A stretch of DNA of 63,948 nt, the filler included, from Octopus bimaculoides (taxonomy: Eukaryota): assembly GCF_001194135.2 (NCBI RefSeq). It is 8 parts of 7 records of this genome, joined end to end, with 100 filler letters (N's around TTAATTAATTAA, not from the genome) between each part and the next. Parts side by side here need not be neighbours in the genome. Positions count along the whole stretch, not along the records: positions 1 to 26,561 come from NC_069000.1; 7 more parts are not named here. One strand, written 5' to 3'. The notes under the pieces were generated by a model that made no database searches, was not told where the DNA came from, and was given only the letters and a program-made list of their open reading frames with translations. Each line of letters opens with the position of its first letter. The first letter of the stretch is position 1. Both the position numbers and the translations under genes were made by a program. Shown here in pieces: positions 1-63,948 of this stretch.

Positions 1-898
1 TAATCAGCCCTTTTTAGGACCTTTGAAATTTAAAACTATAAAATCAGCATTTTTTTATTCTAAAGCAAAACGAAGAAAAAAAGACCTGTAGTTTTTAGGT
101 TCTAAAGTTCTCAAAAAGGCCAAAAATACTGATTTTATAGTTTTGACACTTTTTAACCCTTTAGGGAATTCTCATGGCTTTGAGAAGATGTGAGGGCTTT
201 TCTTCCAGAAAGCACAGAACTGGGAGAAAAGCAAAATTAACTGAGGTGGTCAAAAGAGAAAATATTGAAAGTGGAAAAAATAAATGGAAGGAAAAAAGTT
301 GGTAAATATTTTGGTGTGAATGCAAATAGCTGTTACATGGTAGCAGGGCATGCTAGAAGTAGTAGCCAAATCTTTCCTTTTCTGGGAAAAGGAGCCGTTT
401 ACGTGTGATTTCGATGTCAAATTCTTTGAAAGCATGCAAAATAACCTGGAAAAGAAAATAAAGACTTGCGAAACAAAACTCCCTTGGTGGGAAACTTTGA
501 GGTCCCCACCACCCCTCCCACCCCTCCCACCTTTCTTTTCCAGAAAAAAGTGGCTTGTGGCAGGTTTGGAGGTCAGATACATTGAATGTGCCCGAAAAAA
601 CTGTGGGGAAAAAATTATTCCACACCGAGGTATGAAATATTTACCAAAAGAATAAAATCTTGTACTGATTATACCTGTATTTTAATTAATTCAAATTAAT
701 GTACCTCATCTTGAAAAGTGCTTATATTTTTGTCGGTTGCCATCTAGGATAATTTTAGTTACAAATCAAACAGGTAAGATGCATTCAAAATTTTAATTTT
801 AGGTTTTATCCATAATGTTATTGCTTGTTTCACCTCATCTCAACAAGCACTTCTAATCCATAATAAAGGGATTATTGAAACTTTTCCAACTTAGAGTA

Positions 899-2050
899 TA
901 CAAGGTAGTATCAAAAAATTGCAGGATTTGTTGTGTTTGATAAAAAGTAACTTATTTATCTAGGTTTTAACATCATCTCCTTCGGAATAGTCCCCTTATG
1001 CAGTAATACACCATCCCAGTGTACCCACCATTTTTGGAATCCAGCCTGGAAGTCGTTTTCTGTAAGTGAGTCAAGGATTTTCTGCAATTCACTCTAGATC
1101 TTGACCACATGGAAATTTGCAGGTGGTAAATTTGGTGAATAGGGCAGGTGTGGAAGCAATACCATGTTTTTGATGAGAAACTCACAATTGGGGAGAGCTT
1201 GGTGACAGGGTGCATTGTCGTTGTGAAGAGTCCAACTCTTCGTGCTCCACAGATCCAGTCGATTTTGCCAAATATCCTCCCTCAAACACTTCAAAATCAT
1301 TGCAGTAGAATTCTTGATTGATCATCTGGCCCTGGGGGATGAATTCTCAATGCACAATACCATGGATATCGAAGAAAACAATGAGCATGCTCTTGATTGG
1401 GCTGTGGTTCTGTTGTTCCTTCTTTAGTCATGAAGATGAAGGGCTCTTCCATTGTGATGACTGCTATTTCGTCTCAGAGTCGTACCCGTAGACCCAGCTC
1501 TTGTCACTGGTGATGAACCTTGACATGAAGGATGAATAATCAGCAGCACGCTGACAGAATCTTGACAGACTCCAACATGATGTTCTTTCTGCTCAGTGGT
1601 CAACAGGCAGGGGATAAACTTAGCAGACATGCCACATGCTCAATTCAGATGTTAGGATTGCCTGCATGAACCCATACGACAGACCAACAACATCAGCAAT
1701 GTTGTTGACTGTCCTCCAGTGATACTCATGCACAAGCTGATGAATTTTCCCCACATTTCCAGAGGTGACACTCATGGCAGATCTTCCAGATCACTCATCT
1801 TCTTCCAGGGATGTTCTTCCACTTTTGAAGTACTCTTTCCACTCGAAACATTGTGTACGACCCATTGCCTTACCACTGTAAGCTTGCCGAAGAATGCTCA
1901 ATGCCTCTATAACAGACTTCTCAAGTATAAGGTAAAATTTCACATTGGTTCTTTGTTCCAACTTCTTGTCCATGACAAAATCACAAACTATAGCATACAG
2001 GTGATCACAAAAAACAAATTTCACAACTTGCGAAATAAAAACAGTTGTGC
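899..2050 (-). mobile_element. Degenerate mariner (Tc1/mariner) DNA transposon with broken transposase
   Basis: Minus-strand ORF pieces give MDKKLEQRTNVKF..RQAYSGKAMGRTQCFEW..FKSGRTSLEEDE (HTH), WTLHNDNAPCH and HLPYSPNLPPANF (HPPYSPDLAP-like). A TA-flanked terminus TACAAGGTAGTATCAAAAAATTGCAGG lies at 899; the opposite TIR was not found. Confidence 0.85.
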
Positions 2051-3026
2051 CATACTTGCACCTATAAAAGAAAATATATTGGTGAATATTGTGGTGTAAC
2101 AGGAAACTTCCAATTCAAGGTGGCCATAGGCAGCCAACTTAACTAAGAGGATCTTGTGTCAGACACAAAATTTTATTTATGCCAAGTACTAAAGAATAAG
2201 GGACCATGAGCAAGTACTAAGGAACCATGAGCAAATAACATAGAATAAGTCTCCAGGAGATCTGAAAGTATACAAGGGATTGCTGAGAAGAGAGAAAGAG
2301 AGACTAAAAGTAATGAAGGAGGCGATTAACTACTACTTCTGTCAACATTTGTAAGGGTGATGTGTTGGCAGAGTTTTCTTGGAACATGTTTCCTTCACAG
2401 GATAATGGAAAGAAAAACTCATTAAAACCAGTTACTTTGTTGGGCTGGAGCTTTACTGAAATAAAACAATCATCAATACACTTTCTTATTCAATTAGTAT
2501 TCAGTCACATTTGTACTCTCTCCACTTATATAGTCATTCATACATACATCAAACCAATGAAAGAGCCTCAATGTGGCCCCTTGACCTTCTAAAAATAGCA
2601 GCTAAAGCATTTCAAATTACATCCTATTCTATACAAAAACAGGAAACATCAGCTAATGTAGTTCTATATAACCCAAAAAGATGGGATGACCATAGTTGAC
2701 CTACCTTTCACCATGCATCTGATAAACTAGGGGTGACCTGTAGATTAAATAATAGCAACAACATAGATCTGAATTTATCTGCAAATCTACTTTCATTCTA
2801 GACTAATTCCATCTTATAAAGGCCAGTCTGTCACGTAATATAATTTAGTATATATTTCAAGAAGAGTAAAGTATGTACAATGAGTAGAAGATACTTCACC
2901 ACATAATAAGGAAAGGCCCAACTATTATTATAGAGTTTGAATTTTATATATTTCAGGAGAGAGTGCTTTGTGTAGTAAGCAGAGGCACTTCACCACACAA
3001 TAAAGGTTACTCTGTTAGCATATACC

Positions 3027-3437
3027 CTTTTACTTGTTTCAGTCATTTGACTGCGGCCATGCTGGAGCACCACCTTTAGTCGAGCAAATCGACTCCAGGA
3101 CTTATATTTTGGAAGCCTAGTACTTATTCTATCAGTCTCTTTTGCCGAACCGCTAAGTTACGGGTACGTAAACACACCAGCATCGGTTGTCAAGCGATGT
3201 TGGGGGGACAAACACAGACACACAAACATATTCACACACACACATACATACTTATATATATATACATATATACGATGGGCTTCTTTCAGTTTCTGTCTAC
3301 CAAATCTACTCACAAGGCTTTGGTTGGCCCAAGGCTATAGTAGAAGACAGTTGCCCAAGGTGCCACGCAGTGGGAATGAACCCGGAACCATGTGGTTGGT
3401 AAGCAAGCTACTTACCACACAGCCACTCCTGTGCCTA
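3027..3437 (-). mobile_element. tRNA-derived SINE, family A (full length, with internal microsatellite)
   Basis: Sense head GGCACAGGAGTGGCTGTGTGGTAAG..GGTTCATTCCC (A/B-box-like) and tail GGTGCTCCAGCATGGCCGCAGTCAAATGACTGAAACAAGTAAAAG. Many copies occur in the window. Confidence 0.85.
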
Positions 3438-3444
3438 TGAATAA

Positions 3445-3692
3445 AAATAAACTGGGCTTATTATTTACATTCGATAGATATTTGTCCTCATCTTGTTTGT
3501 TGTTAACACAACCTTTCGACTAATATACCCTCCAGCCTTTCTTCAGATGTCTTGGGGAAATTTCGAACTTGGGTTCTCCCTAAGGTATTTTTCGATGTTA
3601 TTATTATTGTTGTTGTTGTTGTTCAGGTCCCCACTTGGAATCGAACTCGGAATCTTGGGGTTAGTAGCCCGCGCTCTTAACCACTACGCCAT
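3445..3692 (-). mobile_element. SINE-like element: tRNA-like Pol III head + (AAC/AAT)n + hammerhead-containing tail
   Basis: A box TGGCGTAGTGG (3691-3681), B box AGTTCGATTCC (3647-3637), microsatellite, then CTGAAGA..GAAA hammerhead-like core at 3546-3514. Confidence 0.7.
3506..3550 (-). ncRNA. Minimal type I hammerhead ribozyme motif (slightly decayed)
   Basis: ACAT-CTGAAGA-AA-GGCTG(GAGGGTATAT)TAGTC-GAAAG-GTT-GTGT. Stem I ACAT/GTGT and stem II GGCTG/TAGTC pair; the C after GAAA is a G, which breaks stem III. Confidence 0.5.
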
Positions 3693-4387
3693 ATAGTAAA
3701 AATTGTTATATATTTCAGAAGGTTGGGAAGGTATTGTGGAAGTCAAGTGTTTGGTAAGTGGAGAGAAGGTAACTATTGAAGAATGGCTCAACTATTTTTA
3801 TACAATATAATTTAATATTTCAGAAATGAGTATGTGTTATGTCAAACATAGATGTTATAAGTGAAAGGACCTTAACTACACAAGTAGTACACTTGTGTGC
3901 ATTACACAAGCAGAAAGACTGCCCTCCAAGCAGTTTTCTGCTAGTTGCTAAATGATATTTACTCGTTTTATTTTCAATTTGTGTAATTTTGCCTTTTGTA
4001 TTAGTTCAGAAGTATCCACTCACTCAGTAAATGAATTTAGGGCATAACTACAGAAGCATACCTCCTTGATTTTGTTTCCTCACAACTTTCTGAAAAATGG
4101 ATATGTTTTAAGGAAATTTTCTACAAAGAACTTTCAGTTGATGTAGAATATGTTAATATCAAAATTCAATGCAGAAAAAATGGGGAGGGGAGGGCAGATA
4201 TTTCATGCATCTAGACTTTGTTTCCTCATATGTTTTGGTGATGTAAAATACAATTATGTTGAAAAAAAATTACTGTTGAGACCTGTGTGATTCTTGCTAT
4301 TTCTAGCATATGAAATTACCATGTAGAGGATAAGACTTCAGTAAAATAATGATAAAAATATGCTTTTAATAATTAGTGTTATCAAAA

Positions 4388-4735
4388 AGGTGGCGAGCTG
4401 GTAAAATCGTTAGCACGAAAAATAAGTAGCAGTTGAACACTGAGGTTGATATAATTGGCTTAGCCCCTCCCCCAAAGCTGTTGGCCTTGAGCCAAAATTT
4501 GAAATTAGTAATTAATGTAAGCTTTAAGGTGGCGAGCTGGCAGATCATTACTGCACAAGCCAGAGAAAGGTTTAGTGGCATTTCATCTGTCTTTACATTC
4601 AGAATTCAAATACGGCTGAGTTCAACTTAGCCTTAGATTCTTTGGGGGTTGATAAAATGAGTACCAGTTGAGTACTCGATGTAATTGACTTGCCTCCTCC
4701 CTTGAAATTGCTGGCCTTGTGCCAAAATTTGAAAC
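4388..4735 (+). mobile_element. Two tandem copies of SINE family B (Meta/MESC-like core), the first internally deleted
   Basis: GGTGGCGAGCTGG starts at ~4388 and ~4527; core GCCTTAGATTCTTTGGGGGTTGATAAAATGAGTACCAG; shared tail GGCCTTG.GCCAAAATTTGAAA. The core family name is from recollection. Confidence 0.7.
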
Positions 4736-4865
4736 TAACAATTAGTGTTAGCATTGTACTCTCCTTTCTTCAAAGTTTTCTTTCTGACAAGTTTTAGGAA
4801 AGGGTAAAATAAATATTCTTTTACATAAATTTTCTTTGAGAAAAATTATTATTTTTTTTTTTTGG

Positions 4866-5000
4866 TGGCACAGGAGTGGCTGTGTGGTAAGAAGCTTGCT
4901 TCCCAACCACATGCTTCTGGGTTCAGTTCCACTGCATGGCACCTTGGGCAAGTGTCTTCTACTATAGCTTTGGGCTGACCAAAGCTTTGTGAGTATATTG
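4866..5000 (+). mobile_element. SINE family A 5' half, truncated at the next element
   Basis: GGCACAGGAGTGGCTGTGTGGTAAGAAGCTTGC..GGCACCTTGGGCAAGTGTCTTCTACTATAGC matches the 3027-3437 copy. Confidence 0.8.
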
Positions 5001-5003
5001 TAT

Positions 5004-6085
5004 TAGGGTGGCCTTTATTTTCAACTTTCTAAAAGTTTAGCTTCCACTTCCATATCTTATTCCAATTAACAAAAAACAAATCTATGCAAAATTTTAGCTC
5101 AAGCAGACAACTGCAAAGCAACCCTCAAAGACTGTGAAATTTTGAAGTTTCTGCTCAGAAAGTCATATTTTTAGATAAAAAATTTTTATCTTTTATATAA
5201 TTTTCTCTTAAATTAAAAACTTGTTCAGACTTATTCTTGGTATAAGAAAGATAAGTGACAATAAATATAATGGGAAAGGCAACTTGCAAAGCTGGGGACA
5301 GAGCACAGGTATAGGGCAAGTACTTATTTCTCGCCATCATCCAGTCAGCAGCCAGCCATGAATGAGTGAGGTTGTGAGCTGCGTTCGTCCATTGAAAGAA
5401 TTGTACTGTACCTAATGGTAGTGTAGAGAAGTAAAATATTAAGGAATATATGTTAGTGATAAACAGTGAACTGATATGACTTGTCCATGTTTGTAAATAT
5501 AAGTTAATTTATTTGTAATAACTTGTAAGCACTCGTTCATTTTGTTGTGGGGTATTATGATATAGATCTTCCCCTGTTGTGTTGGTAGCCCTGACAAACT
5601 TGTAAATTCCATGTTTATAACTTCTACGTTTTTATAATGTTATGTGCTTTGTATACTTATTTTGTGACCAAATATGATGCCTTTGATGACTAATTCTTTC
5701 TTTTTTCAGAACTGTTTATGCAGGTGCGAAGTTGCTTCTGTGACGTGTTCTTCCCAGACCTGTGAAATGACATCATCTTCTTCAGGTAGTTCACCACACG
5801 AGTTAAGAAAAGATTTTCATGTGACTCTTGTTGGTTCCAATTCCAATCAAATTGTAGGAGCCAAACTACCCTCGAATTGGCAAGTTTTAAAAGTATTTTT
5901 CTACAATGTATAAGTTGTAAATCTTACAATGAAAGAAAGTACAACATTAGTAATTCGAGAAGTTTACATTCTTTAGCAAAAAGCAAACTCTATGATGAAT
6001 GGAAAGGTTTACAGAAAAAATTTACTAGAACTGCAAGCAAGGAAAAAGAAAAAAGAGAACTTTTTGTGGAAATGATGGAATTGTT
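5004..6085 (+). mobile_element. hATm-like DNA transposon 5' portion with pseudogenised transposase N-terminus
   Basis: Terminus TAGGGTG at 5004. Reading through stops from ~5815 gives FHVTLVGSNSNQIVGAKLPSNWQVLKVFFYNV*VVNLTMKESTTLVIREVYIL*QKA, then KLYDEWKGLQKK..KEKEKRELF, resembling the LPSxxQVL..FYN..LVIRE..FWEKA N-terminus I recall from hATm-type transposases. Confidence 0.6.
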
Positions 6086-6089
6086 GGGA

Positions 6090-6620
6090 GTCCTTGAAAT
6101 TCCAACATCTTTCTTTCTTCCTCTCATTATCTCTTCCTGTCTTCATTTTGACCTATCTTCTCATTCTACTCATACACATCTCCCCCACCACCCCATCTAT
6201 CCACAAATACTACCAATACATTCTCAAATTTTCATTCACACCACAAAACCCCTTTGAATGAGTAACACAGAATCCAGGCTCCATACTTAGAAATGATTAA
6301 ACATGAACTACTATTGGAACTTACATACCATGTACAGGAAACTTTTTTACCACTTCTATACACCACTTTACTTGAATAATGGAACTGCAACTACAATGTT
6401 TTATATTTTATTTCTACTTTCATTCTCTTACTTCCCTCTATATTCCCTATCTCCTCCTTTTCCACAATAATTCCTTATTTCGAACTCAAACATTTACCTC
6501 TATTTAGTCATCTCACATCATTTCTGATGAAGGGATATCAATAATATCCCAGAAACAGTTGTAAGACTATATCTCTTTCCTTATAAATATCCTGAAAACT
6601 TCTCTTGTCTAACACACACA
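6090..6620 (+). mobile_element. Probable Penelope-like element 3' / non-coding tail
   Basis: C/T-rich segment ending in a hammerhead motif (6521-6566), a known hallmark of Penelope-like element repeats. Confidence 0.5.
6521..6566 (+). ncRNA. Minimal type I hammerhead ribozyme motif
   Basis: TTT-CTGATGA-A-GGGATAT(CAATA)ATATCCC-A-GAAAC-AGTT-GTA-AGA: intact CUGAUGA/GAAA core, perfect 7-bp stem II, near-palindromic stem III and GUA cleavage triplet. Confidence 0.7.
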
Positions 6621-6660
6621 CACATACACACTCATACACACACACACTAGCTGAATTATC

Positions 6661-8941
6661 CAGTATGAACCGGAAAAGTTGTAACATGGGTTGTTTTGCT
6701 TTCTAATAAGTGAGAATTTGTCAGAAAGCCTCCAGGAAAGCGAAGCAACACACATTACATGACAAAAACAGTGAAGTTTGGAGGTAAGAGTCTGATGCCT
6801 TTGGGATAGTTGGTTAAAATTGATGGTAACTTGAATAGTACCAATTATTAGGTTGTTTCACATAAAATGTCGCATTTTTAATTGCTTGTTATTTCAGTCA
6901 TTTATTTAAAAACTCAACTATGTCTACCTTGCATTTAATCTTGACTCTTTTTCTTTCCCAACAATACTGGTATACAAAATTTGTACCCACAGAAAATGAT
7001 AACAAGCAAACTATGTTGAGTGATTTTCTCGTATGAGTACAAACTGGGTCACTCTGCTGCAGAAGCTCTACGAAATATCAAGTAGGACTTTGGTAATGGT
7101 TTTGTTGACATCAGAACTGTTCAGAGATGGTTCCAAAGCTCTTGTTTAGGAGATGATAACCTTGAAAATAAACCAAGGGGTAGGCTAAAACCAGTTATTT
7201 GGCATGATGGATTAAATGCTTTGGTTGAAGAAAATCCAAGAACAAAGGTTCGAAGACTTTCATCAGAACTCCAAACATCTCGCACAACTGTTTTTGGACA
7301 CCTGTAAAAAATTGGAAAAGTCAAGAAAACGGATAGGTTTGTTCCACATCAACTGAACAAGATAAAAAAAAAACAGATACCTCGACATGTGCTCCTTATT
7401 GCTTTCTCGACTGGAAAAAGACCATTTTTGCATCAAATCATTACTTGTGATGAAAAATGGATACTCTTTGACAACAGCAGGTGAACAGGACAGTGATTAG
7501 ATACAGGAGTGTCACCTAAACACTACCCAAACCCACCATTGCACCCTAAAATGTTAGTGGTCACTGTATGGTGGTCTGTAAAGGGAGTTATTCATTATTC
7601 ATTTTTGCAACAAGGAAAAACGGTAACAGCAACATTGTATTGCCAGGAAATTGATTGTATGCATGAGAATTTGAAAAAGAAGCAACCCAGACTAGTGAAT
7701 AGAGATAGCCCAATTTTGCTCCACGACAATGCAAAGTCCTCACACTCCTCAAGCTGTGGTCCAAAAGTTGCAAAGTCTGAATTATGAGATTTTGCAACAT
7801 CTTCCCTATTCCCCTGATATCTCTCCTACTGATCATCACTTATTTAAGCATTTTTAGCTTTTCATAAGCAATGAAACATTCTTAAATAGAGAAGAGGTAA
7901 TTGAAGCATTCAGACAGTTTATCACAGCAAAAAATGAATTTTTTTTAAAGATGGAATATATGACATTGGGCAAACATCATAAATGAACATGGATCATACT
8001 TTGATTAAATAAATCAGTTCTCTAACACTTCTGAAACATTTTATTGTTACCTTTCAAATATGACATTCCATGTGAAACAACTTAATATATCCAATGCTGA
8101 AGGACAATTTGATACCAGACATGGATGAAGGTGAGATTTTCCAGTATGACAGAGCTCCATGCCACAGATCGTGTGCAACACAATAGAGTCTGGCTGATGA
8201 AGGTGTTACCGTATTTGATCAGCTCAGAGCCCTGACTTAAATATCATCAAGTAAATATGGACAGAACTAAAGACAAGAGTTTGTCAGAAGAATCCACATA
8301 ATCTAGAAGAGTTGTGGGAACTCAACAGCAGAGAATGACATCTCATACCTGTGAAGATGGTGATAGATTTGTATGCATCTCTTCCCAGGTGCATTGAAAT
8401 AGCTTGTTGTGTGAGGGAACTGTAATGCTGGGAAATAAGAATCAATTCACCTACCTTCTTGTCGTTTTGCTGTCCAGCTCAAATGAAAACTTGCACCCAG
8501 CCCCCACATCCATCGATAGCAGCAACTAGTACCTGTCCCTATCAGTTTGCTTGTCACGTCTGTTCGTCATGAGCATGCAAAGCAAAAGAGGATGACCATG
8601 GTCTTCTTTCCTTTACTTCCTCTATCACCCTTCCTGTTCCAGTCAAGCCCCTTGTCCGTTGAGGTCACAACCCTTTCCTTCCAACTCATCTCATCTCCAC
8701 AAACTTGACTGGTTTATGTAAGGTGGCTGAAAACTTTTGCACGGCCATTTTTGGTGGTCGTCTCGCATTTTCCTCTCTCATTCAGAACCCATACTACAAA
8801 ATATAAGGATTAGGTATGGAAATGACTCTAACAGGGTCAATGTTTCATCTGTAAAAAACGCAATGCAAAACATCCACTTATAAGTTGGAAATTAGTAGAA
8901 ATTTACAACAGTTCAAAGTGGAAGACTTTTCCGCGGTACTG
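6661..8941 (+). mobile_element. Degenerate, 5'-deleted Tc1-like element split by a nested mariner
   Basis: KTVKFGGKSLM..LVKIDGNLNSTNY before 6847 continues after 8087 as ..MLKDNLIPDMDEGEIFQYDRAPCH..SPDLNII..WTELKTRVCQKNPHNLEELWE. Right end ACTTTTCCGCGGTACTG; the left end match is only partial. Confidence 0.7.
6848..8085 (+). mobile_element. Full-length (1238 bp) mariner, Hsmar1/cecropia-like, inactive transposase
   Basis: TIRs TTAGGTTGTTTCACATAAAATGTCGCATTT / AAATATGACATTCCATGTGAAACAACTTAA with TA on both sides. Broken ORF 6996-8008 has TCDEKWILFDN, TVWWSVKGVIHY, LLHDNAK and PYSPDISPTD. Confidence 0.92.
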
Positions 8942-8971
8942 TGTATATATAAATGTATGTATGTATGTATG

Positions 8972-9010
<39 letters not shown>

Positions 9011-9183
9011 CTTTTACTTGCTTCTGTCATTAGACTGTGACCATGATGAGGCACCGCCTTGAAGAATTTTTAGTCGAATAAATCAACCCCAATACTTACT
9101 TTTTGTTAAGCCTGATACTTATTCTATTGCTGAACCGCTGAGTTAGGGAAATGTAAACACACCAACAGCAGTTGTCAAGCAGT
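9011..9183 (-). mobile_element. SINE family A 3' portion
   Basis: CTTTTACTTGCTTCTGTCATTAGACTGTGACCATG..GCTGAACCGCTGAG..GTTGTCAAGC matches the family A tail. Confidence 0.75.
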
Positions 9184-9224
9184 AGATCTGGCAGACAGAA
9201 ACTGAAAGAATCCTGTTGTATATA

Positions 9225-10494
9225 TCTATACATATATAAATGGCAATCTGTTTGGTTGTGTCAAGTTACTGTCTACACCCATTAACAAATCTTCATGAAA
9301 CTTTGCATACATGTTAAACCAACATCCAGTTTATTACTGGGCTCATTGCAGTTTAATAAAAAATCTATAATTGGACAGCTAGGGCCCCTAGAAGAGGGGT
9401 CCAAATATAACCCATCTACTTTCTTTTAATGGCCAAGAGGAAATAACCCATTCATTTTTCTTTAATTTTCTCTTTTGCCCACTGGTCATTTCTCCCTCCA
9501 TTTATTAGAGAAGCAATATCATTAGAGTGACTGGTTGCCAGTGGTTACATTGTATAAATGTGTGTGCATTCTACATTACGTGGACGTCCTTACAAGAAGT
9601 TGTCAGACAAGGTCTATGAGTTCAGTATCAATTTAACCCGTCCTAAGTCAATATATAAATTTAATGACATTTCATAGACCTACCTAAGATCTTTCATTTA
9701 AAACAAATTTGAGTAAAATTAGACCATGGGTTATGGAGATATCAATATCACAACTTATTTGCAAATTTTACCATTAACATACTGTTTCCATGGCAACCAT
9801 GCAAAAAATTCTCAAAATATTACATTTTATTTGGTATAAATCAAGTTGAGTATGTTTATTTCTTAGTATTTGAACTGTAAGGGTTATTTTTGCACTTTAC
9901 CCAGAACAACCCTTAAACAAGTAAACATATTTTCAACAATAGATCCACCTATTTCGAATATACCATGAATGAAGCTGCTTTGATGTCACTTCAGCCAAGT
10001 CTACTAAATGTCAGTCTGTTTCTACAGTCATTGTAAATTTATTTCAACACCAGCCCTCCTCAGGGTTATATTCTCTGGGAACACACAAAAGCCCTTTTCA
10101 GATTTACTTATCTCATATCTAATTTACCTGTTATTATGTAACATGCTTTACGATTTTGATATACATACCTTTTTGGTATTTCCTCCCAAGTTCTATATAC
10201 TCTGGGAATGCATTAAAGCCCTTTTCAGGGCTACTTTATTTGAATTGTTACTATCGGTGACTAATTTGCAAGTTATTACGTAACTGACTCCACAATTTTG
10301 GTATTCATAACTTATTGGGATTTCCTAAAAGCAAGATCCTATGTAAGATGGTTTGGTATTCTCTGTAAATCCACAAAAACCATTTCAAGGGATACACACT
10401 TTGTATTGTTGCTATTGGATTAGTGAAACAATTATGAGAATGGGACCAAGGGATACACCCTGCTCTTCTGAGAATTACCAGGTATGTCAGCTAG
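9225..10494 (+). mobile_element. Non-autonomous Helitron
   Basis: A|TC 5' start and CTAG|T 3' end. 10005-10494 aligns by eye with 39595-40095, the 3' end of the helicase-coding Helitron. Confidence 0.65.
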
Positions 10495-10516
10495 TATATA
10501 TATATTTATATATCTA

Positions 10517-12011
10517 CACCCAGAACCACACTAATAGCTTAGGGGTGAAATTTAGGATTTCTTGGTTTTCTGTGAATCAATTTTGATAAAACTTTTCCCA
10601 GCTAGTTTGCACACCATGGCAACACTTGTTATGTTTTCATTATTCTGTTGAACGTCCTTTCTTTTTTATTTCAAATTCTTCAGTTTTTGGGTGAACCACA
10701 CTAATAGCTTTTGAATGAAAATAGCCCATCTAGACATTTTTTTTTTCAGAAAATGAAGTGTAGATACATATTAAGCATACATTGAGTTTTAACAGAAAAC
10801 CATAATATTATAACATTTATTGACAATGAATTATTTAGCCACATGAGTGCCAAGGAAGAAACAATCCAATTGTGGAACCTCCAAGACTGGGACAGCTAGG
10901 GATTTAAGGAATATTGGCCACAAATTACATGGGAAACCTGGACAATCAAGCCAAGCCATTTTCATCATCTCCAGACTTCCTCATGTACTGAAAACCACCA
11001 GAAATCGCATCCTCAGAACCATGGTTTCCATGTGAGAACCCTTGAAACTGCCTCCTCACAGGAGTTTGAGGCTTTAATAGGCCAAAAAGTACATGATGTT
11101 AGACTTGTGTTCTGTTCACTGATGAAACCAGGGCAACCCTTGATGAACCTGATGGTTGGGCAAATGCTTGAGTTTATTTTGGAGATGAGCATCACCAATA
11201 TTTATGATGTCAACAACAGGGTGGAGGAGTCATGTTGTGGGCTGTTATGATTGGGGACAGAATTGTTGGCCCAGTCAGGTACCTGAAGAGGTTAAAGTGA
11301 CCACAGTCGCCTACTGCAATCTCCTGAAGGAGGTCTTGGATCCCTGGATAGATGACATACTGCTGTCACTCGTATTCATGCATATCAATGCTCCCTCCCA
11401 CTCTGTTAGGACCACCCAAACATTCCTAGGGTCTTACAGCATACAAGGTGAAAGGTTGATGGTGTGGCTACTAGCATCTCCAGATCTCAACCCTATCAAA
11501 AGTCTTTGATCCATCATTAAACAAGATATTTATGCTGATGGACATCAATTTATGTCAAAAGCTGTCTTATGGGCAACCATCAAAGCTGCAACAGAGGTAG
11601 TCCAACCTGCTACTATTAAGAAATTGACAGATTCCATGACTAATAGGAAGTTAACTGTCAAAATGGCGCTCATGTGGCTAAATAATTCATTATGTCAATA
11701 GATGTTATAATATTATTATGGTTTTTGTTGAATATATACTCAATGTATGCTTAATATGTATCATTACCCTTCATTTTCTGAAAAATAATGTCTAGATGGG
11801 CTATTTTCATTCAAAAGCTATTAATGTGGTTCACTCAAAAACTGAAGAATCTGAAATAAAAAAGAAAGGATGTTACACAGAATAATGAAAACATAACAAT
11901 GGTATTGCCATAGTGCACAAACCAGCTGGGAAAAGTTTTATCAAAATCAATTCACAGAAAACCTGAGAAATCCTAAATATCACTCCAAAGCTATTAGCAT
12001 GGTTCTGGGTG
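10517..12011 (+). mobile_element. Tc1-like element (1495 bp) with ~335-bp IR/DR-type inverted repeats and a decayed transposase
   Basis: 10517-10852 is the inverted copy of ~11665-12011, each with an internal direct repeat GAACCACACTAATAGCTT. Coding remnants FTDETRATLDEPDGW, GGGVMLWA, FMHINAPSH and SPDLNPIKSL. Confidence 0.88.
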
Positions 12012-12014
12012 CAT

Positions 12015-12500
12015 ATGTGTGTATCTTTGTGCTTGCGTTTGTCCCCTCCCCCATTACCGCTTGACAACTAGTGTTGGTGTGTTTATGTCCTTGTAACTTA
12101 GCAGTTTGGCAAAAGAGATCGAGAGAATAAGTACTTGGCTTACGAAATAAGTCTTGGGGTTGATTTATTCGACTAAAACCCTTCAAGGCAGTACTCCAAA
12201 ATGGCCATCTTCTCTCTACCGCAAGACATCTTTTTCTGTCTCTCAATACTATTCCCCTCTCAGTTGAAGGAGTCTTTGTCTTGCAAGTTACTTGGTGACC
12301 TCACTGTTGCAGGAGCCACGTAAAAATCACCTAGTACACTTTGTAAAGTAATTAGCATTAAGAAGGGCACCTCACCATAAAAACCATGCCAAAGCAGACA
12401 ACAGAGCTTGGTGCAGTCTTTTGACTAATCAGTTCCTGTCAAACCATCCAACCCATGCCAGCATGGAAAACAGTCAAAATATGATGATGATGATGATATA
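12015..12500 (+). mobile_element. SINE family A 3' part followed by an RTE-type 3' repeat ending in (TGA)n
   Basis: TTGACAACTAGTGTTGGTGTGTTTATGTCC..AAAATGGCCA, then AAGGGCACC..AAACCATGCCAAAGCAGAC..CCCATGCCAGCATGGAAAAC..ATGATGATGATG; a similar block lies at 24815-24985. Confidence 0.6.
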
Positions 12501-12653
12501 TGTTAGTAGAGTCACTTGTGAACTAACACAGTTTCATAATAGAGTTAAAAATACATAATCGATCACATATAAAATCAGTAAGCTTGGTGCACGAATTCAA
12601 AATGAATTTACAGGAAATTTAAACAAATTTTCTGTCAAACACTGACTTTATGC

Positions 12654-12990
12654 CAGGGGTTCTGAACCATTTTTTATCTATGAACTCCTTTGATTACTAC
12701 TTTATTCTGGTGGGCCGCCATACTCATTTGATGTTTAAAAACTAGTTTTATAGAAACTTCTTTAAAAATTCCTATTTTGTTTTTCACACATTAACTTGTG
12801 TAGGTTGAACTAAGGAAAACATTAGAGAAAGAAACCTAGCTGTTTCTTGCAATACATATCAATTCATACATCTAAAGCAACATTTTTTCAGGGCTCTTAA
12901 AGTACTATTGTAGATCTCCAACTTATTATTTTTTTGTGTGAATCCCCAAAAATCTTATATCACCATCAGGAGCCTAGGTGTTACAAGGTG
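12654..12990 (+). mobile_element. hAT-type MITE
   Basis: Starts CAGGGGTTCTGAACC; an inverted copy of the body lies at ~37580-37829. Confidence 0.6.
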
Positions 12991-13778
12991 CACATTTCTA
13001 TTAACTCGTTAGCATTCAGATTACTCTGTTAAATGTGATGCTTATTTATTCACATTGTTTTGAATTAATCATGGATTGTCTTGTAACTTCAAGATTTTGA
13101 TGATTGTTTACTTTTAGAATGTAATTGTAGGGTAGGAGTGAGAGGCCAGATCTGGACAGTTTAGAACATAAAGCAGGCAGAATATTTTGACTGGATATGG
13201 CCAGTTCAAAGGCTTAGGGGCTAAATCCTTTTGGCTGAGTTGGATAGGTTCCTTTAGATTTTACAAAATTTTGTCAAGGAAGTAAATCAGTAAATTGGTG
13301 AAGAAGAGTTTCTGAAATTATCCTTGGACCAGGAGCAAAAGAAGAATTTCTGAAAAATGACATAAGTTGGGATAGTAGAATAATAATGAGGAATTTGTGG
13401 AAAAAATGCATGCTACCAATCATGTAGAATCCCATATACAACACTGTTGATGAAATACCGATGAAGATACTTCAGTCGATTGATTTAATCATTTATTAAT
13501 TTTTATATTGTCTCTTTTTGTTTTTACGTATTTATTTGTTTTTTATTACAAAATTCCAGACATTTTCATTAAAACATTTCTGAAGGACCAAAGTATTATA
13601 CAAAAGATATGAAATTAGAAGAGAATTTCAGCTCAGTTAAACTCTGATACACACACACACACACACACACATTTTTTTTTTTTTGTCTTTTTCAGAACTT
13701 GAGCGATAATAACCATTGAATGACACATGAGAGATATCAGTTACAGCCAAAATGAAGTTCTTTTACATACACTCTACA

Positions 13779-13816
<38 letters not shown>

Positions 13817-14438
13817 TGTACACAAGTCTCAAATATAGATCTTTACAGCATCTGTGCTCCTTTATATAAAGTTCTTGTCCTTTCCTTTTTCTTCTAATAA
13901 TGTTTTCNNNNNNNNNNNNNNNNNNNNNNNNNNNNNNNNNNNNNNNNNNNNNNNNNNNNNNNNNNNNNNNNNNNNNNNNNNNNNNNNNNNNNNNNNNNNN
14001 NNNNNNNNNNNNNNNNNNNNNNNNNNNNNNNNNNNNNNNNNNNNNNNNNNNNNNNNNNNNNNNNNNNNNNNNNNNNNNNNNNNNNNNNNNNNNNNNNNNN
14101 NNNNNNNNNNNNNNNNNNNNNNNNNNNNNNNNNNNNNNNNNNNNNNNNNNNNNNNNNNNNNNNNNNNNNNNNNNNNNNNNNNNNNNNNNNNNNNNNNNNN
14201 NNNNNNNNNNNNNNNNNNNNNNNNNNNNNNNNNNNNNNNNNNNNNNNNNNNNNNNNNNNNNNNNNNNNNNNNNNNNNNNNNNNNNNNNNNNNNNNNNNNN
14301 NNNNNNNNNNNNNNNNNNNNNNNNNNNNNNNNNNNNNNNNNNNNNNNNNNNNNNNNNNNNNNNNNNNNNNNNNNNNNNNNNNNNNNNNNNNNNNNNNNNN
14401 NNNNNNNNNNNNNNNNNNNNNNNNNNNNNNNNNNNNNN

Positions 14439-14490
<52 letters not shown>

Positions 14491-16415
14491 AAATGTATAT
14501 GACCTTTTGTCTCCTAACAATTTAATTTTAATTTTATATATATATATATATATATACATACACACACACACACATGGGAGAGAGAGAGAAAAACATGGAG
14601 ATGTTTCTAAACTTTGAAATCAAAAGACAGAAAGAGTACTCAAAATATGTAACAGATGTAATTTGTTTGAAGCTGATGATTTGCTTCCTTGTTACCCAGA
14701 GTTTCTCTATTATGTGTAACGCTTCAGAGAAACTGAGTAGTAATGAACTGAATTAAAAGCTTTGAATAAATATGTGTGCATATGTATGTGTGGATGGGGT
14801 GAGTGGTGGTGTGGGTGCAGTTATGTTGGGTTACTGATCGTAAGCTGTTATTACTGTTGCATTCTGCCAAGCAAGGCTTTTTAATCCCGGTGCCCCACCT
14901 CCCCACTGGCCTGACTGAACAAAAAAAAAAAGAAGAAATGAAATACGAACAGGCTTTTGTTTTATGACTGAGAGTGATTAGCATTAAGGGGTATATGCAG
15001 CTGTCAAAACAACTGTGCCAACAAATACAGCACCCCAAATATATATATATATATAGTATGGATGTATCTATTTACTGAAGTTAATGTGCTAGAGTAATAA
15101 CCATATAGTTATAAAATGAAAGCTATATAATACAGCCATTATGCCTTTGGGTAAGGTAAATAACTCTTCTTGAATTTGATCTTGCCACCAACAGAATCTA
15201 TTTCTAATTCATATGAAGGATTTCAAAATAAATAAATAAATAAATAAATAAAAAGCAAGATGTGAAATTTTCTTTCACACCAAGGTCATTCCAGACATAG
15301 ATACATGAGCTAACAAAGGAGCTCTGATTTGATCGCTGCATCAATAATTGGACCATTATGCAGTTTCTTGAACTGCTAGAAACAACAGCAAAATCTCTTA
15401 CCTTAGATACTTTAGTCATAGATATACTATATTTGAGAGGGAAAAAATGATAGTCTTTGATAAAAGGTCTGCTTAATCAGAGGTTACCTGGAAACAAATA
15501 ACAGACTAGCTAGGTTTAATGATGCTCTATTAGGGAATACTGCAATATCAAAGTCAACTGGCTTGATAGTAAATTAAGCCTTTTTTTTTAATTATATAAT
15601 ACATTCCAATTTATGATTGCCAACCATATTTTTAAGTATGTTGACTTAACTGAGACAAACACACATTATATGGACTCTACAAATCAAGCAGCTGATAAAT
15701 AGGGATGCTTAGCTCTAGTTTCTCTAACATTAGGACTTTGTGACGTAAATCTCTCCTCTTGGACAGGATGCTAATTTCCAGCAGAATGTCTGGTCCCTTT
15801 TCTGAGAATTTTTATCTACCAAATTTCACAATATATTGGGTCATCTGAGGCTACAGTATAAGAAATGTACCTCAGATAACATACAATGTGACTGAGACTG
15901 AAACCATGTGGTTGCAAACTAAACTTCTTAACTACACAGTTTTGCCTAATCATATTCTCTCATTCTTTTTATTGATTTCAGTGATTCAACTGTGGCCATT
16001 CTGGGACACAATTTCCTATAATCGATTACCTGAGCACATATTTCATTGATTTCAGATGGATGAAAGGCAAAGTGGTCATGGGCTCAATTTGAACTCAGAA
16101 TGTAAAAGGATGTAGCCAGGTGCCACAATGTATTTGGTCCAATATTCTACTGATTCTGCCAATTATCTGCCTTTATAATGACTTTAAAAATGATATATGA
16201 TATATGTGTTCCAGACCAGCACACTAGATGAGTTATATCTACATATAAAAAGATGGGCTGATTCTAGAAACTGAATGAGTGGGAAGTTGCTTTTCCACTT
16301 TAACTCAGTTACATCTACTCATGGCATAATTCATTATATTGAGGAATGGTAACTGAAGATAGCAGCAACAACAGCATCAACAACAGTATCAACAACCAAA
16401 GGAATAAAATTAGTC

Positions 16416-16622
16416 TTTTCAAATACAGGCACAAGGCCTGGAATTTTGAAGGAAGGGTTAGCACTCAACTGGTACTTATTTTACCTGATTCCCAAAAAAA
16501 AAAGAAAAAAAGAAAAAATGAAAGGCAAAGTCAGCCTCAGCAGAATTTGAATTTAAAGATGGCTGAAATGCTGCCAAGCACTTTGTCCAGCATGCTAACA
16601 ATTCTACCAGCTGACCACCTTT
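16416..16622 (-). mobile_element. SINE family B
   Basis: GCACAAGGCC..CAACTGGTACTTATTTT..ATGAAAGGCAAAGTCAGCCTCAGCAGAATTTGAA..ACCAGCTGACCACC is the reverse complement of family B. Confidence 0.65.
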
Positions 16623-17633
16623 TGAAGGAATAAAATCAATAAAAAGTATTTTCAACTGTAGAATATGAATTCCAAACCTAAATGAAGCATAATCCAAGTA
16701 TAACATTCTAACCAGGTATCTCAACTCTACATATTCAAATATGTATGTGCATATGTTAGTGTGTATATGTGACTGTATGGTCGTATGTAAAAGTAGACAG
16801 ATTTTCAGGAAAAAAAATTGGGGTGGGGTGTTACTGAATTACAATCATAAGTAAAAAATATTTTTAACTTTTAAAAAAAAAATAGCATTTAAAATATATT
16901 TCATGAAATCATATCTTATGCACAAGTTCCATAACAATAGTTAAAACAAGTGTCCCTTTACTGTAACCAACTTCCTTTATAGATTGTTGTCTCTTGCATC
17001 ACAGGAGACATTACTCTTTATATATGTATATATACATACATATATGTGTGTGTGTATGTAGCTTTTAAGACTTGTCAGAAAGTTATAAGATAATGACAAT
17101 AAATTAAAATGTATATAATATATATATAAATTTTTGAATGTAAGAATGTACATATATACATATATATATGTAGATAGAGAGAGAGAGAGAAAGAGAGAAG
17201 TGTGTGTGTGTGTGTGTGTGTACACAGGCATTCAATAAATAAGAAATGAGTGGAATTTATCTATTAACAAAACTAACATGATGCTCCATTACAAAAAAAA
17301 TTATAATTTCATTCAAACCCAGCACCAGATGTATCAGTTACTAGCAAAAATATATTATATACACACACAAAAGACTAATAGACATATACATACATGAATA
17401 AAGAGTGACAGACCTGTGAGTGTATGCCCAACACACACTTTTGTAAGCATGTGCATAGTAAGTGCACATGTATATGCATTTGTCTGGGTAAGAATGCACA
17501 TCAAATTGTGTGTGTGCATGCATGTGATTGCACACACACTTATATACACAAATACATATTATTATTATATGTATGTGTATTATGTTCAGACTGAGTGATT
17601 CAGAAGTCCCTTTAGCATTTAAATGATATATAA

Positions 17634-17665
<32 letters not shown>

Positions 17666-17971
17666 ATATAATTCTTTATATATATATATATACATATATA
17701 TATAATTCTTTAACATGTTATAATGAGCAAACAAAGATGCCTTCTCAACCCTCCACCTATCAAGACATTCATGATGTGATGTCTGGAGAGGGAGAAGGCT
17801 ACACAAGCACTTGACTGCTATCCATTTCAGTTGGGTAGACTGAAGTAACATGCAAGAAAATGTCTTCTTCAAGATTCAGAATTTGGACAAAATGTAGCCC
17901 AGTCTATGAATCAAATTTACAACCTAGTAGTTGCTTGCCCAAAACAGACTTTTGAATCAACATGTGTGATG

Positions 17972-18018
<47 letters not shown>

Positions 18019-18405
18019 ACAGGAACTTTTGAACCAACCTGTATATGTAAATATATATGCATGTGCATACATGTGTGTGTGTCAGTATCCAGATACATAC
18101 ACATGCAAATGTGACACTAGTACACTTGCATGCATATGTGCAATAATATACAGTTACATTATCACATATATCAGCATAATCTAAGACATATTTAATGATA
18201 CGTAATGAATGTGATGTCTGTGAATGTACTTGCATACACACAGATACATATATCTTAGCTACTGAGGATTTGTTTACTCTCTTTTGCGCACGCAAACACA
18301 TACGCTTGTATGCATACACGCATGTTTGTACACACACACACACCTATATTATATGTACATACATATACATATTCCCATGCAAGTTTTCAGTCTCTCGCTA
18401 TATCT

Positions 18406-21400
18406 CTATAGTGTATCTTGATTAAGTTCTGAAATCAATTGGTCAGTTCTGTTAAAATCCTCTTTCACCTTCCACTCAATACTTTCTTCATCTAGCTTTT
18501 CTTCTTTACTACCTTCCTTACTTTCCTCTTCAGCTACTTCTCCTGTTCCCTGTTTCTCTACTTCTGCCCTTACCTCTTTTATCATTGTTTTTTCTTTCTC
18601 CTCTTCTATTAATCTACTTTTTCCTTTTTGGCCATTATCTTTTTTTGAACCAGCACTGACCCCATCTACTTCCATTTCCACCTCCTCTTTATTTGCATTC
18701 TCTTTGTTCAATTTATTTGATTCTGAGTCAATACATGTTTCTTCTTCTCTTTCCCCTTTTGTATTTTTTTCATCCTTTGCTTCCCTTACAATCTCATCAT
18801 CTTCCTTTTCTAGTATTACAAGTGCTTGTTTTTCCACTTCCTCCAAAAGTCTTTCTTCCAAATTACCCACTTCTTTCTCAGATTTTTCTGCTGCACTGTC
18901 TGTTTTTGTCTTCACCTTGCTGTCATTTTTTTCCTCAGATTTTTCTGTTTTGACACAAGATCCAGCTTCAAACATTACACATTGCAATTCGCCACACTCT
19001 GTCATGTGTTGGATGGGATTTGTGGTAGATACTAAGATATTGCGGCAAAACACACACTGGTTCTTTAGGTTGCTTACATGTGATACCAAATGCACTACAA
19101 GTTTGCGGAAGTCTTCAAACACAGAACTGCAATAATAGCAGATGCAAAACCCTGTTTCCAAATGAGATTTAAGGTGAAATATATAGTTATAGAGATAACG
19201 GACTTTTACTGAACAATATTTGCAAGTGAAGTTCTCATCTTCGTATTGTTCAGAAACTGATTTACTTGCCTGTAGTGTTGTACGTTTAGCCTCATCAATG
19301 TCTTCAAAATCAATGGAACTAAGATCAACAGTAATTATCGCTTTCGTAGATGGTGGTCGGGTTAGTGGATTTAATGCCGGAACTTTAGAAGCTGTAAGTG
19401 AGCTGTCTCCAACTTGATAATTGTCAGAAACATTCCCAGTTCTTGTTGAAGAATGTGACATCTGGGATGTTTCAGAATTTGTTATTGTTAAGGGTTCTTT
19501 GTTGGATGTTTGGAAGTTGGCTTCAATCTCAGCACTACTCAGTGAACGGATATCTACGAGAGTAATGCCAGAGACAGAAGATTTGTCACCGACTTCATCA
19601 ACAGGCCTGCTTACAGTTTCAGTTACTTCCTCCGATGGTTTTAAAGATCTGATGTCAACGAGAGTAATGTCTGACAATGATGAACTACTTTCATTGGCTA
19701 CAGCAGCAGACTGAACATTTAGGCTGTTGTTTCTAGTGGAGTTAGATGACGCCCAGAGATTGCTGTTCAAATTGATTGTACTTGTGTTTGGAATACGATT
19801 CTGATTTGTATTAAATGCTCTGATGTTATTGTTGGAAAGATCAAATTCTACAACAGATGCCTGATTATTCAACACTGGAGGCCTTCCAGAGCTGTCATGT
19901 GATTCCAAGTCTACAATATCAACAACATTTTTGGAAGTCGACTTACTACTAGACAAGCTGGTACCATTCTCGTAACTGATAATGTTGATGTCAGGATTGG
20001 TTAAATCAAACTGAACAACATCAGTTGATCCTGAAGGTACATTCGAAGTTTTCTCTTCCTCAGCTACAAGATCTATAACAGGGATGTTGTTAGGAGTAGC
20101 TAGCATCTTCCTTTGGCGATTCAGTCGTGAGATTAGCATGGCATTTGGATTGTTTAAAGTAGATACTCCTGGGTTGACGTTTACAGCACGTTTCTGATGA
20201 CTTCGGTTTCTTACAATCTGTACAGGGTAACTATTGCTGCTAGTTGGAGTACCAGTCATACTATTTTCTCTTGGACTTATGTCTTTACGAACCAGTGAAC
20301 TAAGAGGGACATTGCTGTTTGCATAAATCTGAACTGGACGAACCTCTTGGTTAACAATATTACTATTGTTGGCAGCTTGCTGCTGGTTCAAAGTGCCAAG
20401 ATTGACACTAGTAAGATCACAATTAAGGGTATTCACTGGGTGACTAGTAGGGTTTTGTAAGACTTGGTTGCTCTTTTGCTGGTATACTATTGTGTTGCGT
20501 TTGTTCCAGTCATTCAAATTATTTGCTCTAAGACCAGAGTTGAGTGTATTCTGCACCTGTTTTGGGATCTGATTTAAATTTATCCGATTAATTCGACTAT
20601 TATTGCTTGGTGGCATTTTGTTTCGTTCCATGGCACCCAAATTAACAACAGACAGATCACAGTTCAAAGTATTTGATGTTTGACCCACTGTTGGTGCACC
20701 AACATCAGTTAATCTTTCTACTTGACGTATACGCCGGTTTCTTCTGAGGAAATTTATATCTGCTGTAGTGAGATCAAAATTCACGGCACTTCTCACTCGG
20801 TTTGAGGGGAGATTATTTTGAGAAACAGAGTTTCTTGATCTTGATACAAGCAAGTTGTTGCTAGGTCTGTAGTTACGGTTCAATGAACTGATATTAGAAA
20901 TTGTCAGGTCACAATTAACTGTACTGTTTGATTTGCTACCATTGGAGAACTGTGATGTCACATTTGGTGCAGCAGCCCCTGATCGCTGACTGATTGTAGC
21001 AAGATCAGAACGAGTTAAATCGCAATTAACAACATTTCTTTGACTCTGTTGATTTAAAGGATTGGAATAAAGACTGTTAGTGGAATAACGCTGATTTGGA
21101 ATTGGCTGTTGTGCTAACTGCTTTCTTTGACTGTACCTAAAATTTGAAGGCTGTTGCATTCTTACTATGTTTCTGTTGTTGCCATTTTCAGGCATCAAAT
21201 AGATTCGATCAGTAATATTTCTACCGGAGGGATTGTGTGTAGAGTTCTGGCGTGTAGATGAACTTTGAACCTGAATTTGATTTTGTAACAGGGAATTCTG
21301 GGAGTTCTTCTGAGATGCCAACTGTTGAGACAAAAGAGAAATAGCAGCTGCTTTTGACAGTTGATTTGCACTGGGCTGTCGATTCTGAGGTGTTGTGGAA

Positions 21401-22119
21401 TTAGATAAGTTTTGAAATCGAAATGGTCGCTTCAGTGAACTGACCCCAGTGACTATGACATCATTATCACTGTTACTGGGGCGTTTTTGAGCCAATCTCA
21501 CAGTTTGGTTTGTGTTCAGGGAGTTGATGTCTCTGGATGTTAGATCACAGTTAACAGTTGTGTCATTTGATGCAAGTCTCATCGCATTTTGGAGAGAAAC
21601 TTGATTCGGCAACAAATTCCTCTTGTTTTTGTTCATTGACCTCAAATCTGTAGAACGTAAATCACAGTTCAAAGTGTTTGCATTGTTAATGCCAGGAGCT
21701 ACACTAATTAAGGGCACATTCGATGAGTTGCCTCGACTGGACTGGTTGCTGGCCAACAGATTGGCAATAGTTCGTGGTTGCCGGAAATTACTAAGATTGT
21801 CTTTCTGTGCCTGTGTCACACCAATACCTAAGTGAGCATCTTTGTGTTTGTTTAAAGTAGCCAAATTATTAAATGTCATCTTGCAAAGTGGACACTGCAG
21901 CTCTTTGTTGACATTGTGAGTCAGCATGTGGACGGATAAATAGTGTTTGTTTTGAAACAATTTATGACAAATATTACATTCTGACTCTCTCTCTTGAGAG
22001 TGAACATTTCTCATATGCCTCTCCAGGTGTACAGGACGAGAAAATGTCATTTGACAGTGCTCACATGTATAAAGCTTTCCTGGTTGAGCACTAGCATCTT
22101 CAATATGAGTTGCACCCAT
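18406..22119 (-). CDS. C2H2 zinc-finger protein (~1237 aa): 3 N-terminal C2H2, long N/Q/S-rich region with a repeated DLT motif, 2 C2H2 + 1 C2HC, acidic/Lys-rich C-terminus
   Basis: Uninterrupted 3.7-kb ORF in repeat-rich DNA. Six C-x2-C-x12-H-x3/4-[HC] units at ~22072-21832 and ~19233-18990. The first ATG (22119) has context AAAATGG; the track's start at 22185 is a GTG, with an in-frame TAA at 22206-22204. Confidence 0.95.
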   Translation of the reverse strand: MGATHIEDASAQPGKLYTCEHCQMTFSRPVHLERHMRNVHSQERESECNICHKLFQNKHYLSVHMLTHNVNKELQCPLCKMTFNNLATLNKHKDAHLGIGVTQAQKDNLSNFRQPRTIANLLASNQSSRGNSSNVPLISVAPGINNANTLNCDLRSTDLRSMNKNKRNLLPNQVSLQNAMRLASNDTTVNCDLTSRDINSLNTNQTVRLAQKRPSNSDNDVIVTGVSSLKRPFRFQNLSNSTTPQNRQPSANQLSKAAAISLLSQQLASQKNSQNSLLQNQIQVQSSSTRQNSTHNPSGRNITDRIYLMPENGNNRNIVRMQQPSNFRYSQRKQLAQQPIPNQRYSTNSLYSNPLNQQSQRNVVNCDLTRSDLATISQRSGAAAPNVTSQFSNGSKSNSTVNCDLTISNISSLNRNYRPSNNLLVSRSRNSVSQNNLPSNRVRSAVNFDLTTADINFLRRNRRIRQVERLTDVGAPTVGQTSNTLNCDLSVVNLGAMERNKMPPSNNSRINRINLNQIPKQVQNTLNSGLRANNLNDWNKRNTIVYQQKSNQVLQNPTSHPVNTLNCDLTSVNLGTLNQQQAANNSNIVNQEVRPVQIYANSNVPLSSLVRKDISPRENSMTGTPTSSNSYPVQIVRNRSHQKRAVNVNPGVSTLNNPNAMLISRLNRQRKMLATPNNIPVIDLVAEEEKTSNVPSGSTDVVQFDLTNPDINIISYENGTSLSSSKSTSKNVVDIVDLESHDSSGRPPVLNNQASVVEFDLSNNNIRAFNTNQNRIPNTSTINLNSNLWASSNSTRNNSLNVQSAAVANESSSSLSDITLVDIRSLKPSEEVTETVSRPVDEVGDKSSVSGITLVDIRSLSSAEIEANFQTSNKEPLTITNSETSQMSHSSTRTGNVSDNYQVGDSSLTASKVPALNPLTRPPSTKAIITVDLSSIDFEDIDEAKRTTLQASKSVSEQYEDENFTCKYCSVKVRYLYNYIFHLKSHLETGFCICYYCSSVFEDFRKLVVHLVSHVSNLKNQCVFCRNILVSTTNPIQHMTECGELQCVMFEAGSCVKTEKSEEKNDSKVKTKTDSAAEKSEKEVGNLEERLLEEVEKQALVILEKEDDEIVREAKDEKNTKGEREEETCIDSESNKLNKENANKEEVEMEVDGVSAGSKKDNGQKGKSRLIEEEKEKTMIKEVRAEVEKQGTGEVAEEESKEGSKEEKLDEESIEWKVKEDFNRTDQLISELNQDTL

Positions 22120-22743
22120 TTTTTGACAATTTTTTTTTTTGTTTTGTAAAGTTTTAGTAAGCAATAATTTTTCAGTTCCAAACACTAAATTAGCAGATTC
22201 TAGTTATCTATTGGTCAATTTAGTGTTTCAAAAAGGATAAATTTTTTATTACTTATATGTAATAAATGAATATTGATTTTATGGAGGCAATCATTACCAT
22301 AATTATCATAATTATTAACACTTATTATTGTTTTTTGCTGTGGTTCTGTTGATTACATTTGTTAATTGTTATATTTGTGAAGTGTCAACACAAACCTATG
22401 TTCCTTAGCAACATGGTCCGAGTTGAGTCATTCTCTTGGATTGTAGCTCATTACTCATTTTGTATGGTTGTCAGTTAAGTCACTCTCAAATTCCATTTCA
22501 ACAAAGACCAATGTATTACTAAGATATTTGTAGACATTCATTTGCACAGCTTCTCCGGCAACAAATATCTTCAATTCTGTTGCACTTGCATGCAACAACT
22601 ACACATTATGCAATACCATCATTGGCAGGTTGTGTTTTGATTGAGTCAGGGAAGTCATTGTATCTTTTCGACCATCTTCTATCACAGTCAACTGAACATT
22701 GGTCCAGAGTGAACAGTTGATAGAACACGGTAATAGCTCACAT

Positions 22744-22775
22744 CTGAAAGACAGAAAAAAAAAAATTAATTTTAA
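22744..22775 (-). promoter_or_regulatory. 3' splice acceptor of an upstream (probably 5' UTR) exon of the ZNF gene
   Basis: Minus strand TTAATTTTTTTTTTTCTGTCTTTCAG|ATGTGAGC: strong polypyrimidine tract plus CAG. Confidence 0.6.
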
Positions 22776-22891
22776 AACAAATATATGCCATATATATATA
22801 AATGTTCATTTTTTATAGAAAAAATTTTTACAATAATCTGATGGGTTACTCTATACTTTTGTTGAGTATAAATATATTATTCTAATACAAA

Positions 22892-22988
22892 AATGTTGTT
22901 GACAGTGACTTTGAAGTTTTGACCAGCTAAGCCATTGTCCAACAATGGCTTAGCTGGCTGAAACTTTGAAGTCACTGTCAACAACATT
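22892..22988. repeat. 97-nt near-perfect palindrome (47-bp arms, 3-nt loop)
   Basis: AATGTTGTTGACAGTGACTTTGAAGTTTTGACCAGCTAAGCCATTGT-CCA-ACAATGGCTTAGCTGGCTGAAACTTTGAAGTCACTGTCAACAACATT. Confidence 0.95.
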
Positions 22989-24985
22989 CTTGAATAAGAA
23001 AAAAATATATATATAAATATATATATTAAATCAATGTGGAAATTGAAGCTCTTTATTTTTCCACAAAAAGGATTGAATACAATAAGGAAAATATTAGAAT
23101 AGCTAGTATTCTCTGATCCAGCAAACAAGAGAGACAACTCCATACATGTCTCAGCTGTTTAGCATCATTGCTCTCTATTGGAACCTCTTTATAATTAAAT
23201 TATTTATCTAATTTCCCAGCACCATGCAATACTTTTTTTTAAATAATTTTTTTTTCAGTAAGATAGTTACTACAAGGCCAATGAGCAATGGTAAATGTTA
23301 TTCTTCTGTTAACAAAAGTGAAGAGACCAGAAATGTGCAAAGTTGTCTGCTTGTTTAGCCAGAGAATAACGTTGGCTACTCCTTAATATTTTATCTTAAT
23401 CACCATAACTTTAGTAAGTGACATTACCATTGCTTCAGGATGACTTAAAGTTTGTAAGTGAATTTGTGAATATGGAAATTGTACAGAAGCCTGTTGGATA
23501 AACTGTACCTGTAATTCTTAAAGATCCAGCCTTGTCATACCTGAGTCACACTGATTCTACCTGACAACTTGGTGCTCATATCAACATCAAAGTGAGAATT
23601 CTTCATCACTGACAGTATAAGAAGAATCAGATCTAGTGTGCAGGAAAGAAGACTGCACTGGTACAGGCTTGTGAAGATGACTAATGTATAAAAAAGGGCA
23701 GGGTATTCAAGTCATGTCCATTCCATCTTTTATTCAGGCATTAACTCCAGTAGTCCAAAGACCTGCATAAAGGCTCTTCCTAGAGTCCAAGCATTTGGTG
23801 CATTTCTTAGGTGTTATTTTAGTTTGAAAAACTTTCTCATGCCCTATCTATTAAACCATTCTTTCTAATTAACAATGACTAACTTGCCAGTTAGCTAATA
23901 TGTATCTATCCACAGGCAAAATATATATTAGACTCAACCTCCAGACCGAAAATGGTCTTTGAGAAGTATCTTACTCTGAAGGGCATCTTCTCATTCATTC
24001 CATTTTTCCTTCTTTCTTTATTTCCTCTTTTCTCCCTTTTACTCTTTCCTTTCTTTAAAAACATCCCCTATCCTTTTCAAACTTTTTTTCTTTCCTTCAC
24101 CATTACTTCTACTTTATTTCCTTTCCCATTGTCTTCTATGTCCACAAATTCCTCTTTTATCATCCTCTGGCTTCTATGAAGCATTATGCTTGTAACCTTG
24201 AGCAAGGATGTGTTCACTTTGACTATAAATCTATGTGTACAACCTGAACATTATGGTCATTACACTTTTTAGAACTGTTTTTAAGGGAAAATTTTAGATC
24301 ACTTTTGATCCTTTGTTTTTTTACTATACAAAGCACAAAAGTGATTATGGCTTAGTATATTACAGAATTATGGCTCCTAGCCCATGTACTTCCTCACTAG
24401 ATTGAGAAAAACTGAGTCTCATTTTTTTTTTTTCTCACATTTTTGCATCTCATGAAACTTTAATGAGTAGCTACACTGAATAATTCATTTGAATTTAAAC
24501 AGGTTAGATGATTGTAAAATTTTCTTTTCAGATCCATTTAGGGTATGTTACTTACATAAAACTAGTAGTAGCCTGCATATGAATAATTGTGTTGAATGCA
24601 TAAGTAAATACTTGACTTTCTATCTAAAATGGTACAATACACACACACACACAGAGCTTTGTAGAGTGTCACATGCACAACAGATTCAATTACATCTATC
24701 AATATATTGTATTATACTCCATTTGATTTGATATGATGCAAATGTTGCACAAAAGTGCAATGACTGTTATTATTTGAACAGACCTACTGAGATAATATTT
24801 CTTGCAAGTTATTTAGTGATCACAGTGTTAGTGCCATGAAAAAAGTACCCAGTACATTCCATAAAGTGGTTGGCATTAGGAGTGGCATCCAGCTGTGGAA
24901 ACCATACCAAAGCAGACATCAGAGCTCAGTGCAGTCCTCAAGCTTGTCAGTTGAACCATGTAAGCATGAAAAACAGACATTAAAC

Positions 24986-25244
24986 CAGGGTTGTGGAGTT
25001 GGAGTCAGAGTTGGAAACAATTAAGGAGTAGCTGGAGTCGGAGTCGGTAAAATTATTAGTGACTCCAACTCACAGTATAAACCAGTTATAACATATAGGC
25101 CTATTCAAAGTACAAGTGTATGCATATGCTTTATGAGATATATAGACCACAAGCACTTAAAGACATAAAGAGGAGTCAGAGTCAGAGATACCAATAGTAG
25201 AGGAGTCAGAGTCAAAGTTTTTTTGTTTTGACTCCACAGCCCTG
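24986..25244 (+). mobile_element. hAT-type MITE (259 bp) with GGAGTC subterminal repeats
   Basis: TIRs CAGGGTTGTGGAGT / ACTCCACAGCCCTG; 8-bp TSD CATTAAAC / CATTAAAT; inserted into the tail of an RTE-type repeat. Confidence 0.85.
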
Positions 25245-25633
25245 CATTAAATTATGATGTTGATGATATATATATATATATATATATATTAACATCTAGA
25301 TTTCAATAGGTTAGTTCTAGAGTTATTTGAAGCAAGAGTTTATAACTTGATGCTCATCATGTCACCAACTGTTCCTTACCCAATTTTCAAGGGATTTTAT
25401 AATTCCAGAGTGACTGGTCATAAAGTCAACACCATTTTAATGAAGTAGTAACAGGTCAGGAATATCAAAATTCATATACATTTACACCCATACATATATA
25501 CATGCAATGGACTTCCTGCAGTTTCTATCAACCAAATTCACTCACAAGGCATTGGCTGGTCTAGACTAAAGTAGAAGATATGCAGCATGACTGAATTTCA
25601 TGTAACTCCACAATATGAACCCAGTGTAAGCTT

Positions 25634-26150
25634 TGGATACATAAAAGGTGCAGCAATATCAGAGAGAGAGCTTAACAGGGAAAATAGCTTTTGTGTGTGG
25701 AAGATGCACAGGTGCAATAAACACTGAAAATGTACAGAAAACAGACTCCATCAACTGCCTGAGGGGTAAGCTAGAGGTAGTAGATAGCTTCCATTATCTA
25801 GGTGGTCAAGTTAGTAGCAGAGGTGGATGCTCCGAGAGCATAGCTGTGAGAATAAGACTAGGCTGGGCAAAGTTCAGAGAGCTTCTACCCCTGCTGGCAA
25901 CAAAGGGCCTCTCTCTCAGAGTGAAAGGCAGATTGTTTGATGCCAGTGTGTGAACAGCTATGCTACACAGCGGTGAAACGTGGGCTGTGACAGCTGAGGC
26001 TTCACTATGCTTCACTGAGTGTGCAATGTCAGTGTGCATGTTCAACAGACTGTAAGCATCTTGAGAGAAAAGTTAGGCATAAGAGGAATCAGATGTGGTG
26101 TGCAAGAGAGACAACTGTGCTGGTATGGTCATGTGATGCATATGAACAAG
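25634..26150 (+). mobile_element. RTE-clade LINE, RT C-terminal fragment
   Basis: LEVVDSFHYLGGQVSSRGGCSESIAVRIRLGWAKFRELLPLLATKGLSLRVKGRLFDASV*TAMLHSGETW; later LREKLGIRGIRCGVQERQLCWYGHVM. A smaller related piece is at ~23590-23700. Confidence 0.85.
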
Positions 26151-26530
26151 GATGTTCATATGCATCAATGCACAACTGTGTCCTTACACCTCAAACAAGG
26201 GAGCTAATGTCCCCACTCAGACTTAAACAGTACCTGTGGACCAATGGTTTCTGGGTTATTTCCCTACATCGGCATAGGATAACTGTTGTCTAGAGATGGC
26301 AGCACTAGGCCTTGTTCAAAGTATATACTTTTAAAGTAACACACTGTCACTTATAAGGAGAAAAACAATTAGTTTTAAATCTCTGAGCGAGAAATAAGTA
26401 GTAACAGTACTACAGAGTAAAGTCTATTTGCCAACATAAAATTGAAAAAGCTGGAAAAGATGTTTTCCTGGGGCTAAAAAAGGTAATAACATCGTCCTAA
26501 TCAGGACTGCCACTTTACGTTGCCAAATAA

Positions 26531-26561
<31 letters not shown>

Positions 26562-26605
26562 NNNNNNNNNNNNNNNNNNNNNNNNNNNNNNNNNNNNNNN
26601 NNNNN

Positions 26606-26617
26606 TTAATTAATTAA
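26606..26617. other. Assembly spacer TTAATTAATTAA inside N gaps (also 29198, 43828, 51680, 56904, 60214, 62712)
   Basis: The identical 12-mer sits between N runs seven times and gives TAA stops in all six frames. Confidence 0.95.
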
Positions 26618-26661
26618 NNNNNNNNNNNNNNNNNNNNNNNNNNNNNNNNNNNNNNNNNNNN

Positions 26662-26718
<57 letters not shown>

Positions 26719-27734
26719 ATACAGAGAGAGAGAGAGAGAAATTGCATAAGTGTTGTACACCGCAGGACACCCTTCATCAGCTGCTGTCCAGGGGTCGCAA
26801 TGGTTTTGGTACCGTCCGACAGGATCGCTCTCTTCAGCAATGCCGAGCAGACTTGATGCCACCAGAGAATGTCTGGATGGTTCTGGTTTAAATGGCAATA
26901 TGCTTCTCTTCTTACGTTACCCATATGACCACCATACGAAACAACCGGATTCAATTATTACCACTCCAACTATAAAGCACTTATTTTGCTTTCCTGCATG
27001 CTAAGGATTAATTGTCCTCATAGCTTTGGTCTATCTCTACTACACCTTGCTATGACATGCGTGCACATACACACATACGTATGTATGTATGTATGAATGT
27101 ATGTATGTATGTATGTATGTATGTATGTATGTATTAATGTACGTTTTTCATTTTCAGAATCAACAAAACGGCAAGCTTCTTTTGTTTAAGTCAAGACAGC
27201 TCCTGTGGTGTGTGGTTATCTAAACTGTTTGACGTGTACATTCTGCTTATGTTGGTGCGTCTAGAGAAACTTTTACTCATGTAATGAGTGTGCGTGACAC
27301 GTTAGTACAAAAGTATACGTCATTATAGTTTACATGTGTGCGTGTATGTGTATTCTATATATAAGTACATGTAAGATTGTGTACACATATTCGCCCAGGA
27401 ACCTCAAATGGAAAAATCATTGAAATTTTTTACAAACCTTCACTGAGCCCCAGTTCGATTGTATTTGGAGAATGCAAAGCACTGGGTTTTTTCCTTTATT
27501 TGAAGAAAACCAAGCACTTCTAAGTTTTAATGCAGATGTGTTGTGAAGTAGTCCAGTGCATCTATGAAAGCAGTTATAAATGAGTGCCTGTAGTTTGGAC
27601 ATAAGGTTTTTAAGTTTCTCGCTAGTCCTCCACTGATGTTCACACTTTCCCCAATTTTTGACGAGACTTTCACATTCACCGGATGTGTTTGTATGAATGA
27701 ATGTATGAATGTATTTATGTATGTGCGCGTGTAT

Positions 27735-28090
27735 GGAGGCGCAATGGCCCAGTGGTTAGGGCAGCGGACTCGCAGTCATAGGATCGCGGTTTCGATTCCC
27801 AGACCGGGCGTTGTGAGTGTTTATTGAGCGAAAACTCTTAAAGCTCCACGAGGCTCCGGCAGAGGATGGTAGTGAACCCTGCTGTACTATTCCACCACAA
27901 CTTTCTCTCGCTCTTTCTTCATGTTTCTGTTGTGCCTGTAATTCAAAGGGTCAACCTTGTCACACTGTGTCACGCTGAATATCCCCGAGAACTACGTTAA
28001 GGGTACACTTGTCTGTTAATTTCACGAGCAGGCTGGTCCTTTGATCAGATCAACTGGAACCCTCGACGTCGTAAGCGACAGAGTGCCAAC
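27735..28090 (+). mobile_element. tRNA-derived SINE family C
   Basis: A box TGGCCCAGTGG, B box GTTTCGATTCC, tail GATCAACTGGAACCCTCGACGTCGTAAGCGACAGAGTGCCAAC; inverted copy at 45128-45480. Confidence 0.9.
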
Positions 28091-28196
28091 ATNNNNNNNN
28101 NNNNNNNNNNNNNNNNNNNNNNNNNNNNNNNNNNNNNNNNNNNNNNNNNNNNNNNNNNNNNNNNNNNNNNNNNNNNNNNNNNNNNNNNNNNNNNNN

Positions 28197-28266
<70 letters not shown>

Positions 28267-28486
28267 TAAGAATTTGGGGAGAACATACTCCGCAACTGGT
28301 ACTTCTTCAACTCTCAAGCTGAACTCAGCAATAATGATGATTAAGAGTGTTCTCCTCTTCCTCATCATCATACTCCTCTTCCGCCTCTTTTTCCTCTTTG
28401 CCCTCCTCTTCATCCTCCGTCTCTTCACCCTCTTTATCATCATCACTATCAACAACAACAACAGCAGCGAATAATGCGTAATATAC

Positions 28487-28705
28487 GTTTCAAATTTTGG
28501 TACAAGGCCAGCGGTTTTGGTGGTGGGGAGGTTCCAAGTCGATTAGATCGACTCCAGTACTCAACTGGTACTTATTTTATCCACCCTAAAAGGATGAAAG
28601 GCGAAGTCAAGCTTCGGTAGAATTTGAACTCTGAACGCAAAGACAGACGAAATGCTGCTGAGCATCTTATCCGTTGTGCTAACCCTTCTGCCAGCACACC
28701 GCCTT
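28487..28705 (-). mobile_element. SINE family B
   Basis: Reverse complement of GGCGGTGTGCTGGCAGAA..TTGACTTCGCCTTTCATCCTTTTAGGGTGGATAAAATAAGTACCAG..GGCCTTGTACCAAAATTTGAAA. Confidence 0.8.
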
Positions 28706-28859
28706 GAACAATGCAAAATATCAATAGAAAACATACGCATAACAGTTTATGGATGGAATATTTTATTAACATTGTATTTAAGTGTACATGTGTACGTTAT
28801 TTACACGTATACAAATATATATGTGTGTGTGTGTGTGTATTTATAAGTATATTAATACA

Positions 28860-28890
<31 letters not shown>

Positions 28891-29106
28891 GCACATGCAT
28901 ACATAAATTTATTCAAGTACACATATATTTGTTTTGTTAGCTCGTGATCTTTTTGCTGTCTCTTATTGGCAACAAAATGCTATGAAATGTTTTAAGTTGA
29001 GGTGAATCTTTATGAATAAAACGTCACTAATAATTTAAGACGAATAAAAACAAAGACAAATGAAAACATGTTTCTTCCTCCCATTTAATAAGTAAAACAC
29101 ACTCAG

Positions 29107-29153
<47 letters not shown>

Positions 29154-29253
29154 NNNNNNNNNNNNNNNNNNNNNNNNNNNNNNNNNNNNNNNNNNNNTTA
29201 ATTAATTAANNNNNNNNNNNNNNNNNNNNNNNNNNNNNNNNNNNNNNNNNNNN

Positions 29254-30305
29254 GTACCCAATAGACAAGCCTGGTTTTTTGTCGTGGCGTCTCTTATATT
29301 CTTTCTGGGCTAGTGGCGTACATTGGCTGATAATATGCCATACGGCTTCAGAGTTTTGTCCACAGATTCTGCACTTATCACTTTCTGCTGTGTTGTCTAT
29401 TCTGTATTTTATGCAGTTTGTTCTGAGTGCTTGCTCTTGGGCAGCACAGATTAGAGCCTCCTTTTCCGGTTTTAAATCACTTTTAGTCATCCACAGCCAT
29501 TTTTTCTCTTTGTCTACCTTATCTTCAACATCTCTATGAAATTGACCATGCATCTTTTTCTTTACTCACCTATTTTCAGTTTCATTCGTTTTCAATTTCT
29601 TGTATAGTGTTTTATCTTTGCAATCTTTCATCCTACACAAGCCTGACCTTCTTACTTCTAATAATAGCGGTTCTGTGGCATTTTTTACATACCATACTAT
29701 GTTTTTTTCCTGTTCTAATGCTGTGTTCGCATCCAATAAGTCCTCTTCCCCCTCTTTTTCTTGGTACATACAGTCTGTCTGTGTCTCGTTTTGAGTGGAG
29801 TGACCCATATCTAGTTAGCAATTTCCTTGTCTTTCTGTCTAAGCTGTTTAGTTCGTCTACTGTCCATGCGATTACCCCTGCTCTATATCTAAGGAGTGAA
29901 ACCGCCCAGGTGTTAATAGATTCGATTTTATTCCGTCCGTTTAATTTCGACTTAAGGATCAGGCTCAGTCTGCGCAAGTACTCCACCTTAAATTTTTCTG
30001 TCATTTCTTTCTCCATCGATTTATCCATTTCCAAAATCCCCAAGTACTTATAGCCCGTCTCTTCTATCTGCTTCCGAACCTCCCCCGACGGTATCGTTAG
30101 CTGATCCATACATTTGATTTTGCCTCTCTTCAAGACTAACACACCACACTTTCTCAGTCCGAACTCCATTCTGATATCAGCACTGAAGGTATATACCGTA
30201 TCAACGAGGAAACTGACTTGGGCTTCATCTTTACCATACAGTTTGAGGTCATCCATGAATAACAAATGGTTGACTTTCTGTTGGTGGCTTTTGAATACGT
30301 ACATG
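29254..30305 (-). mobile_element. 5'-truncated R4/Dong-like non-LTR retrotransposon (RT end, CCHC finger, start of restriction-like endonuclease)
   Basis: NHLLFMDDLKLYGK, YKYLGILE, RLYVPRKRGGRGL, MHGQF, LICAAQEQALRTN, CRICGQNSEAVWHIISQC and YKRRHD, with frameshifts. Confidence 0.88.
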
Positions 30306-30949
30306 TCGTATTAGAACTTGTACCGCGAGCACGACCAGAGCCCGCTTCCAGCTCAGCTGGTACGTCTAACACTCGTACAATCGAAGCTTGTTTTCAGTCC
30401 AGCTGAACGATTTAACATAAGTACAATCGAAACCCGCTTCCAGCTCAGTCAACAGCCGGAAAATAATTCATACTTTTGGGGTTCAGTTGCCAGTCAGTAA
30501 TTTATGAGCGAATTGCTTCAACATTAATTAATTTCTTTTATTGTAGTTTGAAGTTATTTGCTCGTTTGGTGGGTGTTTTATAAATTAGCGCCTCACATTA
30601 TTTATATCATTTTGGATAATTTTATTTACAATAATTATACTACCCTACGATAGATGAGAATGTTTTTAATCAGTTAACTTTTGATGAAAAGAAACGCAGT
30701 GGAAGGCGTGTGGCGAGATTAAACATAACAAAAGTAAACAAAGGAAAATATTTAAGTCTGAACTTACAAATGATTATGTGGAAATATTTCTAATAATAAC
30801 TTATAATCTGGTCCATTCTAATTATACTTAAATGAAAATTCAGTTTCGACTTTCCTAAAGAATTATGACCATGAAAAGCCAGTAACTCATTTGCATATGT
30901 TAATTTTAAACGATTTTGGAAAACACTTCGAATCGATTTAATACTTGAC

Positions 30950-32125
30950 AAGCAGAAACCACTAGCTATTAACAGCTACAATGAAGACATTTTTAAGAAG
31001 CTAATATCTTAAAAAGACTAATTAGAATACTATGCTTTTGGAAGAATTCAAGAATTAGATTTTCGTAGTCGAATTGAAAATGAGCTATCTGAAAACAGAG
31101 ATAACACTATTGAGCGAGCTTTTGTGTTGCTTATTTTAAAGAAAAAATTCCAAAAGTCATGTTAAAACTGCTACTGTTTTAAAATAGTCGTCAACTATTC
31201 AGAACAGTCTAATTTAGTTAATTGGTAAAGGCCGTAGACAAGTGTGCAATTCACCAAAATCGACGACCTCAATATCAAAATCATCATGGACGCTAGAAAG
31301 TCAATCCTGGTTCACTATGATTCCTATTGAGTAAAAATGGAAGGTGACCTGCTGTTCAACGTATCTATGGGGAACTATGACGGAACTGAGATCGCTGACC
31401 TTGCCTGGATACTGAAAGGAAGCGCACAAACACCCATAGTCCGGCCCTGTACAATAATGAGGGTTTGTCAATCTCAAGTGTTTGAACAACCGCACTATTG
31501 GCGCGTTCAGGAAAAATTTCTAAAAGATCTTCAAAGAATTCGGCTAAACAGTTACCGCCTGTTTGACAAAGGTCGAGTTGCTCGACGGAACCCCGGACCT
31601 GTGGACGGGTATGTGCTACCCTTACAGAAAGGCCGGTAAAGAAACTTTATATTCATAGAAACACCGAACAGTACATCTGCTGTAATTAGAAACCTAGTTG
31701 CAGAAATAAGTAGAAGCTATTATCTTTCAGCTGACAGAAAGATATTCAACACGGGTTCGCCCCGCTATAGCGAAGAGTGGCTTTACCGATACATGGAAGA
31801 CGCCCCCACCCCTCACTTTAAGAGAATCAGAAAGAGAAATATAATCTGGTTCAATCCTCCATGCAGCCTAGGAGTTCAAGTAACATAGGAGTTTCATAAC
31901 ACCTAATAAAAACATTTCTCTAGAACTCATATATATTATTTCGATTTTGTATTTAGTTTGCAGATTCTTTATGTGAATTCGTGTGTTGAAGCATATTTTA
32001 TTGTGCCTGAGGAAAGTCATTCTCTTTTAGTGCCTTATTACTTAACACATTTACCGGTTCGATTTCCACTCATTTACTTATTTATTTTTTCTAAACTTTT
32101 TGTTGCGTCATGCAACTTCTTCAAT
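30950..32125 (+). mobile_element. Penelope-like element, decayed RT plus 3' non-coding tail
   Basis: KIDDLNIKIIMDARKSILVH..LFNVSMGNYDGTEIADL, YIHR..AVIRNL and RKRNIIWFNPP. The tail at ~31990-32125 recurs inverted at ~59915-60040. Confidence 0.75.
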
Positions 32126-32619
32126 AGTCGTTGACTCTGTCCGTTATCAGAGCTGCGTTCTTTTTGTTTGTTTTTTTGTGTGCATGTGTATACACGTATG
32201 TATGTATGTACATATATATGTATGCGTTTGTGTACGTTTGTATATATGCATTCTGCATATACATGTGTTTATGTGTTCATGTTTGTGTGTTTGTATGTGT
32301 ATGTATTTGTGTGTACTTCTGTCTCCTTGCAGGTGCATGTTTGAGTGTGTCTATATGTATGAGTTTGTGTGATTATGTTCATGCGTTTGTTATGTATGGA
32401 TGTGTTTCCATACGTGCCCTTGTGTGTGTGCATATATGATCATGTGTTTCAGTCTTCATTTGTGTATGATTGTGTGTGTGCTTGTCTGTCCGTATTACCT
32501 ATGTACCTATCTATTTATTTATCTGTTTACTTACGTATCTATTTCCCCCACACACACATACATACATACATACATACATACATACATACATACATACATA
32601 CATACGTATATATATAACA

Positions 32620-32890
32620 GCCTACTAACAACTCTACCTGTGTATACATAAATTGTGGGTATTTCCTATTTAGTACTGGGGATGTTTCATTTATGAGGAC
32701 GTACTCCTGTATTTGTCTGAGTGTTGGGTCCTTCGGGTGTTTGAATAAAATGCAGATGTCAAGTTGACCCAGTGTGCTTCCTTGTGGGTCTTTGGCATGT
32801 TGGTAGAGTATGTAGGACTGTTTTTTGCCGTCATATTGTCACACAGTTTCATTTAGTCTCTCCGCAATGCTTCTAGATGCTACAAAAGAT
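32620..32890 (-). mobile_element. GIY-YIG endonuclease C-terminal remnant (Penelope-like)
   Basis: Minus strand ASRSIAERLNE..SYILYQHAK..ILFKHPKDPTLRQIQEYVLINETSPVLN. Confidence 0.55.
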
Positions 32891-33139
32891 ACAAACACAC
32901 ACCAACACAACCTCCAACTCAGTACCCAGCCTGTAACCTTCGAAATCCTACCAATTGTCGATTGGAAGAATCCTATCTCTCAAAGGCTATAATTTATAGA
33001 GCCGCCCTTACACATCGGATGGCATCACAAAACATTATACGAGCATAATAGTCAATAACTTTTCAACATCCTGTCCGAATACTTGGGACTAAAATAAAAA
33101 AAAAATAGTTGGTGTCGCTTTCATAGCATTAATATTTCA

Positions 33140-33344
33140 TGACTCGTTAGAGCGCCAGGCAAAATGCTTAGCGACATTTCGTCTATGTTTGCGTTCTGAG
33201 GTAAAATGCCGTCATCGTCGAATTTGCCTTTCATCCTTTCGGGGTCGATAAAATAAGTACCAGTTGAACAGGTGGGAGGGGAAACCTATGTAATCGGCAT
33301 ACTCCCTCTCCTGAAACTACTAGCCTTGTATCAAAATCTGAAAC
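33140..33344 (+). mobile_element. SINE family B
   Basis: TCGTTAGAGCGCCAGGCAAAATGCTTAGCG..TTTGCCTTTCATCCTTTCGGGGTCGATAAAATAAGTACCAG. Confidence 0.85.
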
Positions 33345-34141
33345 TAATATATTGCAGGGTGTCATTAGGCTAATGATATCCCTTAGTATAAACCTGATTT
33401 AAGTCTAGAGTAACGTCCAAGAAGTTGGCCACTTTAGTGCTATTTTCAAAAGAGACAGACAGGCTATGATTTTTAAAGAATGTCGTCTTTTATTTCCTCA
33501 GCAACGTCACCCTTCTCTCTTCATCCNNNNNNNNNNNNNNNNNNNNNNNNNNNNNNNNNNNNNNNNNNNNNNNNNNNNNNNNNNNNNNNNNNNNNNNNNN
33601 NNNNNNNNNNNNNNNNNNNNNNNNNNNNNNNNNNNNNNNNNNNNNNNNNNNNNNNNNNNNNNNNNNNNNNNNNNNNNNNNNNNNNNNNNNNNNNNNNNNN
33701 NNNNNNNNNNNNNNNNNNNNNNNNNNNNNNNNNNNNNNNNNNNNNNNNNNNNNNNNNNNNNNNNNNNNNNNNNNNNNNNNNNNNNNNNNNNNNNNNNNNN
33801 NNNNNNNNNNNNNNNNNNNNNNNNNNNNNNNNNNNNNNNNNNNNNNNNNNNNNNNNNNNNNNNNNNNNNNNNNNNNNNNNNNNNNNNNNNNNNNNNNNNN
33901 NNNNNNNNNNNNNNNNNNNNNNNNNNNNNNNNNNNNNNNNNNNNNNNNNNNNNNNNNNNNNNNNNNNNNNNNNNNNNNNNNNNNNNNNNNNNNNNNNNNN
34001 NNNNNNNNNNNNNNNNNNNNNNNNNNNNNNNNNNNNNNNNNNNNNNNNNNNNNNNNNNNNNNNGTGTGTGTGCCTGTGTCTGTGTGTCTGTGTGTCTGTG
34101 TGCGTGCATGCGTGTGTATGTGTATATATGTGTGCTGTGTT

Positions 34142-34196
<55 letters not shown>

Positions 34197-34598
34197 CCAC
34201 AAACAAATATCTGTGTGTGTATAGTTGTGTGTATACATATGTATGCATGTGCATGCGTGTGTATGTATATATATATTACACACATACAAATTAGAACGTT
34301 CGCCTAACAACATAGCTGTATCGTTGTTTTTATGTACCAGCGGGTACACGTTGAAAATCCATAAATGGTAACTGTTCGCTTTTATGTACAGAGACATTAA
34401 TATAGAATTAGCCGCTATGCCTTTGTATTTCACTGATATACTGACAGGTCGTTAGCTAGCTGAGCTCATAATTTTGCTGGAATGGACAGTCAAAGACATA
34501 AATAGCCACCTTTTATACTAGGAATATACATATACATGACCAAGCACGCACGCACGCACATGCACGCTCGCGCGTACGCACGCACACACGCACGCACG

Positions 34599-34689
<91 letters not shown>

Positions 34690-35049
34690 ATACTCTTTAA
34701 TAGAATCGTAAAGCTACATCAGTGACTCAAGCAACGCAAAAAGGTCTACAACGCTAAACTGTGCGGTATTTACTAAGCATCGCAACTCTTTCAAGACGGT
34801 AAGCCTAACTACATTGCATAGTTCTCACACTCTTCCGCCTTCCAAAATGCATCCGATCCTTCTTGTCCGTTGCCAAAAGGACTTCCACCAACTTTGCAGA
34901 ATCCTCTTTTTCTCCACTGCAATTGGTAAAAGTACTCCGAATCGATTCTTACCCCGACCCACCCATACATACATACATACCAAATGCAAACCAACAAGGT
35001 CACTGACCTCTTTCATCATCCCTAAACAATGCGCTCCAAAATTAGACTT

Positions 35050-35900
35050 CTATACTTTACAAGATCTTCCTCTTTATAAGGAGACGTTCTGATCTTCGGG
35101 AAAATGGTACAGTGTACCCTATTCTCTAGAAGAGTAACCTCCCTCTGCCCCTAGCTATTACACTCATTTCCAATATCCCAAAGTTAATAGAAACAGACAT
35201 AAACAATAACAATGGCCTTCTCCAGCACCTTGGTTCTTTTGCTCTCTCTAACGACCACCATTGCGGCTTCTGTAAATCCAGATCTACTGGGACCTACTTT
35301 CCTATTTCACTTCACAGTGGACTCTTACTTCGAGAAATTTGCTTCCGATGTCAGTTAAACCACATTTAACCTTCTTTAGTATGTAAGTCTTCTCTAAATA
35401 TTGCCTACCTATCTAATCCGACTGTCATCTCTTGGATGAGCAGATTTCTGTTCCGTCGCACTAACACGGCTGAACTGACAATGCCCTTTCTGTTCTACAT
35501 CCCATCAACTCAGTTCAGCAGCAAATTCCTAGGGTTCAGCAGCAAATCCAAAACAACTGTTTCACAAATAAAACTTAATCTAATTAGCCCATTATGTTGT
35601 TTTTGCATCAATTTCCCCACTTTTAGCCATCCCATTATCGCCCTACTTTTCTTCAATGCACCCCCTGGATTTTCCCACTGCCCAAAATGGAGCAATACCG
35701 CACACTTTAGGAACCACTGCCTTTACCAACCTCGAAAGTGTCCTTTAATGGCATCATGCCAATCTTTTTTTCTTTTAACAGCAAAAAACACAAGCACGAC
35801 TCTTCAAGAACACAGTATCGCGCCCCACCTTAAGCATGAACAGTACGCAACTGGATCCCTCCAAATCTTAGACCTCACAATCACAAACAATCTTTCCTGG
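35050..35900 (-). mobile_element. Highly decayed retroelement coding remnant, possibly Penelope-like
   Basis: Stop-riddled minus-strand reading with weak resemblance to the PLE RT C-terminus (DCEV*DLEGSS, GDNGMAKSGEIDA, HFPEDQNV). Confidence 0.3.
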
Positions 35901-36038
35901 TGAACGCATATTCTTTACATAGAGAAGACTGCATCTGATTGACTGGACCCTCTCTTCAAGGCCAAAAATTAATTCGACCCTTAACAAATACTAGCTTCCT
36001 ACAAAACTCGAGTGAGACCAACATGGATAACAGACGCG

Positions 36039-36082
<44 letters not shown>

Positions 36083-36348
36083 TTAACACAACAAATGTTC
36101 AGATTGCTGCAAGTAAAGAGTCGAATTAGAAAAACAAAATAATATGTAACAACTTTTCGTACCAGTCAGGTTGTGGTTTTCACATCAGTTCCCGAAAGAC
36201 CACAAGACACTGTGCACATTGTTGACACTATGTTCAGCACCAAATATTTCAGATATTAAAGAAATTGATAATGATAAGCACACAACTTTCTACACAACAA
36301 CCAAGAACAGCTACGTTGACAATGACGATCAGGATGTCTTTCCTTTAT

Positions 36349-36525
36349 CTTTTACTTGTTTTAGTCATTAGACTGCCGCCACGCTGGGACACCGCCTTGA
36401 AGAATTTCAGTCGAACGAATCGACTCCAGTACTTATTCTTTTGAAGCCTAGTACTTATCTAACGTCCCTTTCGTCGAACACACATCAATATCGGTTGTCA
36501 AGAGTTGGTGGGGGGAAAACAAACA

Positions 36526-36574
<49 letters not shown>

Positions 36575-36736
36575 ATACTACATGGTTCTTTCAGCTTCCG
36601 TCTACCAAATCCACTCACAAGGCGTTGGTCGACCCGAAGAAATGGTAAAAGACACTTACCCAAGGTTCCACGCAGTGGGACTGAACCAGGAGTTACGTGG
36701 TTGGGAAGCAAACTTCTTATCACACAGCCCCGCCTC
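36349..36736 (-). mobile_element. SINE family A (full length, CpG largely intact)
   Basis: Same head and tail as the 3027-3437 copy. Confidence 0.85.
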
Positions 36737-36849
36737 ACAATAAAACAAAAATCGAGTAATCGAGTATATACAGAACATGGCTCCTCCAAAAATTAATATA
36801 ATTCAAGTAACGAAAATAACGACGAAGTGATTGTGATCCATGACACTTC

Positions 36850-37200
36850 ACTCCTTCTACGGGACAATATCACTGAAATTTAACAAAATTAGCCATTTCT
36901 GGTGCAATATAAACCAAAGAGATTTGGTAAGAAGACTAATTTCAGAGATTTCAAGAATGAATAGTTTAAATATGTTTGATTTAGCAGCGATGTTGATAAG
37001 TGACAAGATTTGTGTTTGCCTTGTAAAGTGTCCATCCATAGAATATACAAAAGCATCAAGAAGCAGAAAATCGAGAAAACGTGAAAATTATTATTGAAAC
37101 TCTTGTTCACTGATCATCATCATTTATCTTGATGAAGTCTGCAGGGGTCTGCATTAACTTAGACGAAAATTCTTTGGTAACTTTTTGAAAACTCTTCAGC
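36850..37200 (-). mobile_element. pogo/Tigger-like DDE transposase remnant
   Basis: Minus strand MISEQEFQ**FSRFLDF..VYSMDGHFTRQTQILSLINIAAKSNI resembles the GWM..F..WF..F..LxLDGH segment of DDE_1 domains. Confidence 0.4.
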
Positions 37201-37304
37201 CCAACGATATTATTTGGCTAAGAGATATTTAGTTAGCGAAACGCATGATGCGAAGGATATTCCATTATCGTCAATAGAACATCAGACATAATCAGGTAGC
37301 AATA

Positions 37305-37432
37305 TGCCACGAGGTCGACTTTGCCTTTCATCCTTTCGGGGTCGATAAATTAAGTACCAGTTGTGTACTGCTGTCGATCTAATCGACTGGTCCCCTCCCC
37401 CAAAACTTTCGGGTCTTGTGCCTAGAGTAAAA
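37305..37432 (+). mobile_element. SINE family B 3' half
   Basis: GAGGTCGACTTTGCCTTTCATCCTTTCGGGGTCGATAAATTAAGTACCAG..GTGCCTAGAGTAAAAA. Confidence 0.85.
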
Positions 37433-37579
37433 AAAAATGCCACCTCCTGATGTCGCTTGACGTTGTTAATGAAATGGACAAGTTACAATATGCCTTAACC
37501 CTTAACTCCATCATTGTAGGAGAAACCATGGCGTGCTTCATCGGATTCTATCTACTGAAGGAAACTTATGAATTGGGGA

Positions 37580-37829
37580 CGCACAGTAGTATATTAAGAG
37601 TTTATGGGAAAATGTTGCTTTACATATATTTATTGCAAGAAACAGATTTCTTTCTCAAATGTTTTACATAGTTCAACCTACACAAGTTAATGTGTGAAAA
37701 ACAAAATAGGAAATTTGAAAGAAGTATCTATAAAACTAGTTTTAAACATCGGGAGGTTATGGCGATCTATCGGAGTAAAATAGTAATCAAAAAGAGCCAT
37801 AGGTAAAAATGGGTACTGAGAAACGCTGG
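37580..37829 (-). mobile_element. hAT-type MITE, same family as 12654
   Basis: AGTTCAACCTACACAAGTTAATGTGTGAAAAACAAAATAGGAA..TATAAAACTAGTTTTAAACATC is the reverse complement of the 12654 copy's body. Confidence 0.65.
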
Positions 37830-37999
37830 TTTATATCTTCTACAACTTTCTAAAGTCTAGTCCCAAACGACATACACTCTATGTGAGTATCAGAATCGGA
37901 GAACAAACCTCATGGACACATACACTTCAAAGGTGGTATTGTAGATGTGAAGACAAGTCTTCGTAGAGTAATTATCTCATATCATAAAGATATTGCCTG

Positions 38000-38280
38000 A
38001 CCTGACACTTTGTCAACACACTAAGAACAAATACGGATTACAGGATATTATTGAATGATATATCTTATTTTGACTTTTTAATTGGATTGGTTATGCTGGA
38101 AATTATTCTGTCAAACAGCTTCAGTAAATTCTTCCAGAAAAAGACTACAGCTTGTTATAACAGCTAGAAGAAAAGCTACAGCAACCAAGGGAACTCTTGT
38201 TTACTACAGAAATAAAGAAAACTTTGAAAGGATTTGGAATGTTGAGTGAAACAATGAAACATATCATCCAAGAAACATGA
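38000..38280 (+). mobile_element. hAT (ZMYM1/THAP12-like) transposase remnant
   Basis: RILLNDISYFDFLIGLVMLEIILSNSFSKFFQKK resembles the GLL..I.SF.F...LV....IL...LS..LQ.K segment of hAT transposases. Confidence 0.4.
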
Positions 38281-38320
38281 TTCTTATTAATGGAAGCAAG
38301 AGTTCCACATTCTCTTATTC

Positions 38321-38421
38321 TTTTCTTGTTTCACTTATTAGAGTGCGGCCATACTGACGCACTACCTTGAAGAAATAGATCCCAGTACTTATTTTTTTCA
38401 AACCTCGTACTTTTTCTATCG

Positions 38422-38452
<31 letters not shown>

Positions 38453-38570
38453 GAACCACTAAGGATGAAAGGCAAAGTCAACCTCGGCGGAATTTGAACT
38501 CGGAACGTAACGGCAGACGAAATACCGCTAAGCATTTCGCCCAGCGTGCTAACGTTTCTGCCAGCTCGCC
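38321..38570 (-). mobile_element. Chimeric SINE: family B head joined to family A tail
   Basis: 38461-38570 is a family B head (CpG intact); 38321-38460 is a family A tail with an internal T run. Confidence 0.6.
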
Positions 38571-38571
38571 A

Positions 38572-40095
38572 CAAGGTTTCCTTTGAAGCTCTTGACATGG
38601 CCCTTCAGGATCTAAGACACAACACCAGGCTCATGGGAGGTGCCACAGTCTTGCTTGCAGGAGACTTTAGAAAACCCTTCCAGTAGTTCCAAAGGGGACA
38701 AGAGCTGATGAAGTAAATGCCAGCATAAAGTCGTCCTACCTATGGAACAGTGTGCAAAAGCTAAGACTCACGACCAGCATGAAAGTGTAGCTCAGTGGTG
38801 ATGATACAGACAGAACATTTTCAAAGCAACTGTTGGACGTCGGTAGTAGTACTTCGGTTGGCGAGAAGGATGGCCGGGTAAGCTTGCCTTTTGGACATAT
38901 GGTATCTGGTTTAAAGGAACTAATGAATAAGGTGTTTCCTAACCAGAGGAATCAGTTTACAGAAAACAACTGGCTGAAAACACGTGCCATTTTTTAGCTC
39001 TAAAGAAAGTAGCAGTTGATGATTTGAACTTTAAACTCCCACCTCACAACTTGCACCTCAAGATTGGGGCACCAGTTATGCTGCTTCGAAACCTCGATCC
39101 ACCAAAGCTTTGCAATCGCACACGTCTTATAATAAAGAAGATGATGCCAACAGTCTTAGAGACAACAATTTTGACTGGTAAAGCAAGCGGTGAGCCTGTA
39201 TTCATTCCTAGAAGTCTACTTATTCCCTCGGATATGTCTTTCCAGTACAAGCGCCTGCAATTCCCGTTGAAACTGAGCTTCGCAATGAGCTCAGGTGCAG
39301 TCCTTGAACGTGGTAGATCTAAACCTTGCGGAACAAGTTTTCTCCCATGGCCAACTTTGTGTGGGATGCTCAAGAGTCGGCAATCCTAATCATTTGTTTA
39401 TTTATGTCCCACAAGGATAGACCAAAAATGTTGTTTATCAAGAAGCACTGCAAACATAATAAGATTCACCAAATCATCAGGTATTTATTATTTAACTGTA
39501 ATATTTGTAAGTGTTGTAAATGTATTGATAATCTACATGTTGTTTTATTTTAAAATTTATATGCAAATTTATTCGTATGTCTACTGTAAAACTAAATGTC
39601 AGTCTGCTTCTCCATTCATTGTAAATCTATTTCAACACTAGCGCCCATGAAGGTAATATTCCCTGGGAACGCACAAAAGCTCTTTTCAGAGTTATTTACT
39701 TTGAATTGTTATTTGCTCATATCTGATTAGCCTGTTATTACCTAACATACTTGACGATTTTGATATATATACTTAATTGTTATTTCCTCCTAAGTTCTAT
39801 ATACTCTGGGAACGCATTAAAACCCTTTTCGGGACTGCATTATTTCAATTCTTACTATCAGGTAACTAATTTCATGTTATTACGTAATTGACTTCACAAT
39901 TTGGGTATTCATAACTTATTGGTAATTCCTAAAAACAAGATCCTATGTAAAACGGTTCGGTGTTCTCTGTAAATGCATAAAAGCTGTTTGAATGGCTACA
40001 TACTTTGTACTGTTGTTATTAGATTAGCGAAACTATGAGAACGGAACCAAGGCATAAGCCCCGCTTTTCCGGGAATTACCGGGTACGTCAGCTAG
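38572..40095 (+). mobile_element. Helitron 3' portion with decayed PIF1-like helicase
   Basis: FEALDMALQDLR..LMGGATVLLAGDFR..LPVVPKGTRADEVNASIKSSYLW and PPHNLHLKIGAPVMLLRNLDPPKLCN.TRL..FIPR..KRLQFPLKLSFAM; ends CCGGGAATTACCGGGTACGTCAGCTAG|T. Confidence 0.92.
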
Positions 40096-40108
40096 TGTGT
40101 GTGTATAC

Positions 40109-40157
<49 letters not shown>

Positions 40158-40828
40158 NNNNNNNNNNNNNNNNNNNNNNNNNNNNNNNNNNNNNNNNNNN
40201 NNNNNNNNNNNNNNNNNNNNNNNNNNNNNNNNNNNNNNNNNNNNNNNNNNNNNNNNNNNNNNNNNNNNNNNNNNNNNNNNNNNNNNNNNNNNNNNNNNNN
40301 NNNNNNNNNNNNNNNNNNNNNNNNNNNNNNNNNNNNNNNNNNNNNNNNNNNNNNNNNNNNNNNNNNNNNNNNNNNNNNNNNNNNNNNNNNNNNNNNNNNN
40401 NNNNNNNNNNNNNNNNNNNNNNNNNNNNNNNNNNNNNNNNNNNNNNNNNNNNNNNNNNNNNNNNNNNNNNNNNNNNNNNNNNNNNNNNNNNNNNNNNNNN
40501 NNNNNNNNNNNNNNNNNNNNNNNNNNNNNNNNNNNNNNNNNNNNNNNNNNNNNNNNNNNNNNNNNNNNNNNNNNNNNNNNNNNNNNNNNNNNNNNNNNNN
40601 NNNNNNNNNNNNNNNNNNNNNNNNNNNNNNNNNNNNNNNNNNNNNNNNNNNNNNNNNNNNNNNNNNNNNNNNNNNNNNNNNNNNNNNNNNNNNNNNNNNN
40701 NNNNNNNNNNNNNNNNNNNNNNNNNNNNNNNNNNNNNNNNNNNNNNNNNNNNNNNNNNNNNNNNNNNNNNNNNNNNNNNNNNNNNNNNNNNNNNNNNNNN
40801 NNNNNNNATTTTTTCTATTTCCAAGACC

Positions 40829-40890
<62 letters not shown>

Positions 40891-42694
40891 ACATACATTA
40901 TATATTATGTATTGCAGATTTCATTTTTAAAACTGTTAGGGAGTGACTTAATATCAAATGAACCCCGGTTCTTCTGCATCTGCATAAATCGTTGTTGCTA
41001 AGAACGCTTACTTCACTGATTTGTATCTACACGTTGTACTTGTTTACAGTTAACTAAACTGAGTCTGTTAATAACGAAATGTTTCGACTGTGCACAGAGC
41101 ACAGCGCTGCGATGGAATATGAACCGAAAGTTTCAACTGGTTGGACGATACTTAAGCGATTTGGTTACCTGTTGACCTAATACAATCCAGTATATAATAT
41201 CAATAATATCCAGAAAAAATATTAATATAACTAGAAGCACAAACACGCACACACATGCTCACACACACACGCTCACACGAGCGAGCCCGTGCGCACACAC
41301 ACGCACACACGCACTCACACACACACACACACATACACACACACACATACACACACACATACACACTGATAGAAATATATTGCTTCATAGATTTCAACGC
41401 TTCTTATTACATTTGCTTTGACATACCAATACATACACACATGAATACAGAAACACTCACACATACACGAACTCAAACACACACACACATATGAATATAT
41501 ACATTGCTATTAAACAACAAAGTATTAATAAGTGTAACACTATTAAACACTCACCTTTAGTGTTGTATAAGTTCATAACAAACGATTTCCAATATTCAAC
41601 TTCATTTACTTTCTTTTTTACTTTCGTTTCGTCTACATTTTTTTTTTTTCTACTTTTCGATATTTTACGCTATATTATCGTTCAGAAAGGCATGAACGCA
41701 GCATAATCACTAGTATTTTTCCTGTGTTAAGTCTGGCTTTTGATGCTTCTCACTAATGAATTAATATTTTATGGTCAAAGTAGCTATTCAAAAACGTTTT
41801 CATTGATCACCGTATAATGAACTTCAAGTGAGGTTCTAATAGTCATTCAAATGTTTTGTTTTTGGTATATGTCAATCATTGAGTACTGAATTCACAACTT
41901 CTCATCTCTTTCTCTCTCTTCTCCTTCGCTGTTTGTCTTCTAAAAAACACCTTTACTCTTCATTAGTAGTTCGTTACTCGGGTGTTACGACCTAGGTAAC
42001 GTTTCAAGCCATTCGGAGTTAGTTAGCGTAGGCCAGGTGGAGACAACTCGCACATATCACCAACACCTTCACCACCACTGCCTTCATGAATTCAAAACCT
42101 TCGATTGTACTTATTGATTTTTTAAAGTTTTTCTTTTCTTTTTTTATTACAATATACTGTCAGTTTCTTTCATTATCAGTAAATAATATCTAAACAATTG
42201 TTGATTAAAGCTAGTATCAGTTAACTCACAGACACTAGCTTCTATATTGTTTTTAACCTTTTCCCATTTGTCCTGTTCAATCCCCTAAACTGATATCTGA
42301 ATTTTTTTTTTTTTTCTTGATAGAAAGCTTATTTCACTCTTCTTCCACCACAACTTACAATAATGTTAATATCCTCATAGCTTTGGTTGCTTACGACGCC
42401 ATACTGTCAACACATCCTATGACAACCATTCATTGTCAGTTGACTGGCTGGCTTGACAGGTGGCGGGGGTGGTTTTTATGTTTATATTGTGGCGTAGAAG
42501 AAAAGGAGTCCTCGATACAGTTTGAAAGTGTGTAGAGCAGTTTATACACTAATTTAAACAAAGATCACAGCGTCCTGAATTGTGATTTCGTTTGCTTAGT
42601 TCTTCGGTTGACCAAATAAAACAGAATTTCGGATGGTGTAAACCTAGCACGAATTTTCACACTCCCTCATACATATTATGTATGTGTGTGTGTG

Positions 42695-42748
<54 letters not shown>

Positions 42749-42778
42749 TACATACATGTAGGTATTTATTCTTCTATT

Positions 42779-42960
42779 CTTTTACTTGTTTCAGTCATTT
42801 GACTGCGGCCATGGTGGAGCACCACCTTTAGTCGAACAAATCGACCCCAGGACTTATTCTTTGTAAGCCTAGTACTTATTCTATCGGTCTCTTTTGTCGA
42901 ACCGCTAATGTTACGGGGACGTAAACACACCAACATTGGTTTTCAAGCGATGATGGGGGA
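42779..42960 (-). mobile_element. SINE family A 3' half
   Basis: CTTTTACTTGTTTCAGTCATTTGACTGCGGCCATG..GAACCGCTAATGTTACGGGGACGTAAACACACC. Confidence 0.88.
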
Positions 42961-43132
42961 ATCTGGGCAAAATACTTTATAAGCTCTCTGTTAATACGTC
43001 AGGCAAACAATATTGTTTTAATTAGTAAAGAATTCCGCGTATTCTTGAGGTTGGGTCCGAGGTTATAGTTCAAAACCATTCTATATTGTAAATCTATGGT
43101 TCTGCTTCTGTTATACTGGCTTTAACACATGA

Positions 43133-43135
<3 letters not shown>

Positions 43136-43177
<42 letters not shown>

Positions 43178-43188
43178 NNNNNNNNNNC

Positions 43189-43236
<48 letters not shown>

Positions 43237-43337
43237 GGACGGACGGACGGACGGACGGAAGGACAGACAGACAGGTAGGTAGGTAGGTAGGTAAGCAAGC
43301 AGGCAGGCAGACAGACAGACAGACAGAAGACAGACAG

Positions 43338-43385
<48 letters not shown>

Positions 43386-43410
43386 TGATTGATTGATTGA
43401 TTTATTTATT
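43136..43410. repeat. Compound tetranucleotide microsatellite
   Basis: (GATA)n-gap-(GACA)n-(GACG)n-(GGTA)n-(GGCA)n-(GACA)n-(GATA)n-(GATT)n-(ATTT)n. Confidence 0.95.
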
Positions 43411-43525
43411 TAGCCACTCAAGGCCGAACACAGAGGGGACAATACAATGTTGAATTTTTCTTTTCAAAACCGATCAATAGGGGTCGAAAGACGTTTTGAG
43501 GCGTGTACACAATTAGATAACAAGG
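43400..43525 (-). mobile_element. Probable LINE 3' end with (AAAT)n tail
   Basis: Minus strand ..GTCCCCTCTGTGTTCGGCCTTGAGTGGCTAAATAAATAAAT running into the microsatellite. Confidence 0.4.
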
Positions 43526-45127
43526 TGTCGTGTTTAACAATTTAAATTCCCAAAAGGGGGAGAAATATATAACACTGACTAGAGTTATCTGTGGAGAGAA
43601 AACCCTACGTAAAAAAAAAAAACAGGGTAATCTCGGAAAAAGGAAAATATATGAGAGCAAAGAGCCTCTCTCTTTTTGTTTTATAGGTTCATGCTCAAAG
43701 TGGTTCCGTCATTCATATGTACCATCTTTGCTGCATTCACCCACCTTTTATTAAACCTCTCTCAAGACAAAACTTCCCTCTTCNNNNNNNNNNNNNNNNN
43801 NNNNNNNNNNNNNNNNNNNNNNNNNNNTTAATTAATTAANNNNNNNNNNNNNNNNNNNNNNNNNNNNNNNNNNNNNNNNNNNNTTATCGCAGAAGTATCG
43901 CTAATGGAAACGAATAAAATAAGGCCTTCGGGCCAGACAGAAAACGAAAATAGTCAATGCTGGGAGAATAACAGTCCGGTTTGTTTTCTTCTCGGTCCCT
44001 CGTACATCCGCTAATTGTCTCGTTTTAGATTATATTTATTCCACATTTGTATGTTAACTGTCTATATCGCATTCTTGTCTGTTTGTACATGTTTTTTTTG
44101 TCTTGTTCCTTGTTTTTTTTATTCGCCAATTCGCGAAGGCTTCTGCTGTCGGCGCCAGCACTAGGGGATTTGATATTATCGATTAGGCTCGAAATTGCGA
44201 TTGACCCGCTGGTCCGATAACTGATGAGTTGGACTCTATCTATGTCTGTTTCCCGTTTGTTTGTACACTTATATGTTATTTAACTCATTACATACATACA
44301 TACATATCCTGTCTGTATCTTTACATCTAAATTATTGATTACTATTTATTGGTGATTCAGGTTCAAGCTGGCAGAAAGTATTTGAGATGACTGAAAACTC
44401 ATTTAAAAGAAGTCCTATTTATTTATATTGGGACAAATTGCCTATTGAAAAGGTAATGAACTTTTGAAACTTCAAAATGAATCTCAGTTAATAAACAATC
44501 TACATATTTGTCAATCCTAAATCCAAATTCTTTCTCACCCTCCATCTTAATCTTACACTTCTTCAATCTCTATTTTACATTCCGTCCTCTCACTTTCACT
44601 CCTTCTCTCTCTCTCTCCCCCCTCTCTCTCTCTTTCTCTCTTCCCCGCTTTTTGTGACTTCTCTAATTTTACTCTCTTTTGTTCTGACTCTCTCTTACTC
44701 TCACTCTTCCTTCACTTTTCCCTGTCTCCTTCTCTCCCTCCTACTCTCTCCCCGTATCACATCATAACCTCTTTTCTCTTTATACTACTCTATCTTCCCT
44801 CATTTGCTTAGATTCTTTACGGATCAGTTAACTTTCTATTTGCAGGTTCAGTTTCAGTTGATTGATAAATGGCCTACAACTGTATTCATTTTCAACGGTA
44901 CAGGGACAAATTCTACATCGTGGTTCCAGAAAGACAAAGTCCTTGTAAATCCACTGCAGGACTGGGATCTACAGGACCTTACTTTCAATGAGAAGTATAT
45001 ATTACCTTTTTGCTCGTAATTAACATCTTTAATTATTTTGTAATTAGTCTTTTGAACACTTTCACAATCAATATTTAAGAGGAAAGTTTACAGATATACT
45101 TTGTATCTCAATGATGTATAATATTAT

Positions 45128-45480
45128 GGTTGGCACTCCGTCGCTTAACGACGACGAGGGTTCTAGTTGATCCGATCAACGGAACAGCCTGCTCGTGAAA
45201 TTAACGTGCAAATGGCTGAGCACTCCACAGACACGTGTACCCTTAACGTAGTTCTTGGGGATATTCGGCGTGACACAGAGTGTGACAAGGCTGACCCTTT
45301 GAATTACAGGAACAACAGAAACAGGAAGAAAGAGCGAGAGAAAGTTGTGGTGGAAGAGTACAGCAGGGTTCGCCACCATCCCCTGCCGGAGCATCGTGGA
45401 ACTTTTAGGTGTTTTCGCTCAATAAACACTCATAACGCCTGGTCTGGGAATCGAAACTGCAATCCTATGACCGCGAGTCC
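45128..45480 (-). mobile_element. tRNA-derived SINE family C (head cut by gap)
   Basis: Inverted near-copy of 27735-28090. Confidence 0.9.
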
Positions 45481-48400
45481 NNNNNNNNNNNNNNNNNNNN
45501 NNNNNNNNNNNNNNNNNNNNNNNNNNNNNNNNNNNNNNNNNNNNNNNNNNNNNNNNNNNNNNNNNNNNNNNNNNNNNNNNNNNNNNNNNNNNNNNNNNNN
45601 NNNNNNNNNNNNNNNNNNNNNNNNNNNNNNNNNNNNNNNNNNNNNNNNNNNNNNNNNNNNNNNNNNNNNNNNNNNNNNNNNNNNNNNNNNNNNNNNNNNN
45701 NNNNNNNNNNNNNNNNNNNNNNNNNNNNNNNNNNNNNNNNNNNNNNNNNNNNNNNNNNNNNNNNNNNNNNNNNNNNNNNNNNNNNNNNNNNNNNNNNNNN
45801 NNNNNNNNNNNNNNNNNNNNNNNNNNNNNNNNNNNNNNNNNNNNNNNNNNNNNNNNNNNNNNNNNNNNNNNNNNNNNNNNNNNNNNNNNNNNNNNNNNNN
45901 NNNNNNNNNNNNNNNNNNNNNNNNNNNNNNNNNNNNNNNNNNNNNNNNNNNNNNNNNNNNNNNNNNNNNNNNNNNNNNNNNNNNNNNNNNNNNNNNNNNN
46001 NNNNNNNNNNNNNNNNNNNNNNNNNNNNNNNNNNNNNNNNNNNNNNNNNNNNNNNNNNNNNNNNNNNNNNNNNNNNNNNNNNNNNNNNNNNNNNNNNNNN
46101 NNNNNNNNNNNNNNNNNNNNNNNNNNNNNNNNNNNNNNNNNNNNNNNNNNNNNNNNNNNNNNNNNNNNNNNNNNNNNNNNNNNNNNNNNNNNNNNNNNNN
46201 NNNNNNNNNNNNNNNNNNNNNNNNNNNNNNNNNNNNNNNNNNNNNNNNNNNNNNNNNNNNNGTATCTCTTCTAGAATTATTAAAACGAATTCCTGACCCA
46301 TTAAACTGTATATTTTTTGCCCAAAGCCGCTGGGTACATTTATCAATCCTTTCGCTGGCAGCCATTTTGTGTCTCATTCGTATCAGACTCATTTCCTAAA
46401 ACTTCTCTTCTAGAACCTCAGTCTTCTGACACCCCTTCTTTAATCCCCTTTTTCCCAAAACCCACCTCTTGACACAAGTTGGAGTTGCATAGCAACTGCT
46501 TCGTCTTTTAAGGCTAAAAACACTACATTCTTTATTTTTAAAATATACATGATTCCAAATGATAGAACAAGTGGGGAATATCATGTTTTCTATTACAATC
46601 TGGTTTTATTTCCACTCATTACTTTTCTCTCATTGGTCCATATAGTTCGACATACACTCTAAGTAGGAAATATGACAGGATTGTCATGGTTGGAATGCCT
46701 TTGATTCAGAGATCCCATGATCACAGCTGAACTGAAGCTAACCTCACAAGATCTGATTTACCCAAATTAAATGTCATTTCTACCTTCTATATCATGAATA
46801 CCAAACCGGGCATGAAACATTCACTAATATCAGAGACGAAATGATAACCTCATCGATTTAATTAAACAGAATTGATTGTTAATACAATTCGTAAAAGTGT
46901 TATTTATAATGATTTTTATTAAATTTAACAATTGCTAATATATTAGTTTCAGTCACCCGTATTTTAGAATCGAGAATTCTTACCAGGTTACGATTGAAGC
47001 CAAAAGAGAAATCGGAAATAATGAAAAGTATGATATTTTCCTGAATGTCCCATCCAGTTGTAAGTAAAACATATCGTCTTGCTTTGAATACAAATGATTG
47101 TGTGTGTGTGTGTGTGTGTNNNNNNNNNNNNNNNNNNNNNNNNNNNNNNNNNNNNNNNNNNNNNNNNNNNNNNNNNNNNNNNNNNNNNNNNNNNNNNNNN
47201 NNNNNNNNNNNNNNNNNNNNNNNNNNNNNNNNNNNNNNNNNNNNNNNNNNNNNNNNNNNNNNNNNNNNNNNNNNNNNNNNNNNNNNNNNNNNNNNNNNNN
47301 NNNNNNNNNNNNNNNNNNNNNNNNNNNNNNNNNNNNNNNNNNNNNNNNNNNNNNNNNNNNNNNNNNNNNNNNNNNNNNNNNNNNNNNNNNNNNNNNNNNN
47401 NNNNNNNNNNNNNNNNNNNNNNNNNNNNNNNNNNNNNNNNNNNNNNNNNNNNNNNNNNNNNNNNNNNNNNNNNNNNNNNNNNNNNNNNNNNNNNNNNNNN
47501 NNNNNNNNNNNNNNNNNNNNNNNNNNNNNNNNNNNNNNNNNNNNNNNNNNNNNNNNNNNNNNNNNNNNNNNNNNNNNNNNNNNNNNNNNNNNNNNNNNNN
47601 NNNNNNNNNNNNNNNNNNNNNNNNNNNNNNNNNNNNNNNNNNNNNNNNNNNNNNNNNNNNNNNNNNNNNNNNNNNNNNNNNNNNNNNNNNNNNNNNNNNN
47701 NNNNNNNNNNNNNNNNNNNNNNNNNNNNNNNNNNNNNNNNNNNNNNNNNNNNNNNNNNNNNNNNNNNNNNNNNNNNNNNNNNNNNNNNNNNNNNNNNNNN
47801 NNNNNNNNNNNNNNNNNNNNNNNNNNNNNNNNNNNNNNNNNNNNNNNNNNNNNNNNNNNNNNNNNNNNNNNNNNNNNNNNNNNNNNNNNNNNNNNNNNNN
47901 NNNNNNNNNNNNNNNNNNNNNNNNNNNNNNNNNNNNNNNNNNNNNNNNNNNNNNNNNNNNNNNNNNNNNNNNNNNNNNNNNNNNNNNNNNNNNNNNNNNN
48001 NNNNNNNNNNNNNNNNNNNNNNNNNNNNNNNNNNNNNNNNNNNNNNNNNNNNNNNNNNNNNNNNNNNNNNNNCACCTGTTGTTATGTCCTGTTATTTGCA
48101 TTTGTATTTGAGCACCATTTCTCCGGGTTTTTTTTCCGTCCTTGCTTTCGTATACATTCGCTGCTTTCTTTCAAGGAATCTAATGCTCTAAGCTTAGTTT
48201 TTCCTTGGAGCCGGCCAGATTGGAGCAATCTCGAGTATAACCAGCCGAAATTGCAAAGATAATCTGGAACTTGACTGAGGAAAGAAAACTTCGAATGACC
48301 CACCCGTGATTTTTCTTGTCCCTCTTTTGTATCATCTGTCTGGATGTTTTGTTGTCCCATTTTTGTACTCGTTTTTATATACATATGGCGGTGTACGTAC

Positions 48401-48899
48401 ACTTTGGTCTCTTCATGCATGCGTGTATTTATGTATGTATGCATGCATGTATGTCTATGCATTCATGTATATATGTATGTATGATCGTCGAGAAATTTAG
48501 AGTTAACTTCATAAAATTTTAACAAATTTTTCTTTTCATTTTTTTTTTCAGTTCAGAACACCTACAAAGCCCTGATCATCTCAGTCCTTTTCAATTAGAA
48601 TATACATCATTAGAAAAACTGCGTATTCTTACATTCACACATACGTATATACGTACGTACGTACATACATTTATACATACATACATACATACATACATAC
48701 ATAAATAGATACATACATATATACATGCATACATACACACATACATACACACACACGTACATACATACATACATACATACATACATACGTACGTACGTAC
48801 ATACACACACACATGCATACATACATATATACATGCATGCATACATGCATACACGCACGCACAAATGCATACATCCATACATTCGCATCACACCACGCA

Positions 48900-49228
48900 C
48901 ACACTACAACTGACCAACTACTTTCTCCCTTTCTCCCTTCCCCATTTTCACACTACATACGTCAAGATCACCAGCATTCTACCTCCCACACACAGCCCCT
49001 CGTTCCCGATCACCGTTTGTTATCTCCCCCTTTCTTAGCTCTCCTGAAATAAGAATTTCTAACTTCCGGTCAATCATTGTTATGACTGGCCATTATTATG
49101 ATTGACCGTTGACTGAACACTATTCAATTTTTTTCTCCGTGTTTTTCTCCTTGTCTCCGTATTCTTTCTGTTGAAGAGCGTAGCTCGAAACGTCAAAGAC
49201 TTTCCGTATTCCCGAGCGTCATACTAAT
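48900..49228 (+). mobile_element. Probable Penelope-like element tail with hairpin and hammerhead
   Basis: 11-bp inverted repeat at 49067-49108 and hammerhead at 49163-49199; a related segment lies at ~56700-56840. Confidence 0.55.
49163..49199 (+). ncRNA. Minimal type I hammerhead ribozyme motif (one core substitution)
   Basis: TCTTT-CTGTTGA-A-GAGC(GTA)GCTC-GAAAC-GTC-AAAGA: perfect stems I and II, palindromic ACGU stem III and GUC triplet; core A6 is T. Confidence 0.65.
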
Positions 49229-50769
49229 NNNNNNNNNNNNNNNNNNNNNNNNNNNNNNNNNNNNNNNNNNNNNNNNNNNNNNNNNNNNNNNNNNNNNNNN
49301 NNNNNNNNNNNNNNNNNNNNNNNNNNNNNNNNNNNNNNNNNNNNNNNNNNNNNNNNNNNNNNNNNNNNNNNNNNNNNNNNNNNNNNNNNNNNNNNNNNNN
49401 NNNNNNNNNNNNNNNNNNNNNNNNNNNNNNNNNNNNNNNNNNNNNNNNNNNNNNNNNNNNNNNNNNNNNNNNNNNNNNNNNNNNNNNNNNNNNNNNNNNN
49501 NNNNNNNNNNNNNNNNNNNNNNNNNNNNNNNNNNNNNNNNNNNNNNNNNNNNNNNNNNNNNNNNNNNNNNNNNNNNNNNNNNNNNNNNNNNNNNNNNNNN
49601 NNNNNNNNNNNNNNNNNNNNNNNNNNNNNNNNNNNNNNNNNNNNNNNNNNNNNNNNNNNNNNNNNNNNNNNNNNNNNNNNNNNNNNNNNNNNNNNNNNNN
49701 NNNNNNNNNNNNNNNNNNNNNNNNNNNNNNNNNNNNNNNNNNNNNNNNNNNNNNNNNNNNNNNNNNNNNNNNNNNNNNNNNNNNNNNNNNNNNNNNNNNN
49801 NNNNNNNNNNNNNNNNNNNNNNNNNNNNNNNNNNNNNNNNNNNNNNNNNNNNNNNNNNNNNNNNNNNNNNNNNNNNNNNNNNNNNNNNNNNNNNNNNNGT
49901 AACCAGGTTATTCTTGTTATTATTGTTAAATAAAACATTTTTGTCAGAGAAAAAGACTCGTCTGTTATATTTCTAAAACATTTGCTTCTTCTCTATTTCG
50001 ACGACAACATATAAAATTATTGTCAGATGGCTGATCCCAGTGTAAGGAATCTTGTTTCGCAACTGACCCAATCAACGATTAAAAGAACTTCTACAACTTT
50101 TATGCAAAGTTTTTTTTTTTAAGATCTACGAACTCTACAACAATCCACCTTTCAAACAAGAGCTTCCCGACTGCCAATATCTCCTGCTTTGACTTGGAAA
50201 TATGCTGGTGTTCAGTTCCGTTTCAATGCTTTTCCCAGAGATCTTTTTACGGCAGTATACAATGAGTTACAAACGAAAGGCGCCTGATGACGTTCTTCGC
50301 TACACAAATATTGCTTTAGATCTCGAAATTCATCCTCGACAGAAACCATAAATTTGTCCAGAGTATTGTCTTCACCTCCGAAAAGCAGAACAACGCATCG
50401 ACAAAATGAGAACCTATTTTCTTTCATAGCCGAAGACTAAATATCGATCGCGATCATTGGGTACTTGTCTCTTTCAAGAGTATTCAAAACCTTTTATCAT
50501 TTAACATTTTGTTTTGGACAATGAAATGTCATGGACACTTACTTCCTTTTATTTGTAGTGGTTGGGCAGTTTTCCCTTCTGTTTGAATGGCTTCTGAAAA
50601 TAATTTCTTAGTTTTCAATATGTAGCTCTATTTTTAAGTTACCAACTCTGGAATTTGTATTGATTTTTTTCGGTTTGTTATTTATTCTTCTGGCCAATTT
50701 ACGTATACTTTTCTGCATACACATGTCATACGCAATCCGTAAAACATTTCAGCTGAGCAGCAACACGTG

Positions 50770-51280
50770 CAACATTGGTTGTCTGTAGTTTCTTCAACTT
50801 CAACCTCAAGGCGGCTATAAAAGCATATTCAAACTGCTCCAACTGGTTGGAATATCTCCCTCTCATTCTCATGGGTATTCGATCCACGGTTAAGGTGGGA
50901 GTTGGACATACTCCGGTTGAACTAGTTTATAGTACAGCTCTCACCTTACCTGAACAGATGATCGAACCTGTTTCACCCCAACACTTTCCTGACCCATCAA
51001 AATATGTGCACTGCTTACGGACATCTATGTCGCACTTGTCCCCTGCAGGCCCCAGACAACAGAACATCGCTTCACATGTCCCAAAGGACATCAATACTTG
51101 GATGCATGTGTTTCGTTAGCAATGATGGAATACCTTCTCAACTTCGGCCACCATATTCCGGGCCCTACAAAGTAATTAAAAAAGAACCGAAGTATTTCGT
51201 TCTCAATATTGGAGGAAAACGAAATACTGCGTCTGTTGATCGCTTAAGAAAAGCATTCGTCGGAGAGGACTTACTTTCAC
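50770..51280 (+). mobile_element. Gypsy/Ty3 LTR retrotransposon integrase C-terminal remnant
   Basis: LKAAIKAY..NWLEYLPLILMGIRSTVK..TPVELVYSTALTLP, then LRPPYSGPYKVIKKEPKYFVLNIGGKRNTASVDRLRKAF (GPY/F module). Confidence 0.85.
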
Positions 51281-51778
51281 TTCCCGAACTCTACAGCTTC
51301 AGCTTCAGCCATCGCAAATACCCTAGATTCTGCACAACCCCGGCACACCAAATCGGGAAGAACAGTTCGATGGCCCGCAAGGTTTGTTCAAGTCTTTCGA
51401 GTAAGTTCAATCTCTTCATTTACCCATCTTCTCAATTGAAATGTCTTCAATGCCCACATCAACATATAAAAACAATTTGTTTATTTTTCTTATGGTTATG
51501 AACAATTGCCACATACATAACCCAAAATAACTATGCATCACCCGCATACAAACCAAAAGAAAACAAAGAACATTTTGTATAGAAACAAAACAAGAACATT
51601 TTTCTATATCAATGAAAAACATCTTTATGAACATTNNNNNNNNNNNNNNNNNNNNNNNNNNNNNNNNNNNNNNNNNNNNTTAATTAATTAANNNNNNNNN
51701 NNNNNNNNNNNNNNNNNNNNNNNNNNNNNNNNNNNTATATATATGTACACATGTACATATGTATGTTAATATATATAA

Positions 51779-51834
<56 letters not shown>

Positions 51835-51907
51835 TTATGTTTGCATATGTATGTGTATATATATCTATACATGCATAAGTATGTATGTATGTATCTATAT
51901 ATCTATC

Positions 51908-51972
<65 letters not shown>

Positions 51973-52001
51973 NNNNNNNNNNNNNNNNNNNNNNNNNNNN
52001 N

Positions 52002-52044
<43 letters not shown>

Positions 52045-52329
52045 TTATCGCACATACTCGCACATATACACATTCACAATACGTAGTGATTTGTGCCTAT
52101 TTCGTAGGAACCACACTTAAAAGTGCATGTGCCTAGATTAATGTATATTTGCTATATTTGAAGTAAAGTAGATAAATAGCATTACATACATATTATACAA
52201 AGATATATTTCCAGCCTATTATTTGGTCAACTGTCCACATGATAGAAGAAAAGACAACTGATGTTTTCAATTGCATTCACTGCGCTTTCAGATTATAGTA
52301 GTATCTTTGACATCAATTACGATTGATCA

Positions 52330-52580
52330 ATCAAAGGGAGATGTATCGGGTTCTGGTTTGGATATTTACGGGGAAAGAACTGGAGCATGCGGTGGGTTGA
52401 TTAACTGGAGAGAAGACATGCCAGCATAGTCATAAACTTAGTTTCAAATTTAAGTGCTTTCGGATTTGAAACGAACTCTCGTCACTTTGAGTATAACGTG
52501 TTCAAATATTTTCCTAGGTGGGGTTCAGCAGACGGAAAATAAAATCAATGAGTGAAGATGTGGTACACAAGATATTTCGG
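52330..52580 (+). mobile_element. Possible piggyBac-like transposase remnant
   Basis: Frameshifted LDIYG..VINLVSNL..ENKI..CGT weakly recalls the piggyBac DDE_Tnp_1_7 segment. Confidence 0.25.
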
Positions 52581-53079
52581 AAAACCTGTAAATGTTATTT
52601 GTTAATCTAGATCTCTATGCCCTATATGTAAATGTGTGTATGTATGTGTATATANNNNNNNNNNNNNNNNNNNNNNNNNNNNNNNNNNNNNNNNNNNNNN
52701 NNNNNNNNNNNNNNNNNNNNNNNNNNNNNNNNNNNNNNNNNNNNNNNNNNNNNNNNNNNNNNNNNNNNNNNNNNNNNNNNNNNNNNNNNNNNNNNNNNNN
52801 NNNNNNNNNNNNNNNNNNNNNNNNNNNNNNNNNNNNNNNNNNNNNNNNNNNNNNNNNNNNNNNNNNNNNNNNNNNNNNNNNNNNNNNNNNNNNNNNNNNN
52901 NNNNNNNNNNNNNNNNNNNNNNNNNNNNNNNNNNNNNNNNNNNNNNNNNNNNNNNNNNNNNNNNNNNTATATATATATATATATGTAAGTATTTGTATAT
53001 AGTTTTGTGTCTGTGTTTGTTGCCCCACCGCCATTGCCTGAGAACCGAATTTGGTATGTTTACGTCCACGCCACTACGC

Positions 53080-53219
53080 AACTGGTAGTTAATTCATCAC
53101 CCCCTAAAAGATGAAAGGCGAAGTCGACCTCGGTGGAATTTGAATTCAAACCGTACAAACACGTAATACTGTAAAGCTTTTCTCCCGGCGTGCTAACGTT
53201 TCTGCCGGCTCACTGCCTT
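53080..53219 (-). mobile_element. SINE family B
   Basis: AAAAGATGAAAGGCGAAGTCGACCTCGGTGGAATTTGAA..CGGCGTGCTAACGTTTCTGCC. Confidence 0.75.
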
Positions 53220-53734
53220 AGTAGTAGATAAATATTATCTCTTGATACTGCATGCTGTTCTTCCATTACTATGATTAGAACTAGAAATTATTCGTACATA
53301 TAATTACTTCCAGTACAATAACATTGATTGATATATGCGCATATCACATACCGTACTCCCTATTCCATAATTCCAACTAGAAACCGCTCTGATAAGGCAT
53401 AAAGTACGCTACATACAATAATATTTATAAGCAATATATATCACACTGCACTTTCAATACCACACGTACAATGAGAATCTACTTAAATTGAATAAGGAAT
53501 TCCCGAGACAGTAAGTAACCTTACTATGCAATGTTCATATGATCCGTAGTGTATTTTCTGTTCTGTGATATTTCTTGATACTTCGTATCGTGACGGAAAA
53601 TTACTTTCAAAGACAATAAACGAAATCACAGCAGTAAGATAAAGCGCTATGCATACAAAAACACACATGCGCAGCTGCCTTCTCTTATGCAGACAAATTG
53701 AATAATGAATGTAGGCAGACTGGAAGTATAACTG

Positions 53735-53947
53735 TCTTCATCATCTTCATCATCATCATCATCATCATAATCTTCATCACTCACATCGTGGTCATCGTCG
53801 TCGTCACCATCATCAACATAGTTATCGTCACCGATACCGTATTCGTCATTATCCTCTCCAAACACCATCATGAACAACTTCATCACTATCATCGTTATCA
53901 TCATCATCATCATAATCATCACCGTCATCACCATCGTCATCATCATC

Positions 53948-54001
<54 letters not shown>

Positions 54002-54151
54002 GTCATCATCATCATCATCATCATTATCATTATCATCGTTAAAATCATCATCATCATTATCCTCATCGTCATCACCGTCGTCATCATCGTCATTGTTATC
54101 ACACTCATCACCACCACNNNNNNNNNNTCCTCCTCCTCCTCCTCCTCCTCC

Positions 54152-54186
<35 letters not shown>

Positions 54187-54400
54187 GTCATCCTCCTCCT
54201 CCTCATCATCATCATCATTATCATTATCATCGTTAAAATCATCATCATCAACATCATCCTCATTATCACCATTATCACTATAATCGTCGTCGTTGTCAAC
54301 ATCATCACCATCATCATCATCATCATCATCATCAACATCATCATCATCATCATCATCATCATTATGACCGTCAACTGCAGCAGTGGCAGCATGTTCTTCA
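53735..54400. repeat. Imperfect (ATC)n / (TCC)n trinucleotide tract
   Basis: Direct inspection; source of the poly-D/H/M/I/S ORFs. Confidence 0.95.
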
Positions 54401-54879
54401 TCATCATTCTTATTAATTGTATTAACGTGGCGAGATGGCAGAATCTTTAGCACACTGCTCAACATAAATTGATGTCTCTTTATCCTTCGAGTTGAAATGC
54501 AACCGAAGGCGACTTTGCCTTCCATTCTCTTTTGTTCGTTGAAATAAATACCAGCTATGTACTGGTGCGGATGTAAACGACTAGTCAAAATATCTGACCT
54601 TATACCTACAATAGAAATGATTATAGGCGCAGGTGTGGCTCTGGGGTAAGAAGCTTGCTGCCGGTATAGCGTTTTGTTTGGTTCGACTGCTGTCTTTGCG
54701 AATAACGCACGTGTTTTTTTGGTTGTCTTAGCGGTGCAACGTTTTCGCTCTCGTTTAATGGAGAGGCCTTGTGTGATGAGTTGTGAGGGTTTAATTTTAT
54801 TCTTCTTCAGAATTTGTGCTGACTGAGAAAGAAATGGTGAGATATTTGAAGAAGATTGACACAGTAATAGAAACGAGGA

Positions 54880-55560
54880 TTTAAGCTGCAACGGCAAAGA
54901 GAAGAAAAAAAGGAGGCATAAGTCTGGAAGAGCTGAGTAAGTTCAAGGAAATACTTAAAAGGGAGGAGAATGTTGTGAAAGTGTCCCCCCTCCAAAGAAG
55001 TGTTAACGGATAAGGAAAAGAGAACGATTGTATACAGGACGTACGCGATGGCAACAAGAAAAACAGAAGTGGTGCCGGAGGCACAAGTTGAAAAGGCGTT
55101 GAGGCCAGTCTCGTAAGAGATATTCTACCTTGCCAGGGGAAGAAAGTATGGAACGGTGGAAGTGCAGTTTCAGGAGATAGCTACCGCTAGACTGCACTCA
55201 GCTACACCATTGTGTGGTGCTTCTACTGTATACCTTGGGAGACGTGCTTCCAGGGTTAGGGTAGAAGACAATACCTCCGGTGTGAATGTTTCCTGGCTGG
55301 TAGCTGCCATACTGTTAGACAAGTAGAAAAAAAGGTGGTGGTCCTGCAGGCCATCAGAACACGCGACAGAAACTGGGAAGGGAAGAGCTCGGAGATGGTG
55401 GTGCAGATTAATCCAGAATTTATTGAAAGTATGGTGGGGACAATCACGGTCGCAGACGTGATGCTGAAAGTCAGAGTGGAAAGGAGTGTTCCGCGGTGCC
55501 ATAAATGTGACGTGAAAGGTCACCTTAGAGCGGATTGGCCTCAACTACCTGTGAAGGTTA
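54880..55560 (+). mobile_element. LINE ORF1 remnant with gag-like zinc knuckle (Tx1/L1-like)
   Basis: ..MLKVRVERSVPRCHKCDVKGHLRADWP (C-x2-C-x4-H-x4-C with the last C mutated); upstream part broken by stops. Confidence 0.6.
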
Positions 55561-56711
55561 GGGAAAGGTGGTGGTGGTGGTGGCGGGGTTGTGGTGGTGA
55601 ATACGACGTCGACAAAAACTAAGGCGGCGACGTCGACGACGATTTTGATAAATTACACCATTCAGTTTAACAGTCTATCCGTAGATCGATATATATATAT
55701 ATATATACCATAATCATTTCCAATATATCTAAAGACCTTTTACCGCCATGTTTTCNNNNNNNNNNNNNNNNNNNNNNNNNNNNNNNNNNNNNNNNNNNNN
55801 NNNNNNNNNNNNNNNNNNNNNNNNNNNNNNNNNNNNNNNNNNNNNNNNNNNNNNNNNNNNNNNNNNNNNNNNNNNNNNNNNNNNNNNNNNNNNNNNNNNN
55901 NNNNNNNNNNNNNNNNCCCTCCCCCTCTCCCCTCCACCTTTCCTCCCCCTCTCTCTCACTCTGCATATCAGCTTTTATTCTAAGTAGAGTCAGTCATTAT
56001 TTTACTTGTCTAGTCATCCTAATTCACTTAACTTACAGTTAGGAATATCAGAGATAAAAATTATAAGTGGAACAGCTCGAGTTTTGATATACATTTACCG
56101 TAGATTGCACAATTATTTCTGTTTTTAGTATTAATCTAATACATCTATAACATTAAGGCCTAACCTCGTCTTTCCTTTACTTGTCATACTACGACTAGTT
56201 CGTTAATTTCTGACAATTTGCGAGTTTGTGTATCGCCTAATTTTACTATCTGTCTTGCGTTATCTTAACTAATGCTATTGCAGGCATGTGTGTGTGTGTT
56301 TGTGGTTCAGAGACGTTTGCTTTGCTATCATGTGGTTCCAAGGTCGATACTGCTGCTCGGTGCATATCAATATCAAATACGTATTTTTTAGTTTGCTGAT
56401 TGTTTTTTTTTTTCCATCTATTATATTTTTCGGTCATTGGACTGCAGCCATGAAGGAGCACCGGATTGAACAATTTTGATCGAATATATCGGCAATACTA
56501 CTTATTTTTAAAGCCTGGTACGTACACACATTTTTGAGGGGCGTAAACAAACAGACACAGGCTGCCAAGTGGTGGTAAGGGAGAAGCACAGACACAAAGC
56601 GAAACGCAATTATTTAAATGTGTATAGATATATATATATGTATATATATGTGTCTGTTTGTCGCTAAATCCAGAAGTTGTTTTTATTCTCTCTCTGTATA
56701 TTTCCTCGTAT

Positions 56712-56750
56712 TCTTGTCTTTCGAAGAGCGTAGGCTCAAAACGTAAAAGA
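56712..56750 (+). ncRNA. Degenerate (probably dead) hammerhead, same family as 49163
   Basis: TCTTGTCTTTCGA-A-GAGC(GTAG)GCTC-AAAAC-GTA-AAAGA: stem II intact, core mutated. Confidence 0.4.
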
Positions 56751-56959
56751 CTTTCACACATTCCAAAGAGTCAAACCAGTACACCTGTTTGTTGTTTATG
56801 CACCTGTCTTCGTCATTCGTTTTTCTGTAAATTTCAACTATATACGTAGATGTTTTGTGNNNNNNNNNNNNNNNNNNNNNNNNNNNNNNNNNNNNNNNNN
56901 NNNTTAATTAATTAANNNNNNNNNNNNNNNNNNNNNNNNNNNNNNNNNNNNNNNNNNNN

Positions 56960-56995
<36 letters not shown>

Positions 56996-57109
56996 AATCC
57001 AAATAAACGAAGAGCAAGCACAAAAGAAAACAAAAAAACAGCGCGAGGACGTTGCATGACTTTAAAAGGTAGAAGTCAGACAGCTGCAACCAACAGTGCC
57101 CTTTCAAAG

Positions 57110-57600
57110 AAGAGATCAATTCTAAGCAGAGTACCCAAAAGAAATGTACTTCGAACATAACTGTTTGCGGTAGGTCTTTCTGTCATGCCTTCAGTAATAC
57201 AGTCAAACCCTCACCTATCATGCTGACGATATAAAAGTACCACCAACGGTCAAGGATCCTATTAATAACACAAATCTACAGAAAAACCTGAACGCAATAT
57301 ATAAGTGGGCTAGTCTTCTGTAACAACACCTACAAAGTCTTTAATTATTCCAATATCAAAGAAAATGGAACTATAGAAGAATTATATTATCGACTCTAGC
57401 CTCAGAAATCTACATCCCTGCGCTTATTGAGAGAAATATTGCATCCTACGATGAAATCAAAACGGCTTCCGCAAATGCAGGTGAACACCACAACAGATCG
57501 TTTTTCTCAGAAGGCTCATAGATGAGCTTAGAATCTCCAAGCAAAAGACATCAATTGTAATTTGGAATTTGATAGTATCAGCAGAAAGGCCACCATACAT
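57110..57600 (+). mobile_element. CR1/L2/Jockey-group LINE RT remnant
   Basis: SILSRVPKRNVL..LFAVGLSVMPSVIQ..ADDIKV..NLQKNLNAIYKWA corresponds to SGVPQG.VLGP.LF..YADD.K..LQ..L..IY.WA. Confidence 0.65.
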
Positions 57601-57637
57601 ATTCTGACGGTTGTCAAAAGCTACTGTTATTCTTTAT

Positions 57638-57834
57638 CTTTTACTTGTTTGTCATTGGACTGCGGCCATGCTGTAGCACTATTTTCAAGGCTTTAATCGA
57701 ATAAATCCACCACTAAACATTTGATTAAAACTGGTACTTATTATATCAACTTTTTGTGCCAAACTGCTAAGGTATGGGAACGTATACAAACCAAAACCAG
57801 TTGTTAAGTGATAGTGGAGGACAAACACACACAC
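57638..57834 (-). mobile_element. SINE family A 3' half
   Basis: CTTTTACTTGTTTGTCATTGGACTGCGGCCATGCTG..CCAGTTGTTAAGTG..ACAAACACAC. Confidence 0.75.
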
Positions 57835-57869
57835 AATTATATATACAGTATATATAACTTTGATAGGTT

Positions 57870-58235
57870 TTGGCCAGTATAAGCCTAGGCCATGTCTAAC
57901 TTAATAGCACCACCTGGTGAAGTCTTTTAGTCATATATGGAGCACCATAGCCCACTCTAGCTAAGAGTTATTGTCGGAGACATATCCTTGAGTAGGGGGT
58001 TGGTCCGAGATTTTTTGAAGAAATTTGTCAAGTGAATTTTTGAATTTTATGGGATCCGTTTCTGTTTTGACAAAGCTGGACCGGTTGAGGTAAAGTAGTT
58101 GAGTCGTAATGTTGTTATGTATCATGAGTTCGATTTTTGTCGTGGGCGGATAGCACGAGGGTCAAGTCTTGGATGGATTTTAAAACTGATACCAACAACA
58201 TTTGTGCAATATTGATGGGATATTTTCCACATCAC
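57870..58235 (-). mobile_element. Decayed Penelope-like RT fragment
   Basis: Minus strand HPRLDPRAI..NYFTSTG..KQKRIP resembles the NYF.FN..Y.Q..G.PMG region. Confidence 0.35.
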
Positions 58236-58522
58236 ACACAAATATGTGTGTGTGTGTATGTGTTAGGTTTGGTCCACCACTGCTTGATAACCGGTGTTTA
58301 TGTGTTTACGTCTCCGCTAATTTAACGTATTTCGGCCAAAGAGATCGATAGAATAAGTATCAGGCTTAACAGAAAAATAGGTATCGGGCTCGATCCATTG
58401 GACATAAAAAAAATAAATGGATGTTGATAAAGTTTGTTCTTAATCTAATTTTAGTACAATCGAAATTTGTCGTATCGACTACCCTGAATATACTGCTCGG
58501 CCGTTTACTTCTTACTACTGTG

Positions 58523-58606
<84 letters not shown>

Positions 58607-58868
58607 GTGTGTTTGATTGTTTGTGTATGTGTGTGTGTTTCTATCCCTTATTTCCTGTCGCTGACCTCTAATCCCCGTGGTCATCATTTAGTTCTTTTGC
58701 TTATTGAAACATTATCCTGCTCCACTCACCACTAAACATGCTATTGTTTTCTGAGACCCTGGACCAGATGTTAGACTCATCAACAATTAAATCTCTTCTC
58801 CTGTTACTTTCAAGCAATCTCCACCCCTTGACCACGCACGCGCACACACACACACACACAGACAAACA

Positions 58869-58930
<62 letters not shown>

Positions 58931-59306
58931 CAAACGCCCATGCACACAAACAAGCACTATACACATATATCTATGTACAATATGTATGTGTGTATACACA
59001 CATATACATACACACGCACGTACACATACTCTCTCTCTCTCTCACCCTCTCTTTTTTCTCTCTCTCACACACAGATATACACACACACATGCCGATACAC
59101 ACACACACCACATATAAATTGCTGATTGATACCAAACAATCATCATTTGAACTGAAGCCTTAAACATCATTTAGTTTACCTAATTCCTTAGCGCCAATAT
59201 TTTTGGACACCAGTTATATATATATATATATATATAAATATACATTTAAAGAGACGGACAGACGAAAGTCAACAAACCAAGCGTAAGTACCCGTTAATCT
59301 TCTATC

Positions 59307-59730
59307 GTTTACTTGTATCAGTCAGAGGACTGCGGCCTTGCTGGAGTCTTGCCTTGAAGAGTTTATTGCCCAGAGGTTTTCAACCGGGGTCCATATGGCC
59401 CTTGAGGGCCCATATAAGATTTTGTTAAAAAATTATATGCAATTAATTAGTTACACTTCTTCTACAATACGCAAAATATTTAATTTTTTATTCAATTCCT
59501 TATATACAGCGAGGTCCAGTTGAGTAAAATGGGAATCAAAGGGATCCATAAGGCAAAAAAATGGTTGAGAACCACTGGTTTAGTCGAACAAATAGACTTT
59601 AGCACTTAGGTACTTATTGTTTAAGCCTGGTACTCATTCTATCGCTATATTTTGCTGAATTGCTAAGTTACGTGAACGTAAACAAACCAACACTGGCTGT
59701 CAAGCAGTGGTGAGGGAGAAACAAACAACC
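59307..59730 (-). mobile_element. SINE family A 3' half interrupted by a MITE
   Basis: GACTGCGGCC..GCCTTGAAGAG[insert]TTTAGTCGAACAAAT..GCTAAGTTACGTGAACGTAAAC. Confidence 0.75.
59371..59577 (+). mobile_element. hAT/Charlie-type MITE (207 bp)
   Basis: TIRs CAGAGGTTTTCAACC / GGTTGAGAACCACTG; TSD not cleanly preserved. Confidence 0.75.
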
Positions 59731-59914
59731 AAAAAGACACATAGATATAAACATACATTCATTTATACATACATTGTGCGTACATATATATTTGTTTATA
59801 CGACAAAAAGAAAACAATTCTGTATATTATTATTTAAAACTGAATATATAAATTTCGTTTTTGGATAGCTATCTTGATTTTTTTTTTTTTTTTGATGTTC
59901 TTGATGTTCTATTG

Positions 59915-60040
59915 ATAAGGTTGCAAGACGCAACGAAAATTTTAGGAAAATAAAAATAAGAAATAAGTGGAAATTTTAACGGTGAGTGTGTTAAATTTTA
60001 AGGCACAATAAGAAAATGACTCTCCCCAGACACAACTGAA
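59915..60040 (-). mobile_element. Inverted copy of the Penelope-like tail at ~31990-32125
   Basis: CTATTGATAAGGTTGCAAGACGCAACGAAAATTTTAG..AAAATGACTCTCCCCAGACACAA versus TTGTGCCTGAGGAAAGTCATT..TTTTGTTGCGTCATGCAACTTCTTCAATAG. Confidence 0.7.
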
Positions 60041-60269
60041 TATATAAAATTTATCACAATATGTAATGAAAATAAATTTAAATTTAGTCAATGTGCAAAT
60101 TTGCTATATTCATTTAAGTAACAAGATTCCCGAAATGGAATATTTGATTTTAAAACGATCAACAACTAGNNNNNNNNNNNNNNNNNNNNNNNNNNNNNNN
60201 NNNNNNNNNNNNNTTAATTAATTAANNNNNNNNNNNNNNNNNNNNNNNNNNNNNNNNNNNNNNNNNNNN

Positions 60270-60306
<37 letters not shown>

Positions 60307-60359
60307 CGTATATATATCTACATATATATATATTTAGTTATTCATTTTAGTTTTTGCTA

Positions 60360-60590
60360 GTTTCAGTTTCGAGAACTGCGGCCATTATGGGGCACCGCCA
60401 TTAGCTTTGCTTCGCTGTCACTATTTGGAACCGCTTCTGATATGTGACATTTGGTGAATGAATAAGTTTGATGTTGCTGCCATCATCTGCGTTTCTTCCC
60501 GCGAGGTTGGTTCATCCGGAACTCTTGACAGGAGCACAACCAGTTTTGCTTTGAAGACACCTATGTCTACCCCTCGCAGGTCTCTCTAAC
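60360..60590 (-). mobile_element. LINE (CR1/L2-like) 3' terminus: ORF2 end plus 3' UTR
   Basis: Minus strand RDLRGVDIGVFKAKLVVLLSRVPDEPTSREETQMMAATSNLFIHQM, then GGCGGTGCCCCATAATGGCCGCAGTTCTCGAAACTGAAA. Confidence 0.6.
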
Positions 60591-61824
60591 TTATGAGAAA
60601 ATTACACCTAATTACTTCATAGATTAAACATAAACTCTAATTATATTTATCATTACTATGTCTGTGTGTAATTGGCAATCAAACTCTATGCTTGATTGCT
60701 CATCAAACTCTAATCCCAGTTCGAAGTGGGATCAGATAAATTAAGCAGTAGTTTTACTAATTAAAGGGACAGACGCGCAGGGGTTGAATAATAAAACCTA
60801 TAGTAATAGTGCACTTAGGCTAAAGTTAATACGTTAATTTTTAGTATTGTGAAGGAAGGACGTACAGTACATGTTTGTATGTATGTATGTATGTATGCAT
60901 GCATGCATGTATGTATGTATGTATGTATGTATGTGTGTATGTTTGTATATATATATATATATATATANNNNNNNNNNNNNNNNNNNNNNNNNNNNNNNNN
61001 NNNNNNNNNNNNNNNNNNNNNNNNNNNNNNNNNNNNNNNNNNNNNNNNNNNNNNNNNNNNNNNNNNNNNNNNNNNNNNNNNNNNNNNNNNNNNNNNNNNN
61101 NNNNNNNNNNNNNNNNNNNNNNNNNNNNNNNNNNNNNNNNNNNNNNNNNNNNNNNNNNNNNNNNNNNNNNNNNNNNNNNNNNNNNNNNNNNNNNNNNNNN
61201 NNNNNNNNNNNNNNNNNNNNNNNNNNNNNNNNNNNNNNNNNNNNNNNNNNNNNNNNNNNNNNNNNNNNNNNNNNNNNNNNNNNNNNNNNNNNNNNNNNNN
61301 NNNNNNNNNNNNNNNNNNNNNNNNNNNNNNNNNNNNNNNNNNNNNNNNNNNNNNNNNNNNNNNNNNNNNNNNNNNNNNNNNNNNNNNNNNNNNNNNNNNN
61401 NNNNNNNNNNNNNNNNNNNNNNNNNNNNNNNNNNNNNNNNNNNNNNNNNNNNNNNNNNNNNNNNNNNNNNNNNNNNNNNNNNNNNNNNNNNNNNNNNNNN
61501 NNNNNNNNNNNNNNNNNNNNNNNNNNNNNNNNNNNNNNNNNNNNNNNNNNNNNNNNNNNNNNNNNNNNNNNNNNNNNNNNNNNNNNNNNNNNNNNNNNNN
61601 NNNNNNNNNNNNNNNNNNNNNNNNNNNNNNNNNNNNNNNNNNNNNNNNNNNNNNTCTATTGCGGGATGATTCCCGCCTTTATTATTTCACACGGCAAGCT
61701 TCCAGCGTAATTTGCCCGTCAAATGTTGCTATCATACCTGACAATTGTCCGGTTTCAATCGAGCGTTCATCATGATGACACACGGGGAAAGACGTGACTT
61801 TTTACTAATTTACTCGCATATTTC

Positions 61825-62115
61825 AAACAAAAACAACAACAAAAAACAACAACAACAACATACTTCAACAACGGACAAAGTTAACTCCCGTCAACAATAC
61901 AAGATCCAGCAAGAACAACAAAAAGAAGAACATCGCACAACGCAACGCATAGTGAAGACAAGGATGGTACACAAACATAACAAAATGACAAAACAACAAC
62001 ACAATAACACACTGAAGACAGCAACAACACCAGCAACACAACAAAAGCAACAACAACTACTACAACAACAACAATATGAATAGACATCTATACGCGAAAC
62101 AATGACGACAAGAAG
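61825..62115. repeat. Imperfect (CAA)n low-complexity tract
   Basis: Direct inspection; source of the poly-Q/V/L/C ORFs. Confidence 0.85.
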
Positions 62116-62299
62116 AAGAAAATGAAAATGAGTATAATGGAAATAAGAAGAACAAGGGAACGAAAACTCCAAAATATATTAAAAATAGAAAAAAATAATA
62201 TTTTATATTATTTCTTTAAGAAAAATAAAAATGCGATCTAAAATATGAAATTAGAATAAGAATGGCGAAAATGAAATGTATAATTAGAATGAAAGTGTA

Positions 62300-62485
62300 A
62301 GGACGTGTTTGACACTGTATGTGTGCGTGTGTGTATGTGTTTGTGTAGTGTGTGTATATGTATGTATATATATAATGTATATGTTTGCATTCATATATAT
62401 GTATGTATATGTATTCATATGCATATATGCATGCATGTTTGTATATACATAAACATATACATACACACACACACACATATATATT

Positions 62486-62525
<40 letters not shown>

Positions 62526-63948
62526 GCACACATATATATATTTATATTTATATATAAAACATATCTCGTGTTATATATGTATATATGTATGTATTGTATG
62601 TGTATATATATGTATGTATATATATATATGTATATATATACATATATATATATACACAAACACATACNNNNNNNNNNNNNNNNNNNNNNNNNNNNNNNNN
62701 NNNNNNNNNNNTTAATTAATTAANNNNNNNNNNNNNNNNNNNNNNNNNNNNNNNNNNNNNNNNNNNNTACACAGATTTTTGTACATCAGTATAAAAACCT
62801 AGTGCTATACGTATTGTCTATCTCAAAGTCTATGAGTGTTATACATATTTTCTATCTCAAAGTCTATTATGTATATATCTACATGTATGTTTGCTTTCAT
62901 GTCCGTGCTTATGTATATCGTTGAATATATTTGAATATATGTAAGTATATACGTACGAATGTGTAAGTGTATCTATAGATACGTGTGTATATGCTTACGT
63001 GTACGCGTATATGTTTATATGTATACACACACACATGTACGTGATATATTTGCATTGTGTGTGTGTGTGTGTNNNNNNNNNNTACACACACACATGTACG
63101 TGATATATTTGCATTGTGTGTGTGTGTGTGTGTGCGTTTGTGTGCATACTGTTGGGTTCGTAAGCAGAAGTGTATGTTAATATATTTATGACCTTAGTAG
63201 CAGACAATCTATGCAGCCAACGAAATTTATCTAGTTTTTACTTTCTTAATTTCTGCTAAATTACTTGAAACTCAGCTACACAAAACACATCACAAGAAAA
63301 ATAAAAGAAACAATGTATTTCTCGAGGTAATAAATATATATAGTTGGTATTATCTTTTACATATGTCTATTAATGTATTTGTGCATCTCTCCATACTCTG
63401 ATATCTGTCTAGCTTGATCTGGTTGTGATGTATGTGTGTCTAACTCATACATCTGCACTCATCTACAGTTGTGTATTGGTGTATATTTGTATGTATATCT
63501 GCATCTGTATGTGTTGGCATATGCATGGTTGTGTGAATACATATGTATATGAACATCTGTATATCAATCTATATATTCGTCTACACACATGCACGTATAA
63601 TATACATATGGTGGTACTTGTATGCATGTCACTATGCATGTGTAGATACAAGGAAAAGCTAATGAAAGTGATTGTGTAACTTCTCTCCTTTTGACATTCA
63701 TTAATTTATATAGTGCTCTGTACTCATCTGATCCTGATGCTTTTTGCCAAAGCGAAAGCATAACAAACACACACCCACACCCACACACACATGCGAACAC
63801 ACGCACACATACACATATATACACACAGAAACATGAATACAAAATATTTGTACATTCATTTATGTATACATCAATATATATATAGGAATATACATACACA
63901 CACATATATACATACATACATATATAAATACATATATATATATATATA
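62300..63948. repeat. Degenerate (TA)n/(CA)n/(TATG)n microsatellite field; similar fields at ~16990-18400, 32160-32610, 48400-48900 and 51730-52060
   Basis: Direct inspection. Confidence 0.9.

What the first reader, a model, noticed from the sequence alone, without database searches (positions are those of the whole stretch)
19292..21678. About 12 dispersed copies of an unrecognised D-L-T-x-x-D-I-x-x-L motif in the middle of the zinc-finger protein
Seen: the low-complexity linker repeats LNCDLRSTDLRSM (~21660), VNCDLTSRDINSL (~21545), VNCDLTRSDLATI (~21020), VNCDLTISNISSL (~20910), VNFDLTTADINFL (~20775), LNCDLSVVNLGAM (~20655), LNCDLTSVNLGTL (~20415), VQFDLTNPDINII (~20005) and VEFDLSNNNIRAF (~19840). 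Degenerate copies are SDITLVDIRSL (~19660), SGITLVDIRSL (~19555) and TVDLSSIDFEDI (~19315). Spacers are unrelated in sequence and length. The conserved Leu after Asp uses TTA, CTA, TTA, CTG, CTC, CTG and CTT in the first seven copies, pointing to conservation at protein rather than DNA level. Known: the hydrophobic-D-L-T core resembles type-b SUMO-interacting motifs ([VI][VI]DLT, as in RNF4 and RNF111) and, less well, CtBP PxDLS. Inference: a multivalent docking array (short strand plus amphipathic turn/helix) on a disordered scaffold, for example a poly-SUMO reader or corepressor hub tethered by zinc fingers. I do not know this extended motif from any described family.
Basis: partly seen in the sequence, partly recalled or inferred. 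Interest (0 to 1): 0.85.

Follow-up and report, generated by a model that had tools for sequence, protein, structure and literature searches.

The report
Repeated docking motif in octopus protein
An uncharacterised zinc-finger protein, found so far only in cephalopods, carries thirteen conserved copies of an apparently undescribed ~18-residue peptide motif along a disordered middle region; they are most likely repeated docking sites for an unknown partner, and the proposed SUMO link fits the sequence poorly and remains untested.

Summary
One intron-free ORF (window 18406-22119, minus strand, 1237 aa) has 3 C2H2 fingers, an ~860-aa N/S/Q-rich region, 3 more fingers and an acidic tail. No strict match occurred in 20,000 shuffles. 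There is no DNA-level repeat and synonymous codons differ between copies.

The motifs are conserved blocks in Argonauta and in a more distant homologue: dN/dS 0.056 against 0.22 in the spacers, and 74% against 38% amino-acid identity. AlphaFold2 gives a disordered scaffold and, for the unit, an extended VNCDL followed by a Thr-capped helix. Central copies lie ~40 aa apart in all three homologues, which suggests an old tandem duplication.

A motif-profile scan of 1.84 billion representative proteins found the array only in this family. Pfam, PDB and literature searches found nothing.

The SUMO reading is not supported for the core copies. None matches the type-a, type-b, type-r or CoREST-type SIM patterns, and their flanks are basic. 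Canonical-looking acidic SIMs do occur further downstream in the same region. None of the 13 copies has the proline that a CtBP PxDLS site needs.

Best reading: a multivalent fold-upon-binding docking array whose partner is unknown.

The parts
18406..22119 (-). Single-exon CDS of the host protein (1237 aa plus stop). ATG at 22119 (MGATH...); the mechanical ORF runs up to 22185.
   Evidence: ORF. (P0001 is 100% identical, 1237 aa). (cluster includes uncharacterised proteins of Octopus vulgaris and O. sinensis). (the Argonauta CDS is also one uninterrupted 3987-nt ORF).
21832..22071 (-). Three canonical N-terminal C2H2 zinc fingers.
   Evidence: Pfam zf-C2H2 E=1.6e-10 with 3 stretches. AF2 beta-beta-alpha elements at residues 17-96. 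dN/dS 0.021.
19237..21822 (-). About 860-aa N/S/Q-rich middle region, predicted disordered, that carries the motif array.
   Evidence: Composition S 14.7%, N 14.6%, Q 7%. AF2 pLDDT 24-37 throughout. Spacer dN/dS 0.22.
21634..21672 (-). Copy 1, LNCDLRSTDLRSM (strict).
   Evidence: HMM domain 36.9 bits.
21517..21555 (-). Copy 2, VNCDLTSRDINSL (strict).
   Evidence: AF2 unit model: helix SRDINSLNT directly after the Thr.
20992..21030 (-). Copy 3, VNCDLTRSDLATI (strict).
20881..20919 (-). Copy 4, VNCDLTISNISSL (strict). STVNCDLTISNISSLN is invariant in all three homologues.
20746..20784 (-). Copy 5, VNFDLTTADINFL (strict, Phe variant).
   Evidence: AF2 helix at residues 452-460.
20629..20667 (-). 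Copy 6, LNCDLSVVNLGAM (strict).
20506..20544 (-). Copy 7, LNSGLRANNLNDW. Degenerate in Octopus and Argonauta, perfect (VNCDLTTNNLNDW) in P0003.
   Evidence: (34.4 bits).
20389..20427 (-). Copy 8, LNCDLTSVNLGTL (strict). Degenerate (PNSNLSSVNLSNL) in P0003.
19978..20016 (-). Copy 9, VQFDLTNPDINII (strict, Phe variant).
19813..19851 (-). Copy 10, VEFDLSNNNIRAF (strict, Phe variant).
19642..19680 (-). Copy 11, SLSDITLVDIRSL. Degenerate. Contains LVDI, which matches the ELM-style SIM pattern; the flank is acidic.
19540..19578 (-). Copy 12, SVSGITLVDIRSL. SGITLVDIRSLS and the following E-I-x-A-N-F-Q are invariant in all three homologues.
19297..19335 (-). Copy 13, ITVDLSSIDFEDI. Degenerate, with an acidic stretch.
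20053..20079 (-). VIDLVAEEE, a canonical-looking SIM core with an acidic tail. Not a copy of the motif. NIPVIDL is invariant in all three homologues.
   Evidence: VIDL matches [IV][IV]x[IVL].
19900..19926 (-). VVDIVDLES, a second canonical-looking SIM core with an acidic or Ser-rich tail.
   Evidence: (ELM-style parallel SIM match NVVDIVD).
18994..19230 (-). Three atypical C-terminal C2H2 fingers.
   Evidence: PDB sequence search: best match CTCF fingers, E=6.9e-8. AF2 strands and helices at residues 971-1041. Conserved in Argonauta and in L001.

Best explanation
The copies are an array of short, fold-upon-binding docking sites on an intrinsically disordered linker between two zinc-finger clusters of a nuclear, presumably DNA-binding, protein known so far only from cephalopods. 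Each unit is about 18-20 residues: [ST]-[VL]-N-[CF]-D-L-[TS]-x-x-[DN]-[IL]-x-x-[LMIF]-N-[KR]-N.

Inferred mechanism. The alternating V-x-C/F-x-L segment binds as an extended strand. The following T/S-x-x-D/N-[IL] acts as a helix N-capping box, with a hydrophobic staple between the Leu before the cap and the Ile/Leu after it. This starts a two-turn amphipathic helix that places I/L(+6) and L/M(+9) on one face. Thirteen such sites, six or seven of them about 40 residues apart, would recruit several copies of one partner, or an oligomeric partner, with high avidity to wherever the fingers bind.

The array most likely arose by tandem duplication of a ~40-aa unit before the three lineages split. 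The spacers then drifted while the docking sites were held.

The partner is not identified. SUMO is the most plausible named candidate (treated as a rival below), but it is not indicated for the core copies.

Shown: the copies, their significance, purifying selection, predicted disorder, the local strand-helix prediction, and restriction to this family. Inferred: binding, multivalency, nuclear role and duplication origin.
For: Copies and significance: (13 HMM domains, all in the gene's frame and none elsewhere in the window).

Purifying selection on the motif. Against Argonauta the 13-aa cores have dN/dS 0.056 and 90% aa identity; the spacers have 0.219 and 65% (Fisher p=1e-11). Against P0003 identity is 74% versus 38% (p=5e-16).. 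The motif value is close to that of the zinc fingers (0.021).

Each copy is individually old. Orthologous copies share 51-74% identity even at the 'variable' positions, against 14% between copies within one protein.

Disorder: AF2 of residues 1-1200 gives pLDDT 24-37 across the middle region, with no contacts that build a domain.

Local structure: AF2 of one 40-aa unit, using the 37 copies as the alignment, gives pLDDT 88 over VNCDLTSRDI and a helix SRDINSLNT that starts right after the Thr. Short helices appear directly after DLT in four copies of the full-length model.

Informative columns are -4 to +2, +5, +6 and +9, with weaker signal at +10 to +14.

Regular ~40-aa spacing is kept in all three homologues.
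Against: No partner or binding has been shown; everything about function is inferred from sequence.

The AF2 models rest on a 3-sequence alignment, or on paralogous copies used as an alignment, so both 'disorder' and 'strand-helix' are weak predictions.

Only three divergent homologues (plus near-identical Octopus sequences) were available, so the conservation statistics come from few lineages. dS between Octopus and Argonauta (about 1.1) is near saturation.

Conservation of a hydrophobic motif in an N/Q-rich region could equally serve self-association.
Confidence: 0.6

Rival explanations
1. Poly-SUMO reader. The copies are non-canonical SIMs that add a beta-strand to SUMO's groove, possibly switched on by CK2-type phosphorylation of the T/S in T-x-x-D. 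Together with the canonical SIMs downstream they would read poly- or multi-SUMOylated chromatin proteins.
For: The same disordered region holds canonical-looking SIM cores with acidic tails: VIDLVAEEE, VVDIVDLES, LVDIRSLSSAEIE and IITVDLSSIDFEDIDE. NIPVIDL and SGITLVDIRSL are invariant in all three homologues. The degenerate copies 11-13 both belong to the motif family and match ELM-style SIM patterns. The D-L-T tripeptide is shared with type-b SIMs (PMC4086084). A 2025 review calls the SIM a 'loose' motif, lists Cys among preferred core residues and notes extended SIMs (PMC12751080). The alternating h-x-h-acid-h pattern (10 hits against 0.64 expected) recalls the CoREST-type SIM [IVL][DE][IVL][DE][IVL]. 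T-x-x-D fits the CK2 consensus S/T-x-x-D/E (textbook knowledge).
Against: There are no matches to the type-a, type-b, type-r or CoREST-type SIM patterns. Most core copies have only 2 hydrophobic residues in any 4-residue window, whereas 3 or more is typical. The position before C/F is always polar (N/Q/E), where type-b SIMs need a hydrophobic residue. Downstream flanks of copies 1-8 are neutral to basic (0 to +5; positive in seven), whereas SIMs use acidic or phosphorylated flanks to meet SUMO's Lys39/Lys46. ELM-style SIM matches in the region are not enriched over shuffles (5 against 3.4, and 3 against 2.2). The conserved second half (D/N-I/L-x-x-L, a predicted helix) has no counterpart in described SIMs.
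Confidence: 0.25
2. Homotypic 'stickers'. The hydrophobic motifs are self-associating elements spaced along an N/Q/S-rich, prion-like spacer, and they drive condensate or higher-order assembly of the protein rather than binding a separate partner.
For: N+S+Q make up 36% of the region. The hydrophobic motifs recur at a regular ~40-aa spacing between fast-evolving, indel-tolerant spacers. The region is predicted disordered.
Against: The conserved polar positions (N-2, D0, T+2, D/N+5) and the copy-specific conservation of 'variable' residues look like stereospecific recognition rather than generic stickiness. AF2 showed no inter-copy contacts (weak evidence). Aromatic stickers typical of prion-like domains are rare here.
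Confidence: 0.1
3. A folded repeat domain. The ~40-aa units pack into a solenoid (LRR-like or other) and the 'spacers' are long loops.
For: The period is regular at ~40 aa. There is a superficial likeness to the LRR core LxxLxLxxNxL: weak PDB sequence matches of VVEFDLSNNNI and VDIVDLESHDSSG to a plant LRR receptor (E=2.9), and a BspA-type LRR protein appeared among the weak profile hits.
Against: The register differs from the LRR core by one residue at both ends: hydrophobic at LRR position 2 rather than 1, and D/N at position 10 rather than 9 (read from the column table). Pfam gives no repeat-family hit. pLDDT is 24-37 with no tertiary structure. The spacers take 12-aa and longer indels between homologues and are low-complexity. 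Gaps of 137-175 aa interrupt the array.
Confidence: 0.03
4. CtBP-type corepressor hub, with copies acting as PxDLS-like sites as in ZEB1/2.
For: Most copies contain D-L-[ST], and the host is a zinc-finger protein, as many CtBP recruiters are (textbook knowledge).
Against: The defining Pro two residues before the Asp (PxDLS position 1, column -3 of this motif) is absent from all 13 copies; that column holds V, L, S or I. The conserved C/F(-1), D/N(+5), I/L(+6) and L(+9) have no role in PxDLS binding.
Confidence: 0.02

Closest known systems
Type-b SUMO-interacting motif, [PILVM][ILVM]-D-L-T (Vogt and Hofmann classes, as quoted in PMC4086084; PIAS- and RNF4-type SIMs)
   Same: Shares the D-L-T tripeptide. 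Lies in a disordered region, is likely to bind as a strand, and occurs in multiple copies in a nuclear protein.
   Different: The two residues before D-L-T are [NQE][CF], not two aliphatic residues, so there are 0 of 13 matches. Flanks are basic. There is an extra conserved half (x-x-[DN]-[IL]-x-x-[LM]-N) predicted to be a capped helix.
CoREST1-type SUMO-2-selective SIM, [IVL][DE][IVL][DE][IVL] (Ouyang et al. 2009, as quoted in PMC4086084)
   Same: Hydrophobic and polar residues alternate over five positions: V-N-C-D-L and V-E-F-D-L against I/V/L-acid-I/V/L-acid-I/V/L.
   Different: The first polar position is N/Q rather than an acid in 8 of the 9 strict copies. The central residue is C/F, which lies outside the pattern. 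There are 0 strict matches.
Multi-SIM readers and ligases (RNF4, RNF111/Arkadia, ZNF451, SLX4)
   Same: Several binding motifs sit on one disordered stretch. The host also has canonical-looking acidic SIMs (VIDLVAEEE, VVDIVDLES).
   Different: Those proteins cluster 2-4 SIMs within tens of residues, whereas this one has 13 units over about 800 residues at ~40-aa spacing. There is no RING domain. The Pfam ZNF451 C-terminal finger model scores 13.2 bits against a cut-off of 30, so there is no evidence of homology.
CtBP-binding PxDLS arrays of ZEB, Kruppel and Knirps-type repressors
   Same: A repeated D-L-S/T-containing peptide lies between zinc-finger clusters of a transcription-factor-like protein.
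   Different: No Pro is present. The motif is three to four times longer and has different conserved positions.
Leucine-rich repeat core LxxLxLxxNxL
   Same: Similar residue types (L, N, D, S/T). One copy (VVEFDLSNNNI) fits by coincidence.
   Different: The register is off by one residue at both ends. The period is about 40 aa with low-complexity, indel-tolerant spacers. The region is predicted disordered and has no Pfam LRR hit.

Membership tests
Type-b SIM | Sequence [PILVM][ILVM]-D-L-T | tested here: not met
   0 matches in the middle region. All core copies have [NQE][CF] before D-L-[TS]. The definition was read in PMC4086084.
Canonical SIM (any orientation) | A four-residue core with at least three V/I/L(/C)-type hydrophobic residues | tested here: not met
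   Most core copies have 2 of 4 (N-C-D-L or T-V-N-C). Only VVNC (copy 3), VVQF (copy 9) and VVEF (copy 10) reach 3 of 4 if C/F are counted (columns). The criterion is from PMC12751080. It is met by the separate downstream sites VIDL, VVDI/IVDL, LVDI and IITV.
Canonical SIM (any orientation) | An acidic or phosphorylatable stretch flanking the core | tested here: not met
   The net charge of the 12 residues downstream of copies 1-8 is 0 to +5, and upstream 0 to +2. The feature is met only for copies 11-13 and for VIDLVAEEE and VVDIVDLES. Ser/Thr are present, so phospho-dependence cannot be excluded.
Canonical SIM (any orientation) | Direct binding to the SUMO beta2/alpha1 groove | not testable with these tools
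   Structure jobs accept only sequences from this window or its homologues, so co-folding with SUMO was not possible. No experiment was possible.
CoREST-type SIM | [IVL][DE][IVL][DE][IVL] | tested here: not met
   0 strict matches. The relaxed h-x-[IVLCF]-[DE]-h pattern gives 10 hits against 0.64 expected.
CtBP PxDLS motif | Pro at the first position of P-x-D-L-S | tested here: not met
   The first PxDLS position corresponds to column -3 of this motif (two residues before the Asp), which holds V, L, S or I in the 13 copies and never P.
Leucine-rich repeat | LxxLxLxxNxL core in contiguous 20-30-residue units that form a solenoid | tested here: not met
   The register differs. There is no Pfam LRR hit. 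The period is about 40 aa with indels. AF2 pLDDT is 24-37.
ZNF451-like SUMO E3 / multi-SIM zinc-finger proteins | Sequence homology to ZNF451 (tandem-SIM N-terminus plus ZNF451-type fingers) | tested here: not met
   PF23107 scores E=0.14 and 13.2 bits against a cut-off of 30. No ZNF451 appears among the hits.
Multivalent short-linear-motif array on a disordered region (generic class) | Short conserved islands within a fast-evolving, disordered, indel-tolerant sequence | tested here: met
Multivalent short-linear-motif array on a disordered region (generic class) | A demonstrated binding partner | not testable with these tools
   No interaction data exist. No paper mentions the protein accessions or the peptide strings.

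The most novel reading that the evidence does not exclude
The motif is a previously undescribed class of docking peptide (strand plus Thr-capped helix followed by a basic N-[KR]-N patch). It would have evolved within coleoid cephalopods and would recruit a partner other than SUMO or CtBP in many copies, for example a chromatin co-regulator. In effect it would be a lineage-specific, repeat-built effector module of a C2H2 protein, playing the role that KRAB or ZAD play in other lineages.
Probability: 0.35. Interest if true: 0.6.

Novelty: new variant of a known kind. Interest (0 to 1): 0.45.

Why it matters
Coleoid cephalopods have an unusual C2H2 zinc-finger repertoire, but almost nothing is known about how these proteins recruit effectors. 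Here a single-copy, intron-free and strongly constrained gene, known so far only from cephalopods, carries 13 individually conserved copies of a peptide that matches no known domain or linear-motif class. That gives a well-defined handle: a 20-residue peptide with obvious mutant controls for fishing out a cephalopod nuclear partner. It also offers a natural test case for how multivalent motif arrays arise by tandem duplication and then persist while their spacers decay. If the partner were SUMO, the SIM definition would have to widen to cores with two polar positions and basic flanks. If it is something else, this is a new motif-domain pair.

Tried and rejected
1. Word-indexed search of 5.8 billion proteins with the motif profile. 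The second returned 23 candidates and no hit, and did not even recover the query's own protein, although the same profile scores it at 316 bits locally. I treat this search as uninformative, not as a negative result.

2. Word-indexed searches with the whole protein and with the middle region alone. They found only the three family clusters; every other hit was a generic C2H2 finger match such as Sal-like, ZNF142 or ZEB2-like.

3. Metagenome contig scan. It returned four generic zinc-finger loci with no motif copies.

4. PDB sequence searches of the C-terminal fingers and of the SIM-rich segment. They gave only generic fingers (CTCF) and noise.

5. LRR reading: rejected on register, disorder and indels.

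6. CtBP reading: rejected because no copy has the Pro.

7. FHA-domain ligand (pT-x-x-D): considered because of T(+2)-x-x-D(+5). It is unlikely, because the Thr is replaced by Ser or Arg in 5 of 13 copies and the Asp by Asn in 5 of 13.

8. Classical NES, PP1 RVxF, LIR, eh1, HP1 PxVxL and LxCxE patterns were compared by eye with the column table. None fits the conserved positions.

9. Identifying the organism behind SRR27666071, and literature on the protein accessions or the peptide strings: nothing found.

10. tRNA and Rfam scans of the window: nothing found.

Full report
**What is there**

The finding lies inside one long ORF on the minus strand, window 18406-22185. The annotated product starts at the ATG at 22119 and is 1237 aa (P0001, 100% identical). 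Its 90%-identity cluster contains proteins of Octopus vulgaris (CAI9737619.1) and O. sinensis (XP_029647460.1). Both are named only 'putative uncharacterized protein DDB_G0282133' or 'C2H2-type domain-containing protein'. The CDS is a single exon here and in Argonauta hians (locus L002 1001-4987).

Pfam sees only C2H2 fingers: three canonical ones at the N-terminus and weaker signals near residues 965-1012. The PDB sequence search of the C-terminal block hits generic fingers, best CTCF at E=6.9e-8. An ~860-aa region with S 14.7%, N 14.6% and Q 7% lies between the finger clusters. An acidic tail follows the second cluster.

**Check of the observation**

All nine core copies and the three degenerate copies are at the stated places. 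A thirteenth copy was missed: LNSGLRANNLNDW at 20506-20544. It is degenerate in Octopus and Argonauta but is a perfect VNCDLTTNNLNDW in the distant homologue. Conversely, copy 8 is perfect in Octopus and degenerate in that homologue.

- The strict pattern occurs 9 times, against 0 in 20,000 shuffles of the region.
- The loose pattern occurs 13 times, against a mean of 0.11 and a maximum of 3.
- A profile built from the copies finds 13 domains, all in the gene's reading frame and none anywhere else in the window's six frames.
- The same profile finds none in 38 unrelated zinc-finger proteins.

There is no DNA repeat behind this. Tandem Repeats Finder finds nothing in the region, and the direct-repeat scan finds only 14-38-nt patches at 60-95% identity. 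Copies that share an amino acid share the codon only 44% of the time.

The informative columns are -4 to +2, +5, +6 and +9, with weaker signal at +10 to +14. The unit is therefore about 18-20 residues: [ST]-[VL]-N-[CF]-D-L-[TS]-x-x-[DN]-[IL]-x-x-[LMIF]-N-[KR]-N.

The spacers are unrelated in sequence but not in length. Gaps between successive copies are 39, 175, 37, 45, 39, 41, 39, 137, 55, 57, 34 and 81 aa. Six of the 12 fall in 37-45 aa (P about 7.5e-4, for a range chosen after seeing the data). The same ~40-aa rhythm is kept in Argonauta and in the distant homologue.

**Conservation**

Only two other homologue clusters exist in the 5.8-billion-protein collection. One is Argonauta hians (P0002, 69% identity). 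The other is P0003 (47% identity), from a Logan assembly of run SRR27666071, whose organism I could not identify.

In the three-way alignment the motif copies stand out as invariant islands while the spacers change and take indels. Nei-Gojobori estimates on the codon alignment, window against Argonauta:

| Region | dN/dS | aa identity |
|---|---|---|
| 13-aa motif cores | 0.056 | 90% |
| Rest of the middle region | 0.219 | 65% |
| N-terminal fingers | 0.021 | 93% |

dS is about 1.1 in both the motif and spacer classes. Against P0003, identity is 74% in the motifs and 38% in the spacers. The Fisher tests give p=1e-11 and p=5e-16.

Each copy is also individually old. At the positions that vary between copies, orthologous copies are 51% (P0003) to 74% (Argonauta) identical. 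Different copies within one protein are only 14% identical at those positions.

**Structure**

AlphaFold2 on residues 1-1200 with the three-sequence alignment gives mean pLDDT 30.6. Only the fingers and one C-terminal helix (1081-1117) are structured. The whole middle region has pLDDT 24-37. The only secondary structure there is five short helices. Four of them lie directly after the DLT (or DLS) of copies 2, 3, 5 and 13, and the fifth (862-865) follows copy 12.

I then used the 37 copies from the three homologues as an alignment for one 40-residue unit. This gives pLDDT 88 over VNCDLTSRDI and a helix SRDINSLNT that begins right after the Thr.

This fits what the sequence suggests from textbook helix-capping rules. 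T/S-x-x-D/N is a capping box. The Leu before the cap and the Ile/Leu at N4 form a hydrophobic staple. Both predictions are weak because the alignments are shallow. They speak against a folded repeat domain.

**Is it known elsewhere?**

A full HMMER scan of 1.84 billion representative proteins with the motif profile returned six proteins at E<=0.001. Two are this family; Argonauta falls within the window protein's 50% cluster. The other four are prokaryote-type proteins with unrelated tandem repeats: SGITxTNISNWNTAYGWGNH units and a BspA-like LRR. These are not homologues.

- Pfam has no model for the region.
- A PDB sequence search of the SIM-rich segment gives only noise.
- The peptide strings and the protein accessions occur in no searchable paper.
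- A 2025 survey of cephalopod C2H2 expansions does not mention SUMO or any effector motif.

Within these limits the array is confined to this cephalopod family and is undescribed. One limit is that squid, cuttlefish and Nautilus proteomes may be poorly represented in the collection.

**The SUMO and CtBP interpretation**

I took the SIM definitions from the GPS-SUMO paper (PMC4086084) and from a 2025 review (PMC12751080).

- Type a, type b ([PILVM][ILVM]DLT), type r and the CoREST-type [IVL][DE][IVL][DE][IVL] each have zero matches in the region.
- ELM-style parallel and antiparallel SIM patterns match 5 and 3 times. This is no more than in shuffles (3.4 and 2.2). Apart from one antiparallel match inside copy 6 (DLSVVN), these lie in the C-terminal third of the region (residues 731-927), in or next to copies 11-13 and in VVDIVDLES.
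- The core copies share D-L-T with type-b SIMs, but a polar N/Q/E sits where a hydrophobic residue is required. Most have only two hydrophobic residues in any four, whereas three is typical.
- The downstream flanks of copies 1-8 are neutral to net basic (0 to +5). SIMs use acidic or phosphorylated flanks.

Some points favour a SUMO link. The same region carries canonical-looking acidic SIMs: VIDLVAEEE, VVDIVDLES, LVDIRSLSSAEIE and IITVDLSSIDFEDIDE. Several of these are invariant. The review lists Cys among core residues and stresses that SIMs are loose and can be extended. The alternating h-x-h-acid-h pattern (10 hits against 0.64 expected) recalls the CoREST type. T-x-x-D is a CK2 consensus that could add charge.

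I therefore keep SUMO as the leading named candidate, at about 0.25, but it is not the best explanation for the core array. CtBP is rejected because no copy has the defining proline. LRR is rejected on register, disorder and indels.

**Most likely mechanism**

The array is a multivalent set of fold-upon-binding docking sites, each an extended strand followed by a capped amphipathic helix. It sits on a disordered tether between two finger clusters and recruits several copies of a partner, or an oligomeric partner, to the protein's DNA targets. It was built by tandem duplication of a ~40-aa unit before the three lineages diverged. Since then selection has maintained the sites, and partly their spacing, while the spacers drifted.

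- Shown: the copies, their significance, selection, predicted disorder, local structure propensity and family restriction.
- Inferred: binding, multivalency, nuclear role and origin.
- Rivals: non-canonical SIM array (0.25), self-associating stickers (0.1), folded solenoid (0.03), CtBP hub (0.02).

**Verdict**

The feature is real, statistically solid and under selection. It is apparently undescribed, and it sits in an orphan protein known so far only from cephalopods. It belongs to a known general kind, the multivalent linear-motif array, and is a new variant of it. It is moderately interesting and gives a clean experimental handle, but there is no functional evidence yet.

Noticed in passing
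L001 2778-2780 (homologue contig from SRR27666071): The distant homologue's ORF is interrupted by a single in-frame TAG (…ANFQDDSEKS*TKVSS…). The same frame then runs on for more than 450 codons into the conserved VAVDL copy and the three C-terminal fingers. This could be a sequencing or assembly error, a polymorphism, or a stop that is recoded. Cephalopods edit A to I extensively, and UAG to UGG would restore Trp. It remains unexplained.
   Followed up: partly
window 21400-21500, 21190-21220, 21090-21130, 20320-20350 and 20100-20140, approximately (minus strand; P0001 residues 212-236, 300-308, 332-345, 593-601, 664-674): The disordered region has other conserved islands that are not copies of the motif: KRPSNSDNDVIVTGVSSLKRPFRFQ (two KRP boxes, NLS-like, around a VIVTG stretch), RNVTDRIYL, RKQLAQ..PNQRY, VRPVQIYAN and SRLNRQRKxLA. 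They appear as invariant columns. Their function is unknown.
   Followed up: no
window 18409-18456 (minus strand; the last 16 residues) and about 18770-18880 (P0001 residues 1081-1117): The acidic tail is poorly conserved (46% identity with Argonauta), except for its very end, FNRTDQLISELNQD[TS]L, and a helix VGNLEERLLEEVEKQA. Both are conserved in Argonauta, and the latter is predicted helical. They may be further docking elements.
   Followed up: no
window 7509-7787 (+): Fragment of a mariner-type transposase (Pfam Transposase_1, E=1.2e-19). By eye, the ORF at 11204-11509 looks like another transposase remnant, but it had no Pfam hit at E<=0.01.
   Followed up: partly
window about 13900-14450: An assembly gap (run of N) flanked by TA/TG-type microsatellites, which translate as YIYIYI and CVCVCV. 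GC drops to 0.19 in this kilobase.
   Followed up: no
P0042-P0044: Prokaryote or phage-type proteins with tandem ~42-aa repeats SGITGTNISNWNTAYGWGNHA[SG]AGYLTSYTETDPVF came up as weak hits of the motif profile. The likeness to SGITLVDIRSL looks coincidental.
   Followed up: no
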